Positions 1 through 64,000 of a stretch of DNA of 64,000 nt are shown here, in pieces; positions within the stretch are counted from its first letter, which is position 1; every line of letters starts with the position of its first letter. Location: contig JANLSZ010000354.1 of the NCBI GenBank assembly GCA_031362685.1, forward strand, positions 1,139 through 65,138. Reading direction: 5' to 3'. The stretch comes from Vicinamibacteria bacterium (GTDB lineage: Bacteria; Acidobacteriota; Vicinamibacteria; Fen-336; JAGNNV01). Position numbers and translations under genes: made by a program. Below the pieces are notes generated by a model. It worked only from the letters and a program-made list of their open reading frames with translations. It did no database searches and was not told where the DNA came from.

Positions 1-228
1 GGCAACGGCCTTCTGACTTTCCCGGCGAACCAGGATCTGTTCATGAACATGATCTCCTGGCTGGCCCAGGACTCCGACCTCATCTCGATCCGGCCCAAGG
101 ATCCCGAGGTCCATCGTCTCGACCTCACCGTGACCGAGCAGCGCAACGTCCTGATCTTCTCGCTCCTTCTGCTCCCCGGCTTCTTCATCGTCTGGGGCAT
201 CACGAACTGGTGGCGGCGACGGTCATGA
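1..228 (+). CDS. GldG-like ABC-transporter auxiliary protein, C-terminal fragment (5' end outside the window)
   Basis: Frame 1 is open from base 1. The C-terminus ...ISWLAQDSDLISIRPKD... is followed by a hydrophobic anchor and an RRR tail, typical of GldG ends. A DUF4340-like gene follows, the usual partner. Confidence 0.45.
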   Translation, partial: GNGLLTFPANQDLFMNMISWLAQDSDLISIRPKDPEVHRLDLTVTEQRNVLIFSLLLLPGFFIVWGITNWWRRRS

Positions 229-1616
229 CCTCGTTCGGACGCACCGCCGCAGCGGTGGTGGTGGCTGCGGGGCTTTTCGGCTACATCTTCCTGGTCGAAT
301 CAAAGAAGAACCCGAAAAGCGAAGACTCGGGAGCCGCTGCGACCAAGCGCGAGAAGGTCTTCGTCGGCCTCGACAAACTGAAAGTGAAGTCGGTCACTCT
401 CACCAGGCGGAATGGCGACATCGTTCAGGCGGAAAAAACCGGAGAGTCCTGGACCCTCCGCTCGCCCCAGGAAGCTCCGGCGGATGCGGGCGAAATCGGA
501 ATGCTGCTCGACGCCCTGCAGAATCTTGAAACCGAAGAGATCGTGAGCGAGAACGCGGCGGACCTCGCCCCGTTTGGCCTCACCCAGCCCAAGGCCACGG
601 TCTCGGTGGTGATGGAGGGCGCGGCCAAACCGTTCGCATTCGAGCTGGGCGACAACGTCCCCGCGGGCTCGGGCCTGTTCGCGCGCGTGCCGGGGAAGCC
701 TCGGCTCTTCACGGTATCGAGCACGCTCGAGAACACCCTGGGAAAGTCGGCCTTCGACCTGCGGGACCGCAATCTGATCAAGGTGAAGAAGGACGCCATT
801 CAATCGGTCGAGGCGACGGATAAAGGCAAGACCGGCTTCAAGCTGGCCCGCGGCCTCAAGGGTGACGACGAGTGGAAGGTGGAAGCGCCGGTGAGCACGC
901 GGGCCGCGCGCTGGACCGTGGACAGTTTTCTCGGCCTGATCGAAAACCTCAAGATGGAGGCCATCGTCACCGAAGCGGCGACGGAGAAGGACCTGACAAA
1001 ATACGGCCTCGGCCCGGTCGCGAAGCGTGTGCTGCTCGGTCTCGAGGAGACGAAGTCGATCACCCTCGAAATCGGAAAGAAAACCAGCGATGGCAAATAC
1101 TACGCGCGCTCAGGCGCGTCGAAGCTGGTGGCCACGATCAGCACCGCTCTGGTCGACGATCTGGACAAGGGACTCAAGAACCTGCGCTCCGCCCGCCTTT
1201 TGGACGTGGCGGCCTACGAGGTGAGTGGTTTTGACGTCGCTTCGGCGGGGGTCACGAAGACGTTCACCAAATCGACGACCAGGGGCAAGGACGGAGTCGA
1301 CTCGATTCTATGGAAGTCCACCGCACCCGTGAAGGACGCGACGCCGGAAAAGACCTCGGACGCCCTCTTCGCCATCGGGAGTCTCGACGCCGCGGAGTTC
1401 ATCGACGCCCCCAAAGCCCTCGCTGCTTACGGTCTCGACGCTCCCGTGTTGCGTGTGACTCTGAGGTTCGAGGGCGACAAGAAGGCGGACTGGTTCGAGG
1501 TGGCAGTGAAGGGCGACGCCGCCTTCGCGCAGCGGCGCGACGACGTGGCCATCCTGAAGCTCGACAAGGCGAAGACGGAAGCCCTGATCAAGAACTTCGT
1601 CACGCTCGGTTCATAG
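225..1616 (+). CDS. DUF4340-like secreted/anchored protein
   Basis: The ORF is listed as 210..1616. ATG 225 overlaps the upstream stop (ATGA). It has an N-terminal TM and a position after a GldG-like gene. The family call is from memory of this gene pairing. Confidence 0.5.
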   Translation: MTSFGRTAAAVVVAAGLFGYIFLVESKKNPKSEDSGAAATKREKVFVGLDKLKVKSVTLTRRNGDIVQAEKTGESWTLRSPQEAPADAGEIGMLLDALQNLETEEIVSENAADLAPFGLTQPKATVSVVMEGAAKPFAFELGDNVPAGSGLFARVPGKPRLFTVSSTLENTLGKSAFDLRDRNLIKVKKDAIQSVEATDKGKTGFKLARGLKGDDEWKVEAPVSTRAARWTVDSFLGLIENLKMEAIVTEAATEKDLTKYGLGPVAKRVLLGLEETKSITLEIGKKTSDGKYYARSGASKLVATISTALVDDLDKGLKNLRSARLLDVAAYEVSGFDVASAGVTKTFTKSTTRGKDGVDSILWKSTAPVKDATPEKTSDALFAIGSLDAAEFIDAPKALAAYGLDAPVLRVTLRFEGDKKADWFEVAVKGDAAFAQRRDDVAILKLDKAKTEALIKNFVTLGS

Positions 1617-1713
1617 GGGCGCCCCTGCATTTGAACCATTGACCGGCTCGAATGGTCGGACCTATGATCTTTGGAGAAGAGGCCTTTCCTGCCTCTGACC
1701 CCAAGGAGATTCC

Positions 1714-4700
1714 ATGCGTCGATACCTTCGAGCACTTTCAGTTGCGGGTCTGGCTCTCGCTTTCGCCGCGACCACCAAAGCCCAGGAAATCACCGCCACC
1801 ATCGCGGGCACCGTCACCGACCAGTCGGGCGCGGTTCTGCCCGGCGTCACCGTGGTCGCCCGGAACGTGGGCAAGGGCGTCACCACCGAGGCGGTCACCA
1901 CGACCACCGGACGGTACACCCTCCCCTACCTGATCATTGGAGAGTACGAGCTCACCTTCACCATGTCCGGGTTCAAGACCTACGTGGCGAAGGGCGTCAA
2001 TCTGCATGTAAACGACCGACTCGAGGTAGGCGCATCTCTTGGAGTGCAGGGAGTCACGGAGTCGGTGGAGGTCACCGCCTCGTCACAGCTCGTTCAGCCC
2101 TCTTCCTCGGTCCAGAACCTGATGGGCGCCACCCAGGTCCAGGAACTGCCCCTCAATAACCGCAACTTCGTTCAGCTCGCCACCCTCGTGCCGGGTGTGA
2201 GCAGTTCGCTCTCCGACGAGGTGGGCATCGGCCTCACCAGCACGGTGAGCCTCTCGATCGCGGGTGCTCGGCGAAACGCCGTCAACTGGTTCGTGGACGG
2301 CGCCAGCAACGTGGACGTGGGTTCGAACATCACCCTGCTCAACACCCCGACTCTCGAGTCCATCGAAGAGTTCAAGATCATCACCTCGAGTTATGCCGCC
2401 GAATGGCCGCGCAGCGGCGGCGGCATCATCAACGTGGTGACCAAGTCGGGCAGCAACGCCTTCCGCGGCTCCGCCTACGAGTTCTATCGGAACGACGGCC
2501 TCAACGCGAACTCCTTCTTCCGCAAACAGAGCTCGACCCCCGCCATCTCGGGCGCTCCGGCCAAGCTCGACTACCACAACTTCGGCGCGACTTTCGGAGG
2601 ACCGATCAAGAAGGACAAGATCTTCTTCTTCGGTTCCTACGAGCGCCGCAAGATCGAACGCGCTCCGTCGTCGCTCTCCGCCAATACCGTCGACCCGGCC
2701 TGGCTCACCGATCCGAACAACGTGAACTACGTGGCCCCCGCACTTCGCGACGCCAATGCGGTCCGGCTTCTTTCGGCCTGGCCCGCGCCCAACACCGGTA
2801 CCAGCCAGTTCCAATCCTCGGCTCCTAACAAGCAGAACACCACCCAGTACGTCGGGCGGGTCGATTGGTATCTCAACTCCAAGTGGCGCCTGATGGGCCG
2901 CTACACCTACGACCGTTCGGAAACCACCGAACCGGGCGGGCTGTTCTTCAACACCGCCGTTCCCAACATCGCCACCACCATCACCAAGGTTCCGGGCCAG
3001 GTTGCGGTGGGCCAGATCACCACCACGATCAACCCCAGGATGCTCAACGAGTTTTCGTTCCAGTTCTCGGGCAATGCGATTGCGTCCCAGTACGGCGACA
3101 ACGCGAAGAACAAGCGCGACGCCTACCAGCTCAACATTCCGGAGCTCTTCGCCGATAACCGCAATGGTCTGATTCCCAGCATCAACGTCGCCGGACTGTC
3201 GGGTCTGGGCGCACCCCAGCTCTTCGACAACAAGTACCGGAACTACACGCTGGCCGACAACTTGTCCTACCAGCGCGGCAACCACCAGCTGAAGGGAGGC
3301 TTCCTGGTCGCCAAAGAGGTGAAGGACGAGCTCGCGGGGACGGCCACCCAGGGCACTTTCAACTTCGCCGCGGCCGGCGGACAGACCGCCTTCCAGAACT
3401 TCCTGACCGGCAACCGGGACGGCCTGTGCGGGGCCACTTGCACGTACAGCGAGGTCCAGCTCGAGGTCAACTCGCAGTTCCGTTTCTCGCGCTATGAGTT
3501 CTACGTTCAGGACTCGTGGAAGGTGAAGCCGAATGTGAGCATCGACCTGGGGGTGCGCTACTCGCTGCAGCCGGCGCTCACCGACGAGGCCGACCAGTTG
3601 ACGAGTTTCAACCCGGCGCTTTACAGCCCGGCGCGGGCCCCGCAGTTCTCGAGCGCGGCCGCGACGACCCTCGTGGTCGGAACCGGCGACCCCCTGAACG
3701 GTATCGTGATCGCCGGACAGAAATCGACCAATGGTCGCGCGATCTACGGGACCGACAAGAACAACATCATGCCCCGCGTGGGCTTTTCGTGGGACAAGGG
3801 TGGCCGTGGCTCAACCGTGATCCGGGGCGGGTACGGGGTGTACTACGACCAGGCGCTCGTCGGGATCTTCATCCAGAACGCGCAAGTCAACCCGCCGTTC
3901 TCCGCCAACCCCCAGGTGCTCAATCCGCTGCTCTCCAACCCGGCCTCCGGAACGTCAGCGACTACGGTGGCGCCCTCCGCCCTGATCGCCTCCAGCGATC
4001 CCTTCGTCACTCCGCGGACCCAGCAGTGGAACCTCGGAGTGCAGCGGAAGCTCTACTCGCGCGGCGTGATCGATATCGGCTACGTGGGTTCGGCGGGCGA
4101 TAACCTGATCCAGCCCGTCGACATCAACGCGCCTCTCCCCCAGGGCGTGGTGGCCACGAACGGCGTGATCAACACCGCGCGACCGTACCTCGGCTTCGCC
4201 GGAATCAGATTCCACCAGACCACGGCCAGGGCGCGCTACAACGGCCTGCTGGTGGGGTTCCGTCACGACGCGGGGCGCAAGGGTCTGGTGAGCGTGGCTT
4301 ACACCCTGAGCCGCACAAAGACCGACGCCACCAACGATCGGGACGCCGTCGACCTCCCGCAGGACCGGACGAACCTGGCCGCGGAGTATGCCATCGCGCG
4401 CACCGACCGCACCCATATCTTCACCGTCAACTACGTTTACGAGTTGCCCTTCTTCCGCGACTCGAAGGGTCTCGGCAAGCAGGTCCTCGGCGGATGGCAG
4501 GTCTCTGGCATCACCCAGTTCTGGTCCGGGCCGCCGATCTCCCGCGTGGTCAACGGTCAAACCAACGGCAGCCGCCGCGGCATCCGCGTCAACCAGATCA
4601 GCGATCCGTTCTCAAACCTGCCCACGAATACGCCCGGAGGGGTTTACTACTTCAATCCCGGCGCCTTCGCCCCGCCCGCTGACGGCGCTTTCGGCACCAC

Positions 4701-4974
4701 CGGCCGCGCCATCTTCCGCCTGCCCGGGGTCAACCAGTGGGACATCACCGCCTCGAAGAACTGGTACCCGACCAAAGGCACGCGCCTGCAGTTCCGCGCC
4801 GACTTCATCAACGCGCTCAATCACACCCAGTTCGATCCGAACTCGGTTCAGAACGTCTGCACGGTAGCGGTCACGGCGACCGACTGCACAACCTCAACCG
4901 GCAACTTCGGAAGGGCCACGGGAACCCGTAACCCACGGGAGATCCAGCTCGGCGTGAAGTTCTTCTGGAACTAA
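1714..4974 (+). CDS. TonB-dependent outer-membrane receptor with N-terminal carboxypeptidase-regulatory-like domain
   Basis: 1086 aa with a signal peptide (ALAFAATTKAQE). The ITGTVTDQSGAVLPGVTV motif marks a CarboxypepD_reg-type domain. Plug-like NNRNFVQL is present, the C-terminal beta-barrel ends in aromatic ...KFFWN, and AAGGAG sits upstream of the ATG. Confidence 0.8.
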   Translation: MRRYLRALSVAGLALAFAATTKAQEITATIAGTVTDQSGAVLPGVTVVARNVGKGVTTEAVTTTTGRYTLPYLIIGEYELTFTMSGFKTYVAKGVNLHVNDRLEVGASLGVQGVTESVEVTASSQLVQPSSSVQNLMGATQVQELPLNNRNFVQLATLVPGVSSSLSDEVGIGLTSTVSLSIAGARRNAVNWFVDGASNVDVGSNITLLNTPTLESIEEFKIITSSYAAEWPRSGGGIINVVTKSGSNAFRGSAYEFYRNDGLNANSFFRKQSSTPAISGAPAKLDYHNFGATFGGPIKKDKIFFFGSYERRKIERAPSSLSANTVDPAWLTDPNNVNYVAPALRDANAVRLLSAWPAPNTGTSQFQSSAPNKQNTTQYVGRVDWYLNSKWRLMGRYTYDRSETTEPGGLFFNTAVPNIATTITKVPGQVAVGQITTTINPRMLNEFSFQFSGNAIASQYGDNAKNKRDAYQLNIPELFADNRNGLIPSINVAGLSGLGAPQLFDNKYRNYTLADNLSYQRGNHQLKGGFLVAKEVKDELAGTATQGTFNFAAAGGQTAFQNFLTGNRDGLCGATCTYSEVQLEVNSQFRFSRYEFYVQDSWKVKPNVSIDLGVRYSLQPALTDEADQLTSFNPALYSPARAPQFSSAAATTLVVGTGDPLNGIVIAGQKSTNGRAIYGTDKNNIMPRVGFSWDKGGRGSTVIRGGYGVYYDQALVGIFIQNAQVNPPFSANPQVLNPLLSNPASGTSATTVAPSALIASSDPFVTPRTQQWNLGVQRKLYSRGVIDIGYVGSAGDNLIQPVDINAPLPQGVVATNGVINTARPYLGFAGIRFHQTTARARYNGLLVGFRHDAGRKGLVSVAYTLSRTKTDATNDRDAVDLPQDRTNLAAEYAIARTDRTHIFTVNYVYELPFFRDSKGLGKQVLGGWQVSGITQFWSGPPISRVVNGQTNGSRRGIRVNQISDPFSNLPTNTPGGVYYFNPGAFAPPADGAFGTTGRAIFRLPGVNQWDITASKNWYPTKGTRLQFRADFINALNHTQFDPNSVQNVCTVAVTATDCTTSTGNFGRATGTRNPREIQLGVKFFWN

Positions 4975-5006
4975 GCGGACCGCAGCGCGCGCCCGTGGAC
5001 TGATCG

Positions 5007-6305
5007 GTGCCTGACTTATCCAACGTGTCCCTTCTTGTCCAGGCCGGAGCGCTCGCCCCGGTCGGGATCGCGTTTCTGGTTTTCCTCGCGCTCGTAGGTC
5101 TGCGTTTGTTTCGCCGTGGGTCGGCTCGCTTCTGGACCGCGCCCGCGGCCATGGGTCTCGTTCTGCTTCCCGCCGTCCTCGGCGCCGGGCTCGCCGCCCT
5201 GCTCTTTCGACAAACGGCCTCCGCGCTGGCCCTCGTCGATTTCCGCGGAGTAGGCGCTCTGGCGGCCGGCCTGGCCGAGGCGTTGATCCCGCTGCTCGTA
5301 GGCCTGGTGTGCGTGGCGGCGCTGGCCTTCGCCGGCCTGTTGCTCGTGGGCGTCGGCAGCTCACGCGGAACGGAGGCCGAATCGAGCGGCGACTTGACCT
5401 GGCCCTCGGCGGCGCTGCTCGCGGTGGTTCTAAGCACAGGTCTGGTCGCGTTCCTGATCCGCCTGATGGAGGCCGTCTCCGCAGGCTGGCGCGACGCGCC
5501 GGGCCTCCTCCTGCAACTCAATGGGTCCCTGCTCGGCTCGGCCGCCCTCGCGACAATCCTGTTTGCGCTGGCCGTGGTCAGCGCGGTGCGCGCTCCGCGC
5601 GGCCCCTCCGCGACGGAAGTCAAGGTAGCGGCCCTGTCGGGGTTGTCGCTGTGCGGCCTTCTGGCTTTGGGTGGAGCCTGGGCGGTCTATGGCGACCTGC
5701 AGTGCTACACCTCCACCGCCCTAACCGGTGTGCCTTGCGACGCCGCGCCGGGCCCGGTCGCGGTCGACGAATCGCCCACCCCGGCTCCTGAGGATTCGCC
5801 GTCACCGCCCCCCCCGGCGGTCGCGGTCAAGCCGCCCCCTCCGCCGCCCCCACCGATACCGCAGTCTCGAACCTCTGCGGCTCCAACACCCCCTCGGATC
5901 CGGCGTCCGCTACCATCACCCGAAGGAAGCCAGCCGCGAAACGCCAGGAGCGCCACCCCAGGCGGCGCGGCGGCACGCCCGGTCGACGCGGAAGAGAACA
6001 ACCGTGCTGCGAAAGCGGTGCGGGTGGGCGGGCAGATCAAAGAACCGAAGAAGATCAAGAACGTGGCCCCGGAGTATCCCCCCATCGCCATCCAGGCCAG
6101 GGTCGAGGGCATCGTGATCGTGGAGTGCACCATCGACGAGAAAGGGAAAGTCACCCGGGCCGCGATCCTGCGCGGCATTCCGTTGCTCGACGGAGCGGCC
6201 GTGGCGGCGATCAAGCAATGGGTCTATGAACCCACGTTGTTGAACGGCGCCCCCGTTCCCGTGGTCATGACGGTGACCGTCAACTTCAAGCTCGGCCCCA
6301 GGTAG
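5007..6305 (+). CDS. TonB C-terminal-domain protein with polytopic N-terminal membrane domain
   Basis: The C-terminus KNVAPEYPPIAIQARVEGIVIVECTIDEKGKV...LLNGAPVPVVMTVTVNFKL is a TonB_C fold. A poly-Pro linker (PPPPPPPPIP) precedes it. About 6-7 hydrophobic segments lie in the first ~230 aa. Confidence 0.75.
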   Translation: MPDLSNVSLLVQAGALAPVGIAFLVFLALVGLRLFRRGSARFWTAPAAMGLVLLPAVLGAGLAALLFRQTASALALVDFRGVGALAAGLAEALIPLLVGLVCVAALAFAGLLLVGVGSSRGTEAESSGDLTWPSAALLAVVLSTGLVAFLIRLMEAVSAGWRDAPGLLLQLNGSLLGSAALATILFALAVVSAVRAPRGPSATEVKVAALSGLSLCGLLALGGAWAVYGDLQCYTSTALTGVPCDAAPGPVAVDESPTPAPEDSPSPPPPAVAVKPPPPPPPPIPQSRTSAAPTPPRIRRPLPSPEGSQPRNARSATPGGAAARPVDAEENNRAAKAVRVGGQIKEPKKIKNVAPEYPPIAIQARVEGIVIVECTIDEKGKVTRAAILRGIPLLDGAAVAAIKQWVYEPTLLNGAPVPVVMTVTVNFKLGPR

Positions 6306-6343
6306 ACCGGTTTTCCTCGGCGTTGCCTCTCGCCTCGTCGGGA

Positions 6344-6775
6344 TCAGGCCGCCAGTCGCTCCTCGTAGGGGACCGTCTCCCCGGACTCGAGATAGCGCTG
6401 GAGGATCCGGAGATACATCGCCCAGCAGAAGGACGAGTTGCGGAAATGGTGCGTCTCCTCCTTCCATCCCGAGTGCCAGAAAGAAACCTGAGTGTGATCG
6501 CCCGCCGCGACGAGACGGAAACCCACGCGGGTTCCCATCCAGTCATCCATCGCTTCGACCAGCTCCAGTTCGAACTCCTCGTTCTTGACACACCGGGTGA
6601 CCCTGGCTTCCCAGTCGTACTCGGGGCCAAAACCGAGCGCGTATTCCGCACCCACTCTGGGCCGGCCGGATGAGTAATGGGTCCACCACTGATCCAGACC
6701 CCCGGGGGTGGTCATGGCTTCGAAAACTCGGGACGCCGGCGCCTTGATCGTAAAGTCATGAAGAATGCTGGCCAT
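6344..6775 (-). CDS. SRPBCC / AHSA1-family protein
   Basis: 143 aa. The motifs ...APASRVFEAMTTPGGLDQWW... and the protein size match Aha1/START-like SRPBCC proteins. Confidence 0.6.
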   Translation of the reverse strand: MASILHDFTIKAPASRVFEAMTTPGGLDQWWTHYSSGRPRVGAEYALGFGPEYDWEARVTRCVKNEEFELELVEAMDDWMGTRVGFRLVAAGDHTQVSFWHSGWKEETHHFRNSSFCWAMYLRILQRYLESGETVPYEERLAA

Positions 6776-6935
6776 GTCCTTAAGCCTTCCTGTAGTGCGG
6801 ATCCTGATTCAATCGGCCTCCACCGTAGCCCCGAGCGTCCAGGTTGGTCAATGAACCAAAGGGCTCATGCGTGATGGGGTTGAACCCCGGGGTCGTGCTG
6901 GTTAGGCTCACCCCCCGCGACGCTCATCACCGGTT

Positions 6936-9116
6936 TTGTTTCTTGAGGAGGATTCCATGAGGCCCGTTCGGACCGTGCTCCTTTTCGCCGCGTTTCTCTC
7001 CGCTGCAGTTCTCGCCACCCTGCCCCTGGTTCTGCGGCCCTCCGGCACCCTGCCGGCCAACGCCGATGCCTTGTTGAACGCGTGGGTTCTGAGACAGGTT
7101 TGTGCGGGTCTCGCGAACCCATCGGACCTCCTTCGCGGCAACATGTTCTACCCTGATCCAGCGGCGCTTCTTTACTCCGAGCCTCTGATCGGTGTCGGGC
7201 TTCAATCGCTGCCCCTGTGCGTCCTCGGGCTCGACCACGTGACCCTCTTCAACGCCAGCTATTGGCTGGTGCTCGCGATGTGCGCCCTGGGGGCATGGCT
7301 TCTGGCCAAAGAGATCACCGGAAGCGCCAGCGCCGCACTGGTGGGCGCAGTGGTGTTCACATTCACCAGCGCCAACTACGACTCGGCCGCCCGGCTCCAG
7401 ATTGTCGCGAGTCAATGGACCCCGATCTGCCTCTTATACCTCATCCGTTTTTGTCGCCGCGGGAACGTGCGGGACGCAGCGTTGATGGGCCTGGCCTTCG
7501 CCATGCAGTCTCTCTCTTGTGTGTATTACGAGATTCTCCTGGCCCTGCTTCTGATTCTTACCGTCCCGTGGTGGGTCGGGCTGGCCGGCGGCCTGGCCCA
7601 GGCACGAGCGCGAATTTCGGGAACGGTCGTGGCGATTGTCCTCACCGCGATCCTGGTCCTTCCCCTGAACCTGGCTCAACGGACGCACTTGTCGCCCGTG
7701 CTGGTGGCCAGATCCCTGGCCCAGCACCTGACCCTCTCCGATTTCACGGACGTGCTGCCGACGAATTTCCTCTACGGGAATTGGTTGGGCCGTTCTCGGG
7801 TTGCCTACGACGCCCTCTACTTTCCAGGATTCGTGCCGATCGGCCTGGCTCTCCTCTTCTTCGTCTGGGGAGCACGGCGACGCGATTGGTGCCTCGGGTA
7901 CACCGGTCTGAAGCCGGTACTTGTCGTTGGCTCGATTGCCTTCGCGTTCTCCTTCGGCGCGGAGATCAAGACGCCATGGATGGATGTTCCGGGCCCGGTG
8001 GCCGCGTTTTCGGGCTGGATGCCTGGCCTGGCCCAGGTTCGCGTACCCTCCCGGTTCCTGATGTTCTCCCGGCTGGCCCTGGCTATGGTGGCGGCCTGCG
8101 CCGTGCATCGGCTTCTCGGCCGAGCCCCTCGGGTCCCCACCTCTCTGGCCGCCCTGGCGATCGCGGCCGCGTGCTTTCTGGAACACTGGTCGCCGCCCCT
8201 CGACGTATGGGCGGTGCCCACACGGAACGAAATGCCCGCGGTTTATTCCTGGCTGGAGCAACCGGAACAGGGACGTGGCGCCATCATGGAGTTTCCTCCC
8301 GCCCTGCAACGGCTCAGGCGGGAAGAAGCGGTGTGGCTGCATACCGCGGCCTTCCACGGGCTGCCGATGGCGAACGGGTATTCGAGCTTCAGGCCCGCCT
8401 GGTATGAATTCGTGATGGAAGCCGCCCTGGAGACGCCCGGAAGATTCGTCGACATCCTCCGCCGACTGGGCGTGCGGACGGTGGTGGTTCATCCGCGGCC
8501 CCGGGGTCTGACCGAAGTGGACGGAGCGGTGACCGCCTTTCTTGAGTATTCAGACCGCCACCCGGAGGCGATCCGACTGGTCAGGTCGTTCTCCGACCCC
8601 CGCCACTTCGAGGGGATCTGGTCGCGCCTGGGCGACGAGAGAGTTTTCGCGATTCAACCGGCCGCCGCGGTTGGCGTTTCGAACGCCGGCCCGGCGATCG
8701 ATCGGGCTGGCTGGTCTTGCCGCAGCATCGAACCGGGTTGCGAAGCTGCGATGGATGGCGATCTCACCACCTTGATTCGAGGCCACGAAAACCAAAATGC
8801 CGGCGGGTCCCTCAAGGTTCGGTTCGCAAAGCCCACGACGATCCAGGCCGTATCAATAGGATTGGGACGATTCCCTCAGTTGTTCGCCCGAGACGCCGCA
8901 ATCCGCTTGCTGGAGGGCGAGGACTGGGTGGCCGTCGATGCCGAACTCGACATCGAGGGATTCCTTTCTGACACTGTTCGAGGCTCCCTGAATCCGGTCA
9001 TGATGTGGAAATTCCCGCCGACACCGGCCATGGGCTTCGAGATCAGAGTGCGCTCGGGAGGCCAGGGATTCCGCGAGCTCGGCATTCCCGAAGTCAACGC
9101 CCACGCGTCGCCTTAG
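6936..9116 (+). CDS. Polytopic GT-C-like membrane protein with C-terminal discoidin (F5/8 type C)-like domain
   Basis: Many TM segments lie in the first ~430 aa. The C-terminal DGDLTT...SLKVRFAKPTTIQAVSIGLG resembles the discoidin signature. ATG 6957 (MRPVRT) is an alternative start. Confidence 0.45.
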   Translation: MFLEEDSMRPVRTVLLFAAFLSAAVLATLPLVLRPSGTLPANADALLNAWVLRQVCAGLANPSDLLRGNMFYPDPAALLYSEPLIGVGLQSLPLCVLGLDHVTLFNASYWLVLAMCALGAWLLAKEITGSASAALVGAVVFTFTSANYDSAARLQIVASQWTPICLLYLIRFCRRGNVRDAALMGLAFAMQSLSCVYYEILLALLLILTVPWWVGLAGGLAQARARISGTVVAIVLTAILVLPLNLAQRTHLSPVLVARSLAQHLTLSDFTDVLPTNFLYGNWLGRSRVAYDALYFPGFVPIGLALLFFVWGARRRDWCLGYTGLKPVLVVGSIAFAFSFGAEIKTPWMDVPGPVAAFSGWMPGLAQVRVPSRFLMFSRLALAMVAACAVHRLLGRAPRVPTSLAALAIAAACFLEHWSPPLDVWAVPTRNEMPAVYSWLEQPEQGRGAIMEFPPALQRLRREEAVWLHTAAFHGLPMANGYSSFRPAWYEFVMEAALETPGRFVDILRRLGVRTVVVHPRPRGLTEVDGAVTAFLEYSDRHPEAIRLVRSFSDPRHFEGIWSRLGDERVFAIQPAAAVGVSNAGPAIDRAGWSCRSIEPGCEAAMDGDLTTLIRGHENQNAGGSLKVRFAKPTTIQAVSIGLGRFPQLFARDAAIRLLEGEDWVAVDAELDIEGFLSDTVRGSLNPVMMWKFPPTPAMGFEIRVRSGGQGFRELGIPEVNAHASP

Positions 9117-9120
9117 GACC

Positions 9121-9810
9121 TTAGCAGGCGATTCTCAAGGCCGAGCACAGGAACTTGAGGTAGGGAACGGTGGTCGCGAAGGTGTCGGCCGCGACCGCGA
9201 CCAGGTCCGAGCTCTTCACATCCGAGACGGTCAACTGGGTGTCGAGAATGAAATCGGTTCGCTTGAGGTCTTCGATGTTCGGGTGATCGGCCACAAACCC
9301 CGCGGGCGGACGCTTCAGCGACGAGCCGGCCTGACGCCATTCGGCGGTCAAAGCGGGGTCATCCACGATCTTCCGCCACTTCGAAGGCGCCACCGCGATG
9401 GCCGTGCGCAACGCGTGCAGCGCATCCGCTTCGGGGTGCCACATCCCCGCTCCGAGGAACAGCATCCCCGGCTGGATGTGAACGTAGAGGCCGGGGGCGT
9501 GGACGTCTTTGCCCGTGCGATGGCGGAACTGAATTCCGAGGTTCGTCTTGTAGGGCGACTTGTCCTTGGAGAAACGCACATCCTTGTGAACGCGCATGAT
9601 GGACCCGCCGATCTTTCGATCGTCGGCCACGAGCGCGCGTGAGATCTTCAGAAGCCTCGGCGCCATGGCCCTCACGAAGGCCCGAGCCGGCTCGCGGACA
9701 TCCGCTTCGTACCGGGCCTTGTTCGCTTCGAACCAGGCTCGATCATTGTTCTCGGCCAGATCCCCGAGGAATCTCAAGGCGGGGCCAAAGCCGTTGAACT
9801 CATTTGTCAT
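9121..9810 (-). CDS. DUF2461 (TIGR02453) family protein
   Basis: FLGDLAENNDRAWFEANKARYE... and GGSIMRVHKDVRFSKDKSPYKT are hallmark motifs of this family. Confidence 0.7.
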   Translation of the reverse strand: MTNEFNGFGPALRFLGDLAENNDRAWFEANKARYEADVREPARAFVRAMAPRLLKISRALVADDRKIGGSIMRVHKDVRFSKDKSPYKTNLGIQFRHRTGKDVHAPGLYVHIQPGMLFLGAGMWHPEADALHALRTAIAVAPSKWRKIVDDPALTAEWRQAGSSLKRPPAGFVADHPNIEDLKRTDFILDTQLTVSDVKSSDLVAVAADTFATTVPYLKFLCSALRIAC

Positions 9811-9915
9811 CGAAGCCCTCCCGGGTTTTCAGTGGGCTTCCAAAGGCCATGGATCGAGTTCCTTCGGGATGAGCGTACATGAGAGAGACCAGCGAGCGAG
9901 AAACCAGCCGGACCT

Positions 9916-10692
9916 TCAGCGAACGCCGGGGGTGGGGGAGGTCTTCGGTTTCGATGGCGCGGCCGCCGGCGAAGCCTTGGGCACCGCCTTGGGAGCGGTC
10001 GCCGCCGGGCGGGGGGCGGCCTTGGGGGCCGGAGCCACTGCCTTGGTGACCGCGGGAGGGGCGAGGGGCGCGGGCTCCGAGACCACGCGCACTTTGGTGA
10101 TCACCACCGGAGTGACGGGAACGTTCGAGTAGACGCCTTTGGTGGTGGTCGGCACGGCCACGATCTGATCCACAACCTCCATGCCGGAGAGAACTTCACC
10201 AAAGACCGCATAGCCCCAGCCGTCGCGGGAAATCCCGAAATCGAGACCCGGATTGTCTTTCACACTGATGAAGAACTGCGAGGTCGCGCTGTGAGGATCA
10301 TTGGTTCGAGCGAGAGAGAGAGAACCGCGGTGGTTGAGCAGGCCATTCCGGGCCTCGTTGCGAACCGGTGGGTTGGTGGCCTTTTCAACCATCTTGGCGT
10401 CCATTCCGCCCCCCTGGATCATGAAACCTGGGATGACGCGATGGAAAGTTGTTCCGGTATAGAAGCCGCTCTTTACGTAGTTCAGTATGTTGCGGCTGGA
10501 CCGCGGCGCCAGAGTGGCATAGAGGCCGACCTGGATGGTCCCCAGGGTGGTTTCAATCGCGATCACCGCGCCGTCGGGGGTGGGCTTGGCTTCCGGGGCC
10601 GGCGTCTGAGCGGCCACCGGTGCGGTCGCGGCCTGAGTGGCGCCCGCCTGGGCGGCCAGAACCATCAGGGCAAGGATGGATGGGGTGAGCAT
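9916..10692 (-). CDS. Cyclophilin-type peptidyl-prolyl cis-trans isomerase, secreted, with Ala/Pro/Lys-rich C-terminal tail
   Basis: Contains FHRVIPGFMIQGGG, RGSLSLARTNDPHSATSQFFI and GYAVFGEV. It has a signal peptide and a ~60-aa AP-rich tail. Confidence 0.85.
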   Translation of the reverse strand: MLTPSILALMVLAAQAGATQAATAPVAAQTPAPEAKPTPDGAVIAIETTLGTIQVGLYATLAPRSSRNILNYVKSGFYTGTTFHRVIPGFMIQGGGMDAKMVEKATNPPVRNEARNGLLNHRGSLSLARTNDPHSATSQFFISVKDNPGLDFGISRDGWGYAVFGEVLSGMEVVDQIVAVPTTTKGVYSNVPVTPVVITKVRVVSEPAPLAPPAVTKAVAPAPKAAPRPAATAPKAVPKASPAAAPSKPKTSPTPGVR

Positions 10693-10802
10693 GGATCTTT
10701 CTGAAACTCCTCGGTTAAATAGGGTGTGGTGCGGCTAAAGTCTAGCGAAGAGTCCGTGATTCCTCCCATTGGCTTAGAATCCTTGCCCGGTCGGTACTAA
10801 AG

Positions 10803-12296
10803 ATGGTTCTCTTCAACTACTCCACCAAAGAACTCACCGCAAAGGTCGTCTACTACGGCGCCGGCCTGTGCGGGAAGACGACCAACCTGCAATGGATCCA
10901 TGAGCAGCTGCCCATCAAGAACAAGGGCAAGATGCTGTCGCTCGCCACCGAGGCTGACCGCACTCTGTTCTTCGACTTCCTGCCCATCGAGCTGGGCACT
11001 ATCCGGGGAATGAAAACCCGGGTCCAGCTCTACACCGTTCCCGGCCAGGTCTTCTACAACGCGACCCGACGGATGGTGCTCAAGGGAGCGGACTGCGTGG
11101 TGTTCGTGGCCGATTCGCAGGACGCGATGATCGAAGCGAATGCGGACGCCATGAAGAACCTGCGGGAAAACCTCATCGCCAACGAGCTCGACCCCGACAA
11201 CATCCCTATCGTGATTCAGTACAACAAGCGCGATTTGCCCAACGCGGCGCCGCTGGCCGATCTGAACAAGGCCCTCAACGCGCGGGGCGTGCCGTTTGTC
11301 GAAGCGTCGGCGAAAAGCGGGAAGGGCGTCGAAGAGACCCTGAAGGTTGCGACCCAGCTCGTCTTCCGGGTTCTCGCGACCAAATACGGCAACGATGGCA
11401 CCTCGGCGGGAACGAGCGCGATTCAAAAGCCGTCGATCGGAACCAAACCAGCAGCCCCGGCCCCGGTTGCGCCACCGCCACCCGCGCGCGCCACCCCGGG
11501 CCTTCCTCCACCCTCGCGCGTTGCTCCGGCGGCGGCTCCGCCACCCGCGCAGGCCGCTCCTGCAGTTCCGCCACCCGCCCGTGTCGCTCCTGCAGTTCCG
11601 CCGCCCGCCCGCGCCGCTCCTGCGGCTCCGCCGCCCGCCCGCGTCGCGCCGCCGGTTCCAGCACCCGCGCGGGCGGCCGCGCCGGCCAGCCCGCCGGTCT
11701 ACGCATCGGCTGACGACCTTCTCGACTCATTGGGCGGACCGGGACCATCGCCTTCGCCAGTCGACTTCGGCGACCCCCTCGACGCCCTTTCGGGCCCCGG
11801 AGGCGCAGGAGCATCACCGGCGCCCATGGTCGACCCCTTTGGACCCGAACTCTCGCTCGATGGTCTGGGCGAGGCGCCGGGCCCGCGTCCGACACCCGCC
11901 GGCGCAACCGGGGAGCTTGAGTTGGATCTGGGATCGCCCGAGCGGTCGTCCGGTCCCGGCGATCCCTTCGGGTCGGCCCTCGATTCTGAATCCCCTCTTG
12001 ACGATCCCTTCGGCTCGTCGCTTGAAGCGGCCTCGCCGTTCGACTCGCCCACGCCTGCGCGCAAGCCGGCGCCCGGAGGATCGCCGCTCGATTCGATGAT
12101 GGAACTCGGAGCGCCCGGAGGATCGTCGAGCTTCACCTCGGATCCGGTCAACGTCGAGGCATCCGTAAATGTTCCGGCGGGTGCGCTCAAGGCGGATCCG
12201 GTGCAGGTGAGCGTTCCCATCGAGCTCACGCTTTCCGGTTCTGGACGAGACATCCTCATCCCGATAAGACTGCAGTTGAAGATCCGAATCCGATAG
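10803..12296 (+). CDS. mglA: MglA-family Ras-like GTPase fused to a ~300-aa Pro/Ala-rich C-terminal extension
   Basis: The first ~195 aa are near-collinear with Myxococcus MglA: P-loop GAGLCGKTT, TVPGQ in place of DxxGQ, and NKRD. The remainder is low-complexity, with a short structured end (VSVPIELTLSG...LQLKIRIR). Confidence 0.8.
   Translation: MVLFNYSTKELTAKVVYYGAGLCGKTTNLQWIHEQLPIKNKGKMLSLATEADRTLFFDFLPIELGTIRGMKTRVQLYTVPGQVFYNATRRMVLKGADCVVFVADSQDAMIEANADAMKNLRENLIANELDPDNIPIVIQYNKRDLPNAAPLADLNKALNARGVPFVEASAKSGKGVEETLKVATQLVFRVLATKYGNDGTSAGTSAIQKPSIGTKPAAPAPVAPPPPARATPGLPPPSRVAPAAAPPPAQAAPAVPPPARVAPAVPPPARAAPAAPPPARVAPPVPAPARAAAPASPPVYASADDLLDSLGGPGPSPSPVDFGDPLDALSGPGGAGASPAPMVDPFGPELSLDGLGEAPGPRPTPAGATGELELDLGSPERSSGPGDPFGSALDSESPLDDPFGSSLEAASPFDSPTPARKPAPGGSPLDSMMELGAPGGSSSFTSDPVNVEASVNVPAGALKADPVQVSVPIELTLSGSGRDILIPIRLQLKIRIR
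11535..11684 (+). repeat. Five tandem 30-bp coding repeats (decapeptide (A/V)PPPAR(V/A)APA) inside the MglA-like tail
   Basis: Read directly: gctccgccacccgcgcaggccgctcctgca / gttccgccacccgcccgtgtcgctcctgca / gttccgccgcccgcccgcgccgctcctgcg / and so on. Degenerate copies lie upstream (11466-11534). Confidence 0.85.
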
Positions 12297-12311
12297 TCCG
12301 GACTCCGGACT
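12295..12311 (+). terminator. Hairpin immediately after the mglA-like stop (no U-tract)
   Basis: AGTCCGG-ACT-CCGGACT is a perfect 7-bp stem overlapping the TAG. No T-run follows, so terminator function is uncertain. Confidence 0.25.
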
Positions 12312-12376
12312 TCAGACCCGCCCACTCTGAGCGCCGTGGCGGCGGTGGTCACCCCCATTCAGCAGGAGACAGCCCA

Positions 12377-15133
12377 ATGTCCATACGCCTCGCCTCGCGA
12401 GTGGTCGCGATTCTGAGCCTCTTCCTCTTCTTCTTCTCCTCCAGATCCGAAGCGCAGCTCGCGCCGCTTCCTCAGGATCAGGGCGCCACCGGTCTTGGTA
12501 TCGCGCTGCGTCGACTGCCGGTGTCGTTCAACGTCCTCTACGTCACCGCGCATCCGGATGACGAGAACAACGGCGTACTCACTTTGCTTTCCCGGGGCCT
12601 CGGCGTCCGCGCCGGTTTGCTCACCGTCACCCGCGGCGATGGCGGCCAGAACGAGATCGGCCCCGAACTTTTCCAGGCCATCGGCATTCTGCGCACCGAG
12701 GAACTCGCCGGAGTCCACCGCTACGACGCGGCCGAGCAGTACTTCACCAAGGCCTACGAGTTCGGTTATTCGTTCAGCGTGGAAGAGACGCTCCAGAAGT
12801 GGGGCAAGGAAGAGATCCTCGACGATGTCGTACGGGTGTTCCGCAGTTTCCGCCCCGATGTGGTCCTCACCCTCTCTCTCGAGGCGCCCGGCGGCGGGCA
12901 GCATCATCAGACCACTGCACGTCTCGCGAAAGAGGCGTTCCGGGTGGCCGCTGACCCGACGCGGTTCCCCGAACAGATCAAGGAAGGCCTTCTTCCCTGG
13001 CAGGCCCTGCGCGACTATCAGGGCGGAGTCGGGGGCGGCCTTGAACGACTCGAAGGTGAGGCCACCACGGTCGCGACCAACGGCTTCGATCCGCTTCTCG
13101 GCATGAGCTATGCGGAGTTCGGTTCCATCGGTCGCTCGTTCCACAAGTGCCAGGGCGGCGGCCAGTTGAAGAGCGATCCCGGCGACGGTCGCGCCACCTA
13201 CTACATCGTCGACTCCGAACCGAAGATCGCGGGCGGCGGAACTTCGATCCTGCCCGAGGACATCTCGGTGAAGGCCCTGATTCGCTTCGCGAAGGGTGAA
13301 GAGGACAAGGCCCCTTTCCTCGCCGCCGGACTCGCGGGCATTCAGGACGCAGCGGCCGAAGCGGTCGGGGCCTACGATCCCAAATCGCTCAGCAAGGTCG
13401 TTCCCGCTCTGCGCAAAGGCATGGGCGCGACGCGTGCGCTGATCGCGCAGGTGAAGGGCAGCGGCCTGTCGAACCTTGCCCGGACGAACTTCCTCAATCG
13501 CCTCGAGCGCAAGGTCACCGAGTTCGAGCAGGCGCTGATCCTGGCTCACGGCGTGGTGTTCCAGGCGGTGGCGAACGACGACAACGTGGTGCGCGGGCAG
13601 GCCTTCGACGTGAGGGCTCTCGTGGTCAATCAGGGCAACGAACCCGTGCGAGTCGAAGATGTTTCACTTGCCGTTCCGAACGGCTGGACGGTCACGGGCA
13701 AGCTCGACAAGACGGGCGACCTCGCGCCCGGCCAGAAGGCGCAGGGAACGTTCACGGTCACAACCGGCGCGGCCGCGCGCTACACCCAACCGTATTGGAA
13801 GCGCAACTTCAAGGTGGATCGGTACGACATCGAGATTGCCGGTGATCTGACCCTGCCCTGGAGCCCGTCGGACGTTCAGGCCCGGTTCAGTTTCAGCAGC
13901 GCCGGGACCACGTTCGGCCGCACCCAGGCCGCGCAGTATCGATATGAAGGACCCTGGGTGGGCGGAGAGAAGCAGAAGGAAGTGAACATCGTCCCCGTGC
14001 TCTCGGTGCACCTCACTCCCGAGATCGTGGTAGCGCCGAAGTCCACGGCCGCGGTGAAGCGCGAGCTTCGCGTCGCCATCAAGAATGGCAGCAAGAGCGC
14101 GGTCGACGCGGTGGTGAAGATCGACGCCGGCAAGCTGAAGGTCGAGCCCGCTTCGACGCCGGTGAAGTTCCGCTACGAAGGCGAGGAGCTGACCGTGCGG
14201 TTCTTCGTGACTGTGCCTCCGGGGACGCCGGAGTCCGAGTTCACCCTCAAAGCATCAGCGACGGCGAATGGCGAGACGTTCGCGCAGGGCTATCAGGTCA
14301 TCGCCTACGATCACACCCAGGAGCGCCATCTCTTCCACGACGCGGCTTCCGTCCTGCGCGTGCAGGACGTGAAGGTGGCGCCGGGCGTGCGCATCGGCTA
14401 CATCATGGGTACCGGTGACGAAACCCGGGACGCCATCGAACAGCTCGGCGTTCCCGTCACCATGCTGAACGCCGACGATCTCGCGTATGGAGATCTCTCG
14501 AAGTACACGTCCATCGTGACCGGCACTCGCGCCTTCCAGAGTCGCAACGACTTGAAGGCCAACTACGCGCGAGTGATGAAGTACGTGGAGGAGGGCGGCA
14601 ATCTGGTGGTTCAGTACAACAAGTTCGAGTTCAACGTCCTGGCGCAGCCCGCGTTCGCCGGGGGCTTCTCCGGCGGACCCGGCGGCGGTCCGGGCGGCGG
14701 CGGCGGCGCACGCGCGGTTCAGGATTCGCCTTTCGCGCCCTGGCCCGCGTCGGTCACGTCGAATCGCGTGACCGTGGAGGAAGCGCCGATCGAGATCGTG
14801 GCCCCAATGTCGCGCCTCGTCACCGTGCCGAACAAGATCACGTCACGCGACTTCGACGGCTGGGTGCAGGAGCGCGGCCTCTACTTCTTTGGCGCGCGTG
14901 ACCCGAAGTACGTGGATGTGTTGAAGTCGGCGGATCCGTGGCCGAAGAATCCCGGCGAGAAGAAGGGTCTCCTCGTCGAGACCACGGTCGGCAAGGGGAC
15001 ATGGAGCTACGTGGGGCTCGGGCTCTTCCGGCAACTTCCGTCAGGAACGCCGGGCGCCTATCGCATCCTCGCGAATCTCATCTCGCGCCCGTCCGGCGTG
15101 GTCGTTGGGGTCAAGCGCAACGCGGTCCAGTAG
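12377..15133 (+). CDS. Large secreted PIG-L/LmbE-family deacetylase multidomain protein
   Basis: It has a signal peptide, and LYVTAHPDDENNG is the PIG-L signature. The C-terminal region IGYIMGTGDE...GNLVVQYNK is glutamine-amidotransferase/ThuA-like. Confidence 0.7.
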   Translation: MSIRLASRVVAILSLFLFFFSSRSEAQLAPLPQDQGATGLGIALRRLPVSFNVLYVTAHPDDENNGVLTLLSRGLGVRAGLLTVTRGDGGQNEIGPELFQAIGILRTEELAGVHRYDAAEQYFTKAYEFGYSFSVEETLQKWGKEEILDDVVRVFRSFRPDVVLTLSLEAPGGGQHHQTTARLAKEAFRVAADPTRFPEQIKEGLLPWQALRDYQGGVGGGLERLEGEATTVATNGFDPLLGMSYAEFGSIGRSFHKCQGGGQLKSDPGDGRATYYIVDSEPKIAGGGTSILPEDISVKALIRFAKGEEDKAPFLAAGLAGIQDAAAEAVGAYDPKSLSKVVPALRKGMGATRALIAQVKGSGLSNLARTNFLNRLERKVTEFEQALILAHGVVFQAVANDDNVVRGQAFDVRALVVNQGNEPVRVEDVSLAVPNGWTVTGKLDKTGDLAPGQKAQGTFTVTTGAAARYTQPYWKRNFKVDRYDIEIAGDLTLPWSPSDVQARFSFSSAGTTFGRTQAAQYRYEGPWVGGEKQKEVNIVPVLSVHLTPEIVVAPKSTAAVKRELRVAIKNGSKSAVDAVVKIDAGKLKVEPASTPVKFRYEGEELTVRFFVTVPPGTPESEFTLKASATANGETFAQGYQVIAYDHTQERHLFHDAASVLRVQDVKVAPGVRIGYIMGTGDETRDAIEQLGVPVTMLNADDLAYGDLSKYTSIVTGTRAFQSRNDLKANYARVMKYVEEGGNLVVQYNKFEFNVLAQPAFAGGFSGGPGGGPGGGGGARAVQDSPFAPWPASVTSNRVTVEEAPIEIVAPMSRLVTVPNKITSRDFDGWVQERGLYFFGARDPKYVDVLKSADPWPKNPGEKKGLLVETTVGKGTWSYVGLGLFRQLPSGTPGAYRILANLISRPSGVVVGVKRNAVQ

Positions 15134-15165
15134 GTCGTCTCGAGAGAGAGGGCCAGCCGGCGACC

Positions 15166-17091
15166 CTACCAGCGGGAAGGACCGGTCTGGCCCAGCGCGG
15201 CGAGGGCTGCGGTTGCCTCGCTATTGAGCGGGTCGAGCGCGAGGACCCGCCCGAAGGCGACGCGAGCCCGCGCGGGGATCCCCGCGTCCTTGAACATTCT
15301 GCCGAGAGCCAGCTGAACCGCCACGTTCCCAGGTTCGGTGCGCGCGAGGTCCTCCAGGTTCTGCTGGGCCGCCTGCGCCAGGCTGGGGATCTTCGCTTGA
15401 GTCTCGCCGACCAGGATCCTGATCGCCGTGGCCTCCGGTGTTCCTTCCGCGAGCCACTGCGCCCTGGCCAGACACTCGAGGGCCTCCCAGATTTTCGACT
15501 CGCCAATCAGGGTTCGCGCAATCGCCACCTCTTCCTGAACGGTGGCGGTGCGGGGAGCGGGCGGCACGGGAGCGGGCAGCACGGGAGCGGCCGGGCCGGA
15601 CGGTCGCTTCGCTGGACCAGGTGCTGGAACAAATGAAGTCGGACTGGCCACGAACACCGGCGAGCGCGGTCCGGACCCAACCCTGGGTGGCGAGGCGGGC
15701 GGAGGGGTCGGGCCCAAATTTCGGGACGGGGGGGTCGGGCCCGAATTTCGGGCCGTATGCGTCGGACCCGAGGCTTTGGGACCGCGGCGCTGCGTCTTGT
15801 CGGTCCCCACCAGCCGATCGGGCGCGCGGTTTCCCAGGAACTCGATGCCAACTCGGGTGATGTGATCGGTCCCGTGGCTGATGTTGCGAACGATGGCGCC
15901 GGTCTCGAAGTCTCCACCCACCTCGATGACCTTGACTTGATCGCCCGCCTCGAGATCCGACCAGCTGGTGAGAATCCGCATGCCGGTGCGAGAGAGATCG
16001 TGAGCCACCGTTCTCTCCTCCTTCTCGGCGGCTCCGTCGGCGCCGAGCTTGCGGAGGACCACATCGGTCGGGAGGTAGATTCGTTCTTCCTTGCGGGCAT
16101 CTTTGTGCGACCGTGCCGGCACCGGCGCCGGATTTTCCGCCAACGGCTTTCCCGGAGCGGCTTCGGGCGGAGGTGCGGTCGGCTCGTGAATCGCCGCCGA
16201 CCGCAGGGCCTGAGCGAATTCCTGGGCCGAGGCGAAACGATCGGCTGCGGCCTTGGCCAAAGCGCGACGCAGGGCGGGAACGAATCGACGTGGAACTCTC
16301 AACCCCTGCTCGTCGTCGAACGACGGCATGTCCTGGATCTGCTTGAAGAGCGTGGCCATGGGGGTGGCGCCCCGGATCGGGATGTCCCCGGTGAAGAGTT
16401 CGAAGGCCAGGATGCCAAGAGCGTAGACATCACTCCGAAAATCGAGGGCGTCGCCCCGGCATTGTTCGGGGCTCATGTACTCCGGGGTGCCAAAGGCCTC
16501 GCCGGCGGCGGTCTGGCCCTGGGACATTAGATCTTTGGCGATGCCGAAGTCGACCAGCCGCACCACTCCGCGCTCGTCCCGCGAAGCGTTGGCGGTCTTG
16601 AGGTCGCGGTGCAGGATCCCCACGTCGTGGATGGCCTGAAGACCGGAGGCGATCTGGAGGACGGCCGAGAGAGCCTCGGCCTCCGGAAGTCCCTTGGGCT
16701 GCTCCTTCAAGGTCTTCTGGAGATCCTGACCCTCGAGGATCTCCATGGAGATATAGCCGAGGGGCCCCTCCTCACCGTAGTCATGGATCCGGCAGACGTT
16801 GGGATGAGAGACCTTGCGCGCCAGTTTGATCTCGCCTCGGAAACGACGCACCGCGTCGGCGTGGGCAGACAGGTCGGTCCGGAGGACCTTGATCGCCACT
16901 TCTTCTTCCAGCAGGCGATCGAAGGCTCGATAGACGAGACCCATCCCCCCTTTGCCGAGAACCGCGCGCAGTTCGTAGCGGGAGGCAAGAACCGACCCCA
17001 GGGCCAGGGTGTTCAGCGAACGGCCGCAGGCCAGACAGGCATCAGCGCCGGCATCAATCGGCGCGGCACACGACGGGCACTCCATGGTCAT
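15166..17091 (-). CDS. Hanks-type Ser/Thr protein kinase with N-terminal zinc ribbon, PilZ domain and C-terminal TPR-like domain
   Basis: The ribbon is CPSCAAP...CLACG. Kinase motifs are GKGGMGLVY, AIK, HRDLK, DFG and TPEYMSPE. PilZ motifs are RKEER (RxxxR) and DLSRTG (DxSxxG). A TPR-like C-terminus follows. Confidence 0.85.
   Translation of the reverse strand: MTMECPSCAAPIDAGADACLACGRSLNTLALGSVLASRYELRAVLGKGGMGLVYRAFDRLLEEEVAIKVLRTDLSAHADAVRRFRGEIKLARKVSHPNVCRIHDYGEEGPLGYISMEILEGQDLQKTLKEQPKGLPEAEALSAVLQIASGLQAIHDVGILHRDLKTANASRDERGVVRLVDFGIAKDLMSQGQTAAGEAFGTPEYMSPEQCRGDALDFRSDVYALGILAFELFTGDIPIRGATPMATLFKQIQDMPSFDDEQGLRVPRRFVPALRRALAKAAADRFASAQEFAQALRSAAIHEPTAPPPEAAPGKPLAENPAPVPARSHKDARKEERIYLPTDVVLRKLGADGAAEKEERTVAHDLSRTGMRILTSWSDLEAGDQVKVIEVGGDFETGAIVRNISHGTDHITRVGIEFLGNRAPDRLVGTDKTQRRGPKASGPTHTARNSGPTPPSRNLGPTPPPASPPRVGSGPRSPVFVASPTSFVPAPGPAKRPSGPAAPVLPAPVPPAPRTATVQEEVAIARTLIGESKIWEALECLARAQWLAEGTPEATAIRILVGETQAKIPSLAQAAQQNLEDLARTEPGNVAVQLALGRMFKDAGIPARARVAFGRVLALDPLNSEATAALAALGQTGPSRW
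15707..15787 (-). repeat. Three tandem 27-bp coding repeats in the kinase PilZ-TPR linker
   Basis: gtcgggcccaaatttcgggacgggggg / gtcgggcccgaatttcgggccgtatgc / gtcggacccgaggctttgggaccgcgg. They encode repeated xxGPTxxxR nonapeptides on the minus strand. Confidence 0.6.
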
Positions 17092-17293
17092 TGGATCAGA
17101 TGCGGGGGGGCCTTGTTACATCCACGGAAAGGGCGGATGAAATGGAACAGCTAAAGGAAGATGGCGGAGTCTACCTCCGCCGCCGGGGAGGATTCACGCC
17201 CCCCTGAAGAGGAACACCGCCGTCACGTCGTCACGTCCCCGGACCCGCGCCCGTTGCTGAGCCTCTCCCGCAACAGAGTCGACAGAACCGCAG

Positions 17294-18397
17294 TTATCGG
17301 CGTTTAGCGGGATCGCTCAACGCCGCGAGGGCTGCGGTCGCCTCGCGATTCTTCGGATCGAGGGCAAGCACTTGCTGGAAGGCGAGTCGAGCTCGCGCGG
17401 CCAGGCCTTTCCCGAAGAACATTCTCCCGAGCGCCGAATGAGCGGCCACGTCCCCGGGCTCGCTCCGCGCGAGGTCTTCGAGATTTTGTTGAGCGGCCCG
17501 CATCAGGCTCGGGACCTTCGCTTGAGTCTCCCAGGTCAGAATCCTGACCGCCTTGGCCTCTGGTGTTCCTTCCGCGAGGGCCTGCGCCTTCGAAAGACAC
17601 TCGAGAGCCTCCCATATCTTCGACTCGCCGATCAGCCCTCGCGCCGTCGCGCGCACGGCCGCAATCTCCTCCAGGACATTCTCGGCCGAGCGCCCGGCGG
17701 CCACGGGGGCGCCGGACGGTTGCCCCCCCGCTTCCCTTGGTGGAACAGGGGAGGTCGGATTGGGCGCGACCGCGGGCCGCGGGATCCAACCCGTGGTTGC
17801 GGGCCGCGACTGGGAAGCGGATGTCCCCAACCGGGGGATCTGACTCGAAGCTCGAGGAGGAGGGAGCGAAGCGGAAGTTCCCCCGGGCGGAACCGCAGAG
17901 CGCTGAACGGTGCTGAAAACGGGTCGCCTTATGCTGGTGGTGGTCCCAACCAGCCGGTCCGGGGCTCGATTCTCGACGAATTCGATACCGGCCCGCGTAA
18001 TCTGATCCGTGCCGCGGCGGACGTGGCGAACGATGGCCCCGGTCGAGAAATTCCCTCCCACTTCCTGCACCGAGACCTGATCGCCCTCGGCCAGATCCGA
18101 CCAGCTGGTGAGAACTCGCATGCCGCTCCGAGAGAGATCGTGGGCGATGGTTCTCTCCTCTTTCTCCGGCACGCCGTCCGGACCAACTTTACGAAGGAGC
18201 AGGTCCGTGGGGAGCTCGAAGCGTTCGTCCCTGCGGGCGCCCTTGCCGAGGGCGGGCGCTCCAGAATCAGGGGTCGGCGACAACGGCGCGGGTGAAGCCA
18301 CGGCCGAGGCCAGGGGCGACAAGGAACGACCACAGATCGAACATGCATTTGCGCCAGCCTCAGTGGCGGCGGCACAGAACGGGCAGGGAAGGGTCAT
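17294..18397 (-). CDS. Zinc-ribbon / PilZ / TPR-like protein, kinase-less paralog of the adjacent kinase
   Basis: MTLPCPFCAAATEAGANACSICGRSL parallels the kinase N-terminus. PilZ motifs RRDER and DLSRSG are present, and the C-terminal ~115 aa are highly similar to the kinase C-terminus. The ORF is listed to 18424. ATG 18397 was chosen by alignment to the paralog. Confidence 0.75.
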   Translation of the reverse strand: MTLPCPFCAAATEAGANACSICGRSLSPLASAVASPAPLSPTPDSGAPALGKGARRDERFELPTDLLLRKVGPDGVPEKEERTIAHDLSRSGMRVLTSWSDLAEGDQVSVQEVGGNFSTGAIVRHVRRGTDQITRAGIEFVENRAPDRLVGTTTSIRRPVFSTVQRSAVPPGGTSASLPPPRASSQIPRLGTSASQSRPATTGWIPRPAVAPNPTSPVPPREAGGQPSGAPVAAGRSAENVLEEIAAVRATARGLIGESKIWEALECLSKAQALAEGTPEAKAVRILTWETQAKVPSLMRAAQQNLEDLARSEPGDVAAHSALGRMFFGKGLAARARLAFQQVLALDPKNREATAALAALSDPAKRR

Positions 18398-18459
18398 TGG
18401 CGCGGCTTCAGCGAAACTGTACAACCGCCCACTGGCAAGAGCCGAAAGGACCGACTCCC

Positions 18460-19647
18460 CTACTTCTCCAGATCGCTCCCTCGCACCAGCGCCTCCTTGC
18501 CGAATTTCTCCCGCACCTTGTCCCGGAGTTCGTCGATCCGGGCGCCCCGCTTCGGGGCCGCCTCCTCGAACAGCGACTTCTGTGCCGGCTCTTCAAACCC
18601 GGAAACTCCGATGCCGAGGAGACGCACCTTCAACGAACCGTGGACCTCGTCGAAAAGCGCCGCCGTAGCTTCGAAGAGTTCGGAAGCGATATTGGTGGGA
18701 GCCTTTCGCGTGCGCGCGTGGGTTCGGGTCTTGAAGGTCTCATCGCGATACTTGAGGGTGATGGTCCGCCCGGCGAGAGACTCGGCGCGAAGGCGACGGG
18801 AAAGTTCGTCGGCGAGGTGCAGCAGAGTCTTGCGTAGTGCGCGCGGGCTGCCTTCATCCACGTCGAATGTGTGCTCCACCGAAACGCTTCGGGCGGGCCC
18901 CGAGTCCGAGACCACCGGCCGATCGTCTTCACCCCGGGCCAGGCGCTGCAGATCGAGGCCATGCGTGCCGAGGAGCCTGGTCCCCTTCGCATCGGCCAGT
19001 TGACCGACGGTGTGAATACCGAGTCTGGCCAGGCGCTCTTCCATCTTCGGCCCGACGCCCCACAGGCGGCGCACCGGCAGCGGGGCCAGGAACGCTCGCT
19101 CCGTTCCCGGAAGCACCACCACCAGGCCATCGGGCTTCTCGAGATCGGAGGCGATCTTGGCGATGAGCTTGGCCGTCGCCACACCCACGGACGCCGTCAG
19201 TTTCGTCTGCTCGCGAATCTGAGCCTTGATTCTCCGGGCGATCGTCTGTCCATCTCCGAAGAGCCGGACGCTCGCGGTGACGTCGAGGAAGGCTTCATCC
19301 ACTGAGATCGGCTCCACCAGGTCCGTGAAGGCCTCGAAGACGGTGCGGATCTCCTTCGAGACCGCGCTGTATTTCGCCATGTCGGGCGAGATGAAGATGC
19401 CCTGCGGACAAAGGCGGTATGCGGTCGAGATCGGCATGGCGCTCACCACCCCGAACTTCCGGGCCGCGTAGCTCGCGGTCGACACCACTCCCCGCCCGGT
19501 TCCCCCCTTGGGGTCGGCGCCGATGATCACCGGCTTTCCGCGCAACTCCGGACGATCCCTTTCCTCCACGGCGGCGTAGAACGCATCCATATCGACGTGA
19601 AGAATCGTCCGTGGTGCGTTCGTTTTCAATCGGGAGTCGGGCGGCAT
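18460..19647 (-). CDS. dinB: DNA polymerase IV (Y-family)
   Basis: ILHVDMDAFYAAVEERDRPELRGKPVIIG... and SIDEAFLDVT are canonical DinB motifs, and the length fits. Confidence 0.9.
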   Translation of the reverse strand: MPPDSRLKTNAPRTILHVDMDAFYAAVEERDRPELRGKPVIIGADPKGGTGRGVVSTASYAARKFGVVSAMPISTAYRLCPQGIFISPDMAKYSAVSKEIRTVFEAFTDLVEPISVDEAFLDVTASVRLFGDGQTIARRIKAQIREQTKLTASVGVATAKLIAKIASDLEKPDGLVVVLPGTERAFLAPLPVRRLWGVGPKMEERLARLGIHTVGQLADAKGTRLLGTHGLDLQRLARGEDDRPVVSDSGPARSVSVEHTFDVDEGSPRALRKTLLHLADELSRRLRAESLAGRTITLKYRDETFKTRTHARTRKAPTNIASELFEATAALFDEVHGSLKVRLLGIGVSGFEEPAQKSLFEEAAPKRGARIDELRDKVREKFGKEALVRGSDLEK

Positions 19648-19715
19648 GGCGTGCTTCTGGCGGCGAGGTGGTCAAAGCGTACAATCTCCCCTTGAAAGTT
19701 GAGGTCACAAAGAGA

Positions 19716-20177
19716 ATGAAGACAGACAAGACCAGGCTCGCCGCCGCGGCTCTCCTTGCTCTTTCGCTCGCCGTGCCGGGAAGCGCTCAAGCGAAAAAGG
19801 ACAAGCCCGGAGCGGCCATTCCCACCGCGGCTTCGGCGCCCATGCCGAAGACAGACCGAATGCCGATGGCGGAGTTCAAGAAACTCCTGGCGGAAGGCGG
19901 GGTGGTGGTCATCGACGTGCGGTCCAACGATGCCTACCTGGGTGGCCATATTCCCGGCGCGCTGTCGATGCCCGAGATCACGGACGCCACCGCCCTGAAG
20001 CTGAAGCAAATGGGCAAGCCCATCGCGACTTATTGCTCCTGACCGGCCGAAAACACTAGCGCCCGTGCGGCGCAGATCCTGCAGAAGATGGGCGTCGCCG
20101 CCCAGGCCGTCGTCGGTGGATATAACACCTGGGTCCGAGAGAAGAACCCGGTGAAGACCGGGGCCGACGCGAAGTAG
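19716..20177 (+). CDS. Periplasmic single-domain rhodanese with in-frame TGA (20040-20042) at the catalytic position; candidate selenoprotein or disrupted gene
   Basis: The signal peptide is MKTDKTRLAAAALLALSLAVPGSAQA. The rhodanese N-half ends ...IATYCS-TGA. The same frame continues PAENTSARAAQILQKMGVAAQAVVGGYNTWV... to TAG 20175-20177. An intrinsic terminator lies only after that TAG. Confidence 0.55.
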
Positions 20178-20208
20178 CCTGGCAAAGGGTTCCGGCCCTG
20201 GGCGAGAA

Positions 20209-20235
20209 CGCGTCCGAGATATCGGGCGCGTTTTT
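20209..20235 (+). terminator. Rho-independent terminator
   Basis: CGCGTCCGA-gata-TCGGGCGCG forms a 9-bp stem with one G:U pair, followed by TTTTT, 32 nt after TAG 20177. Confidence 0.7.
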
Positions 20236-20259
20236 CCTGGGCGCACGCAGTCTGGAGTG

Positions 20260-20452
20260 AGCTATCCTCTGCGCTGTCGCTAAGGGTGCCTCCATAAAAG
20301 GAGGGTAAAAGGGAAGCAGGTCGAATACCTGCGCGGTCCCGCCACTGTAGCCGGCGAGTCGTTTCTCGATCCGTGCGAGCCACTCGAGTCCCAAAGACTC
20401 GGGGAAGGCTCAGAGAAACGGCGTTGACCCGGGAGCCAGGAAACCTGCCTCG
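20260..20452 (+). promoter_or_regulatory. Cobalamin (B12) riboswitch
   Basis: Contains AAGGGAAGCAGGTCGAATACCTGCGCGGTCCCGCCACTGTAGCCGG with the B12 box GCCACTG. Downstream are GCCACTCGAGTCCCAAAGACTCGGGGAAGGC and CCGGGAGCCAGGAAACCTGCC. It lies upstream of a TonB receptor and a B12-type ABC importer. Boundaries are approximate. Confidence 0.8.
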
Positions 20453-20606
20453 AGCGAAGTCGGCAATATCAACAACGAGGCTTCTCGCGGAAGAAGGCCA
20501 CGGTCGCTCAGCAGGTCGTCCCGGAGTCAATCGGGTCCGGAACCTCCATGAGCCCGTTCTCCTTCCTCCGTCCGGGGCTTCATCCTCGAGGAAGGATTCC
20601 AACGTC

Positions 20607-22793
20607 ATGACGCTCCACCGGTCCAGCCGGACTCTCATTCGTCTCACGTCGCTCGCCGCTGCTTTTGGCGCATCCGCTCTTTCCGCCGCTGAAATCAGCG
20701 GCTCGGTGAGGACGCAAAACGGACTGGCCGTCTCGCAGGCGGTCGTCCGTCTCACCTCTTCCACCACTTCCGGAGAAGTGGTCACCGGATCGCAGGGTGA
20801 GTTCAAGGTCGATCTGCCCGACGGGTCCTACATCGCCACGGTGCGCGGATTCGACGTCGATGCTTCGCCCATTCTTGTCACGGGGCAAGATGTGGCGCTC
20901 GCGATCTCGCTCCGGCCCGCGAAGATCCGCGAAGAGGTGGTGGTGACAGCCACCAGGTCACGCACCGCTGTCTCTTCGATCGGCGTTTCGGCCAGCGTTC
21001 TCGACGCCACGGATCTGAAGGAACGCCAGACCCTGGGTCTCACCGACATGCTCGCCGAACTGCCGGGAATGGCGGTGGCCACCACCGGCGGGGTGGGCGC
21101 GCAGTCGTCCTTGTTCGTGCGAGGCGGCGAGTCGCGCTTTGCCCGCGTCCTCATCGACGGCGTGCCCGTGAACGAACCCGGCGGCTTCTTTAACTTCGGC
21201 ACGCTGCTCACGCCTGACGTCGAGCGCGTAGAGGTGGTCCGGGGCTCTTTCGGGACGCTGTACGGCTCGGACGCCCTCGCCGGCGTGATAGCACTCGACA
21301 CCACAGCGGAGGGAGCGGGGCGAAGACTGCGAGGCGAAGCAAGTGCAGGCGATCTCGGGTCTCAATCGTTCCTGGCCCGCGGGAGCGAGAAGCACGGTCT
21401 TCTTTCGGGCTCCATCGCGCTCGGTCGATCCCAGACCGACAATGAAGGTCCGAATGCGGACTTCACCTCGAACCTGTTCGCCGCTTCAGTGGAACGTCGA
21501 CTGGACACCGGCGGCTCAATCGTCGGATCGTTCCGACTCAACACCTCCGAAGGTGGCACGCCGGGACCCACGGTGTTTGGCCGGCCTGACCTGGATGCTC
21601 GTTACCAGCGTGATCTCATGATCGCGAGTCTCGCCGCGAACTTCCGGTCCGGTGCAATGTCCCACGCGTCCCGCATTGGTTTCAAGAGCGACGATCAACT
21701 TTCGAAGAATCCGTTGAACTCGGGTTCGTACCGGCCGACCTACGGTTCGCGCCGCGCCGCCTTCGACTCCTCGGACTTCCCTGACCCTCTCGGATACGCG
21801 AACAACACCAACCGACTCTTCGGAACCTACGAAGTGCGCGGCCAGATCCGGTCGCACTCCGTCACCGCCGGGGGCGATATCGAACGTGAGACTGGTGAAC
21901 TGGGAAGTGTCGGAACGTCCCCGCTTTCTCCGACCCGAACCAGCTACGGCGCTTTCGTCCAGGACCAGATCGCCCTCTCGTCGCGCGCCTTTGGAACCCT
22001 CAGTCTTCGGGCCGAGCACAACGGCTCCACGGGGACGACCCTGGTGCCCCACGTCTCGACCGCCTGGATTGCCGCGCGCGACGCGAATTTCGAACTCACC
22101 GTTCGCGCGAGCGGCGGCGCGGGAATCAAGGCTCCGAGCTTCTTCGAAAGCTACGGCACGTCGTCCTTCGCCCTCGGCAATCCCGATCTCAAGCCGGAGC
22201 GAGCGCGCACCTACGATGGCGGTATCGATCTTCGAGTGGGCGACAACGTGAAGCTGCAGGCCACGTACTTCCACCACCAGTACCTCGACCAGATCGCTTA
22301 CAAAGTCGTCTCGTTCTCGCCCTTTCGAGGCACCTACGAGAACCTGGGCGAAACCAAGGCCAGCGGCTTCGAGTTCTCGGGCGAGTGGCGCCCGTCCACT
22401 CACCTGCGCTTCGTGTCCAACTTCACGCGGCAGAACAGCGAGATCCTGAGCAGCACCAGCATCGACCCCCTCCTGGCCGTGGGCCGCGAGCTGCGCCGCC
22501 GGCCCCGAAACCAGGGATCGATCAGGGGAGAGGTGACGATCGCCCGGGGCACCCTGGCCGCGACTCTGCTCAGCGTGGGCCAGCGCGCGGATTCGGATTT
22601 CCTGGGCATCGGGCTTGAGGAGAATCCTGGATTCACTCGGGTGGACGTCCGTGCGGCCTACCGTCTCAACTCGCACCTGAGAATCCTCGGAGCGGTTGAG
22701 AACTTGAATGACGCGAACTATCAGGAGGTTCTGGGCTACGCGGCGCTGCCTCGACGGTTTCGCATCAGTCTCTCCATGGACAGCGCGAAGTAG
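20607..22793 (+). CDS. btuB: TonB-dependent vitamin B12/siderophore-type receptor
   Basis: Has a signal peptide. The plug motifs are VVVTATRS...DATDL and SLFVRGGESRFARVLIDGVPVNEP. The barrel ends ...RFRISLSMDSAK. It sits behind a B12 riboswitch. The start was moved from the listed 20373 to ATG 20607. Confidence 0.75.
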   Translation: MTLHRSSRTLIRLTSLAAAFGASALSAAEISGSVRTQNGLAVSQAVVRLTSSTTSGEVVTGSQGEFKVDLPDGSYIATVRGFDVDASPILVTGQDVALAISLRPAKIREEVVVTATRSRTAVSSIGVSASVLDATDLKERQTLGLTDMLAELPGMAVATTGGVGAQSSLFVRGGESRFARVLIDGVPVNEPGGFFNFGTLLTPDVERVEVVRGSFGTLYGSDALAGVIALDTTAEGAGRRLRGEASAGDLGSQSFLARGSEKHGLLSGSIALGRSQTDNEGPNADFTSNLFAASVERRLDTGGSIVGSFRLNTSEGGTPGPTVFGRPDLDARYQRDLMIASLAANFRSGAMSHASRIGFKSDDQLSKNPLNSGSYRPTYGSRRAAFDSSDFPDPLGYANNTNRLFGTYEVRGQIRSHSVTAGGDIERETGELGSVGTSPLSPTRTSYGAFVQDQIALSSRAFGTLSLRAEHNGSTGTTLVPHVSTAWIAARDANFELTVRASGGAGIKAPSFFESYGTSSFALGNPDLKPERARTYDGGIDLRVGDNVKLQATYFHHQYLDQIAYKVVSFSPFRGTYENLGETKASGFEFSGEWRPSTHLRFVSNFTRQNSEILSSTSIDPLLAVGRELRRRPRNQGSIRGEVTIARGTLAATLLSVGQRADSDFLGIGLEENPGFTRVDVRAAYRLNSHLRILGAVENLNDANYQEVLGYAALPRRFRISLSMDSAK

Positions 22794-22797
22794 CCGG

Positions 22798-23667
22798 GTG
22801 CCGAAGAACGGTGACACCCTGCCTGTAGCGCTCACTCTGATCGTCGCCCTCCTGGGAACCTCGACACCAGAGGCGTGGGCTCAAACCTCGACCCCACCGC
22901 AGCGGGTCGCGTCGTTGAATCTGGCCTCTGATGAGATCCTCGCGGACATCCTTCCGGTCGCGCGCCTGGTGGCGGTCACCGCCCTGGTTGACGAGCCAGG
23001 CACTTCGAACGCAGTGGGCCGGATTCCGAAGACCATCGCCCGGTTTCCAAAGGTCGACGTCGAGCGACTGATCGCCTTGCGGCCGGACCTCGTCGTGGTC
23101 TCCGAGTACACCGATGCCGATGTCCTGCATGCGATAAGGCAGTCCGGCCTCAAGGTCCACCGGATGACCGGCCTCGATTCCCTTCAGGGCTTTCGGCGGG
23201 CCCTCCTCGATCTCGGCGAGGCGGTGGGCGAAAGGAGCGCGGCCTCGGATCTCGCGGCCGACTTCGACTCCCGCCTCCGCCAGATCGAACGTCGGCTGCA
23301 GGGGGCCCCCCGGCCCACGCTCCTCTACTGGGCGAGCGGCTTCACCGCCGGCTCCATGACCGCGTTCGACGCGCTTATCGCCTGCGGTGGAGGCAGGAAC
23401 GCCGCGGCGCTCGCGGGTCTTTCCGGAATCACGCCCCTCGGAGCCGAGCGGGCCTACGGTCTCGATCCGGACTGGTTGTTCATCGGCAGTCACACCACCA
23501 CGTCGAAAGAGATCCACGAACACCCGCTGCTCTCAAGGATGCGGGCGGTGAAGGCCGGACATGTGGTGGAGATGCCCACCGAACTTCTGGTGGCCCTCAA
23601 CCACCACGCGGTGAAGTCGTGCGAGTTCATGGCGCACGCCCTCCACCAGGAGAGGTTCCCCAAATGA
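22798..23667 (+). CDS. Periplasmic cobalamin/Fe-siderophore binding protein (BtuF/FecB-like)
   Basis: RVASLNLASDEILADI...RPDLVVVSEYTD is typical of class III substrate-binding proteins. The GTG 22798 start follows the upstream stop, and a signal peptide is present. Confidence 0.7.
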   Translation: MPKNGDTLPVALTLIVALLGTSTPEAWAQTSTPPQRVASLNLASDEILADILPVARLVAVTALVDEPGTSNAVGRIPKTIARFPKVDVERLIALRPDLVVVSEYTDADVLHAIRQSGLKVHRMTGLDSLQGFRRALLDLGEAVGERSAASDLAADFDSRLRQIERRLQGAPRPTLLYWASGFTAGSMTAFDALIACGGGRNAAALAGLSGITPLGAERAYGLDPDWLFIGSHTTTSKEIHEHPLLSRMRAVKAGHVVEMPTELLVALNHHAVKSCEFMAHALHQERFPK

Positions 23668-24674
23668 GCGTAGGGCGGGTAACGGGTTTGCTCGCTTGCG
23701 GCCTCATTCTCTCGATCATCGCCGCCATGTGTCTCGGAGCGGTGCGATATACGCCAGTCGAACTCGCCTCCGAGGCCTTGCGCACCCTCGGATTCCAGGC
23801 CGCGTCATCTCTGGACGAGGCCCATACCGTCATTCTTGGGGAGATCCGTTTCCCGCGCGTCCTGCTGGCCGCGCTTATCGGAGGAGCGCTCGCTCTCACC
23901 GGAGCTCTCCTGCAGACGGTGTTCCAGAATCCGATGGCGGACGCTTCGCTTCTCGGGGTTGGATCGGGGGCCGCTTTGGGCGCGGTGGTCGCGGTGAAGC
24001 TCGGGTGGTCGTTCGATGTCTTCCTGGCTCTTCCCGCCGCCGCCTTCGTGGGCGCCCTCGGGGCCGCGCTCATCGTCTACCTGGTCGCGGAGAGCACCAG
24101 GTCGTCGTCCCTGACTTCCCTGATCCTCACCGGACTCGCGGTGAGCGCTTTTCTTTCCGGGGTCACGTCGATCGTGCTGATCGCCTCGGAAGAGTTCCGG
24201 GTTCGCACGGTCTTCTTCTGGCTGGCCGGCGGGCTCGAGGGGCGCGGCTTCGTCCATCTGACCATCGCCGCGGTGCTGATTGTCCCGGCCTGCCTGGCCG
24301 CCGCCCTGCTTCATCGGCCGCTCGACCTGCTTCTGCTCGGCGACATGGAGGCACGGGCACTGGGACTGAACGTTCCGCGGATGCGCCTGCTGCTTCTGGC
24401 TCTCGCCGCGCTCCTCTCGGGGGCCACCACCTCGATCGCGGGTTCGGTGCCGTTTGTCGGACTCATGGCGCCGCATGCGATGAGAGGCCTCGTGGGTCCG
24501 CGTTCGTCGCGACTCCTGCCCGCGGCCTTTCTCGCGGGCGCGATCCTGGTCGTCCTCTCCGACCTGGCGGCGCGCGCGATCTCCGACCGCTACGACCTGC
24601 CGCTCGGCGCCATCACCTCCCTTTCCGGCGCGCCGTATCTGATCCACATTCTGCGGCGGACGGAGCGCGCATGA
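23664..24674 (+). CDS. FecCD-family ABC permease (BtuC-like)
   Basis: FPRVLLAALIGGALALTGALLQTVFQNPMADASLLGV and ...GAPYLIHILRR are FecCD signatures. The ATG overlaps the upstream stop. Confidence 0.85.
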   Translation: MSVGRVTGLLACGLILSIIAAMCLGAVRYTPVELASEALRTLGFQAASSLDEAHTVILGEIRFPRVLLAALIGGALALTGALLQTVFQNPMADASLLGVGSGAALGAVVAVKLGWSFDVFLALPAAAFVGALGAALIVYLVAESTRSSSLTSLILTGLAVSAFLSGVTSIVLIASEEFRVRTVFFWLAGGLEGRGFVHLTIAAVLIVPACLAAALLHRPLDLLLLGDMEARALGLNVPRMRLLLLALAALLSGATTSIAGSVPFVGLMAPHAMRGLVGPRSSRLLPAAFLAGAILVVLSDLAARAISDRYDLPLGAITSLSGAPYLIHILRRTERA

Positions 24675-25468
24675 ACGACCTCCGCCTCCTGGAAGTTGTG
24701 GACATCACCGTCCGCAGGGGCGAGCGGGACGTGGTCCACCATGTTTCGCTGGGGTTCAACGCATCGGAGCGCGTGGCTTTGGTCGGGCCCAACGCGGCCG
24801 GCAAGTCGACGCTCCTCTCCGCGATCGCCGGCCTTCTCCCCAAGGCCGCGGGCGACATCCGCCTCGGCGGCCGATCGCTGTCGACTTTCTCGAGCCGCGA
24901 AATCGCGCGCACCGTGGCCCTGGTGGTGGCCATTCAGGAAGGAGCGCCGAGACTCTCGGTGCGTGAAAGCGCGGAACTAGGGCGCTATCCCCACACCGGT
25001 CCCTTTCAGGACCTCTCCCGAGGAGATCACCATGCGGTTTCCCAGGCCATCGCGGAAACCGGTCTCGACGACCTCGTCGATCGGAGCCTGAGTTCGCTTT
25101 CCGCCGGAGAGCGACAACGCGCCCTGATCGCTCGCGCCCTGGCTCAGGAACCAAAGCTGTTGCTCCTGGATGAACCCTCCGCCCATCTCGACATCGGCCA
25201 CGGCCTCGACCTCTTCGCGCTGCTTACGACCATCGCCGCCCGCGGGGTGGCGATCGTGGCGGTGATCCATGATCTGGTCGCGGCCGCCCACTGGGCCACC
25301 CGGATGATCGTGATGCACGAAGGACGGATCGTCGATGATGGCCCGCCGAACACGGTCATGAAAGGCGAGCCATTAGGACGAGCCTTCGGGGTATCGATCT
25401 CCGAAGCCCATTCGATCCAGGGCGCCGGCTCACCCACCTGGCGTTTCGAACGAATGCCCGGCGGGTAG
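24671..25468 (+). CDS. ABC transporter ATP-binding protein (BtuD/FecE-like)
   Basis: Has Walker A GPNAAGKST, signature LSAGERQR and Walker B LLLLDEP. An ATGA overlap links it to the permease stop. It is the C-terminal part of listed ORF 23696..25468. Confidence 0.85.
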   Translation: MNDLRLLEVVDITVRRGERDVVHHVSLGFNASERVALVGPNAAGKSTLLSAIAGLLPKAAGDIRLGGRSLSTFSSREIARTVALVVAIQEGAPRLSVRESAELGRYPHTGPFQDLSRGDHHAVSQAIAETGLDDLVDRSLSSLSAGERQRALIARALAQEPKLLLLDEPSAHLDIGHGLDLFALLTTIAARGVAIVAVIHDLVAAAHWATRMIVMHEGRIVDDGPPNTVMKGEPLGRAFGVSISEAHSIQGAGSPTWRFERMPGG

Positions 25469-25526
25469 CCTCCCTTCCCAGACCTCCGCGCCCCGCTTCG
25501 CCGCGGGGGGCGGCGACGGTCCGGGT

Positions 25527-25943
25527 TCAGCGTTTGGAAGCCACGAACGGTTTCACGATGGCCACGGTGAACCGCGCGCCTTCCCGGGCCTTCTCGGCGT
25601 CCTTCTTCGAGTAGAAACTGGTGGGGGTCAGGTCCTCGGCGCCATAGAACGCCAGCTCGCGGTCGCGGCGGAGTTCGCGGGAGATGGAGGCCAGGGCTTC
25701 AACCTGATCCTGCAGACCGGCGCCCAAACGATCCCGTTCCGCCACCAGGATGTCCGAGACGTCGTGAATGCGGGGAGGTTCGACGCCACTTGCCCGGAGC
25801 ATGGCTTTGAGGGCCAGCTCGACGATCTCCTGGGACTCTCTGACCACATCCGCCCAGCTCTTCTCCGCAAAGAGAACGTCCACGGCTTTCAGGCGGACTT
25901 CGGCCCGCTTCGCATAGTCTCGAGCGAGATCGCGGTTCTTCAT
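25527..25943 (-). CDS. HEPN-domain protein (putative toxin of a HEPN/MNT pair)
   Basis: 138 aa and helical. Contains ...ALKAMLRASGVEPPRIHDVSDIL... (pfam05168-like). It lies 3 nt downstream of a nucleotidyltransferase gene. Confidence 0.7.
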   Translation of the reverse strand: MKNRDLARDYAKRAEVRLKAVDVLFAEKSWADVVRESQEIVELALKAMLRASGVEPPRIHDVSDILVAERDRLGAGLQDQVEALASISRELRRDRELAFYGAEDLTPTSFYSKKDAEKAREGARFTVAIVKPFVASKR

Positions 25944-25946
25944 GCC

Positions 25947-26525
25947 TTAGTCGACCTCCGCCCAATAGGACTGCCCATGGACGGCGCGTCTGACTATCCG
26001 GCCGGCCGCGATCTCCCCACGAACCCTGGCCAGAGCCATGGAGAGGCGTCTCGCCTTCTCGAAGATCACCATGCCGTCGATGGCGACTTCGGCCCAGAGT
26101 CCCCCGGGCGATTGATCGGGACCGGGCAGATGAACAAAGTGAGGCTCAACCGGCATGGTCTCCCAGCGGAGAGGCTCCTTGTCCCAGGCGGAATAGAGCC
26201 GTCGGGCAATCGGCGTCTTGGCGTCGACCACGATCAGCAGGTCGACGTCCGAGCCCGAAGAGGCCTCTCCGCGAGACCACGAACCGAAAACCGCAACGCC
26301 GATGAGATGGTCGCCAACAATTTCGGCAGCCCGTTCAACCGCCCGGGCTGCGTCGGGAGACGTTGCGCCCGCGCCCACCGGATCGGCCAGCTTGCGCGCG
26401 CAGTAGTCGTTGAGCGATACGGCCGAACCCTTCGCCGCATTTCGGAGCTGGGCGTGGAGCGCGGGGGTGATCCGCAAGACGAAACGCCCGGAGGCGCCGT
26501 TCGGTCGCGTTCTAGTATCACTCAT
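25947..26525 (-). CDS. Minimal nucleotidyltransferase (MNT) with N-terminal ribbon-helix-helix/HicB-like segment
   Basis: The NTase motif is GVAVFGSWSRGEASSGSDVDLLIVVD. The N-terminal RFVLRITPALHAQLRNAAKGSAVSLNDYCARKL is Arc/HicB-antitoxin-like. Confidence 0.7.
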   Translation of the reverse strand: MSDTRTRPNGASGRFVLRITPALHAQLRNAAKGSAVSLNDYCARKLADPVGAGATSPDAARAVERAAEIVGDHLIGVAVFGSWSRGEASSGSDVDLLIVVDAKTPIARRLYSAWDKEPLRWETMPVEPHFVHLPGPDQSPGGLWAEVAIDGMVIFEKARRLSMALARVRGEIAAGRIVRRAVHGQSYWAEVD

Positions 26526-26534
26526 GGCCGGGGG

Positions 26535-26678
26535 ATGATACTACCATCGGCTGGCCAACCGCGGCGGTCATTCTCGCCGGCAGAACTTGTGACGATCGTT
26601 CTAGCCACGGCCCGAGGCGAAATAAGCGCCGAGGCGCTCGAAATCTGGATCCGGCAACGAAGCCGGGAGACCGACTAG
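26535..26678 (+). pseudogene. Possible C-terminal remnant of a Doc/Fic-type toxin gene
   Basis: The 47-aa ORF ends ...PAELVTIVLATARGEISAEALEIWIRQRSRETD. This resembles the C-terminal helix pair of death-on-curing toxins. No Fic motif or N-terminal part is present. Confidence 0.25.
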
Positions 26679-27934
26679 GCGGCTTGGGCCGGCGCGGGCT
26701 GCGAAGCCTCGGGGTTGTCGTTCAGGACCCCTTCCCATCGCGCCACCACCGCCGACGCCAGGCAGTTGCCGGTCACATTGACCGCGGTGCGGGCCATGTC
26801 CATGATGGCGTCTACGCCGAGGATGACCGCCACCGGCCATTCGGGCAGGCCAAACTGCGCGCAGGTTCCAAGGATGATCACCAGAGTCGCTCGCGGCACT
26901 CCAGCGACACCCTTGCTGGTGAGCATGAGCGTCACCATCATGACGATCTGCGTGGACAAGGGCAGATCCACGTTGGCGGCCTGGGCCACGAAGATGCTGG
27001 CGAGCGCGAGATACAACGTGGAACCGTCCAGGTTGAAGCTGTAACCGGTAGGGATGACGAACGAGACCACCTGCCGGGGCACCCCGAACTTCTCCATGTT
27101 CTCCATGGCCAGCGGGAGGGCCGCCTCGGACGCGGACGTGGCGAAGGCGAGACTCGCGGGCTCGGAGACCGCGGCGACGAAGCGCTTGATGTTGATCCGG
27201 AAGAGGAGCGCCACCGGCACCAGAACGAAGACGATGAAAACGATCAGCGCTCCGTACAGGGTGAGAACGAGCTTGGCGAGATTCCCGAGGACGTCGATGC
27301 CCATCTTGCCCACGGTGTAGGCCATGGCCGCGCCCACCGCCACCGGCGCGTAGTACATGACGATCTTGGTGAACTTGAACATGGTTTCCGCGAACGCCTC
27401 GATCGCGGGCAGCAGCTTCTGCTTGTGCTTGTCCTCCACCATGGCCAGGCCCATCCCGAAAAGGAGAGAGAAAACCACGACCTGCAGGACCTGGCCCTCC
27501 GCCACCGACTTCGCGACGTTGTCGGGGAACACGTGCAGGACGATGTCCGCGGCGTTCTGGGCCGGGGGCTTGGCCAGGGTCTCGGTCGTGTCGGGCTTCG
27601 AGACGCCCACGCCCGCCTTGGTGAAGTTGATGGCGGCCAGACCTATAAAGAGAGCCAGGGTGGTCACGACCTCGAAGTAGATGATGGCCTTGAGGCCCAT
27701 GCGACCCACCTGCTTGAGGTTGGAGTGGCCGGCGATCCCGACCACCAGGGTCGAGAAGATCAGGGGCGAGACGATGGTCTTGATCAGCTTCAGGAAGATC
27801 TTCGACAGGACGTCGAACGTGGTCAGGAGCGCCGCGCCCGTCTCCTTGGACACGGCGCCCTCGGCGATCCCAAACCCAATCACACCACCGACAATCATGG
27901 CGATGACAATGGCGCCCGTCAGAGAAATCTTCAT
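26675..27934 (-). CDS. Dicarboxylate/amino acid:cation symporter (DAACS family)
   Basis: 419 aa. The motifs FVIPTGYSFNLDGSTLY, SKGVAGVPRATLV and MDMARTAVNVTGN are GltP/DctA-family motifs. Confidence 0.85.
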   Translation of the reverse strand: MKISLTGAIVIAMIVGGVIGFGIAEGAVSKETGAALLTTFDVLSKIFLKLIKTIVSPLIFSTLVVGIAGHSNLKQVGRMGLKAIIYFEVVTTLALFIGLAAINFTKAGVGVSKPDTTETLAKPPAQNAADIVLHVFPDNVAKSVAEGQVLQVVVFSLLFGMGLAMVEDKHKQKLLPAIEAFAETMFKFTKIVMYYAPVAVGAAMAYTVGKMGIDVLGNLAKLVLTLYGALIVFIVFVLVPVALLFRINIKRFVAAVSEPASLAFATSASEAALPLAMENMEKFGVPRQVVSFVIPTGYSFNLDGSTLYLALASIFVAQAANVDLPLSTQIVMMVTLMLTSKGVAGVPRATLVIILGTCAQFGLPEWPVAVILGVDAIMDMARTAVNVTGNCLASAVVARWEGVLNDNPEASQPAPAQAA

Positions 27935-28118
27935 GTTCCGTGGACTTTACCCGAGGCTTGGGAGGCGCTTCCCCACCTCAACCGTTGAGGGTTCGGACCC
28001 GTCCAAGATTCAGTGAGGCAGGCCGGAATCCACAGCGCAATCGCGGTATTTCGAAATCGAGGCTTGGGCGAGATGGAGCGTGGCCGACGCTGCGCGGGCC
28101 CCAGTTACCAAGCCTGAG

Positions 28119-28250
28119 AGATTGCTTCAGGCCATGCGGACGGACAGTGGCCTTCGCAATGACGGTCATGGGGTTCCTTCCCAAAGTCACGGAAGTAGTC
28201 CGTGCCCCGCTCGCAATGACGGTGGTGGGTTTCTCCCCACCGTCACGTCC
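28119..28250. repeat. Copies of the CGTCATTGCGAGG...GAAGCAATC palindromic-element family (one full arm plus a partial copy)
   Basis: gattgcttcaggccatgcggacggacagtggccttcgcaatgacgg is followed by ctcgcaatgacggtggtgggtttctccccaccgtcacg. They lie in a 570-bp intergenic region. Confidence 0.7.
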
Positions 28251-28509
28251 AAGGGACCTGCCTCGCTCGCGAGCGCGCCAGCCTGCCCTCGGGGTATGAC
28301 GGAGGCAATTTGGATCTTATTTAGGGAAGTTTTGCGGCCTCTTAGGGACTTCATACCCCGCTGACCTCTACCTTGTGGGTGCGATTGGAACTCGCACCCG
28401 ACCAAGGAGGTCACATGGAAACAGTGAGCGCCCGCCGTGCCCGGAAGCAAACCTGCTCCGGTGTCTCGTCCCCCATGACCTTCCCGGCGACCGGGTCAGG
28501 GAGGCCTGT

Positions 28510-28971
28510 ATGGAACTCCTGAGCCTCGCCGGAATCTACGCGGGAACGTTCCTCTTCTGCGCCATGAGCGGGATCGTTCCGCTCATGAATTCGGAACTCT
28601 TCATGCTCTACCTCGGCTCCACCGCGAGCCACTCCCAGTTTCCGGCGCTGATCATCCTCGCCGCTCTCGGACAGATGTCCGCCAAGGTTGTCCTCTACTA
28701 CGCCGGCCGGGGCGTGCTCAAGCTCCCGCTGGGGCGCGGCCAGACGAAGATCGAAGCCTTGCGCGCCCGCTTGTCGAAGAGCGGCAAGGCGACAGGAGGC
28801 ATCACCTTCGTAAGCGCCCTCACCGGCCTTCCCTCCTTCTACGCAATCAGCGTCATCGCCGGAACCCTCGGCTGGCCGCTCTCTCGCTTCCTCGCGTGGG
28901 GAGTCACCGGACGGATGCTGCGTTTCTCCGTCCTGCTCTTCCTCCCCGGAATCGTGAAAGGAATCCTGTGA
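28510..28971 (+). CDS. YqaA/DedA-like (VTT-domain) small membrane protein
   Basis: 154 aa with 4 hydrophobic segments. ...GIVPLMNSELFMLYLG... and ...VVLYYAGRG... resemble YqaA. The start was moved from the listed 28375 to ATG 28510. Confidence 0.5.
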   Translation: MELLSLAGIYAGTFLFCAMSGIVPLMNSELFMLYLGSTASHSQFPALIILAALGQMSAKVVLYYAGRGVLKLPLGRGQTKIEALRARLSKSGKATGGITFVSALTGLPSFYAISVIAGTLGWPLSRFLAWGVTGRMLRFSVLLFLPGIVKGIL

Positions 28972-29897
28972 TGAACCACCCGAACATTTTCGCCGCGCTC
29001 GCCCTCTCGCTCCTCGTCGCCGCCGAATCCCGGGCGAACGACACCGAGACTCGCTGCCTCGTCACCGCCCCCGGCGAATGCCTGCAGGTGACCATCTCCG
29101 GAAAGGGCCAGGATGTCGTGCTGATCCCCGGGCTCTTCGGATCCGCCTTCGCGTTCCGCAACGTCATTCCGCTGTTCACCGCGGCCGGATATCGGACGAT
29201 CGTGGTCGAGCCCCTCGGCGTCGGCTCCTCCGCGCGTCCTCCCAAGGCGGACTACAGCCTCACCGCGCAGGCCGACCGCATTCAGAAGGCGCTCGACGCG
29301 CTCGACGTCAAGGACGCCATCCTGGTCTCTCACTCGATCGGAACCTCGATGGCGCTCCACCTCGCCTACCGGCACCCCGATCAAATCCGCGCGGTGGTGT
29401 CGCTCGAGGGCGGCCCCGCCGAAGAAGTGTCGACGCCGGGATTCCGGCGCGCCATGATGCTGGCGCCCATCCTCAAGCTGTTCGGTGGAAGCCGCATGAT
29501 TCGCGGGAAGGTCCACGGGATGCTGGTCGAACGATCCGCGAACCCGGCCTGGGTGACGGACGAGATCGTGGCGGGCTACACCACGGGCGCGGCCCGGGAC
29601 ATGGGCGCCACCCTCGACGCCTTCTCGCAGATGTCGAAGGCGCGCGAGCCGGAACCGCTCGCCCCCCGACTGGCCGAAGTCCGATGTCCGGTGCGACTGG
29701 TCCTCGGTGCTTCGCCCCACGCCGGTGGCCCGTCGGACGCCGAAATCCGTCTGCTTCAAACCAGCCTGACCTCTTTCAGCATCGCGCGCGTCCCCGGCTC
29801 CGGACATTTCCTCTTCGAGGAAGCGCCCGTGGCCGTAGTGGACGCGGTGGACGAAATGGCCCGCGCCCCGCGCGGCAACCGTAAGGCGGAGAACTGA
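28971..29897 (+). CDS. Secreted alpha/beta-fold hydrolase
   Basis: Has a signal peptide, the nucleophile elbow VSHSIGT (GxSxG-like) and a C-terminal GSGHFLFEE. The ATG overlaps the upstream TGA (TGATG). Confidence 0.75.
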   Translation: MNHPNIFAALALSLLVAAESRANDTETRCLVTAPGECLQVTISGKGQDVVLIPGLFGSAFAFRNVIPLFTAAGYRTIVVEPLGVGSSARPPKADYSLTAQADRIQKALDALDVKDAILVSHSIGTSMALHLAYRHPDQIRAVVSLEGGPAEEVSTPGFRRAMMLAPILKLFGGSRMIRGKVHGMLVERSANPAWVTDEIVAGYTTGAARDMGATLDAFSQMSKAREPEPLAPRLAEVRCPVRLVLGASPHAGGPSDAEIRLLQTSLTSFSIARVPGSGHFLFEEAPVAVVDAVDEMARAPRGNRKAEN

Positions 29898-29898
29898 T

Positions 29899-31191
29899 AT
29901 GAAACCCCGAAACATCGAACTCCTCGTCGACTCCGGCGACTACTTCCGCCGCATGAAGGAAGACGTGGCATCGGCCCAGAACTACGTCCTGACTCAGGCC
30001 CTCTCCTTCGAGGGAGACGCGGTGGGTCTGAGCATGGGCGATCTGATGCTCGCCTCCAAGGCCCCGGACCGGCGCGTCGTCATCGACAGCTTCACCCGGC
30101 ACGTGGTGAACGACCGTCTGGTCTGGACGCCGCGCAACCTGCTCGATCGAGGCCTTCGGGCCGAGGTCCGGGAGACCAGGCACATGATCGATCGGCTACG
30201 GAGCGGCGGTGTCGGAGTCCGCTTCTCCGGCCCCGCGGGGCGGTTCCTCGAACGCCTGCCTGCACGCAACCACAAGAAGCTGGTGGCGGTGGACGACCGG
30301 GTCGCCTACGTGGGCGGCATCAACTTCTCGGATCACAACTTCCTCTGGCACGACCTGATGCTCCGGGTCGAAGACCCCGGTTTCGTCCGGTTCCTCCGGG
30401 AAGACTTCGAAGGGACCTGGAACGGGAGGCAGCGGGCGGCCCAGTGGGCTATGCCGGGCCTGGTCCTCCACAGCCTCGACGGCGAAACCAACGAAGATGC
30501 CTTCGCCCGCGTGTTCGCGCTCATCGATGCCGCGAAGGAAAGCCTCTTCGTCGAATGCCCTTACGTCAACGGTCCCTTCCTGTACCGGCTCGCGGCCGCG
30601 CGCCGCCGGGGCGTCTCCGTCACCGTGGTGACGCCTTTGAACAACAACTTCGCACTGTGCCGCGACGCCATGGTCTGGCATGCCGCGAACTCCGGGTTCG
30701 ACGTCCGCTTCTACCCGGACCGGATGACGCACATGAAGGCCCTGCTGGTGGACGGGAGCGTCCTGGTGGTGGGATCGGCGAACTTCGACGTGCTGAGCTA
30801 CCGGTTCCAGCAGGAGTTCATGGTCATCGTCACCGATCGAGACCTGGTCGCGGATTTCGCGAAGAGGGTGGTCGAGGAGGACCTGCGCCGATCGACACCG
30901 TGCCGCCGCGTTCAAGGATCGATGGCGGCCCGGATCACCGCGATGAGGCTTGAGGCCCTCGACCAGCTGTCGGCGCTGTGGAGGATGGCCCTGCCCCCTG
31001 CGCCTGTCCTTGCCGTACGAGGACCGAGCAACCAGAGGCCTGGGGGGGCAGGTCCGTGCACCCCCCCAGCGTCAACGGTGGTAGCATCCCTGCTCCCTGA
31101 GAGGACTCTCACCCATTACGCAACCGGGTCGAGGACGCCCTCTTGGAACTTCAAGAACCCCCAATGGAGGACTTTCACCACGTGTCGTTGA
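29899..31191 (+). CDS. Phospholipase D / cardiolipin-synthase-like protein (two HKD motifs)
   Basis: The two HKD motifs are HKKLVAVDDRVAYVGGINFSDHN and HMKALLVDGSVLVVGSANFD. Confidence 0.8.
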   Translation: MKPRNIELLVDSGDYFRRMKEDVASAQNYVLTQALSFEGDAVGLSMGDLMLASKAPDRRVVIDSFTRHVVNDRLVWTPRNLLDRGLRAEVRETRHMIDRLRSGGVGVRFSGPAGRFLERLPARNHKKLVAVDDRVAYVGGINFSDHNFLWHDLMLRVEDPGFVRFLREDFEGTWNGRQRAAQWAMPGLVLHSLDGETNEDAFARVFALIDAAKESLFVECPYVNGPFLYRLAAARRRGVSVTVVTPLNNNFALCRDAMVWHAANSGFDVRFYPDRMTHMKALLVDGSVLVVGSANFDVLSYRFQQEFMVIVTDRDLVADFAKRVVEEDLRRSTPCRRVQGSMAARITAMRLEALDQLSALWRMALPPAPVLAVRGPSNQRPGGAGPCTPPASTVVASLLPERTLTHYATGSRTPSWNFKNPQWRTFTTCR

Positions 31192-31694
31192 TGTCGGAAG
31201 ATGAGAAGCCATGGAAGCGCGACCTGGTTCGCACAGCCGCAAACCGGCGTGAACAAGTTGCAACACAACTCGAGACGGATATTCAGGCCGCGCCCTCGTT
31301 CGAAGAAGCGCTTCGACTCGCGGTAGACACCCTCAAGAAGAAGTTCGCCCGCTACACCGCAGTGTCGGCGTACGTGGCCGACGGCGAGGATCTGGCCATG
31401 CTGACCGCGGCCAATCGCCCGGCCGGTCCCGAGCGCGTCGGGTCGGGTGGACCGCTGGCGGACGCGGCGCGGAATCCACGATCGACAATGATCTCGAACA
31501 TCACGGAAGAGAGCGCCTGGAAAGCGGTCGGGCTGACCGTGGGTTCGCTCCTCATTGCCCCGGTCAGAACCGACGCGGGACTCTGGGCCATCCTCGAAGT
31601 GTGGAGCGATTTCCGCGATTCGTTCACGCCCCAGGATCAGCGTTTGCTTGAGCGAGTCGCCACCGCGCTCGGCAAGAAGACGCCGGCCGCCTAA
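31191..31694 (+). CDS. GAF-domain protein
   Basis: YTAVSAYVADGEDLAMLTA...LLIAPVRTDAGLWAILEVWSD...FTPQDQRLLERVA is a GAF-like pattern. The ORF is listed from 31143. ATG 31191 overlaps the PLD stop, and ATG 31164 is also possible. Confidence 0.55.
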   Translation: MSEDEKPWKRDLVRTAANRREQVATQLETDIQAAPSFEEALRLAVDTLKKKFARYTAVSAYVADGEDLAMLTAANRPAGPERVGSGGPLADAARNPRSTMISNITEESAWKAVGLTVGSLLIAPVRTDAGLWAILEVWSDFRDSFTPQDQRLLERVATALGKKTPAA

Positions 31695-31718
31695 GTCGTT
31701 CGCTTGCGGGAGGGCCCG

Positions 31719-32609
31719 ATGACCAGCTTTCTCGAAGGCATCATCCCTCCGCTCATCACGCCCTTCGAGGCGGACGGGCGGCTCGACCTCGTGGGGTACG
31801 AATCAAACGTCGAATCGTACGCCGCGTGCGACTTCTCCGGCCTGCTCGTTCTCGGCAGCAACGGCGAAGCCGCTTGTCTCTCGGAAGACGAGAAGGTCGC
31901 CGTCATCAAGGCCGCAGTGGCGAAGTCCAACGGTCGCCCCATCCTCGCGGGCACGGGAACCGACTCGACGCGCACCACGGTTGAGTTGACGAAGAAGGCC
32001 GCCGACGCCGGGGCCACCGCGGCTCTCATCCTCAATCCCTTCTTCTTCAAGAGTCACCTCAACGGAGAAGCGCTGCGCCGTCACTACGAAGCGGTCGCGG
32101 ATGTTTCACGGATCCCGGTCCTGCTCTACTCGATGCCGGGAGCCACTGGCCTGGCCATTCCGCCGAACGTGGTTCATCAGCTCGCAAAGCATCTGAACAT
32201 CCGCGGCATGAAGGACTCGAGCGGCGATATCGCCAACCTGCAAAAGATTCTGGCCGGGGTGCCCAAAGAGTTCCCTCTGGTCGCGGGATCGGCCCCGGTC
32301 CTGTACTCGGCGCTCGGCCTGGGCGCATCGGGCGGCGTGGTTGCCGTCGCGGGTTGCGCTCCCGAGGTCACGACCGCGCTCTACCGGGCCTTCAAGGCGG
32401 GCGATCACGTCCGCGCCCGACGACTGCAGCTCGCTCTGACCCCTCTCGCCATCGCCGTCACGGCAACGTACGGAGTCGCGGGCCTGAAGGCCGCGGTCAC
32501 CCTCTCCGGACGCCGGGGCGGCATTCCGCGGCCGCCCCTGGCCACCGCGACCGAGGCCGAAGTCACGGAGATCAAGCGTTTGATGGACGCCACCCGGGCC
32601 GCGCTGTAG
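31719..32609 (+). CDS. Dihydrodipicolinate synthase/N-acetylneuraminate lyase family (DapA-like) aldolase
   Basis: Contains IIPPLITPF, GLLVLGSNGEAACLSEDEK, GTGTDSTRTTVELTK and MKDSSGD (Schiff-base Lys context). Substrate specificity is not callable from sequence alone. Confidence 0.75.
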   Translation: MTSFLEGIIPPLITPFEADGRLDLVGYESNVESYAACDFSGLLVLGSNGEAACLSEDEKVAVIKAAVAKSNGRPILAGTGTDSTRTTVELTKKAADAGATAALILNPFFFKSHLNGEALRRHYEAVADVSRIPVLLYSMPGATGLAIPPNVVHQLAKHLNIRGMKDSSGDIANLQKILAGVPKEFPLVAGSAPVLYSALGLGASGGVVAVAGCAPEVTTALYRAFKAGDHVRARRLQLALTPLAIAVTATYGVAGLKAAVTLSGRRGGIPRPPLATATEAEVTEIKRLMDATRAAL

Positions 32610-32627
32610 GGGCCGGCTCTTGTGGTT

Positions 32628-32647
32628 GCCCGCGACTTTCCGCGGGC
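32628..32647. terminator. Hairpin between convergent genes (possible bidirectional terminator)
   Basis: GCCCGCG-actttc-CGCGGGC is a perfect 7-bp stem with no clear U-tract on either strand. Confidence 0.35.
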
Positions 32648-35340
32648 TAGAAGATCCAGGTCGGCGGTTTCGGGGACTTGCGTGCAATCTGCGTCTCCTC
32701 GCCGGAAGGGATTCGAACCAGGTCGATGCCCGGTCGGCCCGACATTCCTGACCCCACACACGCCTGAGCAGGAACGTTCGTCGTCGGCAGGCGGTACTGT
32801 CCCTCATGCATCAGGCGATAGACGCTGAGATAAGGCCAGTTCCCGAACGAAAGCCTTGGCCCTTCGCCCCCTGCGCGGATGTCACCGAAGATTCGAGAGC
32901 CGGGCCCGCCGCTCACGCGGATCTTGAGCTCGCCCGCGGCAAGGAGATCCTCACCAACCGGCGACCGCCAGATCTGCCGGAACGTTGTGGGGTCGCGGTG
33001 GCCTCGAAAGCTGGCGAGGCCAAACGGCGGCATTGTCGGTGTGAACGTTCCAAGCGCTTGGCCATTGACTTCAATTCGTGGTGGATTCGCCTCGCTGGCC
33101 TGAGCATCAACTAGAATCCACGCCGGGTCGACCGATGGCAAGTCGGCATTTCGGGCCGACGCCGGGCTCAGGCGGCAGGAAATTTCAAACGGCTGGTCGA
33201 GAGACACCGCCCATGCTCCGCGCGTCGTGTCGGTTCGTGAGGCCACCGTCGAACTGAGGACAAGCACACTGAAGCCCACGGCGGCCGCGAGGCCCCGCGA
33301 CCGGGCGTCGACTCCCCACATCTGAATCGCCTTGACCAGGGCGAGGCTGAGTCCAATCCACAGCAGACCCCAAACGACCGCGAGAAAGAGATCGCCCGAG
33401 ACTCCCAGTCGCGCGAACGTGACCGCAGGGAGGAGCGCTCCCACACCCGCGCAAAGGAGAGCCGCGAGGAGGAGCCGAGTGCGGACCCGATCCCGCACCA
33501 GGCGATCGATGACCAGAGAGGCGCCGATGATCGTAAAGGGCAGAGCCGGTGTCGCGTACTTGTTGAAGACGTGGTACGCGGGGTAGGTCATCGACAGCAT
33601 GACGAAGGGCAGGACAAGGATGGCGAGGCGCCCCCCGAAGAGCGCGGGAAGGCTAAGGACGAAGAGCACGACCAGGGCTCGTTGGAGCGGAACCTGAACT
33701 CCGTAGGGAAGCACGAAGGGCACCGCGAAAGGGTTGTCAGGCTGATGCCAGAGTCGATGGAGATTGGTCAGCACCGTCCGAGCGGATTCAACCGGATGCC
33801 GGGAAACGAAAAGAGCCACGTCCGCGAACGTGGATGAATGGGCGCCCTCGCCTTTCATGGCGATAAGTTCCTTCTGGTAGGTCGTGTCCTCGATCCGCAA
33901 CGGGCCTTGCCAGCCATCGCTGTCGATGTAGAGCCAGAAGCCCAGGGGATGCGGCGAGGTGTACGCGAAGAAACCGTACTGCTTGTCCAGAACGTAGGCC
34001 AGTGGCTTCGAGAAGTGTTCAGCGGCGGCCACGGGAAGGAGCGCGCTCATCGCCCCCAGCAGGGGGGCGATGAGCAGCACCGGCCGTTTCCAAAAGAGAG
34101 GGATCCAGGGCAGAACACACAGGGCCAGGGCCAGAAGAAGGAAGGAGAGACCCTGCGGGTGGAGGGCCAAACCAACCCCGATCAGAATCCCCGCACCCAG
34201 AAGGGCGCGCGGGTTGCGGTCGCGGCCCAACGTCCGCAAGGCCAGAAGGGCGGCCACGGTCCAGGCGGCGAGGATGAATGGCTCGGGCTGAACGATCCCG
34301 GGAAGGATGGAAAAACTCGGATGCAGCAAGGCGATGGCCAGGGCGACCTTCGCGGCGCGCGAGCCGATTTCGGTCTCACAGATCGAAACCAGGGCCGAGA
34401 CCGCGGTGGCCATCGCGATGGCTTGAGCGGCGTAAATGAGTCCCAGGCCACTGCCGAGGAGACGGAGCATTCCGTAGAGTAATCCCGTCGCCGGAAGCGC
34501 CAGATACGGCCGGACCTCGGCCAGGATGGGCCCAAGGTTGAACGGCGAACTCATCCGCACGAGCGCCTCCGCGAATCTGCCGCCCATTTCAAAGTAGGCC
34601 GCGGGATCCCCCAGGGGGAGCGGCTGTTCGAACCAGATGAGTTGAACGCCGGCCAGGGTGAGGGACGAGACAAACGCCGCGAGGGCCAGTCGACTGACCT
34701 GGCGTGGCCGGGGAAAGCGAGCGACCTTGATGGCCAGAACCAGGGGGACAAGGACAGCCGTGATCACGAGAGCGGGGACGAGTTGCGCGACGGCAATTCG
34801 GGCGAATGTCGCGGAGAGGGTTCCGCTGGTGATTCCAAGGAACGCGGCGAGGAGAAGGAACGCTGAAATCAACGCCGGCCACAAACCACGCGAGGCGAAG
34901 AGGACGGCCAGAACACCCAGCCCGGCCAGAATACCCGCGGGCTGGCTGGACCCGTGGACGCGCTCTATGACGAGATCATGGAGCCGGATGCGGGAGGAGG
35001 ACTCGATCAATACCCGCCCCCCCGCGCTCAGATCGAGGCGAACGCTGACCGGAGCCTCCGTGCTCGGAATGGTCCGATCCACACCGTCTCCGCGGAGCCG
35101 GATCGGGCCGGCGCCCGAGAGCCGCAGGGTCAGAGTGGAAGGTTCATTCGGAAGGTCAACACTCGCCCCTGAGCCTTCGGAGACGATTCCCGCAAGATCC
35201 AGGCGACCGCGACCAAAACCGGTGGTGAGACCGTGCCCCCCGTAGTTGGCCGGGGCGGCCATCCGGGAGCTGAGGATGGGAACAAGGGTGAGCGCGGCCA
35301 GAGCGGCCACCGATAACGTGCGGGCCGTCGGATGGGTCAA
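32647..35340 (-). CDS. Large polytopic membrane protein, GT-C (ArnT/PMT)-like candidate glycosyltransferase
   Basis: 898 aa from TTG 35340, which overlaps the upstream TGA (TTGA). It has an N-terminal signal/anchor, then a ~130-aa extracytoplasmic segment, ~14 or more TM helices and a ~200-aa C-terminal soluble domain. The family call is from architecture and context only. Confidence 0.45.
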   Translation of the reverse strand: MTHPTARTLSVAALAALTLVPILSSRMAAPANYGGHGLTTGFGRGRLDLAGIVSEGSGASVDLPNEPSTLTLRLSGAGPIRLRGDGVDRTIPSTEAPVSVRLDLSAGGRVLIESSSRIRLHDLVIERVHGSSQPAGILAGLGVLAVLFASRGLWPALISAFLLLAAFLGITSGTLSATFARIAVAQLVPALVITAVLVPLVLAIKVARFPRPRQVSRLALAAFVSSLTLAGVQLIWFEQPLPLGDPAAYFEMGGRFAEALVRMSSPFNLGPILAEVRPYLALPATGLLYGMLRLLGSGLGLIYAAQAIAMATAVSALVSICETEIGSRAAKVALAIALLHPSFSILPGIVQPEPFILAAWTVAALLALRTLGRDRNPRALLGAGILIGVGLALHPQGLSFLLLALALCVLPWIPLFWKRPVLLIAPLLGAMSALLPVAAAEHFSKPLAYVLDKQYGFFAYTSPHPLGFWLYIDSDGWQGPLRIEDTTYQKELIAMKGEGAHSSTFADVALFVSRHPVESARTVLTNLHRLWHQPDNPFAVPFVLPYGVQVPLQRALVVLFVLSLPALFGGRLAILVLPFVMLSMTYPAYHVFNKYATPALPFTIIGASLVIDRLVRDRVRTRLLLAALLCAGVGALLPAVTFARLGVSGDLFLAVVWGLLWIGLSLALVKAIQMWGVDARSRGLAAAVGFSVLVLSSTVASRTDTTRGAWAVSLDQPFEISCRLSPASARNADLPSVDPAWILVDAQASEANPPRIEVNGQALGTFTPTMPPFGLASFRGHRDPTTFRQIWRSPVGEDLLAAGELKIRVSGGPGSRIFGDIRAGGEGPRLSFGNWPYLSVYRLMHEGQYRLPTTNVPAQACVGSGMSGRPGIDLVRIPSGEETQIARKSPKPPTWIF

Positions 35341-36161
35341 TCGAGCTCCGAGTAACGGGTGAGGTGAACCTGGTGACCAGCCAGGACCTCGCGCACATCC
35401 GGCCCTTTGACCGCCGCCAGCTCCTGCTGCCACTTGAAACCCCAGGCGGGATACTGGTCATCCAGAGCCTTCTGATCGTCGCCCGGGTGGACCACGACCT
35501 CGGTAACCCCCTCCGGCAGATTCGGTATTCCTTTCAGCAGCTGCGGGCCGCTCACCCGGCCGCTGGGGGATGGAAGCCACAGGGAGTCGGGGGTCAGCAG
35601 GCCTCGGGCCCGCGCCGCCCGCTGCACGCCCTTCGCCAGTGGAGCAAGAAAGAGACTGAACTTCGTTCGTGAAGGAACCACGCGTCCACCCGCCCGAACA
35701 CCCCGGATCTGATAGTGCTCGGCCAATCTAAAAAGGATCGACCGGACCTGGGGAAAGAAGTGGGTGTGCTGATGCGAATCGACGTGGGAAATCGCCAAGC
35801 CCGCCTTCAAAACCTTCTGAATCTGGGCCCCGAGTTCCATCTCGATCTCGCGCAGGTCGATGTGTCCCTTGACCAGGCCAAGGAAGAGCTGCCGGTAGTT
35901 CTTCGGGAACTCACCTCGGGGCGCCAGGGTCTTGAGGACCTCCGGGCCCAGAAGCGGCTTCTCTTCGACCAGAGTCAGATGAATGCCGAGGTCGAGTTTC
36001 CGTCGCTTCTCCACCAAAAGGCGGGCATGGTCGAAGGCGCGGCCGCAGGCCACGATGGACGCGGAGGTGACGATGCCCTCTTCGTGGGCCTCCAGCACGC
36101 CCCGGTTGATGGCTTCGTGCAGCCCGAGATCGTCTCCGCTGACGATCAACCGACGGGTCAT
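35337..36161 (-). CDS. YdjC/ChbG-family carbohydrate deacetylase
   Basis: MTRRLIVSGDDLGLHEAINRGVLEAHEEGIVTSASIV...HVDSHQHTH are hallmark YdjC motifs. The listed ORF 35337..36956 has a spurious N-terminal extension across the next gene. Confidence 0.8.
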   Translation of the reverse strand: MTRRLIVSGDDLGLHEAINRGVLEAHEEGIVTSASIVACGRAFDHARLLVEKRRKLDLGIHLTLVEEKPLLGPEVLKTLAPRGEFPKNYRQLFLGLVKGHIDLREIEMELGAQIQKVLKAGLAISHVDSHQHTHFFPQVRSILFRLAEHYQIRGVRAGGRVVPSRTKFSLFLAPLAKGVQRAARARGLLTPDSLWLPSPSGRVSGPQLLKGIPNLPEGVTEVVVHPGDDQKALDDQYPAWGFKWQQELAAVKGPDVREVLAGHQVHLTRYSELD

Positions 36162-36799
36162 GGTCCGGGCCTCTTGGCGGTGAGGAGAAGGTGGGGCGAG
36201 GTGTAGCCGGCATCCAGGCGCTGAACCACGACCCGGTCGAATCCGATTTCGGAAAGCCTCCGCAAAAGCGCCTCCCCGCTCTCGAAATGCATGGTTTCGC
36301 CCTGGGTGATCCTGACCACCCGGGTGCTTATGAACTCCTGGATCTTCAGCCTTTCGAACTTCCATCGGGGCTCGGTTCCGATCTCCTTCAGCACAAATGT
36401 GCCTCCCGGCTTCAGTTTCTGAAAGCACGCCTGCAGGAACGAGGTCCAGGCGAGAGCGGGGACGAGATACAGCACGTCGATCAAACTTACCGCGTCGAAC
36501 CCCGATTCGGGGATGGCCTCGAGCGCGGCGAGCCGGAACTCGAGGTTCGGTCTCGTGCCCACACTGGCCTGGGCCGAGGCGATCTTGGTTTCCGAGAGAT
36601 CGATTCCGAGAATCCGCGCCCGGGGATTCCGCAAGGCCATCTCGTTGGCGACGAGGCCGTGACCGCAGCCGACATCGAGGAGAGAACCATCCCGGGGCAG
36701 AGCCTCCACCACGGGCCGCAGCGGCGCCGACCAGGCCCGAAGCCGGGTATGGAGACGCACGCCGAGCGACTGGCTTCGGTACAGCGACAAAGCCTGCAC
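36158..36799 (-). CDS. Class I SAM-dependent methyltransferase
   Basis: Motif I is LLDVGCGHG. ...ILGIDLS... and ...LKPGGTFVLKE are also present. The stop overlaps the ydjC-like start (ATGA). Confidence 0.75.
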   Translation of the reverse strand: MQALSLYRSQSLGVRLHTRLRAWSAPLRPVVEALPRDGSLLDVGCGHGLVANEMALRNPRARILGIDLSETKIASAQASVGTRPNLEFRLAALEAIPESGFDAVSLIDVLYLVPALAWTSFLQACFQKLKPGGTFVLKEIGTEPRWKFERLKIQEFISTRVVRITQGETMHFESGEALLRRLSEIGFDRVVVQRLDAGYTSPHLLLTAKRPGP

Positions 36800-36808
36800 G
36801 AGGGCCGC

Positions 36809-37504
36809 TCAGGCCACCTCGCGGCGCAGGGCTGCCATCTCGCGCAGGATCTTCACAATCACGCTGGGTGAGGACAGAGTCGAGACGCCGCGCGAGCGCG
36901 GGAAATAGTCGACGCCGATCTGGATGATGTGGGCGCCCGCCTTGCGCGCCCGGCACAGGAACTCCACGTCGATGAAGCTGCCGTCGCTCTTGAGGGCGAA
37001 CTTGTCGAGCAACTCGCGCTTGAACAGCTTGAACGAAAAGTTGACGTCCTTGATGGCAAGGCCGAACAGAGCGCGGACGAGCGAGTTGTAGAAGAAAGAG
37101 TAGATGGTCCGGAGCAGGCCTTCGGAGGTGCGGTCGAATCGGTAGGCGGAGACCACGTCGGCCTTCTGCGCCTCGAGAAGCCGCACCGCTTTCCTCACTT
37201 CATGCAGATCGAAGGGAAGGTCGGCGTCGGTGTAGAGGATCAGGTCCCTGGTCGCCACCGCGTACCCGGCGCGCAGGGTTCCCCCGAGCTTGAGATTCCT
37301 GGGATTGTGAACCACCTTGACCCGCGGGTCCTTCTGGCGGAGCGACTCGATGATCTCCGAGGTTCGATCGGTCGAGGCGTCGTTGACCAGGATGATCTCG
37401 TAGTCGTCGGTGATGGGGCGCAAGGCGTCCACCGCGGCTTCGTAGGCGCGGAGCACGTAGTCCTCTTCGTTGAAGAGGGGGAAGACGACGCTGATCGACC
37501 TCAT
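36809..37504 (-). CDS. Family-2 glycosyltransferase, polyprenyl-phosphate sugar synthase (DPM1/ArnC/GtrB-like) type
   Basis: ISVVFPLFNEEDYV...YEIILVNDASTDRT...ILYTDADLPF is a GT2 pattern with the DxD-type motif. 232 aa with no TM tail. Confidence 0.75.
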   Translation of the reverse strand: MRSISVVFPLFNEEDYVLRAYEAAVDALRPITDDYEIILVNDASTDRTSEIIESLRQKDPRVKVVHNPRNLKLGGTLRAGYAVATRDLILYTDADLPFDLHEVRKAVRLLEAQKADVVSAYRFDRTSEGLLRTIYSFFYNSLVRALFGLAIKDVNFSFKLFKRELLDKFALKSDGSFIDVEFLCRARKAGAHIIQIGVDYFPRSRGVSTLSSPSVIVKILREMAALRREVA

Positions 37505-38754
37505 GAAACAGGCCGAGAATAGTGGGGAGCGACCGACTTGAGAAGCTGCTCGTAGGTTTCCCGGGTCCGGGCGGGGGCGTGTTCGGTCCGGGTGAAACGG
37601 CGCGCTCTCTCCCCCATCGCCCGGGCCGGCTCGGGATTCCGGAGAATCCAATCGATGGCGCGGGTCAGATCGCCTTCTTCGTCGCACGAGTCGACCCGCC
37701 GGACCACCTCGTTCGGAATCTCCGACTGATTGGCGAGATCGGAGATGACGATCGGCCGTCCCTGGGCCATCACCTTGAGCAGCGCCGCCGAGGTTTCGCG
37801 CGCCGTCGGGTAGCGAAGATGAACCACCGCATCGGTGATGGCCATGGCCGCGGCGAACTCGTGGTTATCAAGGCGACCGGCGACGATGGTTCGATTCGAA
37901 ACCCCGGTTCGCTCGAGGAGCGAGGCCAGCCACGAGGAATCGCTGACCGGTCCGGCCAGGAGGAGACGCACCCCTGGGTGGATCCGGGCGATGCGGGCGA
38001 CCGCGCGGGCCACCGTTTCGATCCGCTTCTCCCGGGTGACCAGACCGAAGCAGCCCACGACCGCCTGGGTGTCCAGGAGACCGACCTTCGCCCGAAACGC
38101 GGGCAACCCTGAAGGATCCACGGCCACAGGTTCGACCGGCATGGCCAGGCGAACGCAGGCCAGGTCGGGACGGGCGGCCCTGACAGCTTCCACCATGAAT
38201 GAGTTGTGCGCGCCCACGGCCCGGGCCCGGGTGAGGGCAGGCTCGAACAAGGGAAAGGCATAGGGGAGAAGATCGCCGGTCGAATTGAAGTGGGCGTCCT
38301 TCAGCCGCTCGCCCATGCCTGGATAGACACCCTCGATGGCCGCGAGATAGGCCTGATGCTTTTCCTCGGCCCGGGCCTGCTTGTCGCGACTCGACGGGTC
38401 GGCGGCGTAGGCCCGCGACTCCGGCGATTCCAGAAAGCGACGCGCGTACGAGTGGTGGAGAACCAGATCGTGCAGGACCACCAGGCCCGGGACGCGCTCC
38501 ATCCACTCGTACATGAAGTCGTGGGCGGGAGCGTTCCCCATCTGGTACACCACCGCATCGTAGGGCGCCCTGGCGGCGCGAGCCGGAAGATCGTCGACCC
38601 GGAACGCGGGGGCGGGAAGCGAGGAACTTACCGGCGACTGGTCGTGAAACAACTCGATCGCATGTGAAGGGCCCAGAGCCCTCACCACGTCGATCGTGTA
38701 GTCGGCGATCCCGGTGGGTGCGGGCGGGAGGGGCGAAACCACGGCCAGCCTCAA
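37501..38754 (-). CDS. GT-B fold glycosyltransferase (family 4/1-like)
   Basis: MRLAVVSPLPPAPTGIADYT... and the C-terminal ...HLRYPTARETSAALLKVMAQGRPIVISD (EX7E-like region). The stop overlaps the GT2 start (ATGA). Confidence 0.7.
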   Translation of the reverse strand: MRLAVVSPLPPAPTGIADYTIDVVRALGPSHAIELFHDQSPVSSSLPAPAFRVDDLPARAARAPYDAVVYQMGNAPAHDFMYEWMERVPGLVVLHDLVLHHSYARRFLESPESRAYAADPSSRDKQARAEEKHQAYLAAIEGVYPGMGERLKDAHFNSTGDLLPYAFPLFEPALTRARAVGAHNSFMVEAVRAARPDLACVRLAMPVEPVAVDPSGLPAFRAKVGLLDTQAVVGCFGLVTREKRIETVARAVARIARIHPGVRLLLAGPVSDSSWLASLLERTGVSNRTIVAGRLDNHEFAAAMAITDAVVHLRYPTARETSAALLKVMAQGRPIVISDLANQSEIPNEVVRRVDSCDEEGDLTRAIDWILRNPEPARAMGERARRFTRTEHAPARTRETYEQLLKSVAPHYSRPVS

Positions 38755-38790
38755 ACGCGGTCCTCGTGACCCGGCCAGTTCCCCTCGAAG

Positions 38791-40095
38791 TCAGCGCCGG
38801 GCATAGAGCGCATACTCGAGCGAACCGTAGAGCAGGGCGTTGAGGCGATCGACGTTCTCGTTGAACGTCTCCACCACCGAACCGGGAAGGGCCGAGGTTC
38901 CTTCGAGCTTGCGAAGCTGCGAGAGCGGTTCGACCGGCGACAGCATTTCCACCCGCACGTCCGCGAATCCCGCGCCCGCGGCCAGGAACGACAAGGTCTC
39001 GGGATGAAGGGGCTTCTCGTGGGTGAGGTCGCGATTGAAAACCTCGAGCAGACCAGTGACGCTTCTTGGATTCACCGTCTCCAGGATCAACCAGCCGCCG
39101 CTCTTGAGAACCCGGTGGGCCTCGACCAGGAGGGCCTGCAGGATGGCGGGGGGGAGGTGTTCGGCCACCTGGGCGGCAAAGACGCCGCCGACCGACGCGC
39201 GCTCCACCGACTTGAGGAACTGGATCAGATCGCCATGCGCGACGTCAAGACCGGCGGCCTGGCAGACCGAAACCGCGGACGCGTTGCTTTCGACCCCGCG
39301 GCCCTTGATGCCGGCCCTGGAAAGGGCCTGCAAGAACTCGCCACGGCCACATCCGAGGTCGAGGACGGTCGAGCCGGACGAGACCGGAGCGAAATCACCC
39401 GCGTACTTCGCGAAGCGAGAGGCCAGAGCCTCATCGCTGCGCCGGAACTTGTTTTCGAAAGCGACGTAGGCGCTGCTCTCGGCCGCATCGAGGGCGGTCC
39501 GGACGCGCTCCGGGGGCGGAGCCTTGCTCTCCAGGGTCTCGCGAAGGGCCAGCACCTCGGCGCCCAGCACCTCGACCCGGTCCACCAGACCCTGCAGGCC
39601 GTCGATCCGGCGGTGAAGCGATTCCAGCCTTCGGTCGAAGGTCTCGAGGATCAGCTCGGAGCGCAGCGTGGCGTAACCGGAGGCCACACGATCACGGGCA
39701 TCCGCGGTGGGCAGAAGACGTTGCGCATAGCGAATGAGGGCGGCCGACATCTCGCGCAAATGGGCGAGCGCCTTCGACTCTTCGGCGATGAAGCCATTGA
39801 GTATGCGCACCACATTGGAGTTCCATTCCTGCTGTCGCGCGATGGCGGGCTTGAGCGCCTCGATCGCGCGTCGATCGAGAAAACCTCGGCTCGCCGCGGC
39901 TTCCCCTTCGGAGGCGGCCCAGAGTCGATTGATGGCTTCGAGCTGGGCAGGAAGGTCGGGCAGGGTCTCCGCGGGAAGAGGGAAGGAAACGAGGCGATCG
40001 AGCGAAGCCAGCGCCGCTTCGTAAGCCGCATCCTCCTCCCCCTGTCGCGCTTTGAGTTTCGCGAGCGGGCCGTCCTCGGGCGTAGTCTCGCTCAT
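38791..40095 (-). CDS. SAM-dependent methyltransferase with long N-terminal coiled-coil region
   Basis: The C-terminal half has VLDLGCGRGEFL...GVESN...LKSGGWLILE. The N-terminal ~210 aa are helical and repeat-poor. Confidence 0.7.
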   Translation of the reverse strand: MSETTPEDGPLAKLKARQGEEDAAYEAALASLDRLVSFPLPAETLPDLPAQLEAINRLWAASEGEAAASRGFLDRRAIEALKPAIARQQEWNSNVVRILNGFIAEESKALAHLREMSAALIRYAQRLLPTADARDRVASGYATLRSELILETFDRRLESLHRRIDGLQGLVDRVEVLGAEVLALRETLESKAPPPERVRTALDAAESSAYVAFENKFRRSDEALASRFAKYAGDFAPVSSGSTVLDLGCGRGEFLQALSRAGIKGRGVESNASAVSVCQAAGLDVAHGDLIQFLKSVERASVGGVFAAQVAEHLPPAILQALLVEAHRVLKSGGWLILETVNPRSVTGLLEVFNRDLTHEKPLHPETLSFLAAGAGFADVRVEMLSPVEPLSQLRKLEGTSALPGSVVETFNENVDRLNALLYGSLEYALYARR

Positions 40096-40108
40096 CGCGC
40101 TGATTCTC

Positions 40109-40603
40109 TCAGCGAACCCCCGATGATGCTCGTTTCGCCCTCGCCTTGGGCAAGGCCCTGGTGGCCGCAGGGGGGAGAAGTGCTGGGGGCACGTGCAACT
40201 TCTCGATGGCCCGGTACACCTTCGGCCGCTTTCGGCTCAGGTAGTCGAGGAACTGCGTTGGCTCCGTGAAATCGATCTGGCCGGCTTGCGGCGCGTTCAC
40301 TTCGCAGGACTGATCGTCGTAGGCGCGGCAGATGTGCGGGCGATTCAGGTAGACCTCACACAGGTTCCCCTGGCCGAGGTACCGGCAGCGGGCTTCGAAC
40401 TGCACGTACCAGGCGCCCGCTTCATCGCGGCTCACCGAAACTCCGCGGTGATAGAGATGCCACAGGATCTCGGTGGCGAGCTTCGGTGTGGTGGGGGCGT
40501 TGATCCCCACCGCCACGTAGGTACAGCACTTCGCGCATTGAAGGCAGGAGACGCGGTCCGCGGGGGGGGCGTCCTGGATGACCGGAAGATTCACTCTTGG
40601 CAT
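40109..40603 (-). CDS. YkgJ-family cysteine-cluster (CxxCxxCC) protein
   Basis: Has CLQCAKCC plus the downstream C...C pairs (RCRYLGQGNLCEVY..RPHICR) typical of UPF0153/YkgJ. Confidence 0.7.
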   Translation of the reverse strand: MPRVNLPVIQDAPPADRVSCLQCAKCCTYVAVGINAPTTPKLATEILWHLYHRGVSVSRDEAGAWYVQFEARCRYLGQGNLCEVYLNRPHICRAYDDQSCEVNAPQAGQIDFTEPTQFLDYLSRKRPKVYRAIEKLHVPPALLPPAATRALPKARAKRASSGVR

Positions 40604-40618
40604 TATGTCCGTTCGAGA

Positions 40619-41290
40619 TTACGAGTTGGCGATCCGGCCGTCCACCAGGCGCACCACCCGCCGCGCATGGCTCATCACGCTGGGATCATGGGTCGAGAAG
40701 ATGAACGTGGTTCCGGCCGAGCGGTTGATCTCGAGCATGAGATCGATGACGGCCTGGCCGGTTTCGGAATCGAGGTTGGCGGTGGGCTCGTCGGCCAGGA
40801 CGATCAGCGGGTCGGTGACCAGGGCGCGAGCCACCGCCACCCGCTGCCTCTGGCCGCCCGAGAGCTCATCGGGGCGATGATGCATGAACTCTTCAAGGCC
40901 GACGCGAGCGAGGACATCCTTCACGCGGGACTTCGAGACACTTCCCTTCCGCTTGAACAGAAGGGGAAACTCGACATTCTCGTAGGCCGAGAGCACGGGA
41001 ATGAGATTGAAGGTCTGGAAAATGAAACCGATCTTGTTGGCGCGAAGGTCCGAGAGCCCATTGTCATCGAGGCTCTTGAGCGCCACGCCGTCGATCAGCA
41101 CTTCGCCCTTGGTCGGCGAATCGATGGCACTGACCAGATTGAGAAGCGTCGACTTGCCTGAACCCGAAGGACCGGCGATGGCGATGAACTCGGAGCGCTC
41201 CACTTCGAGCGATACGTCGTGCAGGGCGCGCACCAGGGTCCGCCCCAGCACATAGTCCTTGCTCACGTTGCGCACGCTGACCGAACCCAT
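40619..41290 (-). CDS. ABC transporter ATP-binding protein (LolD/MacB-ATPase type, COG1136-like)
   Basis: Has Walker A GPSGSGKST, Q-loop FQTFNL, signature LSGGQRQR and Walker B VLADEPT. The listed ORF 40619..42046 has a spurious N-terminal extension. Confidence 0.85.
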   Translation of the reverse strand: MGSVSVRNVSKDYVLGRTLVRALHDVSLEVERSEFIAIAGPSGSGKSTLLNLVSAIDSPTKGEVLIDGVALKSLDDNGLSDLRANKIGFIFQTFNLIPVLSAYENVEFPLLFKRKGSVSKSRVKDVLARVGLEEFMHHRPDELSGGQRQRVAVARALVTDPLIVLADEPTANLDSETGQAVIDLMLEINRSAGTTFIFSTHDPSVMSHARRVVRLVDGRIANS

Positions 41291-42510
41291 TAGAAGATGT
41301 ACTTCACGCGGGCCTGGAAGGCGCGCTTGATGGGGGCGAGTTTGTACTCGGCGGTTTCGGGTCCGAAAAGAAGAACGAGGTCGAAGGTCATCTGCACGTT
41401 TCGGCTGGGAGCATAGGCGAGTCCGGGAGTCACGATGACCCCTCGGTCGGACAGTCCCATCACCGCACGCAGGTTGGCGTTGAGGTCGGTCGCGATCTCC
41501 CGACGCGTGAACGCGGCGGTGGCATAGTGTCGCCGCAGGCCGAGGTTGCTGGAGAACGGGATGGCGGCGTCGACGCTCCAGGCGGCCAGGGCCGCGGCTC
41601 GGAGCCCGGTCGGCAATCCCGGATCGTTGGCGGCGGTGAGGTTGCGGTCCAGCCGGGCGGTGTAGGCGCTGAACTGCGCGTCGGTCATGCCTTCGCCATT
41701 GAAGAAGTACTCGAACGAAAAGGTCGAGTCGCCGGGGCTCCACAACGCCCCCGTCGCCACCCGCAGGAAAGAATCCCCGGGTCGGGCCCGATCGATCTCC
41801 GACCCGCGATACACCGAGGTCTCGGCGTGGAGCGCCACCGCGCCCCAGGTTCGACCGAGATCCAGTCCCAGGAGGCCGTCGCGTTTTTCGCCCGCGAGGT
41901 AGGTAAGTGCCACGTCCGTATGGCCGAGGAGAAGACGCGCTCTCATCGCCCCCGTCCACGCGGGCTCGGTCTCGCGGGTCAGCGAGCCGGGCAGATCGGT
42001 GAGCCCCGTCTGCGCCCGCCCCGCCACCAGGGTAAGCGACGCCCAATCGGTGGGTGAGATATCCATGCGAACCGCGTCGATACCGGGCTGTTCGGTGCCC
42101 GGATTCGCAGGCGACTTGGGCGGCTCGAGTCGGGCCGTCGGGTTCCAGACGAAGCCCGAACCCCAGGCCGTCTTCTGCTTTCCGACGCGAAGAAGAAAGC
42201 CGTCTTCGGTCTTGTACTCGGCAAAGGCCTGCCGAAACGCGACCTTGGTGGTATCGATCCTGCCGGTCTGCCTCTCCGTGAAGGCCGAGGCCTTCACCGC
42301 AAACTTCCCGAAGGACTTCCGCACCGCTCCGGTGAGCCGGAAAAGATTCTCAGTGGAGGCGAGGCCGAACACATTGTCTCGATTGAGCAGCGACTCGGTC
42401 GAGCGATAGAGAAAGTTCTCGACCCCGACTTCGTAGTCGTCGTCGGCCGCGCTGAACGAACTGGCGAGGAGAAGGGAGAGGGCCAGGGTGGCGGGCGCCC
42501 AGGCGCTCAT
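41290..42510 (-). CDS. Predicted outer-membrane beta-barrel protein
   Basis: The signal peptide is MSAWAPATLALSLLLASSFSAADD. It shows an alternating amphipathic pattern and a terminal ...RVKYIF (C-terminal Phe). The stop overlaps the ATPase start. Confidence 0.55.
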   Translation of the reverse strand: MSAWAPATLALSLLLASSFSAADDDYEVGVENFLYRSTESLLNRDNVFGLASTENLFRLTGAVRKSFGKFAVKASAFTERQTGRIDTTKVAFRQAFAEYKTEDGFLLRVGKQKTAWGSGFVWNPTARLEPPKSPANPGTEQPGIDAVRMDISPTDWASLTLVAGRAQTGLTDLPGSLTRETEPAWTGAMRARLLLGHTDVALTYLAGEKRDGLLGLDLGRTWGAVALHAETSVYRGSEIDRARPGDSFLRVATGALWSPGDSTFSFEYFFNGEGMTDAQFSAYTARLDRNLTAANDPGLPTGLRAAALAAWSVDAAIPFSSNLGLRRHYATAAFTRREIATDLNANLRAVMGLSDRGVIVTPGLAYAPSRNVQMTFDLVLLFGPETAEYKLAPIKRAFQARVKYIF

Positions 42511-42529
42511 GGTTGAGCGGGGCAAGACA

Positions 42530-43294
42530 TCAACGCTCGCGTTCGAGTGAGGCGGGCGAGAACATCCGCTCATCCAGTTTCGGACGATCGTCGATCTTCA
42601 GGAACTTGAGTTCAGTGGAAGCGCCGGTTTCGAGAGCGCTTTCCATGACCAGGCGGGTGGGCCGCTTGCGCCCGCCCAGAGTCTCGACTTCATCGGAGCG
42701 AAGCACCTTGAGCTTCTTGCCCGAGATGGTGAAGTACTCGGCGAGGCAGGGGAAGAAGGTGCCGTCCTTTCGCACCAGATAACGGACGCGGTCGTAGGCG
42801 ACACCCCGGTTGCGGGCCTTGAGTTCCAGGACATGACAGGGAGCTCCCTCAACCGTCTCCTCGCCGGCCATGGTCGCTTCATAGTCGCGGGTGAGCGAGA
42901 GCCTGAAGATGTCGCCGTTGTTGAAATCGCCGCCTCCGAACGTCTGTTTCGGCCCGACTCTTGCCACCTTCTCAGCCGCCGGAAGATAGATATACGTGTT
43001 GTCCTCGCGACGAAGGTAGACCGTGCCTTTCTCCTTGGGCGGATCCACATAGCGCACGAGACCGCGATCGTCACCCGACTTGAAGCCGTCCATGGTGACC
43101 ACCCGGGCCGGCTTCCCGGTTCGATGCACGGTCATGCGCAGAGTGTAGGAAGCGGTTTCGCCAAGAACTGCGGCCTGCGCCTTCTCAAGAATTCGGGGAG
43201 CTTCGTTCGGAGCAGGGACCTGCGCGCTCAGGTCGGACGCTCCGTTCGGCACCGCGATCGCCGCGAGAAAGACGACGGAGATCGCGGCGCGCAC
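42530..43294 (-). CDS. Outer-membrane lipoprotein-sorting (LolA-like) protein
   Basis: Has a signal peptide. ...GLVRYVDPPKEKGTVYLRREDNTYIYLPAAEKVARV...GGDFNNGD... is characteristic of the LolA_like / DUF4367-type family. The call is from memory. Confidence 0.6.
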   Translation of the reverse strand: MRAAISVVFLAAIAVPNGASDLSAQVPAPNEAPRILEKAQAAVLGETASYTLRMTVHRTGKPARVVTMDGFKSGDDRGLVRYVDPPKEKGTVYLRREDNTYIYLPAAEKVARVGPKQTFGGGDFNNGDIFRLSLTRDYEATMAGEETVEGAPCHVLELKARNRGVAYDRVRYLVRKDGTFFPCLAEYFTISGKKLKVLRSDEVETLGGRKRPTRLVMESALETGASTELKFLKIDDRPKLDERMFSPASLERER

Positions 43295-43348
43295 GGCGTC
43301 ATTGTCTCAAGCGACGGACGCGAACCCCAAGGCCCGCAGGCGTGAGGC

Positions 43349-45499
43349 CTACTTAGGGGTTTCGGCCAGGGGCTTGCGCGCGAAGTAGTAGAGCGAATAC
43401 GCGAGCAGAACGAAGGCCAGCACCCCGGCCAGATTGTTCGTCTCCAGCGGCCCGCCCACGTGCAGCAGGTTCGCGGGCACCCGGCCCGTGGTCTCGAGAG
43501 CCTTCACCGCCACCGCGAAGAGACCGACAATGCCGCCCGCGGCGATAAGGCCGGAGGCATACAGCGACCCCGGCGAGGTCTCCTCGTCTCCCGCCTTGTG
43601 CACGGCGTCCCGCTCGGCCAGCCACTTGACCACGCCGCCCACGAAGATGGCCGCGGACGTTCCGACCGGCAGATACGCCCCCACCGCGAAGGACAGGGAG
43701 CGCACTCCGAGCAATTCCACGGTGAACACGAGGAAGACGCCGATGAGCACCAACCCCCACGGGAGTTTCCGGTTCAGGATCCCGTTGATGACCACGGACA
43801 TGAGGCGGGCCTGGGGCGCGGTGGCCTGATCGGATCCGATACCCTGAATCCACTGCTTCTCCACCTGGCCGGTATTCCGATCGAAGAGGTACTTGCCCTC
43901 GGGGATGGTGGGTGAGCCGATGACATTGAGAAGGGTGTAGGTCTTCCCGGCGTGTTCGTACGACTCGGTCTCGACCACCACACCGTCCGGCCGAGCCGCG
44001 AGATCGATGGGGATTTGAATGTCGACGTACTTCTCGAGTCCCTTGTTCATCAGGATCAAGGTGGCGCCGATGGCGAAGCAGGACGCGAGCACGCCCGCCA
44101 TGAGCGCGATCTGCTGGGCGCGCGGCGTGGCCCCGACGATATAGCCGGTCTTCAGATCCTGCGATGTGTTCCCGCCGTTGGCGGCCGCGATGCAGACGCT
44201 GCCCCCGATCATCAAGGCCAGGGCCCCGTAGGGAGCGGCCGTCCACCCGACCACCAGGAAGAGAGCGCAAGTGGCCATGAGGGTGGCGATGGTCATTCCG
44301 GAGATCGGGTTGGACGAGGTTCCGATGAGGCCGCAGATACGCGAAGAGACGGTGACGAAGAGAAAGCCGAAGACCAGCACGAGAATGGCGGCGATCAGAT
44401 TCGCCCCCGCCCCGGTGGGCGCGCCGGGGATGGGCATGAAGGTGAGCATGGCCCACATGGCCACGATGATCATGAGCGAGCCGCCGAAGACGACGGTGAT
44501 GGGGAGGTCCTGGGAGGTCCGGCCCACCGCGGCGGCGTCAGCCGCTCCCTGCGCGCGGGATTTCTTCAGTTCGGACACACTGGACTTAAGGGCCGAGACG
44601 ATGGTCGGGATGGTTCTCATCAAGGTGAGGAGCCCGGCCGCCGCCACCGCACCCGCGCCGATATAACGGATGTAGCTGTTCCACAGTTGGGGCGACGTCA
44701 TCTGGGCGATCGGGATGGCCGCCGGATAGATCGCGGTCGCAACCTGCGAACCAAAGAACTTGATCATGGGCATGGCCACGAACCAGGAGAAGAGACCGCC
44801 GGAGAAGATCACGCCGGCGATCTTGGGACCGATGATGTAACCCACGCCCAGGTATTCAGCGGTGGTGGCGGCGCTGATCATGGCGCCGGGCAGCACCTTC
44901 GGCGCATACGAGGGCGCCTCCGGGAAAAGAGCCAGCGCGTTGCTGTTCTGCAGCAGGGTGTAAACGCCACCGAGGCCGAGGCCGTAGAACACCCGGCTCG
45001 CGAAAGAGCCGCCTTTCTCCCCCGCGATCAAGACATCCGCGCACGCAGCGCCTTCCGGGTAGAGGAGATTGCCGTGTTCCTTGACGATTAGCTGACGGCG
45101 CAGCGGGATCATGAACAAAACGCCTATGAACCCGCCGATCAGCGCCAGCACCAGGATCCTCGAATACTCGAGACCGAAGCCGAGGAAGATCAGGGCGGGC
45201 AGGGTGAAGATCACGCCGCCGGCCACCGACTCGCCCGCCGACCCGGTGGTCTGCACGATGTTGTTCTCCAGGATGGTGGGACGGCCCAGGGCCCGCAGGA
45301 CCGAGATCGACAACACGGCGATGGGAATCGAAGCGCCCACGGTCAGACCGGCCCGCAGGCCGACGTAGACGGTGACCGCCCCGAAGATGATGCCGAAGAG
45401 CATTCCGATGATGAGCGCGCGCGGGGTCAGCTCCGCGACGTTCGCTTCATCGGGAATGTACGGCTTGAACGCCTTGGTCTCGGACACAGTTTCCGCCAT
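43349..45499 (-). CDS. OPT-family oligopeptide transporter
   Basis: 717 aa and polytopic. LTPRALIIGMLFGIIFGAVTVYVGLRAGLTV... is a typical OPT N-terminus. GGAGG lies upstream of ATG 45499. The listed ORF extends spuriously to 45604. Confidence 0.8.
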   Translation of the reverse strand: MAETVSETKAFKPYIPDEANVAELTPRALIIGMLFGIIFGAVTVYVGLRAGLTVGASIPIAVLSISVLRALGRPTILENNIVQTTGSAGESVAGGVIFTLPALIFLGFGLEYSRILVLALIGGFIGVLFMIPLRRQLIVKEHGNLLYPEGAACADVLIAGEKGGSFASRVFYGLGLGGVYTLLQNSNALALFPEAPSYAPKVLPGAMISAATTAEYLGVGYIIGPKIAGVIFSGGLFSWFVAMPMIKFFGSQVATAIYPAAIPIAQMTSPQLWNSYIRYIGAGAVAAAGLLTLMRTIPTIVSALKSSVSELKKSRAQGAADAAAVGRTSQDLPITVVFGGSLMIIVAMWAMLTFMPIPGAPTGAGANLIAAILVLVFGFLFVTVSSRICGLIGTSSNPISGMTIATLMATCALFLVVGWTAAPYGALALMIGGSVCIAAANGGNTSQDLKTGYIVGATPRAQQIALMAGVLASCFAIGATLILMNKGLEKYVDIQIPIDLAARPDGVVVETESYEHAGKTYTLLNVIGSPTIPEGKYLFDRNTGQVEKQWIQGIGSDQATAPQARLMSVVINGILNRKLPWGLVLIGVFLVFTVELLGVRSLSFAVGAYLPVGTSAAIFVGGVVKWLAERDAVHKAGDEETSPGSLYASGLIAAGGIVGLFAVAVKALETTGRVPANLLHVGGPLETNNLAGVLAFVLLAYSLYYFARKPLAETPK

Positions 45500-45637
45500 G
45501 GAACCTCCTACGCTACTGGGTGGGATGAACGTCGATCCGATGCGGATCAAGAAGGGCTGGCAGAGCCTACGCCGAAAATGAATCTCTCGGGGCGCTTTGC
45601 GCAAGAAGGATGCCCGTTCCTATACTTTCCCCGCGCC

Positions 45638-46819
45638 ATGAAACTTCGAACGCTTCTCGTCTTCGGGCTCCTGGCGCTTTCGTCCGTTACCTCGGCTCAG
45701 GTAAACCCCCGAACCGACCCGGCCTATCTCGAATCGCTCTACGGGCCCGTGGTGGATGTGAGCCTCAACGATCTCGCGTTCAACGCGGAGTCGTACAACA
45801 ACCGAGCGATTCGGGTCAAAGGCCGGGTGAACGTCCAGGGAATCTCCAACACCAGTTGGGAGCTGGGCGAGGGCGGAGAGCGCGTGACCATCGTGCCCAT
45901 CCGCAGCGGAATGAACGAGGATCAGTTGACCAACCTCGGCGGGCAAATCATCGAAGTGACGGGACTCTTCACCGCCACCTCCGGCCAAGGCGGGAGCAGC
46001 AACCCGGGGCAGATCTCCGGCACCAGGGGCGTCATCCAGTTCTGGACGTGGCTCGGCCCACCGGAGAAGGTCAACAAACAGAAGGCGGCCATCGTCTCTC
46101 TCGAACTTCTGGTGACCCGTGCCGGAAAGATGGATGGCCAGCTGGTGAGAGTGGTGGGCAAGTTCCGCGGGCGGAATCTTTTTGCCGACCTGCCTGCTCG
46201 CTCGATGCGCACCGTGAATGACTGGGTGATCAAGGACTCGCTGTTCGCGATCTGGGTGACCAACCACAAACCGAAGGGGGACGGCTTCGAACTCGATCCA
46301 TCTATCCGCCGCGACACCAGCCGGTGGATAGAAGTCATCGGAAGACCGGTGACCCGAAATGGCGTGGTGATCATTGACGCGGCCGAGGTGGCGCTGACCC
46401 CGCCTCCCACCCCGAAAGCAGACGCGGCGCCTGCCTCGCCCCCTCCGGAGCGGCCCAAGGTTCCTCCGGTGATCGTATTCACTCTGCCTCTGGACGGCGA
46501 GAGCGACTTTGATTTCTCCGGAAGGATCATGGTCCAGTTCAACAACGACATGGACGAAGACAGCTTCAAGGGGCGCGTGGGACTGCGTTATGAAGGTCCG
46601 GCCTTCCCCGGAGACCCGGGCTTCGAGTCGATGCGTGTCTCTTACAACCCGGGTTCGAAGGCGCTGATCGTCGATCCGGGCGCACCGATTCTACGCGGCC
46701 GCATACTCAACCTCGTCCTCCTTACCGGTGTCGTCGATATCGACGGACAGCCTCTGGTGCGGCGCGACGGAAGGCCTCCGCAAAACGACATCGCCGAGAT
46801 GCTCCGATTCAAGGACTAG
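45638..46819 (+). CDS. Secreted hypothetical protein with C-terminal Ig-like (SbsA/Big_5-like) segment
   Basis: The signal peptide is MKLRTLLVFGLLALSSVTSAQ. The C-terminal PVIVFTLPLDGESDFDFSGRIMVQFNNDMDEDSF resembles bacterial Ig-like domains. No function can be called. Confidence 0.4.
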   Translation: MKLRTLLVFGLLALSSVTSAQVNPRTDPAYLESLYGPVVDVSLNDLAFNAESYNNRAIRVKGRVNVQGISNTSWELGEGGERVTIVPIRSGMNEDQLTNLGGQIIEVTGLFTATSGQGGSSNPGQISGTRGVIQFWTWLGPPEKVNKQKAAIVSLELLVTRAGKMDGQLVRVVGKFRGRNLFADLPARSMRTVNDWVIKDSLFAIWVTNHKPKGDGFELDPSIRRDTSRWIEVIGRPVTRNGVVIIDAAEVALTPPPTPKADAAPASPPPERPKVPPVIVFTLPLDGESDFDFSGRIMVQFNNDMDEDSFKGRVGLRYEGPAFPGDPGFESMRVSYNPGSKALIVDPGAPILRGRILNLVLLTGVVDIDGQPLVRRDGRPPQNDIAEMLRFKD

Positions 46820-48108
46820 GCGACGCCCAGGCGTTTGAGCGCGCTCGCCCCGATGTCCCGTCGATGCTGCGCGCCCTCGAACTCGATCTGTGCCACCGCT
46901 TCATAGGCGCGGTTCAGGGCCTGGGGCAGTGAGGTCCCAAGTGCGGTCACCGCGAAAACCCGTCCCCCGTTGGTTACGAGCTTCTGCCCTTCCATGGTGG
47001 TGGCGCCGTGGAGAATCTGAAGGCCTTCTTCGGAGTCGGGGACCCGGCGAATCTCCCGACCCTTGACCACATTCTCCGGATAGCCTTCACTCGCGACCAC
47101 GACGCATACCGCAGGTTCCTTGGCCCACTCGACTTTCACCTCCGCGAGCGCGCCATCCGCCACCGCCACCAGAAGCGAGGCAAGGTCGCTCTTGAGCCGG
47201 GCGAGGATGACCTGGCATTCCGGATCGCCGAAACGAGCGTTGAACTCCAGAACCTTCGGTTTCCCGTCGGTCCCGATCATCAGACCGGCATAGAGCACGC
47301 CCGAGAACGACCGACCTTCTTTCGATAGGCCGGCGATGGTCGGGATGATGATCGTGCTCATGATCTCCTTGTGAAGTTCGAGCTTGAGGTTCAGGGCCGG
47401 AGAGATGGCACCCATGCCTCCGGTGTTGGGACCCTTGTCTCCGTCCTTGAGACGTTTGTGGTCCTGAACGCTGGCAAGCGGAACCGCGCGCGTTCCATCG
47501 CACAGCACGAGAAACGAGACTTCCTCGCCGGGGATGAACTCTTCAATAACAACTCGCTCGCCCGCCTTGCCGAAACGCTTGTCTTTGAGCATGGCGGTCG
47601 CCGCCGCCACCGCTTCCTCGCGGGTTTCGCAGATGATGGCTCCTTTGCCCGAGGTAAGGCCGTCGGCCTTCACTACGCAAGGGAAGCCGATCTTGCCCTC
47701 TTTCAGGATGCGCGCCGCCTCGTCGAACGAGCCGCAGATGGAGTAGCGGGGTGAGGGGACATTGTGGCGGGTCAGGAACTCGCGGGCGAAGACCTTGGAG
47801 CCCTCGATCTCGGCCGCGGAACGGGTGGGGCCGAAGATACGCAGGCCGCGCTTCCTGAACTCATCCACGATGCCGAGCATCAGGGGAAGCTCGGGGCCGA
47901 CAATGGTGAGATCGGCGTGAATGGTCTGGGCGAAATCCGCGAGCTCGACGGTGTTCGAAGCCCCGATGGGGACGAGACGCGCGTGCTTCGCGATCCCCGC
48001 ATTCCCCGGCGCGCAATAGATCTCGTCTACCGCACCTATTGTGCTTTCACGGAGCTTCGCCACAATCGCATGTTCCCGCCCCCCGCTTCCAATCACCAGA
48101 ATCTTCAT
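46816..48108 (-). CDS. purD: Phosphoribosylamine--glycine ligase
   Basis: MKILVIGSGGREHAI..., the ATP-grasp core and ...FNARFGDPE... are present, at 430 aa. Confidence 0.9.
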   Translation of the reverse strand: MKILVIGSGGREHAIVAKLRESTIGAVDEIYCAPGNAGIAKHARLVPIGASNTVELADFAQTIHADLTIVGPELPLMLGIVDEFRKRGLRIFGPTRSAAEIEGSKVFAREFLTRHNVPSPRYSICGSFDEAARILKEGKIGFPCVVKADGLTSGKGAIICETREEAVAAATAMLKDKRFGKAGERVVIEEFIPGEEVSFLVLCDGTRAVPLASVQDHKRLKDGDKGPNTGGMGAISPALNLKLELHKEIMSTIIIPTIAGLSKEGRSFSGVLYAGLMIGTDGKPKVLEFNARFGDPECQVILARLKSDLASLLVAVADGALAEVKVEWAKEPAVCVVVASEGYPENVVKGREIRRVPDSEEGLQILHGATTMEGQKLVTNGGRVFAVTALGTSLPQALNRAYEAVAQIEFEGAQHRRDIGASALKRLGVA

Positions 48109-48165
48109 TCGCTTGCCCTATGGTCGGTTCAAAAGGCTGGGCTTGTCAACTCCTCGGGGCCAGCT

Positions 48166-49023
48166 TCATTTTCGCCCGACGGCCCGGGCGTAGACGTCCC
48201 GAACGGAAAGCCCGGTCGACAGGGCCGCCTCCTTGGCGGCCTGCCTGGGTGTGGCACCCATGGCGACTTCAGCGTCGAAGCGACTCAGGGCCTCCTCCAT
48301 CGTCCCTGACTTCAGCGCCTCGGCCCCGGCGCCGGCAACGACCAGCACAATCTCACCAAGGACTTCGGCGCGAGCGCTGAGGTCCTTCGCGATCTCGGAC
48401 AAAGAGCCACGCTTCAACTCCTCATGAACCTTCGTGACCTCGCGGCATAGGAACGCGTCACGGTCTCCAAGAATGGCGATCATGTCCGCCAGCGAATCGA
48501 CCATGCGATGAGGCGACTCATAGAAGACCAGCGTGGCCCTATGGCCCTGCAGACTCTGGAGACGCGTGCGTCGGGCTGCGACGGTGCGGGGAAGGAAACC
48601 GGCGAAGAGGAACTCGTCGGTGGGTAGACCGCTGACCGACAATGCCGCCACCAGCGCGGAAGGACCAGGGATCGGACTCACCCGGATTCCCCGCGCGAGC
48701 GCCGCTCGAACCAACGGAAACCCGGGATCAGAGATAGTGGGGGTCCCGGCGTCACTGACCAGGGCCACGTCTTCGCCCCGCCCGATTCTCGCCAGAAGCT
48801 CGTCGATCCGGGCGTGCTCGTTGTGCTCGAAGCAGGAAATGAGAGGCTTTTTGATGCCGAGATGGTTGAGCAGTTTGGCGGTCCGGCGCGTGTCCTCGCA
48901 GGCGATCAAGTCCACTCCTTTTAGGCACTTAACCGCCCTGAAGGTCAGGTCGTCGAGGTTGCCGAGCGGTGTGGCCACCACGAACAGCGTCCCGACCGTT
49001 TCCTTGACACGTTCAGAGGCCAT
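48166..49023 (-). CDS. rsmI: 16S rRNA (cytidine1402-2'-O)-methyltransferase
   Basis: LFVVATPLGNLDDLTFRAV..IACEDTRRT...ISDPGF... are RsmI/tetrapyrrole-methylase-fold motifs. Confidence 0.85.
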   Translation of the reverse strand: MASERVKETVGTLFVVATPLGNLDDLTFRAVKCLKGVDLIACEDTRRTAKLLNHLGIKKPLISCFEHNEHARIDELLARIGRGEDVALVSDAGTPTISDPGFPLVRAALARGIRVSPIPGPSALVAALSVSGLPTDEFLFAGFLPRTVAARRTRLQSLQGHRATLVFYESPHRMVDSLADMIAILGDRDAFLCREVTKVHEELKRGSLSEIAKDLSARAEVLGEIVLVVAGAGAEALKSGTMEEALSRFDAEVAMGATPRQAAKEAALSTGLSVRDVYARAVGRK

Positions 49024-49152
49024 CGCCTAGCATCCCCTTCTAATTCCCGCGCGTCCCTTGGGGTTTCGACTGGAGAGCTGAATTTCCAGGAGTCTCATGG
49101 TTTGGATTGCTGGAACCTTCGTCATGAAGACTTTATGTGAGGAGAGAGGCTC

Positions 49153-49347
49153 TTGGCCGAAATCAGGTTGCAAGAAGGCGAGACGATCGAAAGCGCCCTC
49201 CGCCGCTTTAAGAGAAAAGTCCAGCAGGAAGACATCATCAAAGATGTCAAGAAGCATAGTTTCTATTTGAAGCCGGGAGAGAAGAAGCGGGTCAAGCAGG
49301 CTCTCGCCCGCAAGCGCAGCCGCAAGAAGTATCGTCGCGAAGACTAA
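49153..49347 (+). CDS. rpsU: 30S ribosomal protein S21
   Basis: 64 aa and basic. ...ESALRRFKRKV...FYLKPGEKKR... matches S21. It uses a TTG start. Confidence 0.85.
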   Translation: MAEIRLQEGETIESALRRFKRKVQQEDIIKDVKKHSFYLKPGEKKRVKQALARKRSRKKYRRED

Positions 49348-49381
49348 AGGCGCCTTGGCGTTCACGCCCCTGCGCCATCGC

Positions 49382-49470
49382 GGAGGGCTAGACCTAACTG
49401 GTAAGGCAGGAGCCTTGAAAGCTCCCGGGCTTCACGGCCCTTCGGGGTTCGAGTCCCCGGCCCTCCGCCA
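49382..49470 (+). tRNA. tRNA-Ser (anticodon UGA), type II with long variable arm, CCA encoded
   Basis: The acceptor is GGAGGGC/GCCCTCC. The anticodon stem GGAGC/GCTCC carries the loop CTTGAAA. The variable arm is GGGC...GCCC and the T-arm is CGGGG-TTCGAGT-CCCCG, ending G-CCA. The D-arm is atypical (see findings). Confidence 0.8.
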
Positions 49471-49777
49471 GTCTCCAGGCGGAGCCTGTTCTTATTAAAG
49501 AACTTACGAGGTCGATCTTTTGGCTGATCCCCCTTTTCGTCCCACATTCCAAACGCTGCTGTCGCGGTCGGCGGCAGCAAGACAAAGCAGGTCCCCCTCG
49601 ACTCCGACGTGATGAAGTCGGCGCGAGGTCTCGGCATCTGCTTCGGCGACTGATCCCCTGGAACGCGGGGCGCGCAGGGCCCCCTGCGCCGGAACGCGGG
49701 AACCGGAGATGACCACCGGGCGCCGGGTTACACTCACCGGGCTGACATATTTGCGCTAGGCGGATCGGGGATCCTCA

Positions 49778-50584
49778 ATGGACTTTGCCGGAGCATCACA
49801 GATCTACGAACGTTATCGACGATCGCCCGTCGAGCGCGCGGTCAGCCCTGAGGATGTCATGTGGCGGTCTGGAAAGGACTGGTACTTTGATACCGGCGAG
49901 AGCGCGCTCAGGTGCATTCTCTCCGCGCTGGTTCTGTCTCGGCTCGACGAAGTGACCTCGGTCCTCGATCTTCCCTGCGGATTCGGGCGAGTCTCGCGTC
50001 ACCTGCGCACCGCGTTCCCTGCTGCCGGGCTCTCGTTCTGCGACATCGACCCCGCCGGGGTGGCGTTTTGCGCCGACAACTTCAAGGGCCGCGCCATCCG
50101 GTCGGCACCGGAGTTGAGCGAGGTGGATCTCGGAGGTTGCTACGACGTCATCTGGATCGGCTCGCTGTTCACTCATGTCGACAAGGAAAGAACCGAGCGC
50201 TGGCTTCGTTTCCTGTGCGGCCATCTCAACCAGGACGGGGTTCTGCTGGCGACATTTCATGGCGCCGGATCGCGGCAGCTGCACCTGACCCACTATCCCA
50301 TGATCGGCGACCGGGGTTGGACCGCCGTGGAGGACGGCTTCCGACGAACCGGGTTCGGCTACTCGCCCCACCCGGGCCAGGACTACGGAATATCGCTGAG
50401 CCGCGCCTCCACGATCGTGGACATCGCCTGCTCCATTCCCGGTACGAGGTTGCTTTCCTACACCGAGCGGGGCTGGTACGAAAACCAGGACGTGGCGGTT
50501 GTCGCATTGAGTGATCGGTTGGAGGATTGGGGCGACGCCACCCAAAAGGTGTCGCGGTCACTGGCACCGCATCCCAGAGCGTAG
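49778..50584 (+). CDS. Class I SAM-dependent methyltransferase
   Basis: Contains VLDLPCGFGR (motif I), ...FCDID... and ...YDVIWIGSLFTHV...LNQDGVLL. Confidence 0.7.
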   Translation: MDFAGASQIYERYRRSPVERAVSPEDVMWRSGKDWYFDTGESALRCILSALVLSRLDEVTSVLDLPCGFGRVSRHLRTAFPAAGLSFCDIDPAGVAFCADNFKGRAIRSAPELSEVDLGGCYDVIWIGSLFTHVDKERTERWLRFLCGHLNQDGVLLATFHGAGSRQLHLTHYPMIGDRGWTAVEDGFRRTGFGYSPHPGQDYGISLSRASTIVDIACSIPGTRLLSYTERGWYENQDVAVVALSDRLEDWGDATQKVSRSLAPHPRA

Positions 50585-50795
50585 GCAGAACAAGGGCGGC
50601 TCGCGCGTCGGGGCAGCCGGCTAGCTGAGCGCGACTCGACAGTTGAGTCTCGTCGAGGGGCAGGTTCATGTGCTCGGCGGCGTTCCAGGCGGGGAAGTAG
50701 CCCGCGGGAAATGTGTTCGGCCCGCACTGAGCCCAGCCGCCGCCGTTGCAGCCTTCGGTCTTCGAACTCGCGGTGCCGCAGATGCCAGCCCCGCT

Positions 50796-51179
50796 TCAGC
50801 TCTTCGCGGCCGGTGCTGACTGCGGCTTGCCGATGTGCGGTTCGAGTCTCGACAGGATCAGCTTCGTGAGTTCGGGGTGGCCCCGCTTCCATCGGTCTTC
50901 GATGTCGAGGTCGACCACCTGTTTCGACAATCCGGGGAAGCGCCGCTTGATCGCGGTGACGTGGTGGTCTTCGCTTTCGTTCATGACGAAAACATGGTCG
51001 GCCCAGTCGAGGAGTTCGCGGGTCACCACCACCTGCGCAAAAGGGGCGACGCCGCAGGACCTGATTTCGAAACGAGGATCGTTCTCGTAAAGGTCCTCCG
51101 CCGTCTTGGAGCGATCGACATTGGCCGTGCACACGAACAGGATGTGTTGGCGGTGTTCGCCTTTGCCGAAAAAGTCCAT
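50796..51179 (-). CDS. Low-molecular-weight phosphotyrosine-phosphatase-like protein
   Basis: ILFVCTANVDRS is the CX5R(S/T) P-loop. The protein is 127 aa. Confidence 0.55.
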   Translation of the reverse strand: MDFFGKGEHRQHILFVCTANVDRSKTAEDLYENDPRFEIRSCGVAPFAQVVVTRELLDWADHVFVMNESEDHHVTAIKRRFPGLSKQVVDLDIEDRWKRGHPELTKLILSRLEPHIGKPQSAPAAKS

Positions 51180-51347
51180 GGGGAGCGCGGAATTCTAGCG
51201 CGGAGGCCTCGCCCAACCTCCGCCGGGCGCCGACCCAATGCGACCTATACTGCGGCGCAGTATTTCCGACCGATCCAGGAATCACCCACGGTGGAGCGGG
51301 CTCTCCTTCAGGTTGGACCTCCTCAACTGACACTGGAGATCAGGACG

Positions 51348-52751
51348 ATGAATCGACATCCTCGCCGCGCGCTTGCTCTGCGAGCCCGCGCCTCCGTGTT
51401 TGGAGCGGCCACCTTGCTGTTTCAAATACCCGCGGCTCATGCGGCTAAAACTCCCTCCTACGCCATCACCAAGGCCAAAGTGGTCACGGTATCCGGCGCG
51501 GTCCTGGACAACACCACCGTAGTCATGCGCGATGGGGTGGTGATGGACGTGGGGCCAAACGCCACGATTCCCAAGGACGCGCGCGTTTTCGACGGAACCG
51601 GACTCACCATCACACCCGGTCTCATCGACGCCTATTCGGGCGCCGGAATGCCAGCGCTGCGAGCTTCGGGCGGCGGTCCGGGTGGCGGAGGCGGAGGGGC
51701 GGCGGCGGGCGCGGCGGCGGGTCCGACCACAAACCCTATCGCCCCGGCCTCCAACATCTACGAGCAGGTTCGAGCGGTCGAAGCGTTGAAGGCGCGCGAC
51801 TTCGGGGTCACCACGATAGTCGCCGTCCCCCGAGAGGGCCTGGTGTTTGGCGCGGCCGCGGTGATGAATCTGGTGGGCGACCGCCTCGAAGCGATGGTGG
51901 TGAAACCGAACATCGCCCTGGCCGCGAGTATGGCGACCCTCGGCCAGCGGTACCCCGGATCGCTCATGGGCACCATGGCCTTCTTCCGTCAGGCCCTCAT
52001 GGACGGCGCGTATCACCGCATCGAGATGGCGGCCTATGAAAAGGCGCCCATGGGAAAGAAGCGGCCGGCCTTCGACCCGGACCTCGACGTCTGGGCCGAG
52101 GTGGCGGCAGGGATCACTCCCCTGCTGCTTCAGACCCCCCGAATCGGAGATCTGCGCCGGGCCTTCGCGCTGGGCGATGAGTTCAAGTTGAAGCTGGTGC
52201 TCGCCGGAAACACCCACGCCTCCGAAGAGGCGGCGTTGCTCAAGGAGCGAAGGCCCGCGCTGCTGGTGAGCGTCAACTTCGATCCGCCGCGGACGGGTGG
52301 CTTCTTCGGCGGGATCGACGACGACAAGGATCGGGCGGAAATCGAAAGCGCCGAGAGGAACCCGGGAGTCCTCGACAAGGCGGGGGTGAGGTTCGCCCTC
52401 GTCTCCGGGTTTGCCCCGGACTTTCTGGTGGGGATCCGAAAGGCCATCGAGAAAGGCCTGCCCCGCGACACGGCGCTGCGCGCGGTGACTCTCACCCCCG
52501 CGGAGATTCTGGGCGTGGCCGACCGGATGGGGAGCATCGAGAAGGGCAAAATCGCGAATGTCGTGGTCTGGTCGGGAGAGCCGCTCAGCAAGGACGCGAA
52601 GATCAAGATGGTCTTCGTCGATGGCGAGCTGTACGAGCCCGAGGAGAAACCCGCCCGCCCGCCGGGCGCCGGAGGCTCGCCGCCACCAGGCGAAGACCGA
52701 GGCGAGACAACGCGGGACCCCGTTCGTGGACAGGTTGAGGTGCAGCGATGA
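51348..52751 (+). CDS. Secreted amidohydrolase-superfamily paralog lacking the HxH metal motif
   Basis: Has a signal peptide. ...TITPGLIDAYSGAG... occupies the position where HxH is expected, followed by a Gly/Ala-rich insert. It is the C-terminal part of listed ORF 50835..52751. Confidence 0.65.
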   Translation: MNRHPRRALALRARASVFGAATLLFQIPAAHAAKTPSYAITKAKVVTVSGAVLDNTTVVMRDGVVMDVGPNATIPKDARVFDGTGLTITPGLIDAYSGAGMPALRASGGGPGGGGGGAAAGAAAGPTTNPIAPASNIYEQVRAVEALKARDFGVTTIVAVPREGLVFGAAAVMNLVGDRLEAMVVKPNIALAASMATLGQRYPGSLMGTMAFFRQALMDGAYHRIEMAAYEKAPMGKKRPAFDPDLDVWAEVAAGITPLLLQTPRIGDLRRAFALGDEFKLKLVLAGNTHASEEAALLKERRPALLVSVNFDPPRTGGFFGGIDDDKDRAEIESAERNPGVLDKAGVRFALVSGFAPDFLVGIRKAIEKGLPRDTALRAVTLTPAEILGVADRMGSIEKGKIANVVVWSGEPLSKDAKIKMVFVDGELYEPEEKPARPPGAGGSPPPGEDRGETTRDPVRGQVEVQR

Positions 52752-54130
52752 GAAACCGGACATCGAAGTGCGCTCTCGCCCTCGCTCTCGGCGCCCTCGC
52801 CTCCGCTGGCGAGCGGTCCGAAGGGCAGGACATCACCGCGATCACCAACGCGAAGATCATGACCGTGAGCGCGGCCGGAATCATCGAAAAGGGAACCATC
52901 CTGATCGCGGGCGGCAAGATCACCGCGGTTGGGGCCAACGTAACCGTGCCGGCGGGCGCCATCATCATCGACGCATCGGGTCGAGTCGTCACTCCCGGTC
53001 TGATCGACGCACACTCCCACACCGCGGTCGAAGACGGTGTGAACGAATGCACGAACATCGTAACCGCGGAGGTCAGGGTGAGGGATGCTCTCGACCCGCG
53101 CGACATCAGTATTTACCGGCAACTGGCGGGTGGCGTCACCGCCGCCAACATTCTTCATGGCTCGTGCAACTCGATCGGCGGCCAGAACGCGACGATCAAG
53201 ATGCGCTGGGGCGCGGTCTCGGGCGACGCCCTCATCTTTGTGGGCGCGCCCCCGGGGATCAAGTTCGCTCTCGGCGAAAACCCGAAGTTCGCGGGTCCCG
53301 GCGGAGCGATCAAGCGCTATCCCGCCACTCGCATGGGGGTCGAAGTGTCGATCCGGAACGCCTTCCTCGAAGCCAGGGCCTACAAGAAGTCCTGGGACGA
53401 CTACGAGGCCGCGGTGAAGGCGGCCGGTGCGAAGAAGCCCACGAAGAGCGGAGGCCCGATTCATTCGGGCCGAGGCGACGGGGGTCCGGGGGGCGGGTCC
53501 GTGCAACGCCCCCCGGCTCCAAGGAAGGATCTGCAGATGGAGGCTTTGAAGGAAATCCTGGAGGGCAAGCGTCTCGTCCACGCTCACTCATATCGAGCCG
53601 ACGAAATCCTGATGCTCATCAACGTCGCCAACGAAATGGGCTTCAAGATCGCCACCTTCCAGCACGTGCTCGAGGGCTACAAGGTCGCCACCGAGATTGC
53701 GAAGCATGGCGCGGGCGCGTCGACGTTCTCCGACTGGTGGAGCTACAAGATGGAGGCCTACGACGCGATCCCCTATAACGCGGCCATCATGGCGAGTCAC
53801 GGGGTGGTGGTGTCGCTCAACTCCGACTCGGATGAACTGGCGCGACGCCTGTACTGGGAGGCCGCGAAGACTGTCCGCTACGGCGGTGTTTCCGAGGACG
53901 AGGCCTTCAAGATGGTGACCATCAATCCCGCGAAACAGCTCCGCATCGACAAATGGGCGGGCTCCATCGAAGTGGGCAAGGACGCGGACCTCGCGATTTT
54001 CAAATCGCATCCTTTCGCGCCCGACACGCGGGTGGAAATGACTCTGGTCGACGGCAAGGTGCTGTTCGATCGAAGCAAGGATGTGGCCGCCCGCAAAGGG
54101 GTAGCGGCGACGCTCGGAGGTGGACAATGA
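52748..54130 (+). CDS. Secreted amidohydrolase (COG1228-like), catalytic motifs intact
   Basis: Contains VVTPGLIDAHSHTAVEDG (HxH), ...LVHAHSYR..., ...FQHVLEG... and ...SLNSDSDE. The ATGA overlap links it to the upstream stop. Confidence 0.8.
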   Translation: MRNRTSKCALALALGALASAGERSEGQDITAITNAKIMTVSAAGIIEKGTILIAGGKITAVGANVTVPAGAIIIDASGRVVTPGLIDAHSHTAVEDGVNECTNIVTAEVRVRDALDPRDISIYRQLAGGVTAANILHGSCNSIGGQNATIKMRWGAVSGDALIFVGAPPGIKFALGENPKFAGPGGAIKRYPATRMGVEVSIRNAFLEARAYKKSWDDYEAAVKAAGAKKPTKSGGPIHSGRGDGGPGGGSVQRPPAPRKDLQMEALKEILEGKRLVHAHSYRADEILMLINVANEMGFKIATFQHVLEGYKVATEIAKHGAGASTFSDWWSYKMEAYDAIPYNAAIMASHGVVVSLNSDSDELARRLYWEAAKTVRYGGVSEDEAFKMVTINPAKQLRIDKWAGSIEVGKDADLAIFKSHPFAPDTRVEMTLVDGKVLFDRSKDVAARKGVAATLGGGQ

Positions 54131-55440
54131 GAATCCGATACTCCTCGCTGACGGCTTCGGCGACCCTCGCCTGCTCACTCACGAGCCTGGCTTTCGCAGC
54201 TGACGGCCCTCTCGTGATCGCCGGCGCCAGAGTCGTGACCGTTGCGGGCGCGGTGCTCGAGAGCGCGTCCATCATCATCCAGAACGGCCGGATCGCGTCG
54301 GTGGGCAGCGGCCTCACCGCGCCCGCGGGCGCGCGCGTCATCGACGGCCGGGGGAAGACGGTGTACCCGGGACTCTTCGACGGCCTCACCTACCTGGGCC
54401 TGGCCGAAGTCACCCAGGGCGCCCCGGGGACCGTGGACACGAACGAGACCGGCGACATCAACCCGCACGCGAAGACGTGGGTCGCCTTGCATCCGGACAG
54501 CGAGCTCCTGCCCGTGGCGCGCGCCTTCGGCATCACCACCGCCCTTTCCGCTCCGGGGAGCGCCATGGGGGGTCGGAGCCTGATCGCGGGCCAGAGCGCC
54601 ATCATCCGCACCGTCGGCGATACGCCGATGGCTCTCACCGTGAAAGCGCCGGTGGCCCTGCACATGCGCTACCCGACCGGAGCGCCGGTCATCGATTTCT
54701 CGCAAGGGCCTCCGAATATCGAGCCCAAGACGTTCGAGCAGCGCCTGCAGGAGAGAAAGAAGAACCAGGAGAAAGACCTCCTCCGGCTGAAGAGCTTGAT
54801 CGAAGAGGCGCGGGCCTATGGCGAGGGCCAGGCCGCGGGAACGGCGCTCAAGGTCGACCTGCCGATGGAAGCGCTCGCTCTTGCCGCAACCGGAAAGATC
54901 CCGGTGGTCATGCGCGCGAACGCCGAGGCCGACATCAAGGGCGCCATCCAGTTTGCGGTCGAGAACAAGATCAAGCTGATCGTCGCGGGCGGTGCCGAAG
55001 CGTGGCGCTGCACCGAGGATCTCAAGAAGAACGACGTCGCCGTGCTCCTGGGCGTCGATCAACTGCCCACGCGCGAAGGCGATCCCTACGACGCGGCCTA
55101 CGCGAACGCCGCGACTCTCCACAAGGCGGGCGTCCGCTTTGCCATCGTGACCGACGACGCGTCCAATTCGCGCAACCTTCCTTTCGAAGCCGCCATGGCC
55201 TACGCGTTCGGCCTGCCCCGCGAGGCCGCGCTTCGTTCGATCACGCTTTCGCCCGCGGAAATCTTCGGGGTGGCGGCCGCTCTCGGCTCGATCGAAGTGG
55301 GCAAGACTGCAACCCTGATCATGACCAACGGGGACATCCTCGACCATCGCACCAGCATCACCAACGTGATCATCGACGGGCAGGAGACGTCCCTCGACAA
55401 CAAGCACCAGCGCCTCTACGACAAGTACAAAGGTCGGTAG
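54127..55440 (+). CDS. Secreted amidohydrolase-superfamily paralog lacking the HxH metal motif
   Basis: Has a signal peptide. ...VYPGLFDGLTYLG... sits in place of HxH. It is collinear with 51348..52751, and an ATGA overlap links it to the upstream stop. Confidence 0.65.
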   Translation: MRIRYSSLTASATLACSLTSLAFAADGPLVIAGARVVTVAGAVLESASIIIQNGRIASVGSGLTAPAGARVIDGRGKTVYPGLFDGLTYLGLAEVTQGAPGTVDTNETGDINPHAKTWVALHPDSELLPVARAFGITTALSAPGSAMGGRSLIAGQSAIIRTVGDTPMALTVKAPVALHMRYPTGAPVIDFSQGPPNIEPKTFEQRLQERKKNQEKDLLRLKSLIEEARAYGEGQAAGTALKVDLPMEALALAATGKIPVVMRANAEADIKGAIQFAVENKIKLIVAGGAEAWRCTEDLKKNDVAVLLGVDQLPTREGDPYDAAYANAATLHKAGVRFAIVTDDASNSRNLPFEAAMAYAFGLPREAALRSITLSPAEIFGVAAALGSIEVGKTATLIMTNGDILDHRTSITNVIIDGQETSLDNKHQRLYDKYKGR

Positions 55441-55483
55441 GAGCTCACTCACATCGCTCCACTATCCGCCAACCGCTCTCGGG

Positions 55484-55545
55484 ACGTCATTGCGAGGGCC
55501 CCGTCCGTTCGCAGCGGCCCGAAGCAACCCCCTCCTCCAACGACC
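55484..55545 (+). repeat. Single arm of the CGTCATTGCGAGG...CGAAGCAACCCCCTCC element
   Basis: acgtcattgcgagggccccgtccgttcgcagcggcccgaagcaaccccctcctccaacgacc. It matches the arms at 57394-57498 and 58612-58668. Confidence 0.75.
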
Positions 55546-55626
55546 CCGCCCGCGGCTCCCCGCGGATTCGAGCTGCAGCTCTCCTGTCCGCACTGTGGCG
55601 GCCCCTTTATCGCCACCGACGCGACG

Positions 55627-57210
55627 GTGAGCCACACCTGCGAGCACTGCAAGTCGCTCCTGATCGTCGAGGCGCCCGAACGCGAGGAGGTCTTCGTCGA
55701 GCCCGCCCGGGTCAAGCCGGTCGAGATCCTCGAGACGCTCATTGGCTATCGCGTCGACGCCCACCGTGCGGCCCTCGTCGCCCAGTACAGCGACCCAGAG
55801 GGAAACCCGCCTCCCGACATCATGATCGAGGCGCTGCTGAAGCGTTTCGAGTCCCGTCTGCGCGAATCCGCGAAGATCGTCGATTGCCGGCTCGTTCAGG
55901 TTCCCTACCGCCAGACCGCGGGGAAGATCGTCCAGGCCGTCCTTGGCCGTCACAGCGACGGGCCCAAGATCGCGCGCCTCCGCGCCTACATCGCAGAGCA
56001 GACCGCCCCCGGCTACGACCCCGCCCGCTTCAACCTGCGCGATGCCGGACTGCGCCTCGGTCGCAGCATCTTCAAGCCGCTGCTGAGCGCCGACGTGCCG
56101 AAGCTCGGCCATTTCGTGCCGCGCGCCCCCGCGGACGCTTCGCGGCGCGACCTCGAGAAGTGGCGCGGCCAGAATCTCGAAGCCGGCTTCGAATCGGTGG
56201 CGAAGCAGGGCCAGGTCGCAGTCACGTTCGAGGCCACGGTGTATCGCCCCTATTACCTGGTCCGGGCCTTCCTCGACCAGGGCGACGAGACCGTCCTCTT
56301 CGATGGTGGCTTCGGGACTATCGCGGGCTACCTCAGCGACGAAGAACACGACGCGTTCACCCGCGGCAAGGACGCGGACCCGCTCGGGACCGAAGGCGCC
56401 TCGTTCCGGCAGGTTGCCGTGGTGTCCTCACGCTGCCCCAACTGCGGCATGGACCCAGAGCTCCCCGACGATGCGGTGGCGTCGATCTGCGCCAATTGCC
56501 ACGCGGGCGTGGCCCCGTCGCCCAAAGGTCTCGTGCTGGCGAACTACGACCGCGAAGAAGGCACGACCCCGGATCGGACGAGCGCGCTGCTGCCCTTCTG
56601 GCGGTTCCCTTTTCAGATCGGAATCGTGGGCGCCCCGGCCGTAAAGACGCTCGAAGCGTATGCCGCCGCCATTTTTCCGCAAGGGGTTCCCAAGGGCTTC
56701 TCACCTCAAGGCGATTCCGTGTACGTCCCCGCCTGGCGCCTTCTCACCACGGAGGCCGGGGACAAGACGTTCTCCGATCTGGCCCAGTCCATTCACGGGC
56801 GGGCGTGGAACTGGACCCCGGATCGGGTGGGCCTCGACGCCCGGCCCCGGTTCGTTCCGGTGTCGCTCCCCGAGGGCGAGGCGAAGAACCTCGCCGGGAC
56901 GGTGCTCTTCGCGCTTCACACCAAGGCTTCGGCGGCTCGGCTCAACACTCTGCTGATCAAGCGCACGCTCTTCGACGCGAAGCTCTCCTTCGGCAAGGGC
57001 ACGGTGGCGCTTATCTCTTTCGAGGCGCAGGACAAGGTCTACGCGCGACCCGAGGTGAGCGTGCCGTGCCTCCTCATCGACGGCGGCCCGGCGCTCGCCG
57101 CCCGGCGCGTTACGGTGCAGGCGGCGGCGGCAGCCTTCGCGGCGGCGCAGAAACGCCCGTCGATGGCGGACCGGGTCAGGACGTCGCAGTTCACCGGGGG
57201 CGAGGAATGA
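55627..57210 (+). CDS. Soluble double zinc-ribbon protein (hypothetical); true start probably upstream at a non-canonical codon
   Basis: Has CEHC at the N-terminus and a second ribbon CPNCG...CANCH mid-protein, with no TM. The upstream in-frame CPHCGG (55585-55602) would complete the first ribbon (see findings). Confidence 0.6.
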   Translation: MSHTCEHCKSLLIVEAPEREEVFVEPARVKPVEILETLIGYRVDAHRAALVAQYSDPEGNPPPDIMIEALLKRFESRLRESAKIVDCRLVQVPYRQTAGKIVQAVLGRHSDGPKIARLRAYIAEQTAPGYDPARFNLRDAGLRLGRSIFKPLLSADVPKLGHFVPRAPADASRRDLEKWRGQNLEAGFESVAKQGQVAVTFEATVYRPYYLVRAFLDQGDETVLFDGGFGTIAGYLSDEEHDAFTRGKDADPLGTEGASFRQVAVVSSRCPNCGMDPELPDDAVASICANCHAGVAPSPKGLVLANYDREEGTTPDRTSALLPFWRFPFQIGIVGAPAVKTLEAYAAAIFPQGVPKGFSPQGDSVYVPAWRLLTTEAGDKTFSDLAQSIHGRAWNWTPDRVGLDARPRFVPVSLPEGEAKNLAGTVLFALHTKASAARLNTLLIKRTLFDAKLSFGKGTVALISFEAQDKVYARPEVSVPCLLIDGGPALAARRVTVQAAAAAFAAAQKRPSMADRVRTSQFTGGEE

Positions 57211-57212
57211 GG

Positions 57213-57498
57213 GGTTGGTAGTGGTGGGAGGGGGTTGCTTCGTCGCAGTACCGAAACGAATGGCTCCTCGCAATGACGTGAGGTGGGTACGGGCGGACAG
57301 CACGAGCTTGGTAGTTGGGACCGTCGCATGTGGTACAGCGAACCCTACCGCGCCCCCTGCACTGCGCCTCGCGCCACCCCGACGGCGCGTCACCCCACTA
57401 CCAGGCTCGTGCTGTCCGCCCGTACCCCCCTCACGTCATTGCGAGGCCCCAGTCCGTTGGTGGTGGGCCGAAGCAACCCCCTCCCACCACTACCAACC
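57213..57498. repeat. Composite ~286-bp palindrome (two ~105-nt inverted arms, 74-nt spacer) of the same element family
   Basis: The left arm is 57213-57319 and the right arm is 57394-57498. The terminal 30 nt are a perfect inverse complement (ggttggtagtggtgggagggggttgcttcg). The inner blocks ctcgcaatgacgtgagg and gggtacgggcggacagcacgagc are also shared. Confidence 0.85.
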
Positions 57499-57506
57499 AA
57501 GTCTGC

Positions 57507-58598
57507 TCAGTTCGATCCGGCGATCGAGATCACCACGATGGCGACGATGATCGCGGCCACCGCGGCGAAGAAGATCTTCACCCACGAGAGCGGGTGCTCG
57601 CCCGCGATCTTGCCGGTGTATCCGTTCACCACCACCTGGTAAGGCTTCGCGCGGTAGGCATAGGAGAGCAGCCAGACTGGAACCAGGACGTGCTTGAAGG
57701 TCTGGGCCGAGTACTGCTGCTGGGTCTGCAGATTGCGGGAGGTGTCGCCCGGGACCTGCTGAGCACACAGCGCTTCGGTCTTCGCGTGCATTTCGACGCG
57801 CCAGACCTGGGCGGCGCTCGCGAGGTCGATCTGATACCGCTCGACCACGAAACCGGCCAGGTACCCCGAGTCGTACGGCGCCGCCTCCTTGGTCGGGAAA
57901 GGTTCGACCTGGCGAAGGAGAGTGGGATGCACGCCCTTCGAGCCGCAGATCAGTTCGTCGTCGAAGAAGTGATCGAGTTGACCCGAAGCCGGACTCCAGC
58001 GCGTATGGCGGACCTGGCGCGTCCGGCGCTGGCCGTTCTCGGTGTAGCTCTCGGTGGTGTAGTAATAGGTGCCCGATTCCGCCGTCCACGCAGCGTGCAC
58101 TCGCGCGTCAAACGTCCAGTACGGCACATACAGGCCGCGGAGAGTGTCGGTCATGGCCTTCTGCCCGAGCGCATTCGGGGCGAACCAGCGTGAGCCGTAC
58201 CAGCGCCGCATGTCTTCACGCACCCGCGACTCCGACACCTTCATGGGCAGCAGGCTCTCGGGCCGGATGATCTCGTTCACACCCTCGTAGGGCACCAGCG
58301 ACGCCGACCCGCAGAACTCGCAGTTCTGGGCCACGCGGTTCGGTTCGAACGACGAGATGGCCTGGCAGCTCTGGCACTTCACCTCGATGGCTTCGCGGGC
58401 GAGGCCGGTCTCGCGACCCTGGAGGGAGGCGAGGGCCTGCGGGAGATCGTGTTCAACGATCTCGCCCTCGGTCTTGAGCTCCGCCGCGGACTCGGTGCCG
58501 CAGAAGCCGCAGATCAGAGCGTTCTTACCCGGATTCCAGGTGGCCTGCGCCCCGCACGCGGGGCAGGAGTATTTGACGCTTGCGAGCACTTCACTCAT
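57507..58598 (-). CDS. YdjG-like double zinc-ribbon protein with C-terminal TM anchor
   Basis: The ribbons are CPACG...CGFCG and CQSCQ...CEFCG. The C-terminal hydrophobic helix is IFFAAVAAIIVAIVVISIA. The position next to an SPFH gene mirrors B. subtilis ydjG-ydjI. The ORF is listed to 58610 (TTG), but ATG 58598 is preferred. Confidence 0.65.
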   Translation of the reverse strand: MSEVLASVKYSCPACGAQATWNPGKNALICGFCGTESAAELKTEGEIVEHDLPQALASLQGRETGLAREAIEVKCQSCQAISSFEPNRVAQNCEFCGSASLVPYEGVNEIIRPESLLPMKVSESRVREDMRRWYGSRWFAPNALGQKAMTDTLRGLYVPYWTFDARVHAAWTAESGTYYYTTESYTENGQRRTRQVRHTRWSPASGQLDHFFDDELICGSKGVHPTLLRQVEPFPTKEAAPYDSGYLAGFVVERYQIDLASAAQVWRVEMHAKTEALCAQQVPGDTSRNLQTQQQYSAQTFKHVLVPVWLLSYAYRAKPYQVVVNGYTGKIAGEHPLSWVKIFFAAVAAIIVAIVVISIAGSN

Positions 58599-58611
58599 GG
58601 ACGCTCGCAAG

Positions 58612-58727
58612 CGTCATTGCGAGGAGCCGCTCCGTTGGCGCTGCGACGAAGCAATCCCCTCCCACCACGACCAAGCCCGCGAGATTGCTTCGTCGCAGCA
58701 CCAACGGAGTGGCTCCTCGCAATGACG
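58612..58727. repeat. 116-nt near-perfect hairpin (45-nt arms, 26-nt loop) of the same element family
   Basis: cgtcattgcgaggagccgctccgttggcgctgcgacgaagcaatc pairs with gattgcttcgtcgcagcaccaacggagtggctcctcgcaatgacg, with 2 mismatches in 45. It lies between two co-directional genes. Confidence 0.85.
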
Positions 58728-58751
58728 GCGCGTTTTAGAAGCTCAGCGCCG

Positions 58752-59837
58752 TCAACTCTTCAGAAATGCGTCGAGGGCTGCCCGCGTGATCCGGAACTGA
58801 GAACCGATCTTCTTCGCCTTCAGGTCGCCGGATTCGATTGTAGCGATCACGTCGGCTTCCGAAACGCCCATGAGCTTCGCGGCATCCGCCGGCCCGAGCA
58901 GTTCGGGAATCGACGAGGCCGCCGCCGCTGGGGCCGCACTCGCCACCGGAAACGCGCCGGCCGCGGCCTGCGAGCCGGGCTGGGCCATGCCCTGCATCAT
59001 CTGCTGGGCCATGGCAAAGCCCATCGCCATCTCCATGGGACCGCCGGCGCCGCCTCCCGCACCGCCAGGCTGAACCACCGACTGCCCCATCTGGTACTTC
59101 ACGTAGTCGTTGAGATTGCCGAGGGTGGCCATGGCACCCTTCTTGTCGATGGCCTGCTCGACTTCGGGCGGTACCGAGACGTTTTCGATCAGGAAGGTCG
59201 AGAGTTCGAGGCCGTACTTCTCGCGGATCTTCGGATTGATGACGTTCAGGAGGGCGTCGCCCAACTCGCCGTATCGGCCGACCAGGCCCACCACCGGAAT
59301 CTTCGCGGCGCCGAGCGCGTCCGAGAACATCGAGACGAGGCGCGAGCGCATGGTGTCGGCGAATTCGTCGATCCGGAAGTTGGTGTCGGTGCCCGCCACT
59401 TCCTTCAGGAAGACCTTCGGATCCACCACCCGGAAGTCGTAGGTGCCGTAAGCACGGACGCGCACGATGCCGAAGTCCGGATCGCGCATCATGATGGGAT
59501 TGGCGGTCCCCCACTTGTTCCCGGTGAAGAGACGGGTGTTGACATAGTAGATGTCGGCCTTGAAGGGGGACTCGAAACCGTACTTCCAGCCCTTGAGCCT
59601 CGACAGCACGGGGATGTTGTCGCTGACCAGGGTGTGCTTGCCGGGAAAGAAAGTGTCGCCGAACTGGCCCAGGTACACGAATTGAGCGAGCTGCGATTCG
59701 CGCACGATGAGCTGCGCGCCGTTCTTGATTTCCTTGTCATCGTCGGGGAACAGCCAGGAAATGGTGTCGCGCGAGTCATCCTGCCACTGGATGATTTCGA
59801 GCAACTGGCTGGTGATGAAACTCTTCAGGTCGACCAT
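58752..59837 (-). CDS. SPFH/band-7 (YdjI / 'virion core protein'-like, COG4260-type) protein with C-terminal excisionase-type HTH
   Basis: The N-terminal ~270 aa match the YdjI-like SPFH pattern (...IVRESQLAQFVYLGQ...FKADIYYVN...). A Gly/Ala/Met/Gln linker follows. The C-terminal LLGPADAAKLMGVSEADVIATIESGDLKAKKIGSQFRITRAALDAFL resembles HTH_17. AAGGAG precedes the ATG. Confidence 0.7.
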   Translation of the reverse strand: MVDLKSFITSQLLEIIQWQDDSRDTISWLFPDDDKEIKNGAQLIVRESQLAQFVYLGQFGDTFFPGKHTLVSDNIPVLSRLKGWKYGFESPFKADIYYVNTRLFTGNKWGTANPIMMRDPDFGIVRVRAYGTYDFRVVDPKVFLKEVAGTDTNFRIDEFADTMRSRLVSMFSDALGAAKIPVVGLVGRYGELGDALLNVINPKIREKYGLELSTFLIENVSVPPEVEQAIDKKGAMATLGNLNDYVKYQMGQSVVQPGGAGGGAGGPMEMAMGFAMAQQMMQGMAQPGSQAAAGAFPVASAAPAAAASSIPELLGPADAAKLMGVSEADVIATIESGDLKAKKIGSQFRITRAALDAFLKS

Positions 59838-59891
59838 GGAAATCTCCTTCTGGCGCTCTGGACGAGCGGGAACTGCGATTCTGCCCGCGGT

Positions 59892-60752
59892 TTAGCGATT
59901 GCGCAGCGCCTGGATGCGAACCTCGAGGGGAGGATGGGTCGAGAACAAGGCCATGAAGCCGGGAGCGCCGGAGATCTTGAAGCTCGCGAGCGCGGGAGCC
60001 CGAGGATCCATGGTCTGCGGACCTTCGGCGAGGCGCTGCAAAGCCGCCACCATGTTCTCGCTGCCCGCCAAGGCAGCGCCGCCCGCGTCGGCCCGGAACT
60101 CGCGGTGTCGCGAAAACGACGCGGTGACCAGCGAGCCCGCGATTCCGAGGACGATCTCGGCCACCACCCGGACCCCGAAGTACATCATCGACGAACCCCG
60201 CTCACCCCGCGAGTTGCCCGCGACCACGGAGGCGATGATCCTGGAAATGAACATCACGAAAGCGTTCATGACGCCCTGGAGCAGAGTCATGGTCACCATG
60301 TCGCCGTTGGCGACGTGGGACAGTTCATGACCGAGCACGGCTTCAAGCTCGTTGCGCTTCATGGCGCGCAGGATGCCGGTGGAGACCGCCACCAGGCTGC
60401 GATTCCTCGACGGTCCGGTGGCAAACGCGTTGATCTCGGGTGAATTGTAGATCCCGACCTCGGGCATGGGGAGCTGCGCCTGCTGGGCCAGCCTCTGCAC
60501 GGTTCGGTACAGCCAATCCGCATCGGGGTTGCCGGTATCTCCGTCGACGAGCTGCACGCCCATGCCGCGCTTGGCCATCCACCGGGAGATAAGCAGCGAG
60601 ATGAACGCGCCGCCCATGCCCCAGACGAAGCAGAAGATGGCCATCGGCACCAGGCCGCCGTCCGAGCGGACGCCGAGCAGGCCGAGGATGATCGAGATCG
60701 TGGTGACGACCGCGAGGTTGGTGAGCAGGAATAGAAAGAGTCGCTTGGCCAC
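59892..60752 (-). CDS. htpX: Zinc metalloprotease HtpX (M48 family)
   Basis: Has the HELSHVANGD (HExxH) motif, four TM segments, and the typical N-terminus MAKRLFLFLLTNLAVV. Confidence 0.9.
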   Translation of the reverse strand: MAKRLFLFLLTNLAVVTTISIILGLLGVRSDGGLVPMAIFCFVWGMGGAFISLLISRWMAKRGMGVQLVDGDTGNPDADWLYRTVQRLAQQAQLPMPEVGIYNSPEINAFATGPSRNRSLVAVSTGILRAMKRNELEAVLGHELSHVANGDMVTMTLLQGVMNAFVMFISRIIASVVAGNSRGERGSSMMYFGVRVVAEIVLGIAGSLVTASFSRHREFRADAGGAALAGSENMVAALQRLAEGPQTMDPRAPALASFKISGAPGFMALFSTHPPLEVRIQALRNR

Positions 60753-60943
60753 GGTTTTGTCCTCAGGGAAGAAGGTGCGGGTGGAATCCTAGCGACTAAC
60801 CACCGCGGGCCGGAAATCAATGCGAATTACCATCACCGGCGCAATCCGCCATTCCCAATGGCAAGGCGGGCCCTTTTGGGGATTACACTCCGGTCCATGA
60901 TCAAGGGGCGGTAATCGCAAACCTGCGAGGTAGGGCCTCATAC

Positions 60944-61369
60944 ATGGAAATGGAGCGGACAATGGCGAATCTAGCGTTGGCCTTGGCGGCACTTCAGGAG
61001 GGGGGCGGCAGCGAAGGACCGGGGCTGGCGGGCGGCCTGCTCGGCCTGGGCTTCCTCCTGTTTATGGGAGCTTTCGTGCTGCTCATGATCGCCTCCGTGT
61101 GGAAGGTCTTCGTGAAGGCGGGCAAGCCCGGATGGGCTTCGCTCATCCCGATCTACAACATCATCGTGCTACTGGAGATCACTGGCAAGCCGATCTGGTG
61201 GATCGTCTTGTTCTGCATACCGTTCGTGAACTTCATCGCCGCGTTCCTGGTGATGATCCCCCTGGCGGAAAAGTTCGGCAAGGGCACGGGCTTCGGGATC
61301 GGGCTGGTGTTTCTGTCGTTCGTGTTCTTCCCAATGCTGGCTTTCGGGGACGCTCATTACCGAGGCTGA
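60944..61369 (+). CDS. DUF5684-like small membrane protein
   Basis: WKVFVKAGKPGWASLIPIYNIIVLLEITGKPIWW...FGKGTGFGIGLVF is the characteristic pattern of this family. The call is from memory. Confidence 0.55.
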   Translation: MEMERTMANLALALAALQEGGGSEGPGLAGGLLGLGFLLFMGAFVLLMIASVWKVFVKAGKPGWASLIPIYNIIVLLEITGKPIWWIVLFCIPFVNFIAAFLVMIPLAEKFGKGTGFGIGLVFLSFVFFPMLAFGDAHYRG

Positions 61370-62364
61370 GAACCGCGAATGAGGGGCGGATCCGCTTCAA
61401 CCAGCATGGCGGCCAGCAGTGGAATCATGATCTCGTGGTGTCCGGTCAGGGAGTAGCCACGACCGACGCCTTTGGTGGGGCGGTTTACCACGTTCGTGTT
61501 GGGCCGATAGCCCTGGATGAAATCGAAGTTGGCAGTGGTGAAGTCTTCGATCCTGTGACCCAGGTTGCGGGCGAGGGTGACCGCCTTCAGAAAGACTTCG
61601 GGCAGGAGCACGGCCGAGCCGATGTTGAGATAGACGCCGCCCCCGCCGAGGCGCGCCACTTCGCCAGCCAGGATTCGGAAATCGAGATGCGACCCGCGAC
61701 CGACCGCGCCCGGATCGCATGACGGGTGCATGTGGACGATGTCGGTGCCGATGGCGACATGGACGGTGGCCGGGATCTGAAGGCGCGAGGCCGCGGCGAG
61801 GATCGAGAAGCGCTTGAACTTCGTGCCGCGCCGTCGCTCGATGTACCGGCCTACGGAGGCGCCCAGGCCCAGGCCGTCGCGGTCGCCCAGGGTGATCGCC
61901 TTGTTGATTTCTTCGCCGGTTTCGCGGGCCATGCCAAACTCCCCGCGGCCCAGAACCGCGTCGACCTCTTCGGACGTCTGACCGGCGACGGCGGTCTCGA
62001 AATCGTGAACGATCCCCGCGCCGTTGAGCGCGATGGCGGTGATGAAGCCGCGCTCCATCAGATCGATCACCAGCGGAGCGAGCCCGACCTTGAGCACGTG
62101 CGCGCCCATGCCCCAGATCAGGGGGCGCTTTCGCTCCCGCCCGCGCACCAGATTCGCGGCCACCGCGCGAAGCTGATCGGCGGCCAGGATCTTCGGAAGG
62201 GACGAGACGAAGCCGGAGAGCCTGGCCTCGCGCGCATGCGGTCGTCCGAAGTCCGCGACGCTCACCTTGCTCACGCGCGAGGCGAGCGGGTACGTCCGGA
62301 CGCGCGAAAGATCGAGCGGCCGGCGGGCGCGGAATTTCCGAGCCGGCGCCTTCTTCGAAATCAC
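61357..62364 (-). CDS. Deoxyhypusine-synthase-like (DHS-like NAD-binding fold) family protein, tentative
   Basis: ...LIWGMGAHVLKVGLAPLVIDLMERGFITAIALNGAGIVHD...VHVAIGTDIVHMHP... resembles DHS-like proteins. GTG 62364 overlaps the upstream TGA (GTGA). The ORF is listed to 62391. Confidence 0.35.
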   Translation of the reverse strand: MISKKAPARKFRARRPLDLSRVRTYPLASRVSKVSVADFGRPHAREARLSGFVSSLPKILAADQLRAVAANLVRGRERKRPLIWGMGAHVLKVGLAPLVIDLMERGFITAIALNGAGIVHDFETAVAGQTSEEVDAVLGRGEFGMARETGEEINKAITLGDRDGLGLGASVGRYIERRRGTKFKRFSILAAASRLQIPATVHVAIGTDIVHMHPSCDPGAVGRGSHLDFRILAGEVARLGGGGVYLNIGSAVLLPEVFLKAVTLARNLGHRIEDFTTANFDFIQGYRPNTNVVNRPTKGVGRGYSLTGHHEIMIPLLAAMLVEADPPLIRGSQPR

Positions 62365-62930
62365 CGAAGTCGCTCTTCGAGCAGCTCGCACAGGATGTGA
62401 TTCATCAGGTGATGAACTTCCTGAATGCGGGGCGTTTCCTTCGAAGGAACCGCGAAGAGGTGATCCACCAGGGCCGCCAGTTTGCCGCCGCCTTCGCCGG
62501 TCATGCCCACGGTGAGCAGGCCACGCGCCTTCGCAACGTGGACCGCCTCCAGGACATTCCGGGAGTTGCCGGAGGTGCTGATGGCGATCGCGATATCCGA
62601 GGGACGGCCGTGAGCTTCCAGTTGGCGCTTGAAGATGTGCTCGTAGCCGTAGTCGTTGCCCACTGCGGTCATGATCGCCGAGTCGGTGGTGAGAGCCAGC
62701 GCGGGAATAGGCGGACCCTCCTTGGTGAAGCGTCCCACCAGTTCCCCCGCGAAGTGCTGAGCATCCGCGGCCGAACCGCCGTTGCCGAAGACCAGGACCT
62801 TCCCGCCTTTTCGGACCCGATCGGCGATCACGTCTGCGAGGGCCACCAGATTTTCAGCCTGGATCGCGAAAAAGCGCGTCTTCACGTCAAGGCACTCCGC
62901 AACCACTTCGTCGATGCGTCGTTTGGACAT
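62361..62930 (-). CDS. gmhA: SIS-domain sedoheptulose-7-phosphate isomerase-like protein
   Basis: VFGNGGSAADAQHFAGELVGRF...AISTSGNS.NV...MTGEGGGKL... are GmhA-type SIS motifs. Confidence 0.75.
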   Translation of the reverse strand: MSKRRIDEVVAECLDVKTRFFAIQAENLVALADVIADRVRKGGKVLVFGNGGSAADAQHFAGELVGRFTKEGPPIPALALTTDSAIMTAVGNDYGYEHIFKRQLEAHGRPSDIAIAISTSGNSRNVLEAVHVAKARGLLTVGMTGEGGGKLAALVDHLFAVPSKETPRIQEVHHLMNHILCELLEERLR

Positions 62931-62972
62931 TGCCGGGCAATTATCCCCTGAGACACCCGGCAGAGCGGTCGG

Positions 62973-64000
62973 CTACCAGCCGACGGGGACGCCTTTGTTC
63001 TGTTCGTCGAGCCACTTCTGGAGAGGCGCGAAGTAATCAAGGATCGCCGTCGCGTCCATCTGACGAGACCCGGTGAGCGCCTCCATGGCGTCGGGCCAGG
63101 GCTTCGACACTCCCATGGCCAGCATGGTGGCGAGCCTGGCTCCCGCTTCCTTCGAATCGTAGATTGAGCAGCGATTCAGTGGCCCCGTCTGGCCAGCGGC
63201 CTGACAAAGGGCGCGATGAAACTGGAACTGCTGGATGTGGGCCAGGAAATAGCGCGTGTACGGGACGTTCGCGGCCACGTGATACTTGGCCGCGGCATCG
63301 AAGTCGTCTTCGGTGCGGGTTCCCGGAGGGGCGACGCCCTGGTACTTCAAGCGCAGATCCCACCAGGCCTGGTTGTATTGGGCCGAGGTGATCTCGCCCG
63401 AAAAGATCTTCCAGCGATACTGGTCCACCAGAAGGCCGAAGGGCAGGAACGCGATCTTGTCGAGGGCCATGCGCAGGAGCAAGCCGATGTCCTTGGATGG
63501 ATCGGGTTCCTGGTCGATGAGGCCGATCTTCTTGAGATAGGACGGGGTGATCGAGAGGGCAACGGTGTCGCCGATGGCCTCGTGAAAACCGTCGTTGGCG
63601 CTGTCGCGGAACAGGAAAGGCTTCTGGTTGTAGGCGCGCTGATAGAAGTTGTGGCCCAGCTCATGGTGGATGGTGCTGAAGTCTTCCGCGTTGATTTCGA
63701 TGCACATCTTGATACGCAGGTCGTTGTCGTTGTCCACGTCCCAGGCACTGGCATGACAGACGACCTCTCGATCCTTGGGCTTGACAAACAGCGACCGCTC
63801 CCAGAAGGTCCTGGGCAAGGGCTCGAAGCCAAGAGAGGTGAAGAATCGCTCGCCGTATCGGACCATCTCGAGTTCGTCGACCTTCTTCTCCTTGAGACGC
63901 GCGGTGAGGTCGAAGCCGGGGTCGGCATTCTTCGGAGCGACCAGGGGTTCGATGTTCCCCCACTGCTGCGCCCACATGTTGCCCAGCAGATGCGCGGGGA
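62973..64000 (-). CDS. M2-family peptidyl-dipeptidase (angiotensin-converting-enzyme-like), N-terminus beyond the window
   Basis: [10 protein letters not shown] (HExxH) plus downstream HEAIGD is the M2 gluzincin signature. The frame stays open to the window edge. Confidence 0.8.

Follow-up and report, generated by a model that had tools for sequence, protein, structure and literature searches.

Rhodanese selenoproteins have been catalogued since 2005 (PMC1088965, PMC2398784), and the alternation of UGA with Cys codons at one column is the signature that defines selenoproteins (PMC1088965, methods). Several forms are listed. Forms 1, 2 and 4 carry UxxS or UxxG and TsoB carries UxxxxU (PMC13188914); a C-x-U protein, form 3 (NCBIfam NF041203, "rhodanese_LYCAU"), is also listed in reviews, which credit it to Zhang & Gladyshev 2005, Bioinformatics 21:2580 (PMC9312934, PMC13188914). 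All of these share the rhodanese fold with selenocysteine (Sec) in the active-site loop. Judging from the motifs alone, Sec would replace the canonical Cys in the UxxS/UxxG forms, whereas the protein described here keeps that Cys and adds a predicted Sec at +2. Acidobacteria are documented Sec users, at the level of the phylum (PMC1794560, Table 2; PMC12013277, Table 2). A limited full-text literature search found no paper on Sec in Vicinamibacteria or in the clade described below, and the literature search returned no biochemical data on any C-x-U rhodanese.

Among classical rhodaneses, GlpE and PspE of E. coli (PDB 1gmx, 2jtq) have the same fold and size as the present protein and likewise hold the catalytic Cys at the end of the central strand. 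PspE is also periplasmic. Their loop is six residues long and cationic (CYHGNS, CNAGRQ), whereas the loop here is two residues longer and acidic, with the putative Sec at +2.

Here we describe a rhodanese gene with an in-frame UGA in a 64,000-nt stretch of DNA (hereafter the window) from a Vicinamibacteria bacterium (GCA_031362685.1, JANLSZ010000354.1:1139-65138). Comparison with its homologs indicates that the UGA at 20040-20042 is very probably (roughly 0.88) a genuine Sec codon, read as selenocysteine in a 153-residue exported protein. C-x-U rhodanese selenoproteins are a kind already described, and existing knowledge is not overturned; what is new is an Acidobacteriota/Vicinamibacteria sequence clade missed by current annotation models. 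A preceding sequence-only reading of this locus had named rhodanese selenoproteins as a reported family, which the reviews document (PMC9312934, PMC13188914).

Results

The open reading frame runs from ATG 19716 to ...KPIATYCS and then meets TGA at 20040-20042. Past the TGA, the same frame continues for 44 codons (PAENTSARAAQILQKMGVAAQAVVGGYNTWVREKNPVKTGADAK) up to TAG 20175-20177. The interrupted ORF and its extension were proposed in the sequence-only reading, and every feature was recovered where it had been placed. The features of the gene are as follows.

19716..20177, + strand: complete CDS of a predicted 153-residue rhodanese-domain selenoprotein precursor, with UGA as Sec109 and stop TAG 20175-20177
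19716..19793, + strand: predicted signal peptide (MKTDKTRLAAAALLALSLAVPGSAQA, predicted cleavage after A-Q-A), by heuristic sequence pattern
20034..20036, + strand: Cys107 codon TGC, canonical catalytic position of rhodaneses, where the central beta-strand ends, from alignments and a structural model
20040..20042, + strand: in-frame UGA, putative Sec109, position +2 of the expanded active-site loop, from comparison of the TGA/Cys column
20049..20051, + strand: Glu112 codon, invariant acidic residue of the active-site loop, from the alignment of Sec and Cys forms
20058..20073, + strand: candidate bacterial SECIS core, invariant 16-mer AGCGCCCGUGCGGCGC, conserved in Sec forms
20208..20235, + strand: intrinsic terminator with a 10-bp stem, GAUA loop and U5, from folding against shuffles

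The joined 153-aa protein matches Pfam Rhodanese (PF00581) over positions 3-101 of 102, with 57.3 bits against a cutoff of 22.2, whereas the ORF cut at the TGA covers positions 3-69 only. The half of the rhodanese domain that the cut ORF lacks is thus encoded by the 44 codons beyond the TGA, as had been suggested.

A reassigned code, in which UGA is a sense codon throughout the genome, is extremely unlikely: TGA is the stop of 8 of the 18 confident long ORFs in the window, several family members end their own ORF with TGA (for example, the locus L015), and a scan of the 64-kb window found the TGA at 20040-20042 to be the sole one splitting a credible coding frame. Three other TGA-split candidates in the window were rejected as Ser/Pro/Arg-rich antisense frames.

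A homolog search of 5.8 billion proteins returned 89 relatives. As many as 84 are 95-132 aa long, cover up to about 71% of the query and all end in ...ATYC followed by S, A or T; these roughly 84 truncated cluster representatives show 55-82% identity. In the few relatives of full length, Cys stands at the position of the TGA, as in P0085 and P0086 with ITYCSCPAENTSARA. At the DNA level, we then compared 74 related loci drawn from GTDB genomes and from metagenomes. The TGA is present in 22 loci (hereafter Sec forms), which comprise 18 unique sequences, and all 18 have it at the Sec109 column. Past the TGA, these loci hold 44 conserved in-frame codons followed by a genuine stop (40-44 codons in three divergent forms). 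A further 22 unique sister sequences (Cys forms) have TGC or TGT in exactly the TGA column, without exception. Thus both expectations for homologs, Cys in the TGA column and continuation through the C-terminal 44 residues, are borne out by 22 Cys forms and 22 Sec loci.

Among the Sec forms are 10 genome records of GTDB species representatives, and 9 of these carry the label Vicinamibacteria or (uncultured) Acidobacteriota. They also include three divergent lineages, namely L015 (Acidobacteria gp6), L048 and L056, at about 40% protein identity. Across 15 Vicinamibacteria Sec forms, dN/dS is 0.21-0.24 in the extension compared with 0.17 for the 30 codons before the TGA, and variable sites in the extension fall 18/15/31 by codon position. 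Both the dN/dS and the codon-position pattern argue that the extension is translated in the TGA frame.

These comparisons bear directly on the idea that the TGA is a nonsense mutation, the mark of a pseudogene, or a sequencing or assembly error for TGC or TGT in one record. A single base change from either codon would suffice, and both the gene caller and public annotation take the TGA as a stop (P0026 is recorded as a 109-aa rhodanese-like protein). However, about 84 independent cluster representatives share the TGA, as do 22 loci that stem from different genomes and samples, and purifying selection acts on the 44 codons downstream. Additionally, an independent Logan assembly is identical to the window over 1,334 nt including the TGA, although it may derive from the same sample. 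We regard a mutation or error as having next to no probability.

Two observations concern individual loci. L013 (CAZTXO010000136.1, a 2.6-kb contig) is binned as "uncultured Saprospiraceae" and carries a Sec-form rhodanese 75% identical to the window protein, a value that lies within the spread for loci labelled Vicinamibacteria; this short contig has probably been assigned to the wrong bin. L051 and L052 carry nearly identical Cys-form genes, yet L051 runs about 100 residues beyond the stop of L052 through a GAKGARGAKGA repeat, pointing to a lost stop codon, a frameshift or misassembly.

The hairpin GCGCC-CGUGC-GGCGC at 20059-20073 lies 16 nt past the UGA, where the sequence-only reading had located it. 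It consists of a 5-bp stem (20059-20063 paired with 20069-20073) and a 5-nt apical loop, CGUGC, and its exact 15-mer occurs once in the window. The 16-mer that contains it, AGCGCCCGTGCGGCGC, is the same in each of the 18 unique Sec forms, even where protein identity falls to about 40%. A single codon is used for each residue of Ser-Ala-Arg-Ala-Ala (codons +6 to +10) in 18 of 18 Sec forms; at nearby 4-fold sites (Ala -5, Thr -4, Thr +5, Leu +13, Val +18), 2-4 codons are used. In the Cys forms, the equivalent of the hairpin peptide is written with varied codons. Moreover, dS is 0.18 in the hairpin codons versus 0.73 in the remaining extension. The RNAalifold consensus of 14 sequences is exactly the 5-bp stem with its CGUGC loop, and the pattern TGA-N16-hairpin is found in 22 of 22 Sec-form loci and in none of 55 other loci. 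In divergent Sec forms the stem is lengthened to 6-8 bp (L015: CGAGCGCC...GGCGCUCG).

Folding of the single sequence gave no signal: shuffled versions of the 48 nt that follow the UGA are just as stable (z = 0.17), and the isolated hairpin is not significant (z = -1.4). In a genome of 65% GC, we set such thermodynamics aside as evidence either way. Since folding of the lone sequence is not significant, the statistical weight for this region comes wholly from the comparison of homologs. The hairpin core shows no covariation, as it never varies; only the outer pair 18:36 shows UG/CG/GC, and the observed values were reached by 60 of 500 shuffles. An Rfam scan of the region with E up to 10 gave chance matches only and no SECIS family. 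The hairpin had been called compatible with a SECIS; its invariance and its restriction to Sec forms strengthen that view, whereas folding significance, covariation and Rfam matching lend it nothing. The minimal fdhF element of E. coli lies 11 nt from its UGA; here, the short 5-bp hairpin lies 16 nt away. Taken together, the hairpin is a strong SECIS candidate, to which SelB would presumably bind.

The sites of the 16-mer are 20058-20073 in the window, 1834-1849 in L015, 865-880 in L048 and 317-332 in L056, with no compensatory stem changes across lineages that are about 40% identical in protein. Sequence-specific recognition by SelB, a double constraint on protein and RNA, or recent horizontal spread of the Sec form are possible reasons for this invariance. 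Two metagenome Cys forms, L069 and L071, have a 5-6-bp GC hairpin of different sequence at the SECIS position (codons +6 to +11), which could be a fossil SECIS or just GC-rich Ala/Arg codons. The reverse complement of the hairpin (20059-20073, - strand) was flagged as terminator-like by a pattern scan. We consider this an artefact, produced by the palindrome of the GC stem together with a T-rich stretch, as the minus strand has no gene ending at this site.

We also considered that the UGA is recoded without Sec, either through hairpin-stimulated near-cognate read-through (Trp, Cys or Arg) or as a regulated stop that yields mostly a product of about 82 residues after signal cleavage and the full domain only occasionally. 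UGA is the leakiest stop codon, no Sec machinery was found in the window or the locus flanks, and the hairpin is small and recognised by no Rfam model. Nevertheless, the column holds either UGA or a Cys codon throughout the family and nothing else, and the closest curated family is an established selenoprotein family that shares the C-x-U motif. Truncation at the UGA would also cost the product the helix of the active-site loop and half of its fold. On this evidence recoding without Sec is improbable, and decoding of the UGA as Sec is the reading that we prefer.

The search for machinery by tblastn with E. coli SelA, SelB and SelD (window and all loci) and by ARAGORN (window and 20 loci) found no selA, selB, selD or tRNA-Sec in the 64-kb window or the locus flanks, a part of the genome so small that the result is uninformative. 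The sole tRNA of the window is an ordinary tRNA-Ser with anticodon TGA (49382-49470, + strand), not a tRNA-Sec.

The sequence-only reading had aligned the TGA to the catalytic Cys. We found otherwise with four alignment methods and a structural model. MAFFT places the canonical catalytic Cys on the upstream Cys107 and not on Sec109. Searches with phmmer and profile hmmsearch against PDB rhodaneses also make Cys107 canonical (3tp9, vYC--rtggrS; 6mxv, fYCg--ggfrS), and hhalign against GlpE (98% probability) sets GlpE Cys65 on Cys107; the GlpE sequence used is one that we take to be correct, as its Cys65 numbering and family match support. The strand K-P-I-A-T-Y-C corresponds to the usual "kpivvyC", and all aligners open a 2-residue gap in GlpE, 3tp9 and 6mxv after the catalytic Cys. 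The AlphaFold model examined is that of P0085, a Cys form whose loop is identical to that of the window protein. In this model the domain has pLDDT >90, the central strand ends at Tyr117, and Cys118, the equivalent of Cys107, is the first loop residue, with a second Cys at +2 and the helix starting from Asn124.

Because aligners and model put the catalytic Cys on Cys107, the motif is best read as C-x-U within an enlarged loop, C-S-U-P-A-E-N-T-S. The predicted Sec109 lies at +2 in a loop that exceeds the usual length by two residues, and the canonical Cys is retained. Cys107, Sec/Cys109 and Glu112 are invariant across Sec and Cys forms, the Glu112 column being E in 18/18 Sec forms and 22/22 Cys forms. 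The classical loop C-x-x-G-x-[RK]-[ST] is absent: C-S-U-P-A-E-N-T-S has the invariant Glu and neither Gly nor Arg. It had been argued beforehand that a catalytic Cys at the upstream Tyr-Cys would make the TGA a simple nonsense mutation and the gene a pseudogene. The register did prove to be the upstream one, but a nonsense mutation does not follow, because the +2 column is invariantly Cys or Sec across the subfamily.

Among NCBIfam models the window protein matches NF041203 ("rhodanese-related (seleno)protein") best, with positions 16-124 of 126 covered. Its score of 60.4 bits is below the curated cutoff of 115; nine other members of the broader group score 58-93 bits, none reaching 115, with the Vicinamibacteria Sec clade farthest away. 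Both groups have a single rhodanese domain, a Sec two residues after a conserved Cys, coexisting Sec and Cys forms and the motif Y-C-x-U, with several members of the window clade reading Y-C-A-U. They differ in that the window clade has T-Y-C-S-U-[PQ]-x-E in place of the L-Y-C-A-U of NF041203, and in that the window protein has a predicted signal peptide and an Acidobacteriota/Vicinamibacteria lineage. A protein search seeded with the Cys form nearest NF041203 recovered Acidobacteriota Cys forms only and no LYCAU core members. By sequence, then, the window protein represents a divergent sister clade of NF041203 that shares its motif and falls outside the curated threshold. Against the GlpE and PspE family models the window protein scores 30.3 and 20.9 bits, respectively, with a cutoff of 102 for each.

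The best fold match in the PDB, also among the best by sequence, is BH2092 of Bacillus halodurans (PDB 3nhv, 3o3w; E = 7.7e-11 for 3nhv), a rhodanese of unknown function from structural genomics. Among the solved rhodaneses found, BH2092 alone can be aligned along the whole loop with no gap (TYCWGPACNGAT versus TYCSUPAENTSA). However, BH2092 is not a selenoprotein; it has Gly at the Sec position (+2) and its second Cys at +5, where the invariant Glu stands here. A limited literature search found no papers mentioning BH2092.

The terminator at 20208-20235 folds with -25.5 kcal/mol (z = -5.67), and 0 of 200 shuffles are as stable. Its placement after the TAG rather than after the TGA had been noted and is confirmed. 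A pattern scanner missed it, in our reading because one more A-U pair extends the stem, so that only four Ts follow it. At the N-terminus, a basic n-region is followed by a hydrophobic core with a mean KD of 2.58 and an A-x-A motif. By the same kind of heuristic, 79 of 84 family members have a basic n-region and hydrophobic core and 17 have a lipobox-like ALGC, in agreement with the exported protein predicted earlier.

Discussion

We identified a rhodanese gene whose recoding signature is conserved and whose residue register is established. The conserved TGA, Cys homologs in the same column, a conserved translated extension and a hairpin restricted to Sec forms together uphold the initial proposal of a selenoprotein gene. 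Beyond these observations, we infer SelB dependence, selenium content, catalytic chemistry and the physiological substrate.

We propose the following model. The 5-bp hairpin 16 nt downstream would act as a bacterial SECIS that recruits SelB and Sec-tRNA(Sec) to a ribosome paused at the UGA; the ribosome would then translate the rest of the domain as far as TAG 20175, with transcription ending at the terminator at 20208-20235. The mature periplasmic protein would present Cys107 and Sec109, two residues apart, in the expanded acidic loop C-S-U-P-A-E-N-T-S. This Cys-Sec pair may cycle through a selenenylsulfide, or carry a persulfide or perselenide, so that the protein would work in redox reactions or chalcogen transfer and not as a classical thiosulfate:cyanide sulfurtransferase, whose chemistry seems less fitting because the loop is acidic and enlarged. 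The specific C-x-U selenenylsulfide chemistry is put forward tentatively, at somewhat under even odds. Still more speculatively, and with less expectation that it holds, the expanded-loop C-x-U/C-x-C rhodaneses of Acidobacteriota might form a catalytically distinct class of exported proteins, in which the Cys and the +2 chalcogen make a strained selenenylsulfide or disulfide beside the invariant Glu and act as a periplasmic oxidoreductase or selenium/sulfur carrier, with a SECIS that, unlike that of E. coli, is read by SelB sequence-specifically.

About 84 cluster representatives from one database search are recorded as "rhodanese-like" fragments of about 105-116 aa, because gene callers stop at the UGA. 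The NCBI selenoprotein model NF041203 misses the clade, and adding clade seeds or lowering the cutoff would mend these entries; the corrected annotation would bring Vicinamibacteria a selenoprotein family. Moreover, the Sec and Cys forms offer a clean natural set of pairs in which the putative selenium residue is the second loop residue and not the canonical catalytic Cys. They would make a tractable system for the role of the C-x-U pair in a rhodanese fold and for the needs of a minimal 5-bp SECIS.

Upstream of the rhodanese gene, within 15166-19647, the minus strand encodes a Ser/Thr kinase, a PilZ protein and dinB. The Vicinamibacteria MAG locus L003 shares this kinase-PilZ-dinB (Y-family polymerase) block in synteny with the window and also repeats the window gene order of rhodanese plus a B12-uptake-like unit. 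The dinB gene is divergent to the rhodanese gene in each of three contexts examined, namely the window, L001/L002 and L003. In L001, the gene downstream of the rhodanese is a porin. We rejected a functional link to the neighbouring genes, because the rhodanese gene is closed by a terminator of its own and is followed by a different gene in L001; only the divergent dinB synteny is conserved. Downstream in the window lie the following features.

20267-20466, + strand: cobalamin riboswitch, 106.6 bits
20373-22793, + strand: TonB-dependent receptor ORF
22708-23667, + strand: Peripla_BP_2/BtuF-like binding protein
23619-24674, + strand: FecCD permease
Ending at 25468, + strand: ABC ATPase

The riboswitch heads this separate B12-uptake-like operon (20267-25468, + strand). 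The listed GTG start of the TonB-dependent receptor overlaps the riboswitch, and the true start is probably near 20607 (MTLHRSS..., signal-peptide-like).

What the first reader, a model, noticed from the sequence alone, without database searches (positions are those of the whole stretch)
55441..60752. htpX / SPFH-HTH / zinc-ribbon module with a convergent second zinc-ribbon gene, interleaved with large palindromes
**Gene layout.** On the minus strand, htpX (59892-60752), an SPFH/YdjI-like gene (58752-59837) and a YdjG-like double-Zn-ribbon TM protein (57507-58598) are co-directional. A soluble double-Zn-ribbon protein (about 55573-57210) converges on them.

**Relation to known systems.** SPFH plus TFIIB-type Zn-ribbon partners recall the B. 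subtilis ydjFGHI envelope-stress operon. Here there is no PspA or YdjH in the window. An HtpX membrane-quality-control protease heads the array, and the SPFH protein carries a DNA-binding-type HTH.

**Repeat context.** Every intergenic gap except htpX-SPFH is filled by a member of one palindromic repeat family. I do not recognise this combination as a described system. It could be a membrane-stress or damage sensor with a direct transcriptional or nucleic-acid output.
Basis: partly seen in the sequence, partly recalled or inferred. Interest (0 to 1): 0.7.

Follow-up and report, generated by a model that had tools for sequence, protein, structure and literature searches.

The report
SPFH-HTH and zinc-ribbon anchor gene pair
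The locus holds a two-gene unit found in many bacterial phyla, a soluble SPFH scaffold protein ending in a DNA-binding-type domain plus a membrane-anchored zinc-ribbon partner, related to part of a Bacillus membrane-stress operon, while the neighbouring protease gene, the second zinc-ribbon gene and the palindromes are local additions.

Summary

**Supported.**
- The 363-aa protein with two zinc ribbons (ZnR) and one transmembrane helix (TM) is a full-length homologue of B. subtilis YdjG/SamG (BLASTP 6e-33).
- The SPFH protein is a homologue of YdjI/SamI (2e-29). YdjI's C-terminal zinc ribbon is replaced here by an HTH_17 domain.

**Not supported: a four-gene system.**
- In 80 genomes carrying the YdjG-like gene, the SPFH-HTH gene lies directly upstream on the same strand in 72 of 77 evaluable loci. 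These span Verrucomicrobiota, Betaproteobacteria, Acidobacteriota and others.
- htpX and the convergent 527-aa gene are neighbours only in close Vicinamibacteria.
- More distant members of the 527-aa family sit in unrelated contexts.
- No PspA or YdjH was detected in the window or in the 80 genome loci.

**Repeats.** The palindromes are real (RNA folds of -222 and -104 kcal/mol). They come and go between close relatives, so they look like REP- or MITE-like insertions.

**Verdict.** This is an uncharacterised variant of the SamG/SamI module that lacks PspA and SamH and carries an HTH. It probably forms a membrane-tethered SPFH scaffold. Whether the HTH binds DNA is untested. Interest is moderate.

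The parts
59892..60752 (-). htpX, an M48 zinc metalloprotease of the inner membrane. It is a lineage-specific upstream neighbour, probably co-transcribed here (54-nt gap). It is not part of the conserved pair.
   Evidence: NF003965 HtpX at 1.4e-114, above the cut-off. PF01435. HELSH motif and four hydrophobic segments. Adjacent to the pair only in L003-L005, L084, L085 and L087.
58752..59837 (-). Soluble SPFH (Band_7_1) protein, a YdjI/SamI homologue. After the SPFH core come a G/M/Q-rich segment, a P/A-rich linker and a C-terminal HTH_17 domain (residues 313-360) in place of YdjI's zinc ribbon.
   Evidence: PF13421 at 1.8e-84 and PF12728 at 5.6e-9. TIGR01764. BLASTP against YdjI 2e-29. No TM. 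Conservation of the HTH across 64 orthologues.
58612..58727 (.). Palindromic repeat between the SPFH-HTH and ydjG-like genes: one full unit and one partial inverted unit, with 45-nt arms that are 96% complementary.
   Evidence: RNA fold -103.7 kcal/mol, z -11.5. A single unit sits at the same site in L003 and more copies in L087; it is absent in L085, L004 and L005.
57507..58598 (-). YdjG/SamG-like tail-anchored protein: two N-terminal CxxC...CxxC zinc ribbons, a conserved central domain of about 230 aa, and one C-terminal TM helix.
   Evidence: BLASTP against B. subtilis YdjG 6e-33 over 362 columns. CxxC motifs and TM. More than 7,600 homologues. Alignment A2.
57211..57506 (.). Composite palindrome filling the convergent gap: two inverted repeat units flank an inner palindrome of about 154 nt.
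   Evidence: RNA fold -222 kcal/mol, z -19.8. The corresponding gap is 10-63 nt in L003, L004, L005 and L085, and has a different composition in L087.
55573..57210 (+). Soluble protein with two zinc ribbons (the '527-aa family'), convergent on the pair and co-directional with three upstream amidohydrolase genes. Its start codon is unresolved.
   Evidence: No Pfam or NCBIfam match. Homologues of 560-590 aa. AF2 model pLDDT 87.6 with no PDB fold match. 845 representatives at E <= 0.001. Only weak profile similarity to the YdjG family.
55485..55554 (+). Single repeat unit upstream of the 527-aa-family gene. It occupies what gene callers in relatives read as N-terminal coding sequence.
   Evidence: The same unit sits at the same place in L085 and L087.

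Best explanation
**What is shown.** The core is a conserved two-gene unit.
- A soluble SPFH (Band_7_1) protein, homologous to B. subtilis YdjI/SamI.
- A tail-anchored double-zinc-ribbon protein, homologous to YdjG/SamG.
- The unit has no PspA and no YdjH/SamH partner nearby.
- YdjI's C-terminal zinc ribbon is replaced by an HTH_17 domain.

**Inferred mechanism, by homology to B. subtilis.**
- The YdjG-like protein sits on the cytoplasmic face of the inner membrane, held by its single C-terminal helix.
- It recruits oligomers of the TM-less SPFH protein there. The result is a membrane-associated scaffold whose assembly reports on or buffers membrane state.
- The HTH hangs on a flexible linker of about 50 residues as the docking or output end of the scaffold. 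Its ligand, DNA or a protein partner, is unknown.

**Local additions.**
- htpX is a lineage-specific upstream neighbour, probably co-transcribed, which fits a membrane quality-control theme.
- The convergent 527-aa gene belongs with the amidohydrolase genes on its own strand.
- The palindromes are REP- or MITE-like insertions into intergenic DNA.
For: - **Homology.** YdjG-like against YdjG 6e-33 over the full length. SPFH against YdjI 2e-29, including the shared G/M/Q-rich segment.
- **Architecture.** No TM in the SPFH protein and one C-terminal TM in the partner.
- **Pairing.** 72 of 77 evaluable loci from at least five phylum-level groups have SPFH-HTH directly upstream on the same strand. 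No other neighbour cluster occurs in more than 15 of the 80 loci.
- **B. subtilis precedent.** YdjI is soluble and needs YdjG and YdjH to reach the membrane (PMC8581546). SamI restrains SamGH signalling (bioRxiv 10.64898/2026.02.06.704340).
- **HTH conservation.** The HTH is highly conserved, including the KGKKIG..WRIT stretch.
- **Local additions.** htpX and the 527-aa gene adjoin the pair only in close relatives. Distant 527-family genes lie elsewhere.
- **Repeats.** Their presence varies among relatives with 83-93% identical proteins.
Against: - No experiment exists for this variant.
- In B. subtilis the bacterial two-hybrid contacts of YdjI were with YdjH and PspA, not clearly with YdjG. 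YdjH is missing here, so direct SPFH-YdjG binding is an assumption.
- Five Verrucomicrobial loci have the YdjG-like gene without an adjacent SPFH gene.
- The AF2 model of the YdjG-like protein was poor (pLDDT 59), so its fold could not be checked.
[quoted passage not shown] A functional tie to the protease in this lineage therefore cannot be excluded.
Confidence: 0.6

Rival explanations
1. htpX, SPFH-HTH, the ZnR-TM protein and the soluble ZnR protein form one four-component membrane-damage sensor. The SPFH scaffold regulates the HtpX protease, as HflK/C regulates FtsH, and the soluble ZnR protein acts as a further partner.
For: - The arrangement htpX > SPFH-HTH > ydjG-like, with the 527-aa gene convergent, is kept in seven Vicinamibacteria loci: the window, L003-L005, L084, L085 and L087.
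- The htpX-SPFH gaps are short.
- SPFH proteins are known partners of membrane proteases (established knowledge: HflK/C-FtsH, and QmcA as a suppressor of an ftsH htpX double mutant).
- There is weak profile similarity between the 527-aa family and the YdjG family (hhalign E about 1e-4, probability 36-54%).
Against: - None of the other evaluable loci has htpX in this arrangement; one (L078) has only a 33%-identical M48 gene downstream. These include other Vicinamibacterales (L041, L048, L064).
- 527-family members at 40-45% identity are not near SPFH or YdjG genes.
- The 527-aa gene is convergent and co-directional with the amidohydrolase genes.
- The profile similarity is below a confident level and covers mainly a zinc ribbon.
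Confidence: 0.15
2. The SPFH-HTH protein is itself a transcription factor held at the membrane. The YdjG-like anchor sequesters it, and membrane stress changes its assembly so that the HTH domains gain or lose access to DNA. The principle resembles PspA-PspF or other membrane-sequestered regulators.
For: - HTH_17 and the excisionase-family DNA-binding domain score above their curated cut-offs.
- The HTH and its basic stretch are conserved in 64 orthologues across phyla.
- Loss of SamI in B. subtilis causes global transcriptional changes (bioRxiv 10.64898/2026.02.06.704340).
Against: - No motif is conserved upstream of the pair across phyla. Only a motif specific to Verrucomicrobia was seen, and it could simply be a promoter.
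- In related Band_7_1 proteins the same C-terminal position holds a zinc ribbon or a SHOCT domain (PMC3581485). That points to a generic docking role.
- MamR, a membrane-organelle protein, also matches this HTH.
- Large SPFH oligomers are unusual as DNA-binding factors.
Confidence: 0.2
3. The locus is an anti-phage or mobile-element defence module, and the palindromes are part of a mobile island.
For: - Weak PADLOC hits: PDC-S64 at 0.0015 to the zinc-ribbon region and mad1 at 9e-5 to the HTH.
- The repeats cluster at this locus.
Against: - The PADLOC hits cover only generic ZnR or HTH stretches.
- Base composition is flat across the window.
- The pair sits among housekeeping genes in varied chromosomal contexts and is highly conserved in sequence.
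- No integrase or transposase was seen among the conserved neighbour clusters or the neighbours that were annotated.
Confidence: 0.03

Closest known systems
B. subtilis pspA-ydjGHI (pspA-samGHI) operon
   Same: - YdjG/SamG and YdjI/SamI homologues are present, adjacent and co-directional.
- The SPFH protein is soluble and has the same G/M/Q-rich post-SPFH segment.
- The partner has two N-terminal zinc ribbons and one C-terminal TM.
   Different: - No PspA and no YdjH/SamH (TPM-domain protein) in the window or in the 80 genome loci, by tblastn.
- Gene order is SPFH then anchor, whereas B. subtilis has ydjG...ydjI.
- YdjI's C-terminal CxxC...CxxC ribbon is replaced by HTH_17.
- The hosts are diderm phyla.
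SPFH-protease and SPFH-NfeD pairs (HflK/C-FtsH, QmcA-YbbJ)
   Same: An SPFH gene lies next to a membrane protease gene (htpX) in this lineage, and the theme is membrane protein quality control.
   Different: - The SPFH protein is of the Band_7_1 type and has no TM.
- htpX adjacency is not conserved outside close Vicinamibacteria.
- No NfeD gene turned up among the neighbours that were annotated.
Band_7_1 proteins with C-terminal SHOCT or zinc-ribbon domains (COG4260-type)
   Same: The same SPFH core is followed by a low-complexity linker and a small C-terminal module (PMC3581485).
   Different: The terminal module here is an excisionase/MerR-type HTH_17. NCBI already names such proteins 'SPFH and helix-turn-helix domain-containing protein', but the papers searched hold no functional study.
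REP/BIME-like or MITE-like intergenic palindromes
   Same: They are short units of about 70 nt in direct and inverted orientation, strictly intergenic, form very stable hairpins, and vary in copy number between close relatives.
   Different: - No match to any Rfam family above its gathering score.
- Terminal repeats, target duplications and genome-wide abundance were not established.
- The clustering is striking: 5 of the window's 7 core copies lie in 3.3 kb.

Membership tests
YdjG/SamG family | Full-length sequence homology to B. subtilis YdjG | tested here: met
   BLASTP 6e-33, 22% identity over 362 columns, covering residues 12-363 of 367. The YdjG sequence was recovered from L002 using the primer published in PMC8581546.
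YdjG/SamG family | Two N-terminal zinc ribbons, a central domain and one C-terminal TM helix | tested here: met
   CPAC/CGFC and CQSC/CEFC motifs. One hydrophobic segment at residues 335-363. Architecture as described for YdjG in PMC11237479.
YdjG/SamG family | NTF2-like / YpeB-related fold of the central domain | tested here: inconclusive
   AF2 model pLDDT 59. No significant PDB match.
YdjI/SamI (Band_7_1 SPFH) family | Band_7_1 SPFH domain and no TM segment | tested here: met
   PF13421 at 1.8e-84. BLASTP against YdjI 2e-29. No hydrophobic segment.
YdjI/SamI (Band_7_1 SPFH) family | C-terminal double-CxxC zinc ribbon | tested here: not met
   No CxxC motif. Residues 313-360 match HTH_17 instead.
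pspA-ydjGHI (Psp-type) operon | PspA (IM30/ESCRT-III) gene in the unit | tested here: not met
   tblastn with B. subtilis PspA gave no hit in the window at E <= 10 beyond noise, and none at 1e-4 in the 80 loci. Remote homologues could be missed, and the rest of the genome was not available.
pspA-ydjGHI (Psp-type) operon | YdjH/SamH (TPM-domain membrane protein) gene in the unit | tested here: not met
   tblastn with YdjH was negative. No conserved third gene appeared in ORF clustering.
HtpX (M48B) protease | Equivalog-level HMM match, HExxH motif and TM segments | tested here: met
   NF003965 at 382 bits, cut-off 245. HELSH at residue 142 and four hydrophobic segments.
HTH_17 / excisionase-type DNA-binding domain | Domain match above the curated cut-off | tested here: met
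   PF12728 at 36.6 bits (cut-off 27). TIGR01764 at 34.2 bits (cut-off 28.8).
HTH_17 / excisionase-type DNA-binding domain | Binds DNA | not testable with these tools
   Indirect evidence only: no operator conserved across phyla upstream of the pair.
REP/MITE-like repeats | Multi-copy, intergenic, palindromic, variable between close relatives | tested here: met
REP/MITE-like repeats | Genome-wide dispersal, and terminal inverted repeats with target-site duplications | not tested
   Only this window and a few related loci were available. There are two degenerate copies near 28.1-28.2 kb.

The most novel reading that the evidence does not exclude
The SPFH-HTH and YdjG-like pair is a widespread signalling module that needs no PspA. 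In this reading the SPFH scaffold is itself a DNA-binding regulator. A tail-anchored zinc-ribbon protein holds it at the inner membrane, and it is released or re-assembled on membrane perturbation. That would link membrane state directly to transcription in Verrucomicrobiota, Acidobacteriota and Betaproteobacteria.
Probability: 0.2. Interest if true: 0.7.

Novelty: new variant of a known kind. Interest (0 to 1): 0.4.

Why it matters
The B. subtilis SamG/SamH/SamI-PspA system is the only studied example of a Band_7_1 SPFH protein.

This locus shows that a stripped-down SamI/SamG-like core is conserved and strongly constrained across several diderm phyla. It has no PspA and no SamH nearby, and it ends in an HTH domain. 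The SPFH core is 65-76% identical between phyla.

That suggests the SPFH protein and its zinc-ribbon anchor are the ancestral functional unit. It also gives a concrete, testable candidate for how an SPFH scaffold could be wired to an output.

Tried and rejected
- **Four-gene module.** Rejected by neighbourhood analysis.
- **Defence system.** PADLOC gave only weak hits to generic ZnR or HTH stretches.
- **Known RNA family for the palindromes.** Rfam returned only sub-threshold miRNA-hairpin matches, which are spurious.
- **Palindromes as conserved regulatory structures.**
  - The SPFH-ydjG hairpin is a single unit in L003 and absent in L085, L004 and L005.
  - The convergent-gap element does not align with L087.
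  -.
- **Fold assignment.** The 527-aa model is confident (pLDDT 87.6) but has no PDB match with E < 0.04 or TM > 0.1. The YdjG-like model is too poor to use.
- **Solved relatives.** Sequence searches of the PDB for the SPFH-HTH protein and for the YdjG-like family found none; the YdjG-like profile gave only weak zinc-ribbon matches (E >= 0.15).
- **527-aa family as a YdjG paralogue.** hhalign gave only 36-54% probability over a zinc ribbon, a helix and a 'VPYW' strand. An exhaustive profile search showed a separate family of 845 representatives. The relationship is left open.
- **Shared operator upstream of the pair.** None was found across phyla.
- **Promoter and terminator scan.** Uninformative.

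Full report
**1. What is in the sequence**

The window has about 64% G+C with no compositional break at the locus. The closest database proteins are from Vicinamibacteria, in the Acidobacteriota.

- **htpX, 59892-60752 (-).** It matches the NCBIfam HtpX equivalog NF003965 at 382 bits against a cut-off of 245. It has a HELSH motif and four hydrophobic segments.
- **SPFH gene, 58752-59837 (-).** It encodes a 361-aa protein.
  - Band_7_1 (PF13421) matches at 1.8e-84.
  - Residues 313-360 match HTH_17 (PF12728, 36.6 bits, cut-off 27) and the excisionase-family domain TIGR01764.
  - It has no TM segment.
- **ZnR-TM gene, 57507-58598 (-).** It encodes a 363-aa protein with CPAC/CGFC and CQSC/CEFC zinc-ribbon motifs and one C-terminal TM helix. 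ATG 58598 gives the 363-aa length of the homologues, which supports it over TTG 58610.
- **Convergent gene ending at 57210 (+).** It encodes a soluble protein with two zinc ribbons and no Pfam or NCBIfam match.

**2. The repeats**

Its sequence is CGTCATTGCGAGG...CGAAGCAAyCCCCTCCCACCAC.

- A single unit lies at 55485-55554.
- Two inverted units at 57211-57279 and 57434-57503 flank an inner palindrome.
- One unit and a partial inverted unit lie at 58612-58727.
- The 12-nt core has 5 exact copies, all within 3.3 kb. With one mismatch allowed the window has 7 copies; shuffled sequence gives 0.48.
- These are the only large inverted repeats in the 64-kb window.
- As RNA the two palindromes fold at -222 kcal/mol (z -19.8) and -104 kcal/mol (z -11.5).
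- No Rfam family reaches its gathering score.

**3. Homology to the B. subtilis operon**

I recovered a B. subtilis-type pspA-ydjGHI locus (L002) by searching for the ydjG primer published in PMC8581546.

- The 363-aa protein aligns with YdjG from end to end (E 6e-33). It shares the architecture described for YdjG: two zinc ribbons, a central domain and a TM segment (PMC11237479).
- The SPFH protein aligns with YdjI (E 2e-29). The alignment includes the G/M/Q-rich segment after the SPFH core.
- YdjI's terminal FCPNCG...FCPNCG ribbon is replaced by the HTH.
- tblastn with B. subtilis PspA and YdjH finds nothing in the window.

Membership of the YdjG and YdjI families is met. Membership of a Psp-type operon is not.

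**4. Which genes belong together**

The best 80 loci were kept. They come from Verrucomicrobiota, Betaproteobacteria, Acidobacteriota, Lentisphaerales, Abditibacterium and a 'Deltaproteobacteria' MAG.

- tblastn with the window's proteins shows the SPFH core plus HTH directly upstream on the same strand in 72 of 77 evaluable loci.
  - Three loci are cut off at a contig edge.
  - Five Verrucomicrobial loci have unrelated neighbours.
- De novo ORF clustering finds no other neighbour in more than 15 of the 80 loci.
- htpX, the GSU2086-family gene and the 527-aa-family gene accompany the pair only in L003-L005, and also in L084, L085 and L087. All of these are Vicinamibacteria.
- Other Vicinamibacterales loci (L041, L048, L064) lack them.
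- 527-family members at 40-45% identity lie next to unrelated genes (L083, L088, L089, L090).
- An exhaustive profile search shows the 527-aa family is a family of its own, with 845 representatives at E <= 0.001.
- Its profile similarity to the YdjG family is weak: hhalign probability 36-54%, E about 1e-4, covering one zinc ribbon, a helix and a 'VPYW' strand.

The conserved unit is therefore the pair. The four-gene module is local synteny.

**5. The repeats are not part of the unit**

The repeats differ among relatives whose proteins are 83-93% identical.

- L085 has only the copy upstream of the 527-family gene.
- L003 has only a single unit before the ydjG-like start codon.
- L087 has copies in all three gaps, but its convergent gap does not align with the window's.
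- L004 and L005 have none, and their gaps are 10-90 nt.

This turnover fits REP/BIME- or MITE-like elements.

A hairpin between the SPFH and anchor genes could still change their expression ratio in this strain. That is inference only.

**6. Structures**

- The 527-aa protein gives a confident AF2 model (pLDDT 87.6, pTM 0.81). It has no PDB fold match (best E 0.048, TM < 0.1).
- The YdjG-like model is poor (pLDDT 59), and its matches are not meaningful.
- Neither the SPFH-HTH protein nor the YdjG-like family has a solved relative by sequence.

**7. How it probably works**

The homologies, the domain architectures and the pairing are shown. The rest is inferred from B. subtilis.

- In B. subtilis, soluble YdjI needs YdjG and YdjH to reach the membrane (PMC8581546). 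SamI restrains SamGH signalling (bioRxiv 10.64898/2026.02.06.704340).
- By analogy, the tail-anchored YdjG-like protein would recruit the SPFH-HTH oligomer to the cytoplasmic face of the inner membrane.
- The caveat is that YdjI's reported two-hybrid contacts were with YdjH and PspA, and both are absent here.

The HTH is conserved across all 64 orthologues examined, including the basic KGKKIG..WRIT stretch. That argues for a conserved ligand. Two observations argue against assuming the ligand is DNA.

- Related Band_7_1 proteins carry a zinc ribbon or a SHOCT domain in the same position (PMC3581485).
- No upstream motif is shared across phyla.

DNA binding is left as the most novel reading, at about 0.2.

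**8. Novelty**

NCBI already labels the fusion 'SPFH and helix-turn-helix domain-containing protein'. The papers searched hold no study of it.

It is a new variant of a known kind: the SamG/SamI core without PspA or SamH, with an HTH, in diderm phyla. The sequence conservation across phyla is unusually high, with the SPFH core 65-76% identical. Interest is moderate.

Noticed in passing
window 55441-55627: The 527-aa-family gene has no ATG, GTG or TTG between the upstream stop codon (55438-55440) and GTG 55627. That GTG lies after the first CPHC knuckle of the conserved zinc ribbon. In L085 and L087 a GTG upstream of the same repeat unit gives a 587-aa product that reads through the unit; the window lacks that GTG. 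Possible starts are CTG 55573, or ATC 55453, which lies 9 nt after an AGGAG.
   Followed up: partly
window 60944-61369 (+): A DUF5684 membrane-protein gene sits between htpX and the GSU2086-family gene and overlaps the end of the latter by 13 nt. In L003, L004, L005 and L085 that gap is only 73-131 nt, so the gene is an insertion in this genome.
   Followed up: partly
L017, L022, L027, L051, L071, L072 and L066, between the SPFH-HTH and ydjG-like genes: Casimicrobiaceae and other Betaproteobacteria carry a conserved secreted protein of about 145 aa between the two genes; it ends ...DGDYA...WRV.GY.I. In L066 it is fused in frame to the SPFH ORF (499 aa). I did not run this family against Pfam.
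   Followed up: partly
L009, L018, L019, L029 (gap ORFs); L070:3226-4104: In Chthoniobacterales the gap holds a small ORF with a prepilin-like GFTLLEV N-terminus. In L070 a DNA methylase gene (N6_N4_Mtase) is inserted between the pair.
   Followed up: no
Upstream of SPFH-HTH in L006, L013, L015, L025, L026, L028, L031, L032, L037, L038, L049, L062: Verrucomicrobial loci share an upstream motif, GATTACAcAA ... AAATTnTACTTyC ... N19-22 ... ATGATAc. It could be a promoter or an operator, and it is not seen in other phyla.
   Followed up: partly
window 28121-28166 and 28206-28222: There are two degenerate copies of the same repeat unit (GTCATTGCGAAG and GTCATTGCGAGC cores) away from the locus.
   Followed up: no
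window 50835-55440 (+): Three tandem amidohydrolase genes lie directly upstream of the 527-aa-family gene and are co-directional with it. The arrangement is kept in L084 and L085, with at least the adjacent amidohydrolase also seen in L004 and L005. The 527-aa gene may belong to that transcription unit rather than to the SPFH pair.
   Followed up: partly
L012, L014, L027, L043, L045, L051, L059, L060, L066, L072, L076, upstream of SPFH-HTH: In Betaproteobacteria the gene just upstream of the pair encodes a DsbC/DsbG-like periplasmic protein with a signal peptide and a CPxC motif. This assignment rests on reading the sequence only and looks like lineage-specific synteny.
   Followed up: no
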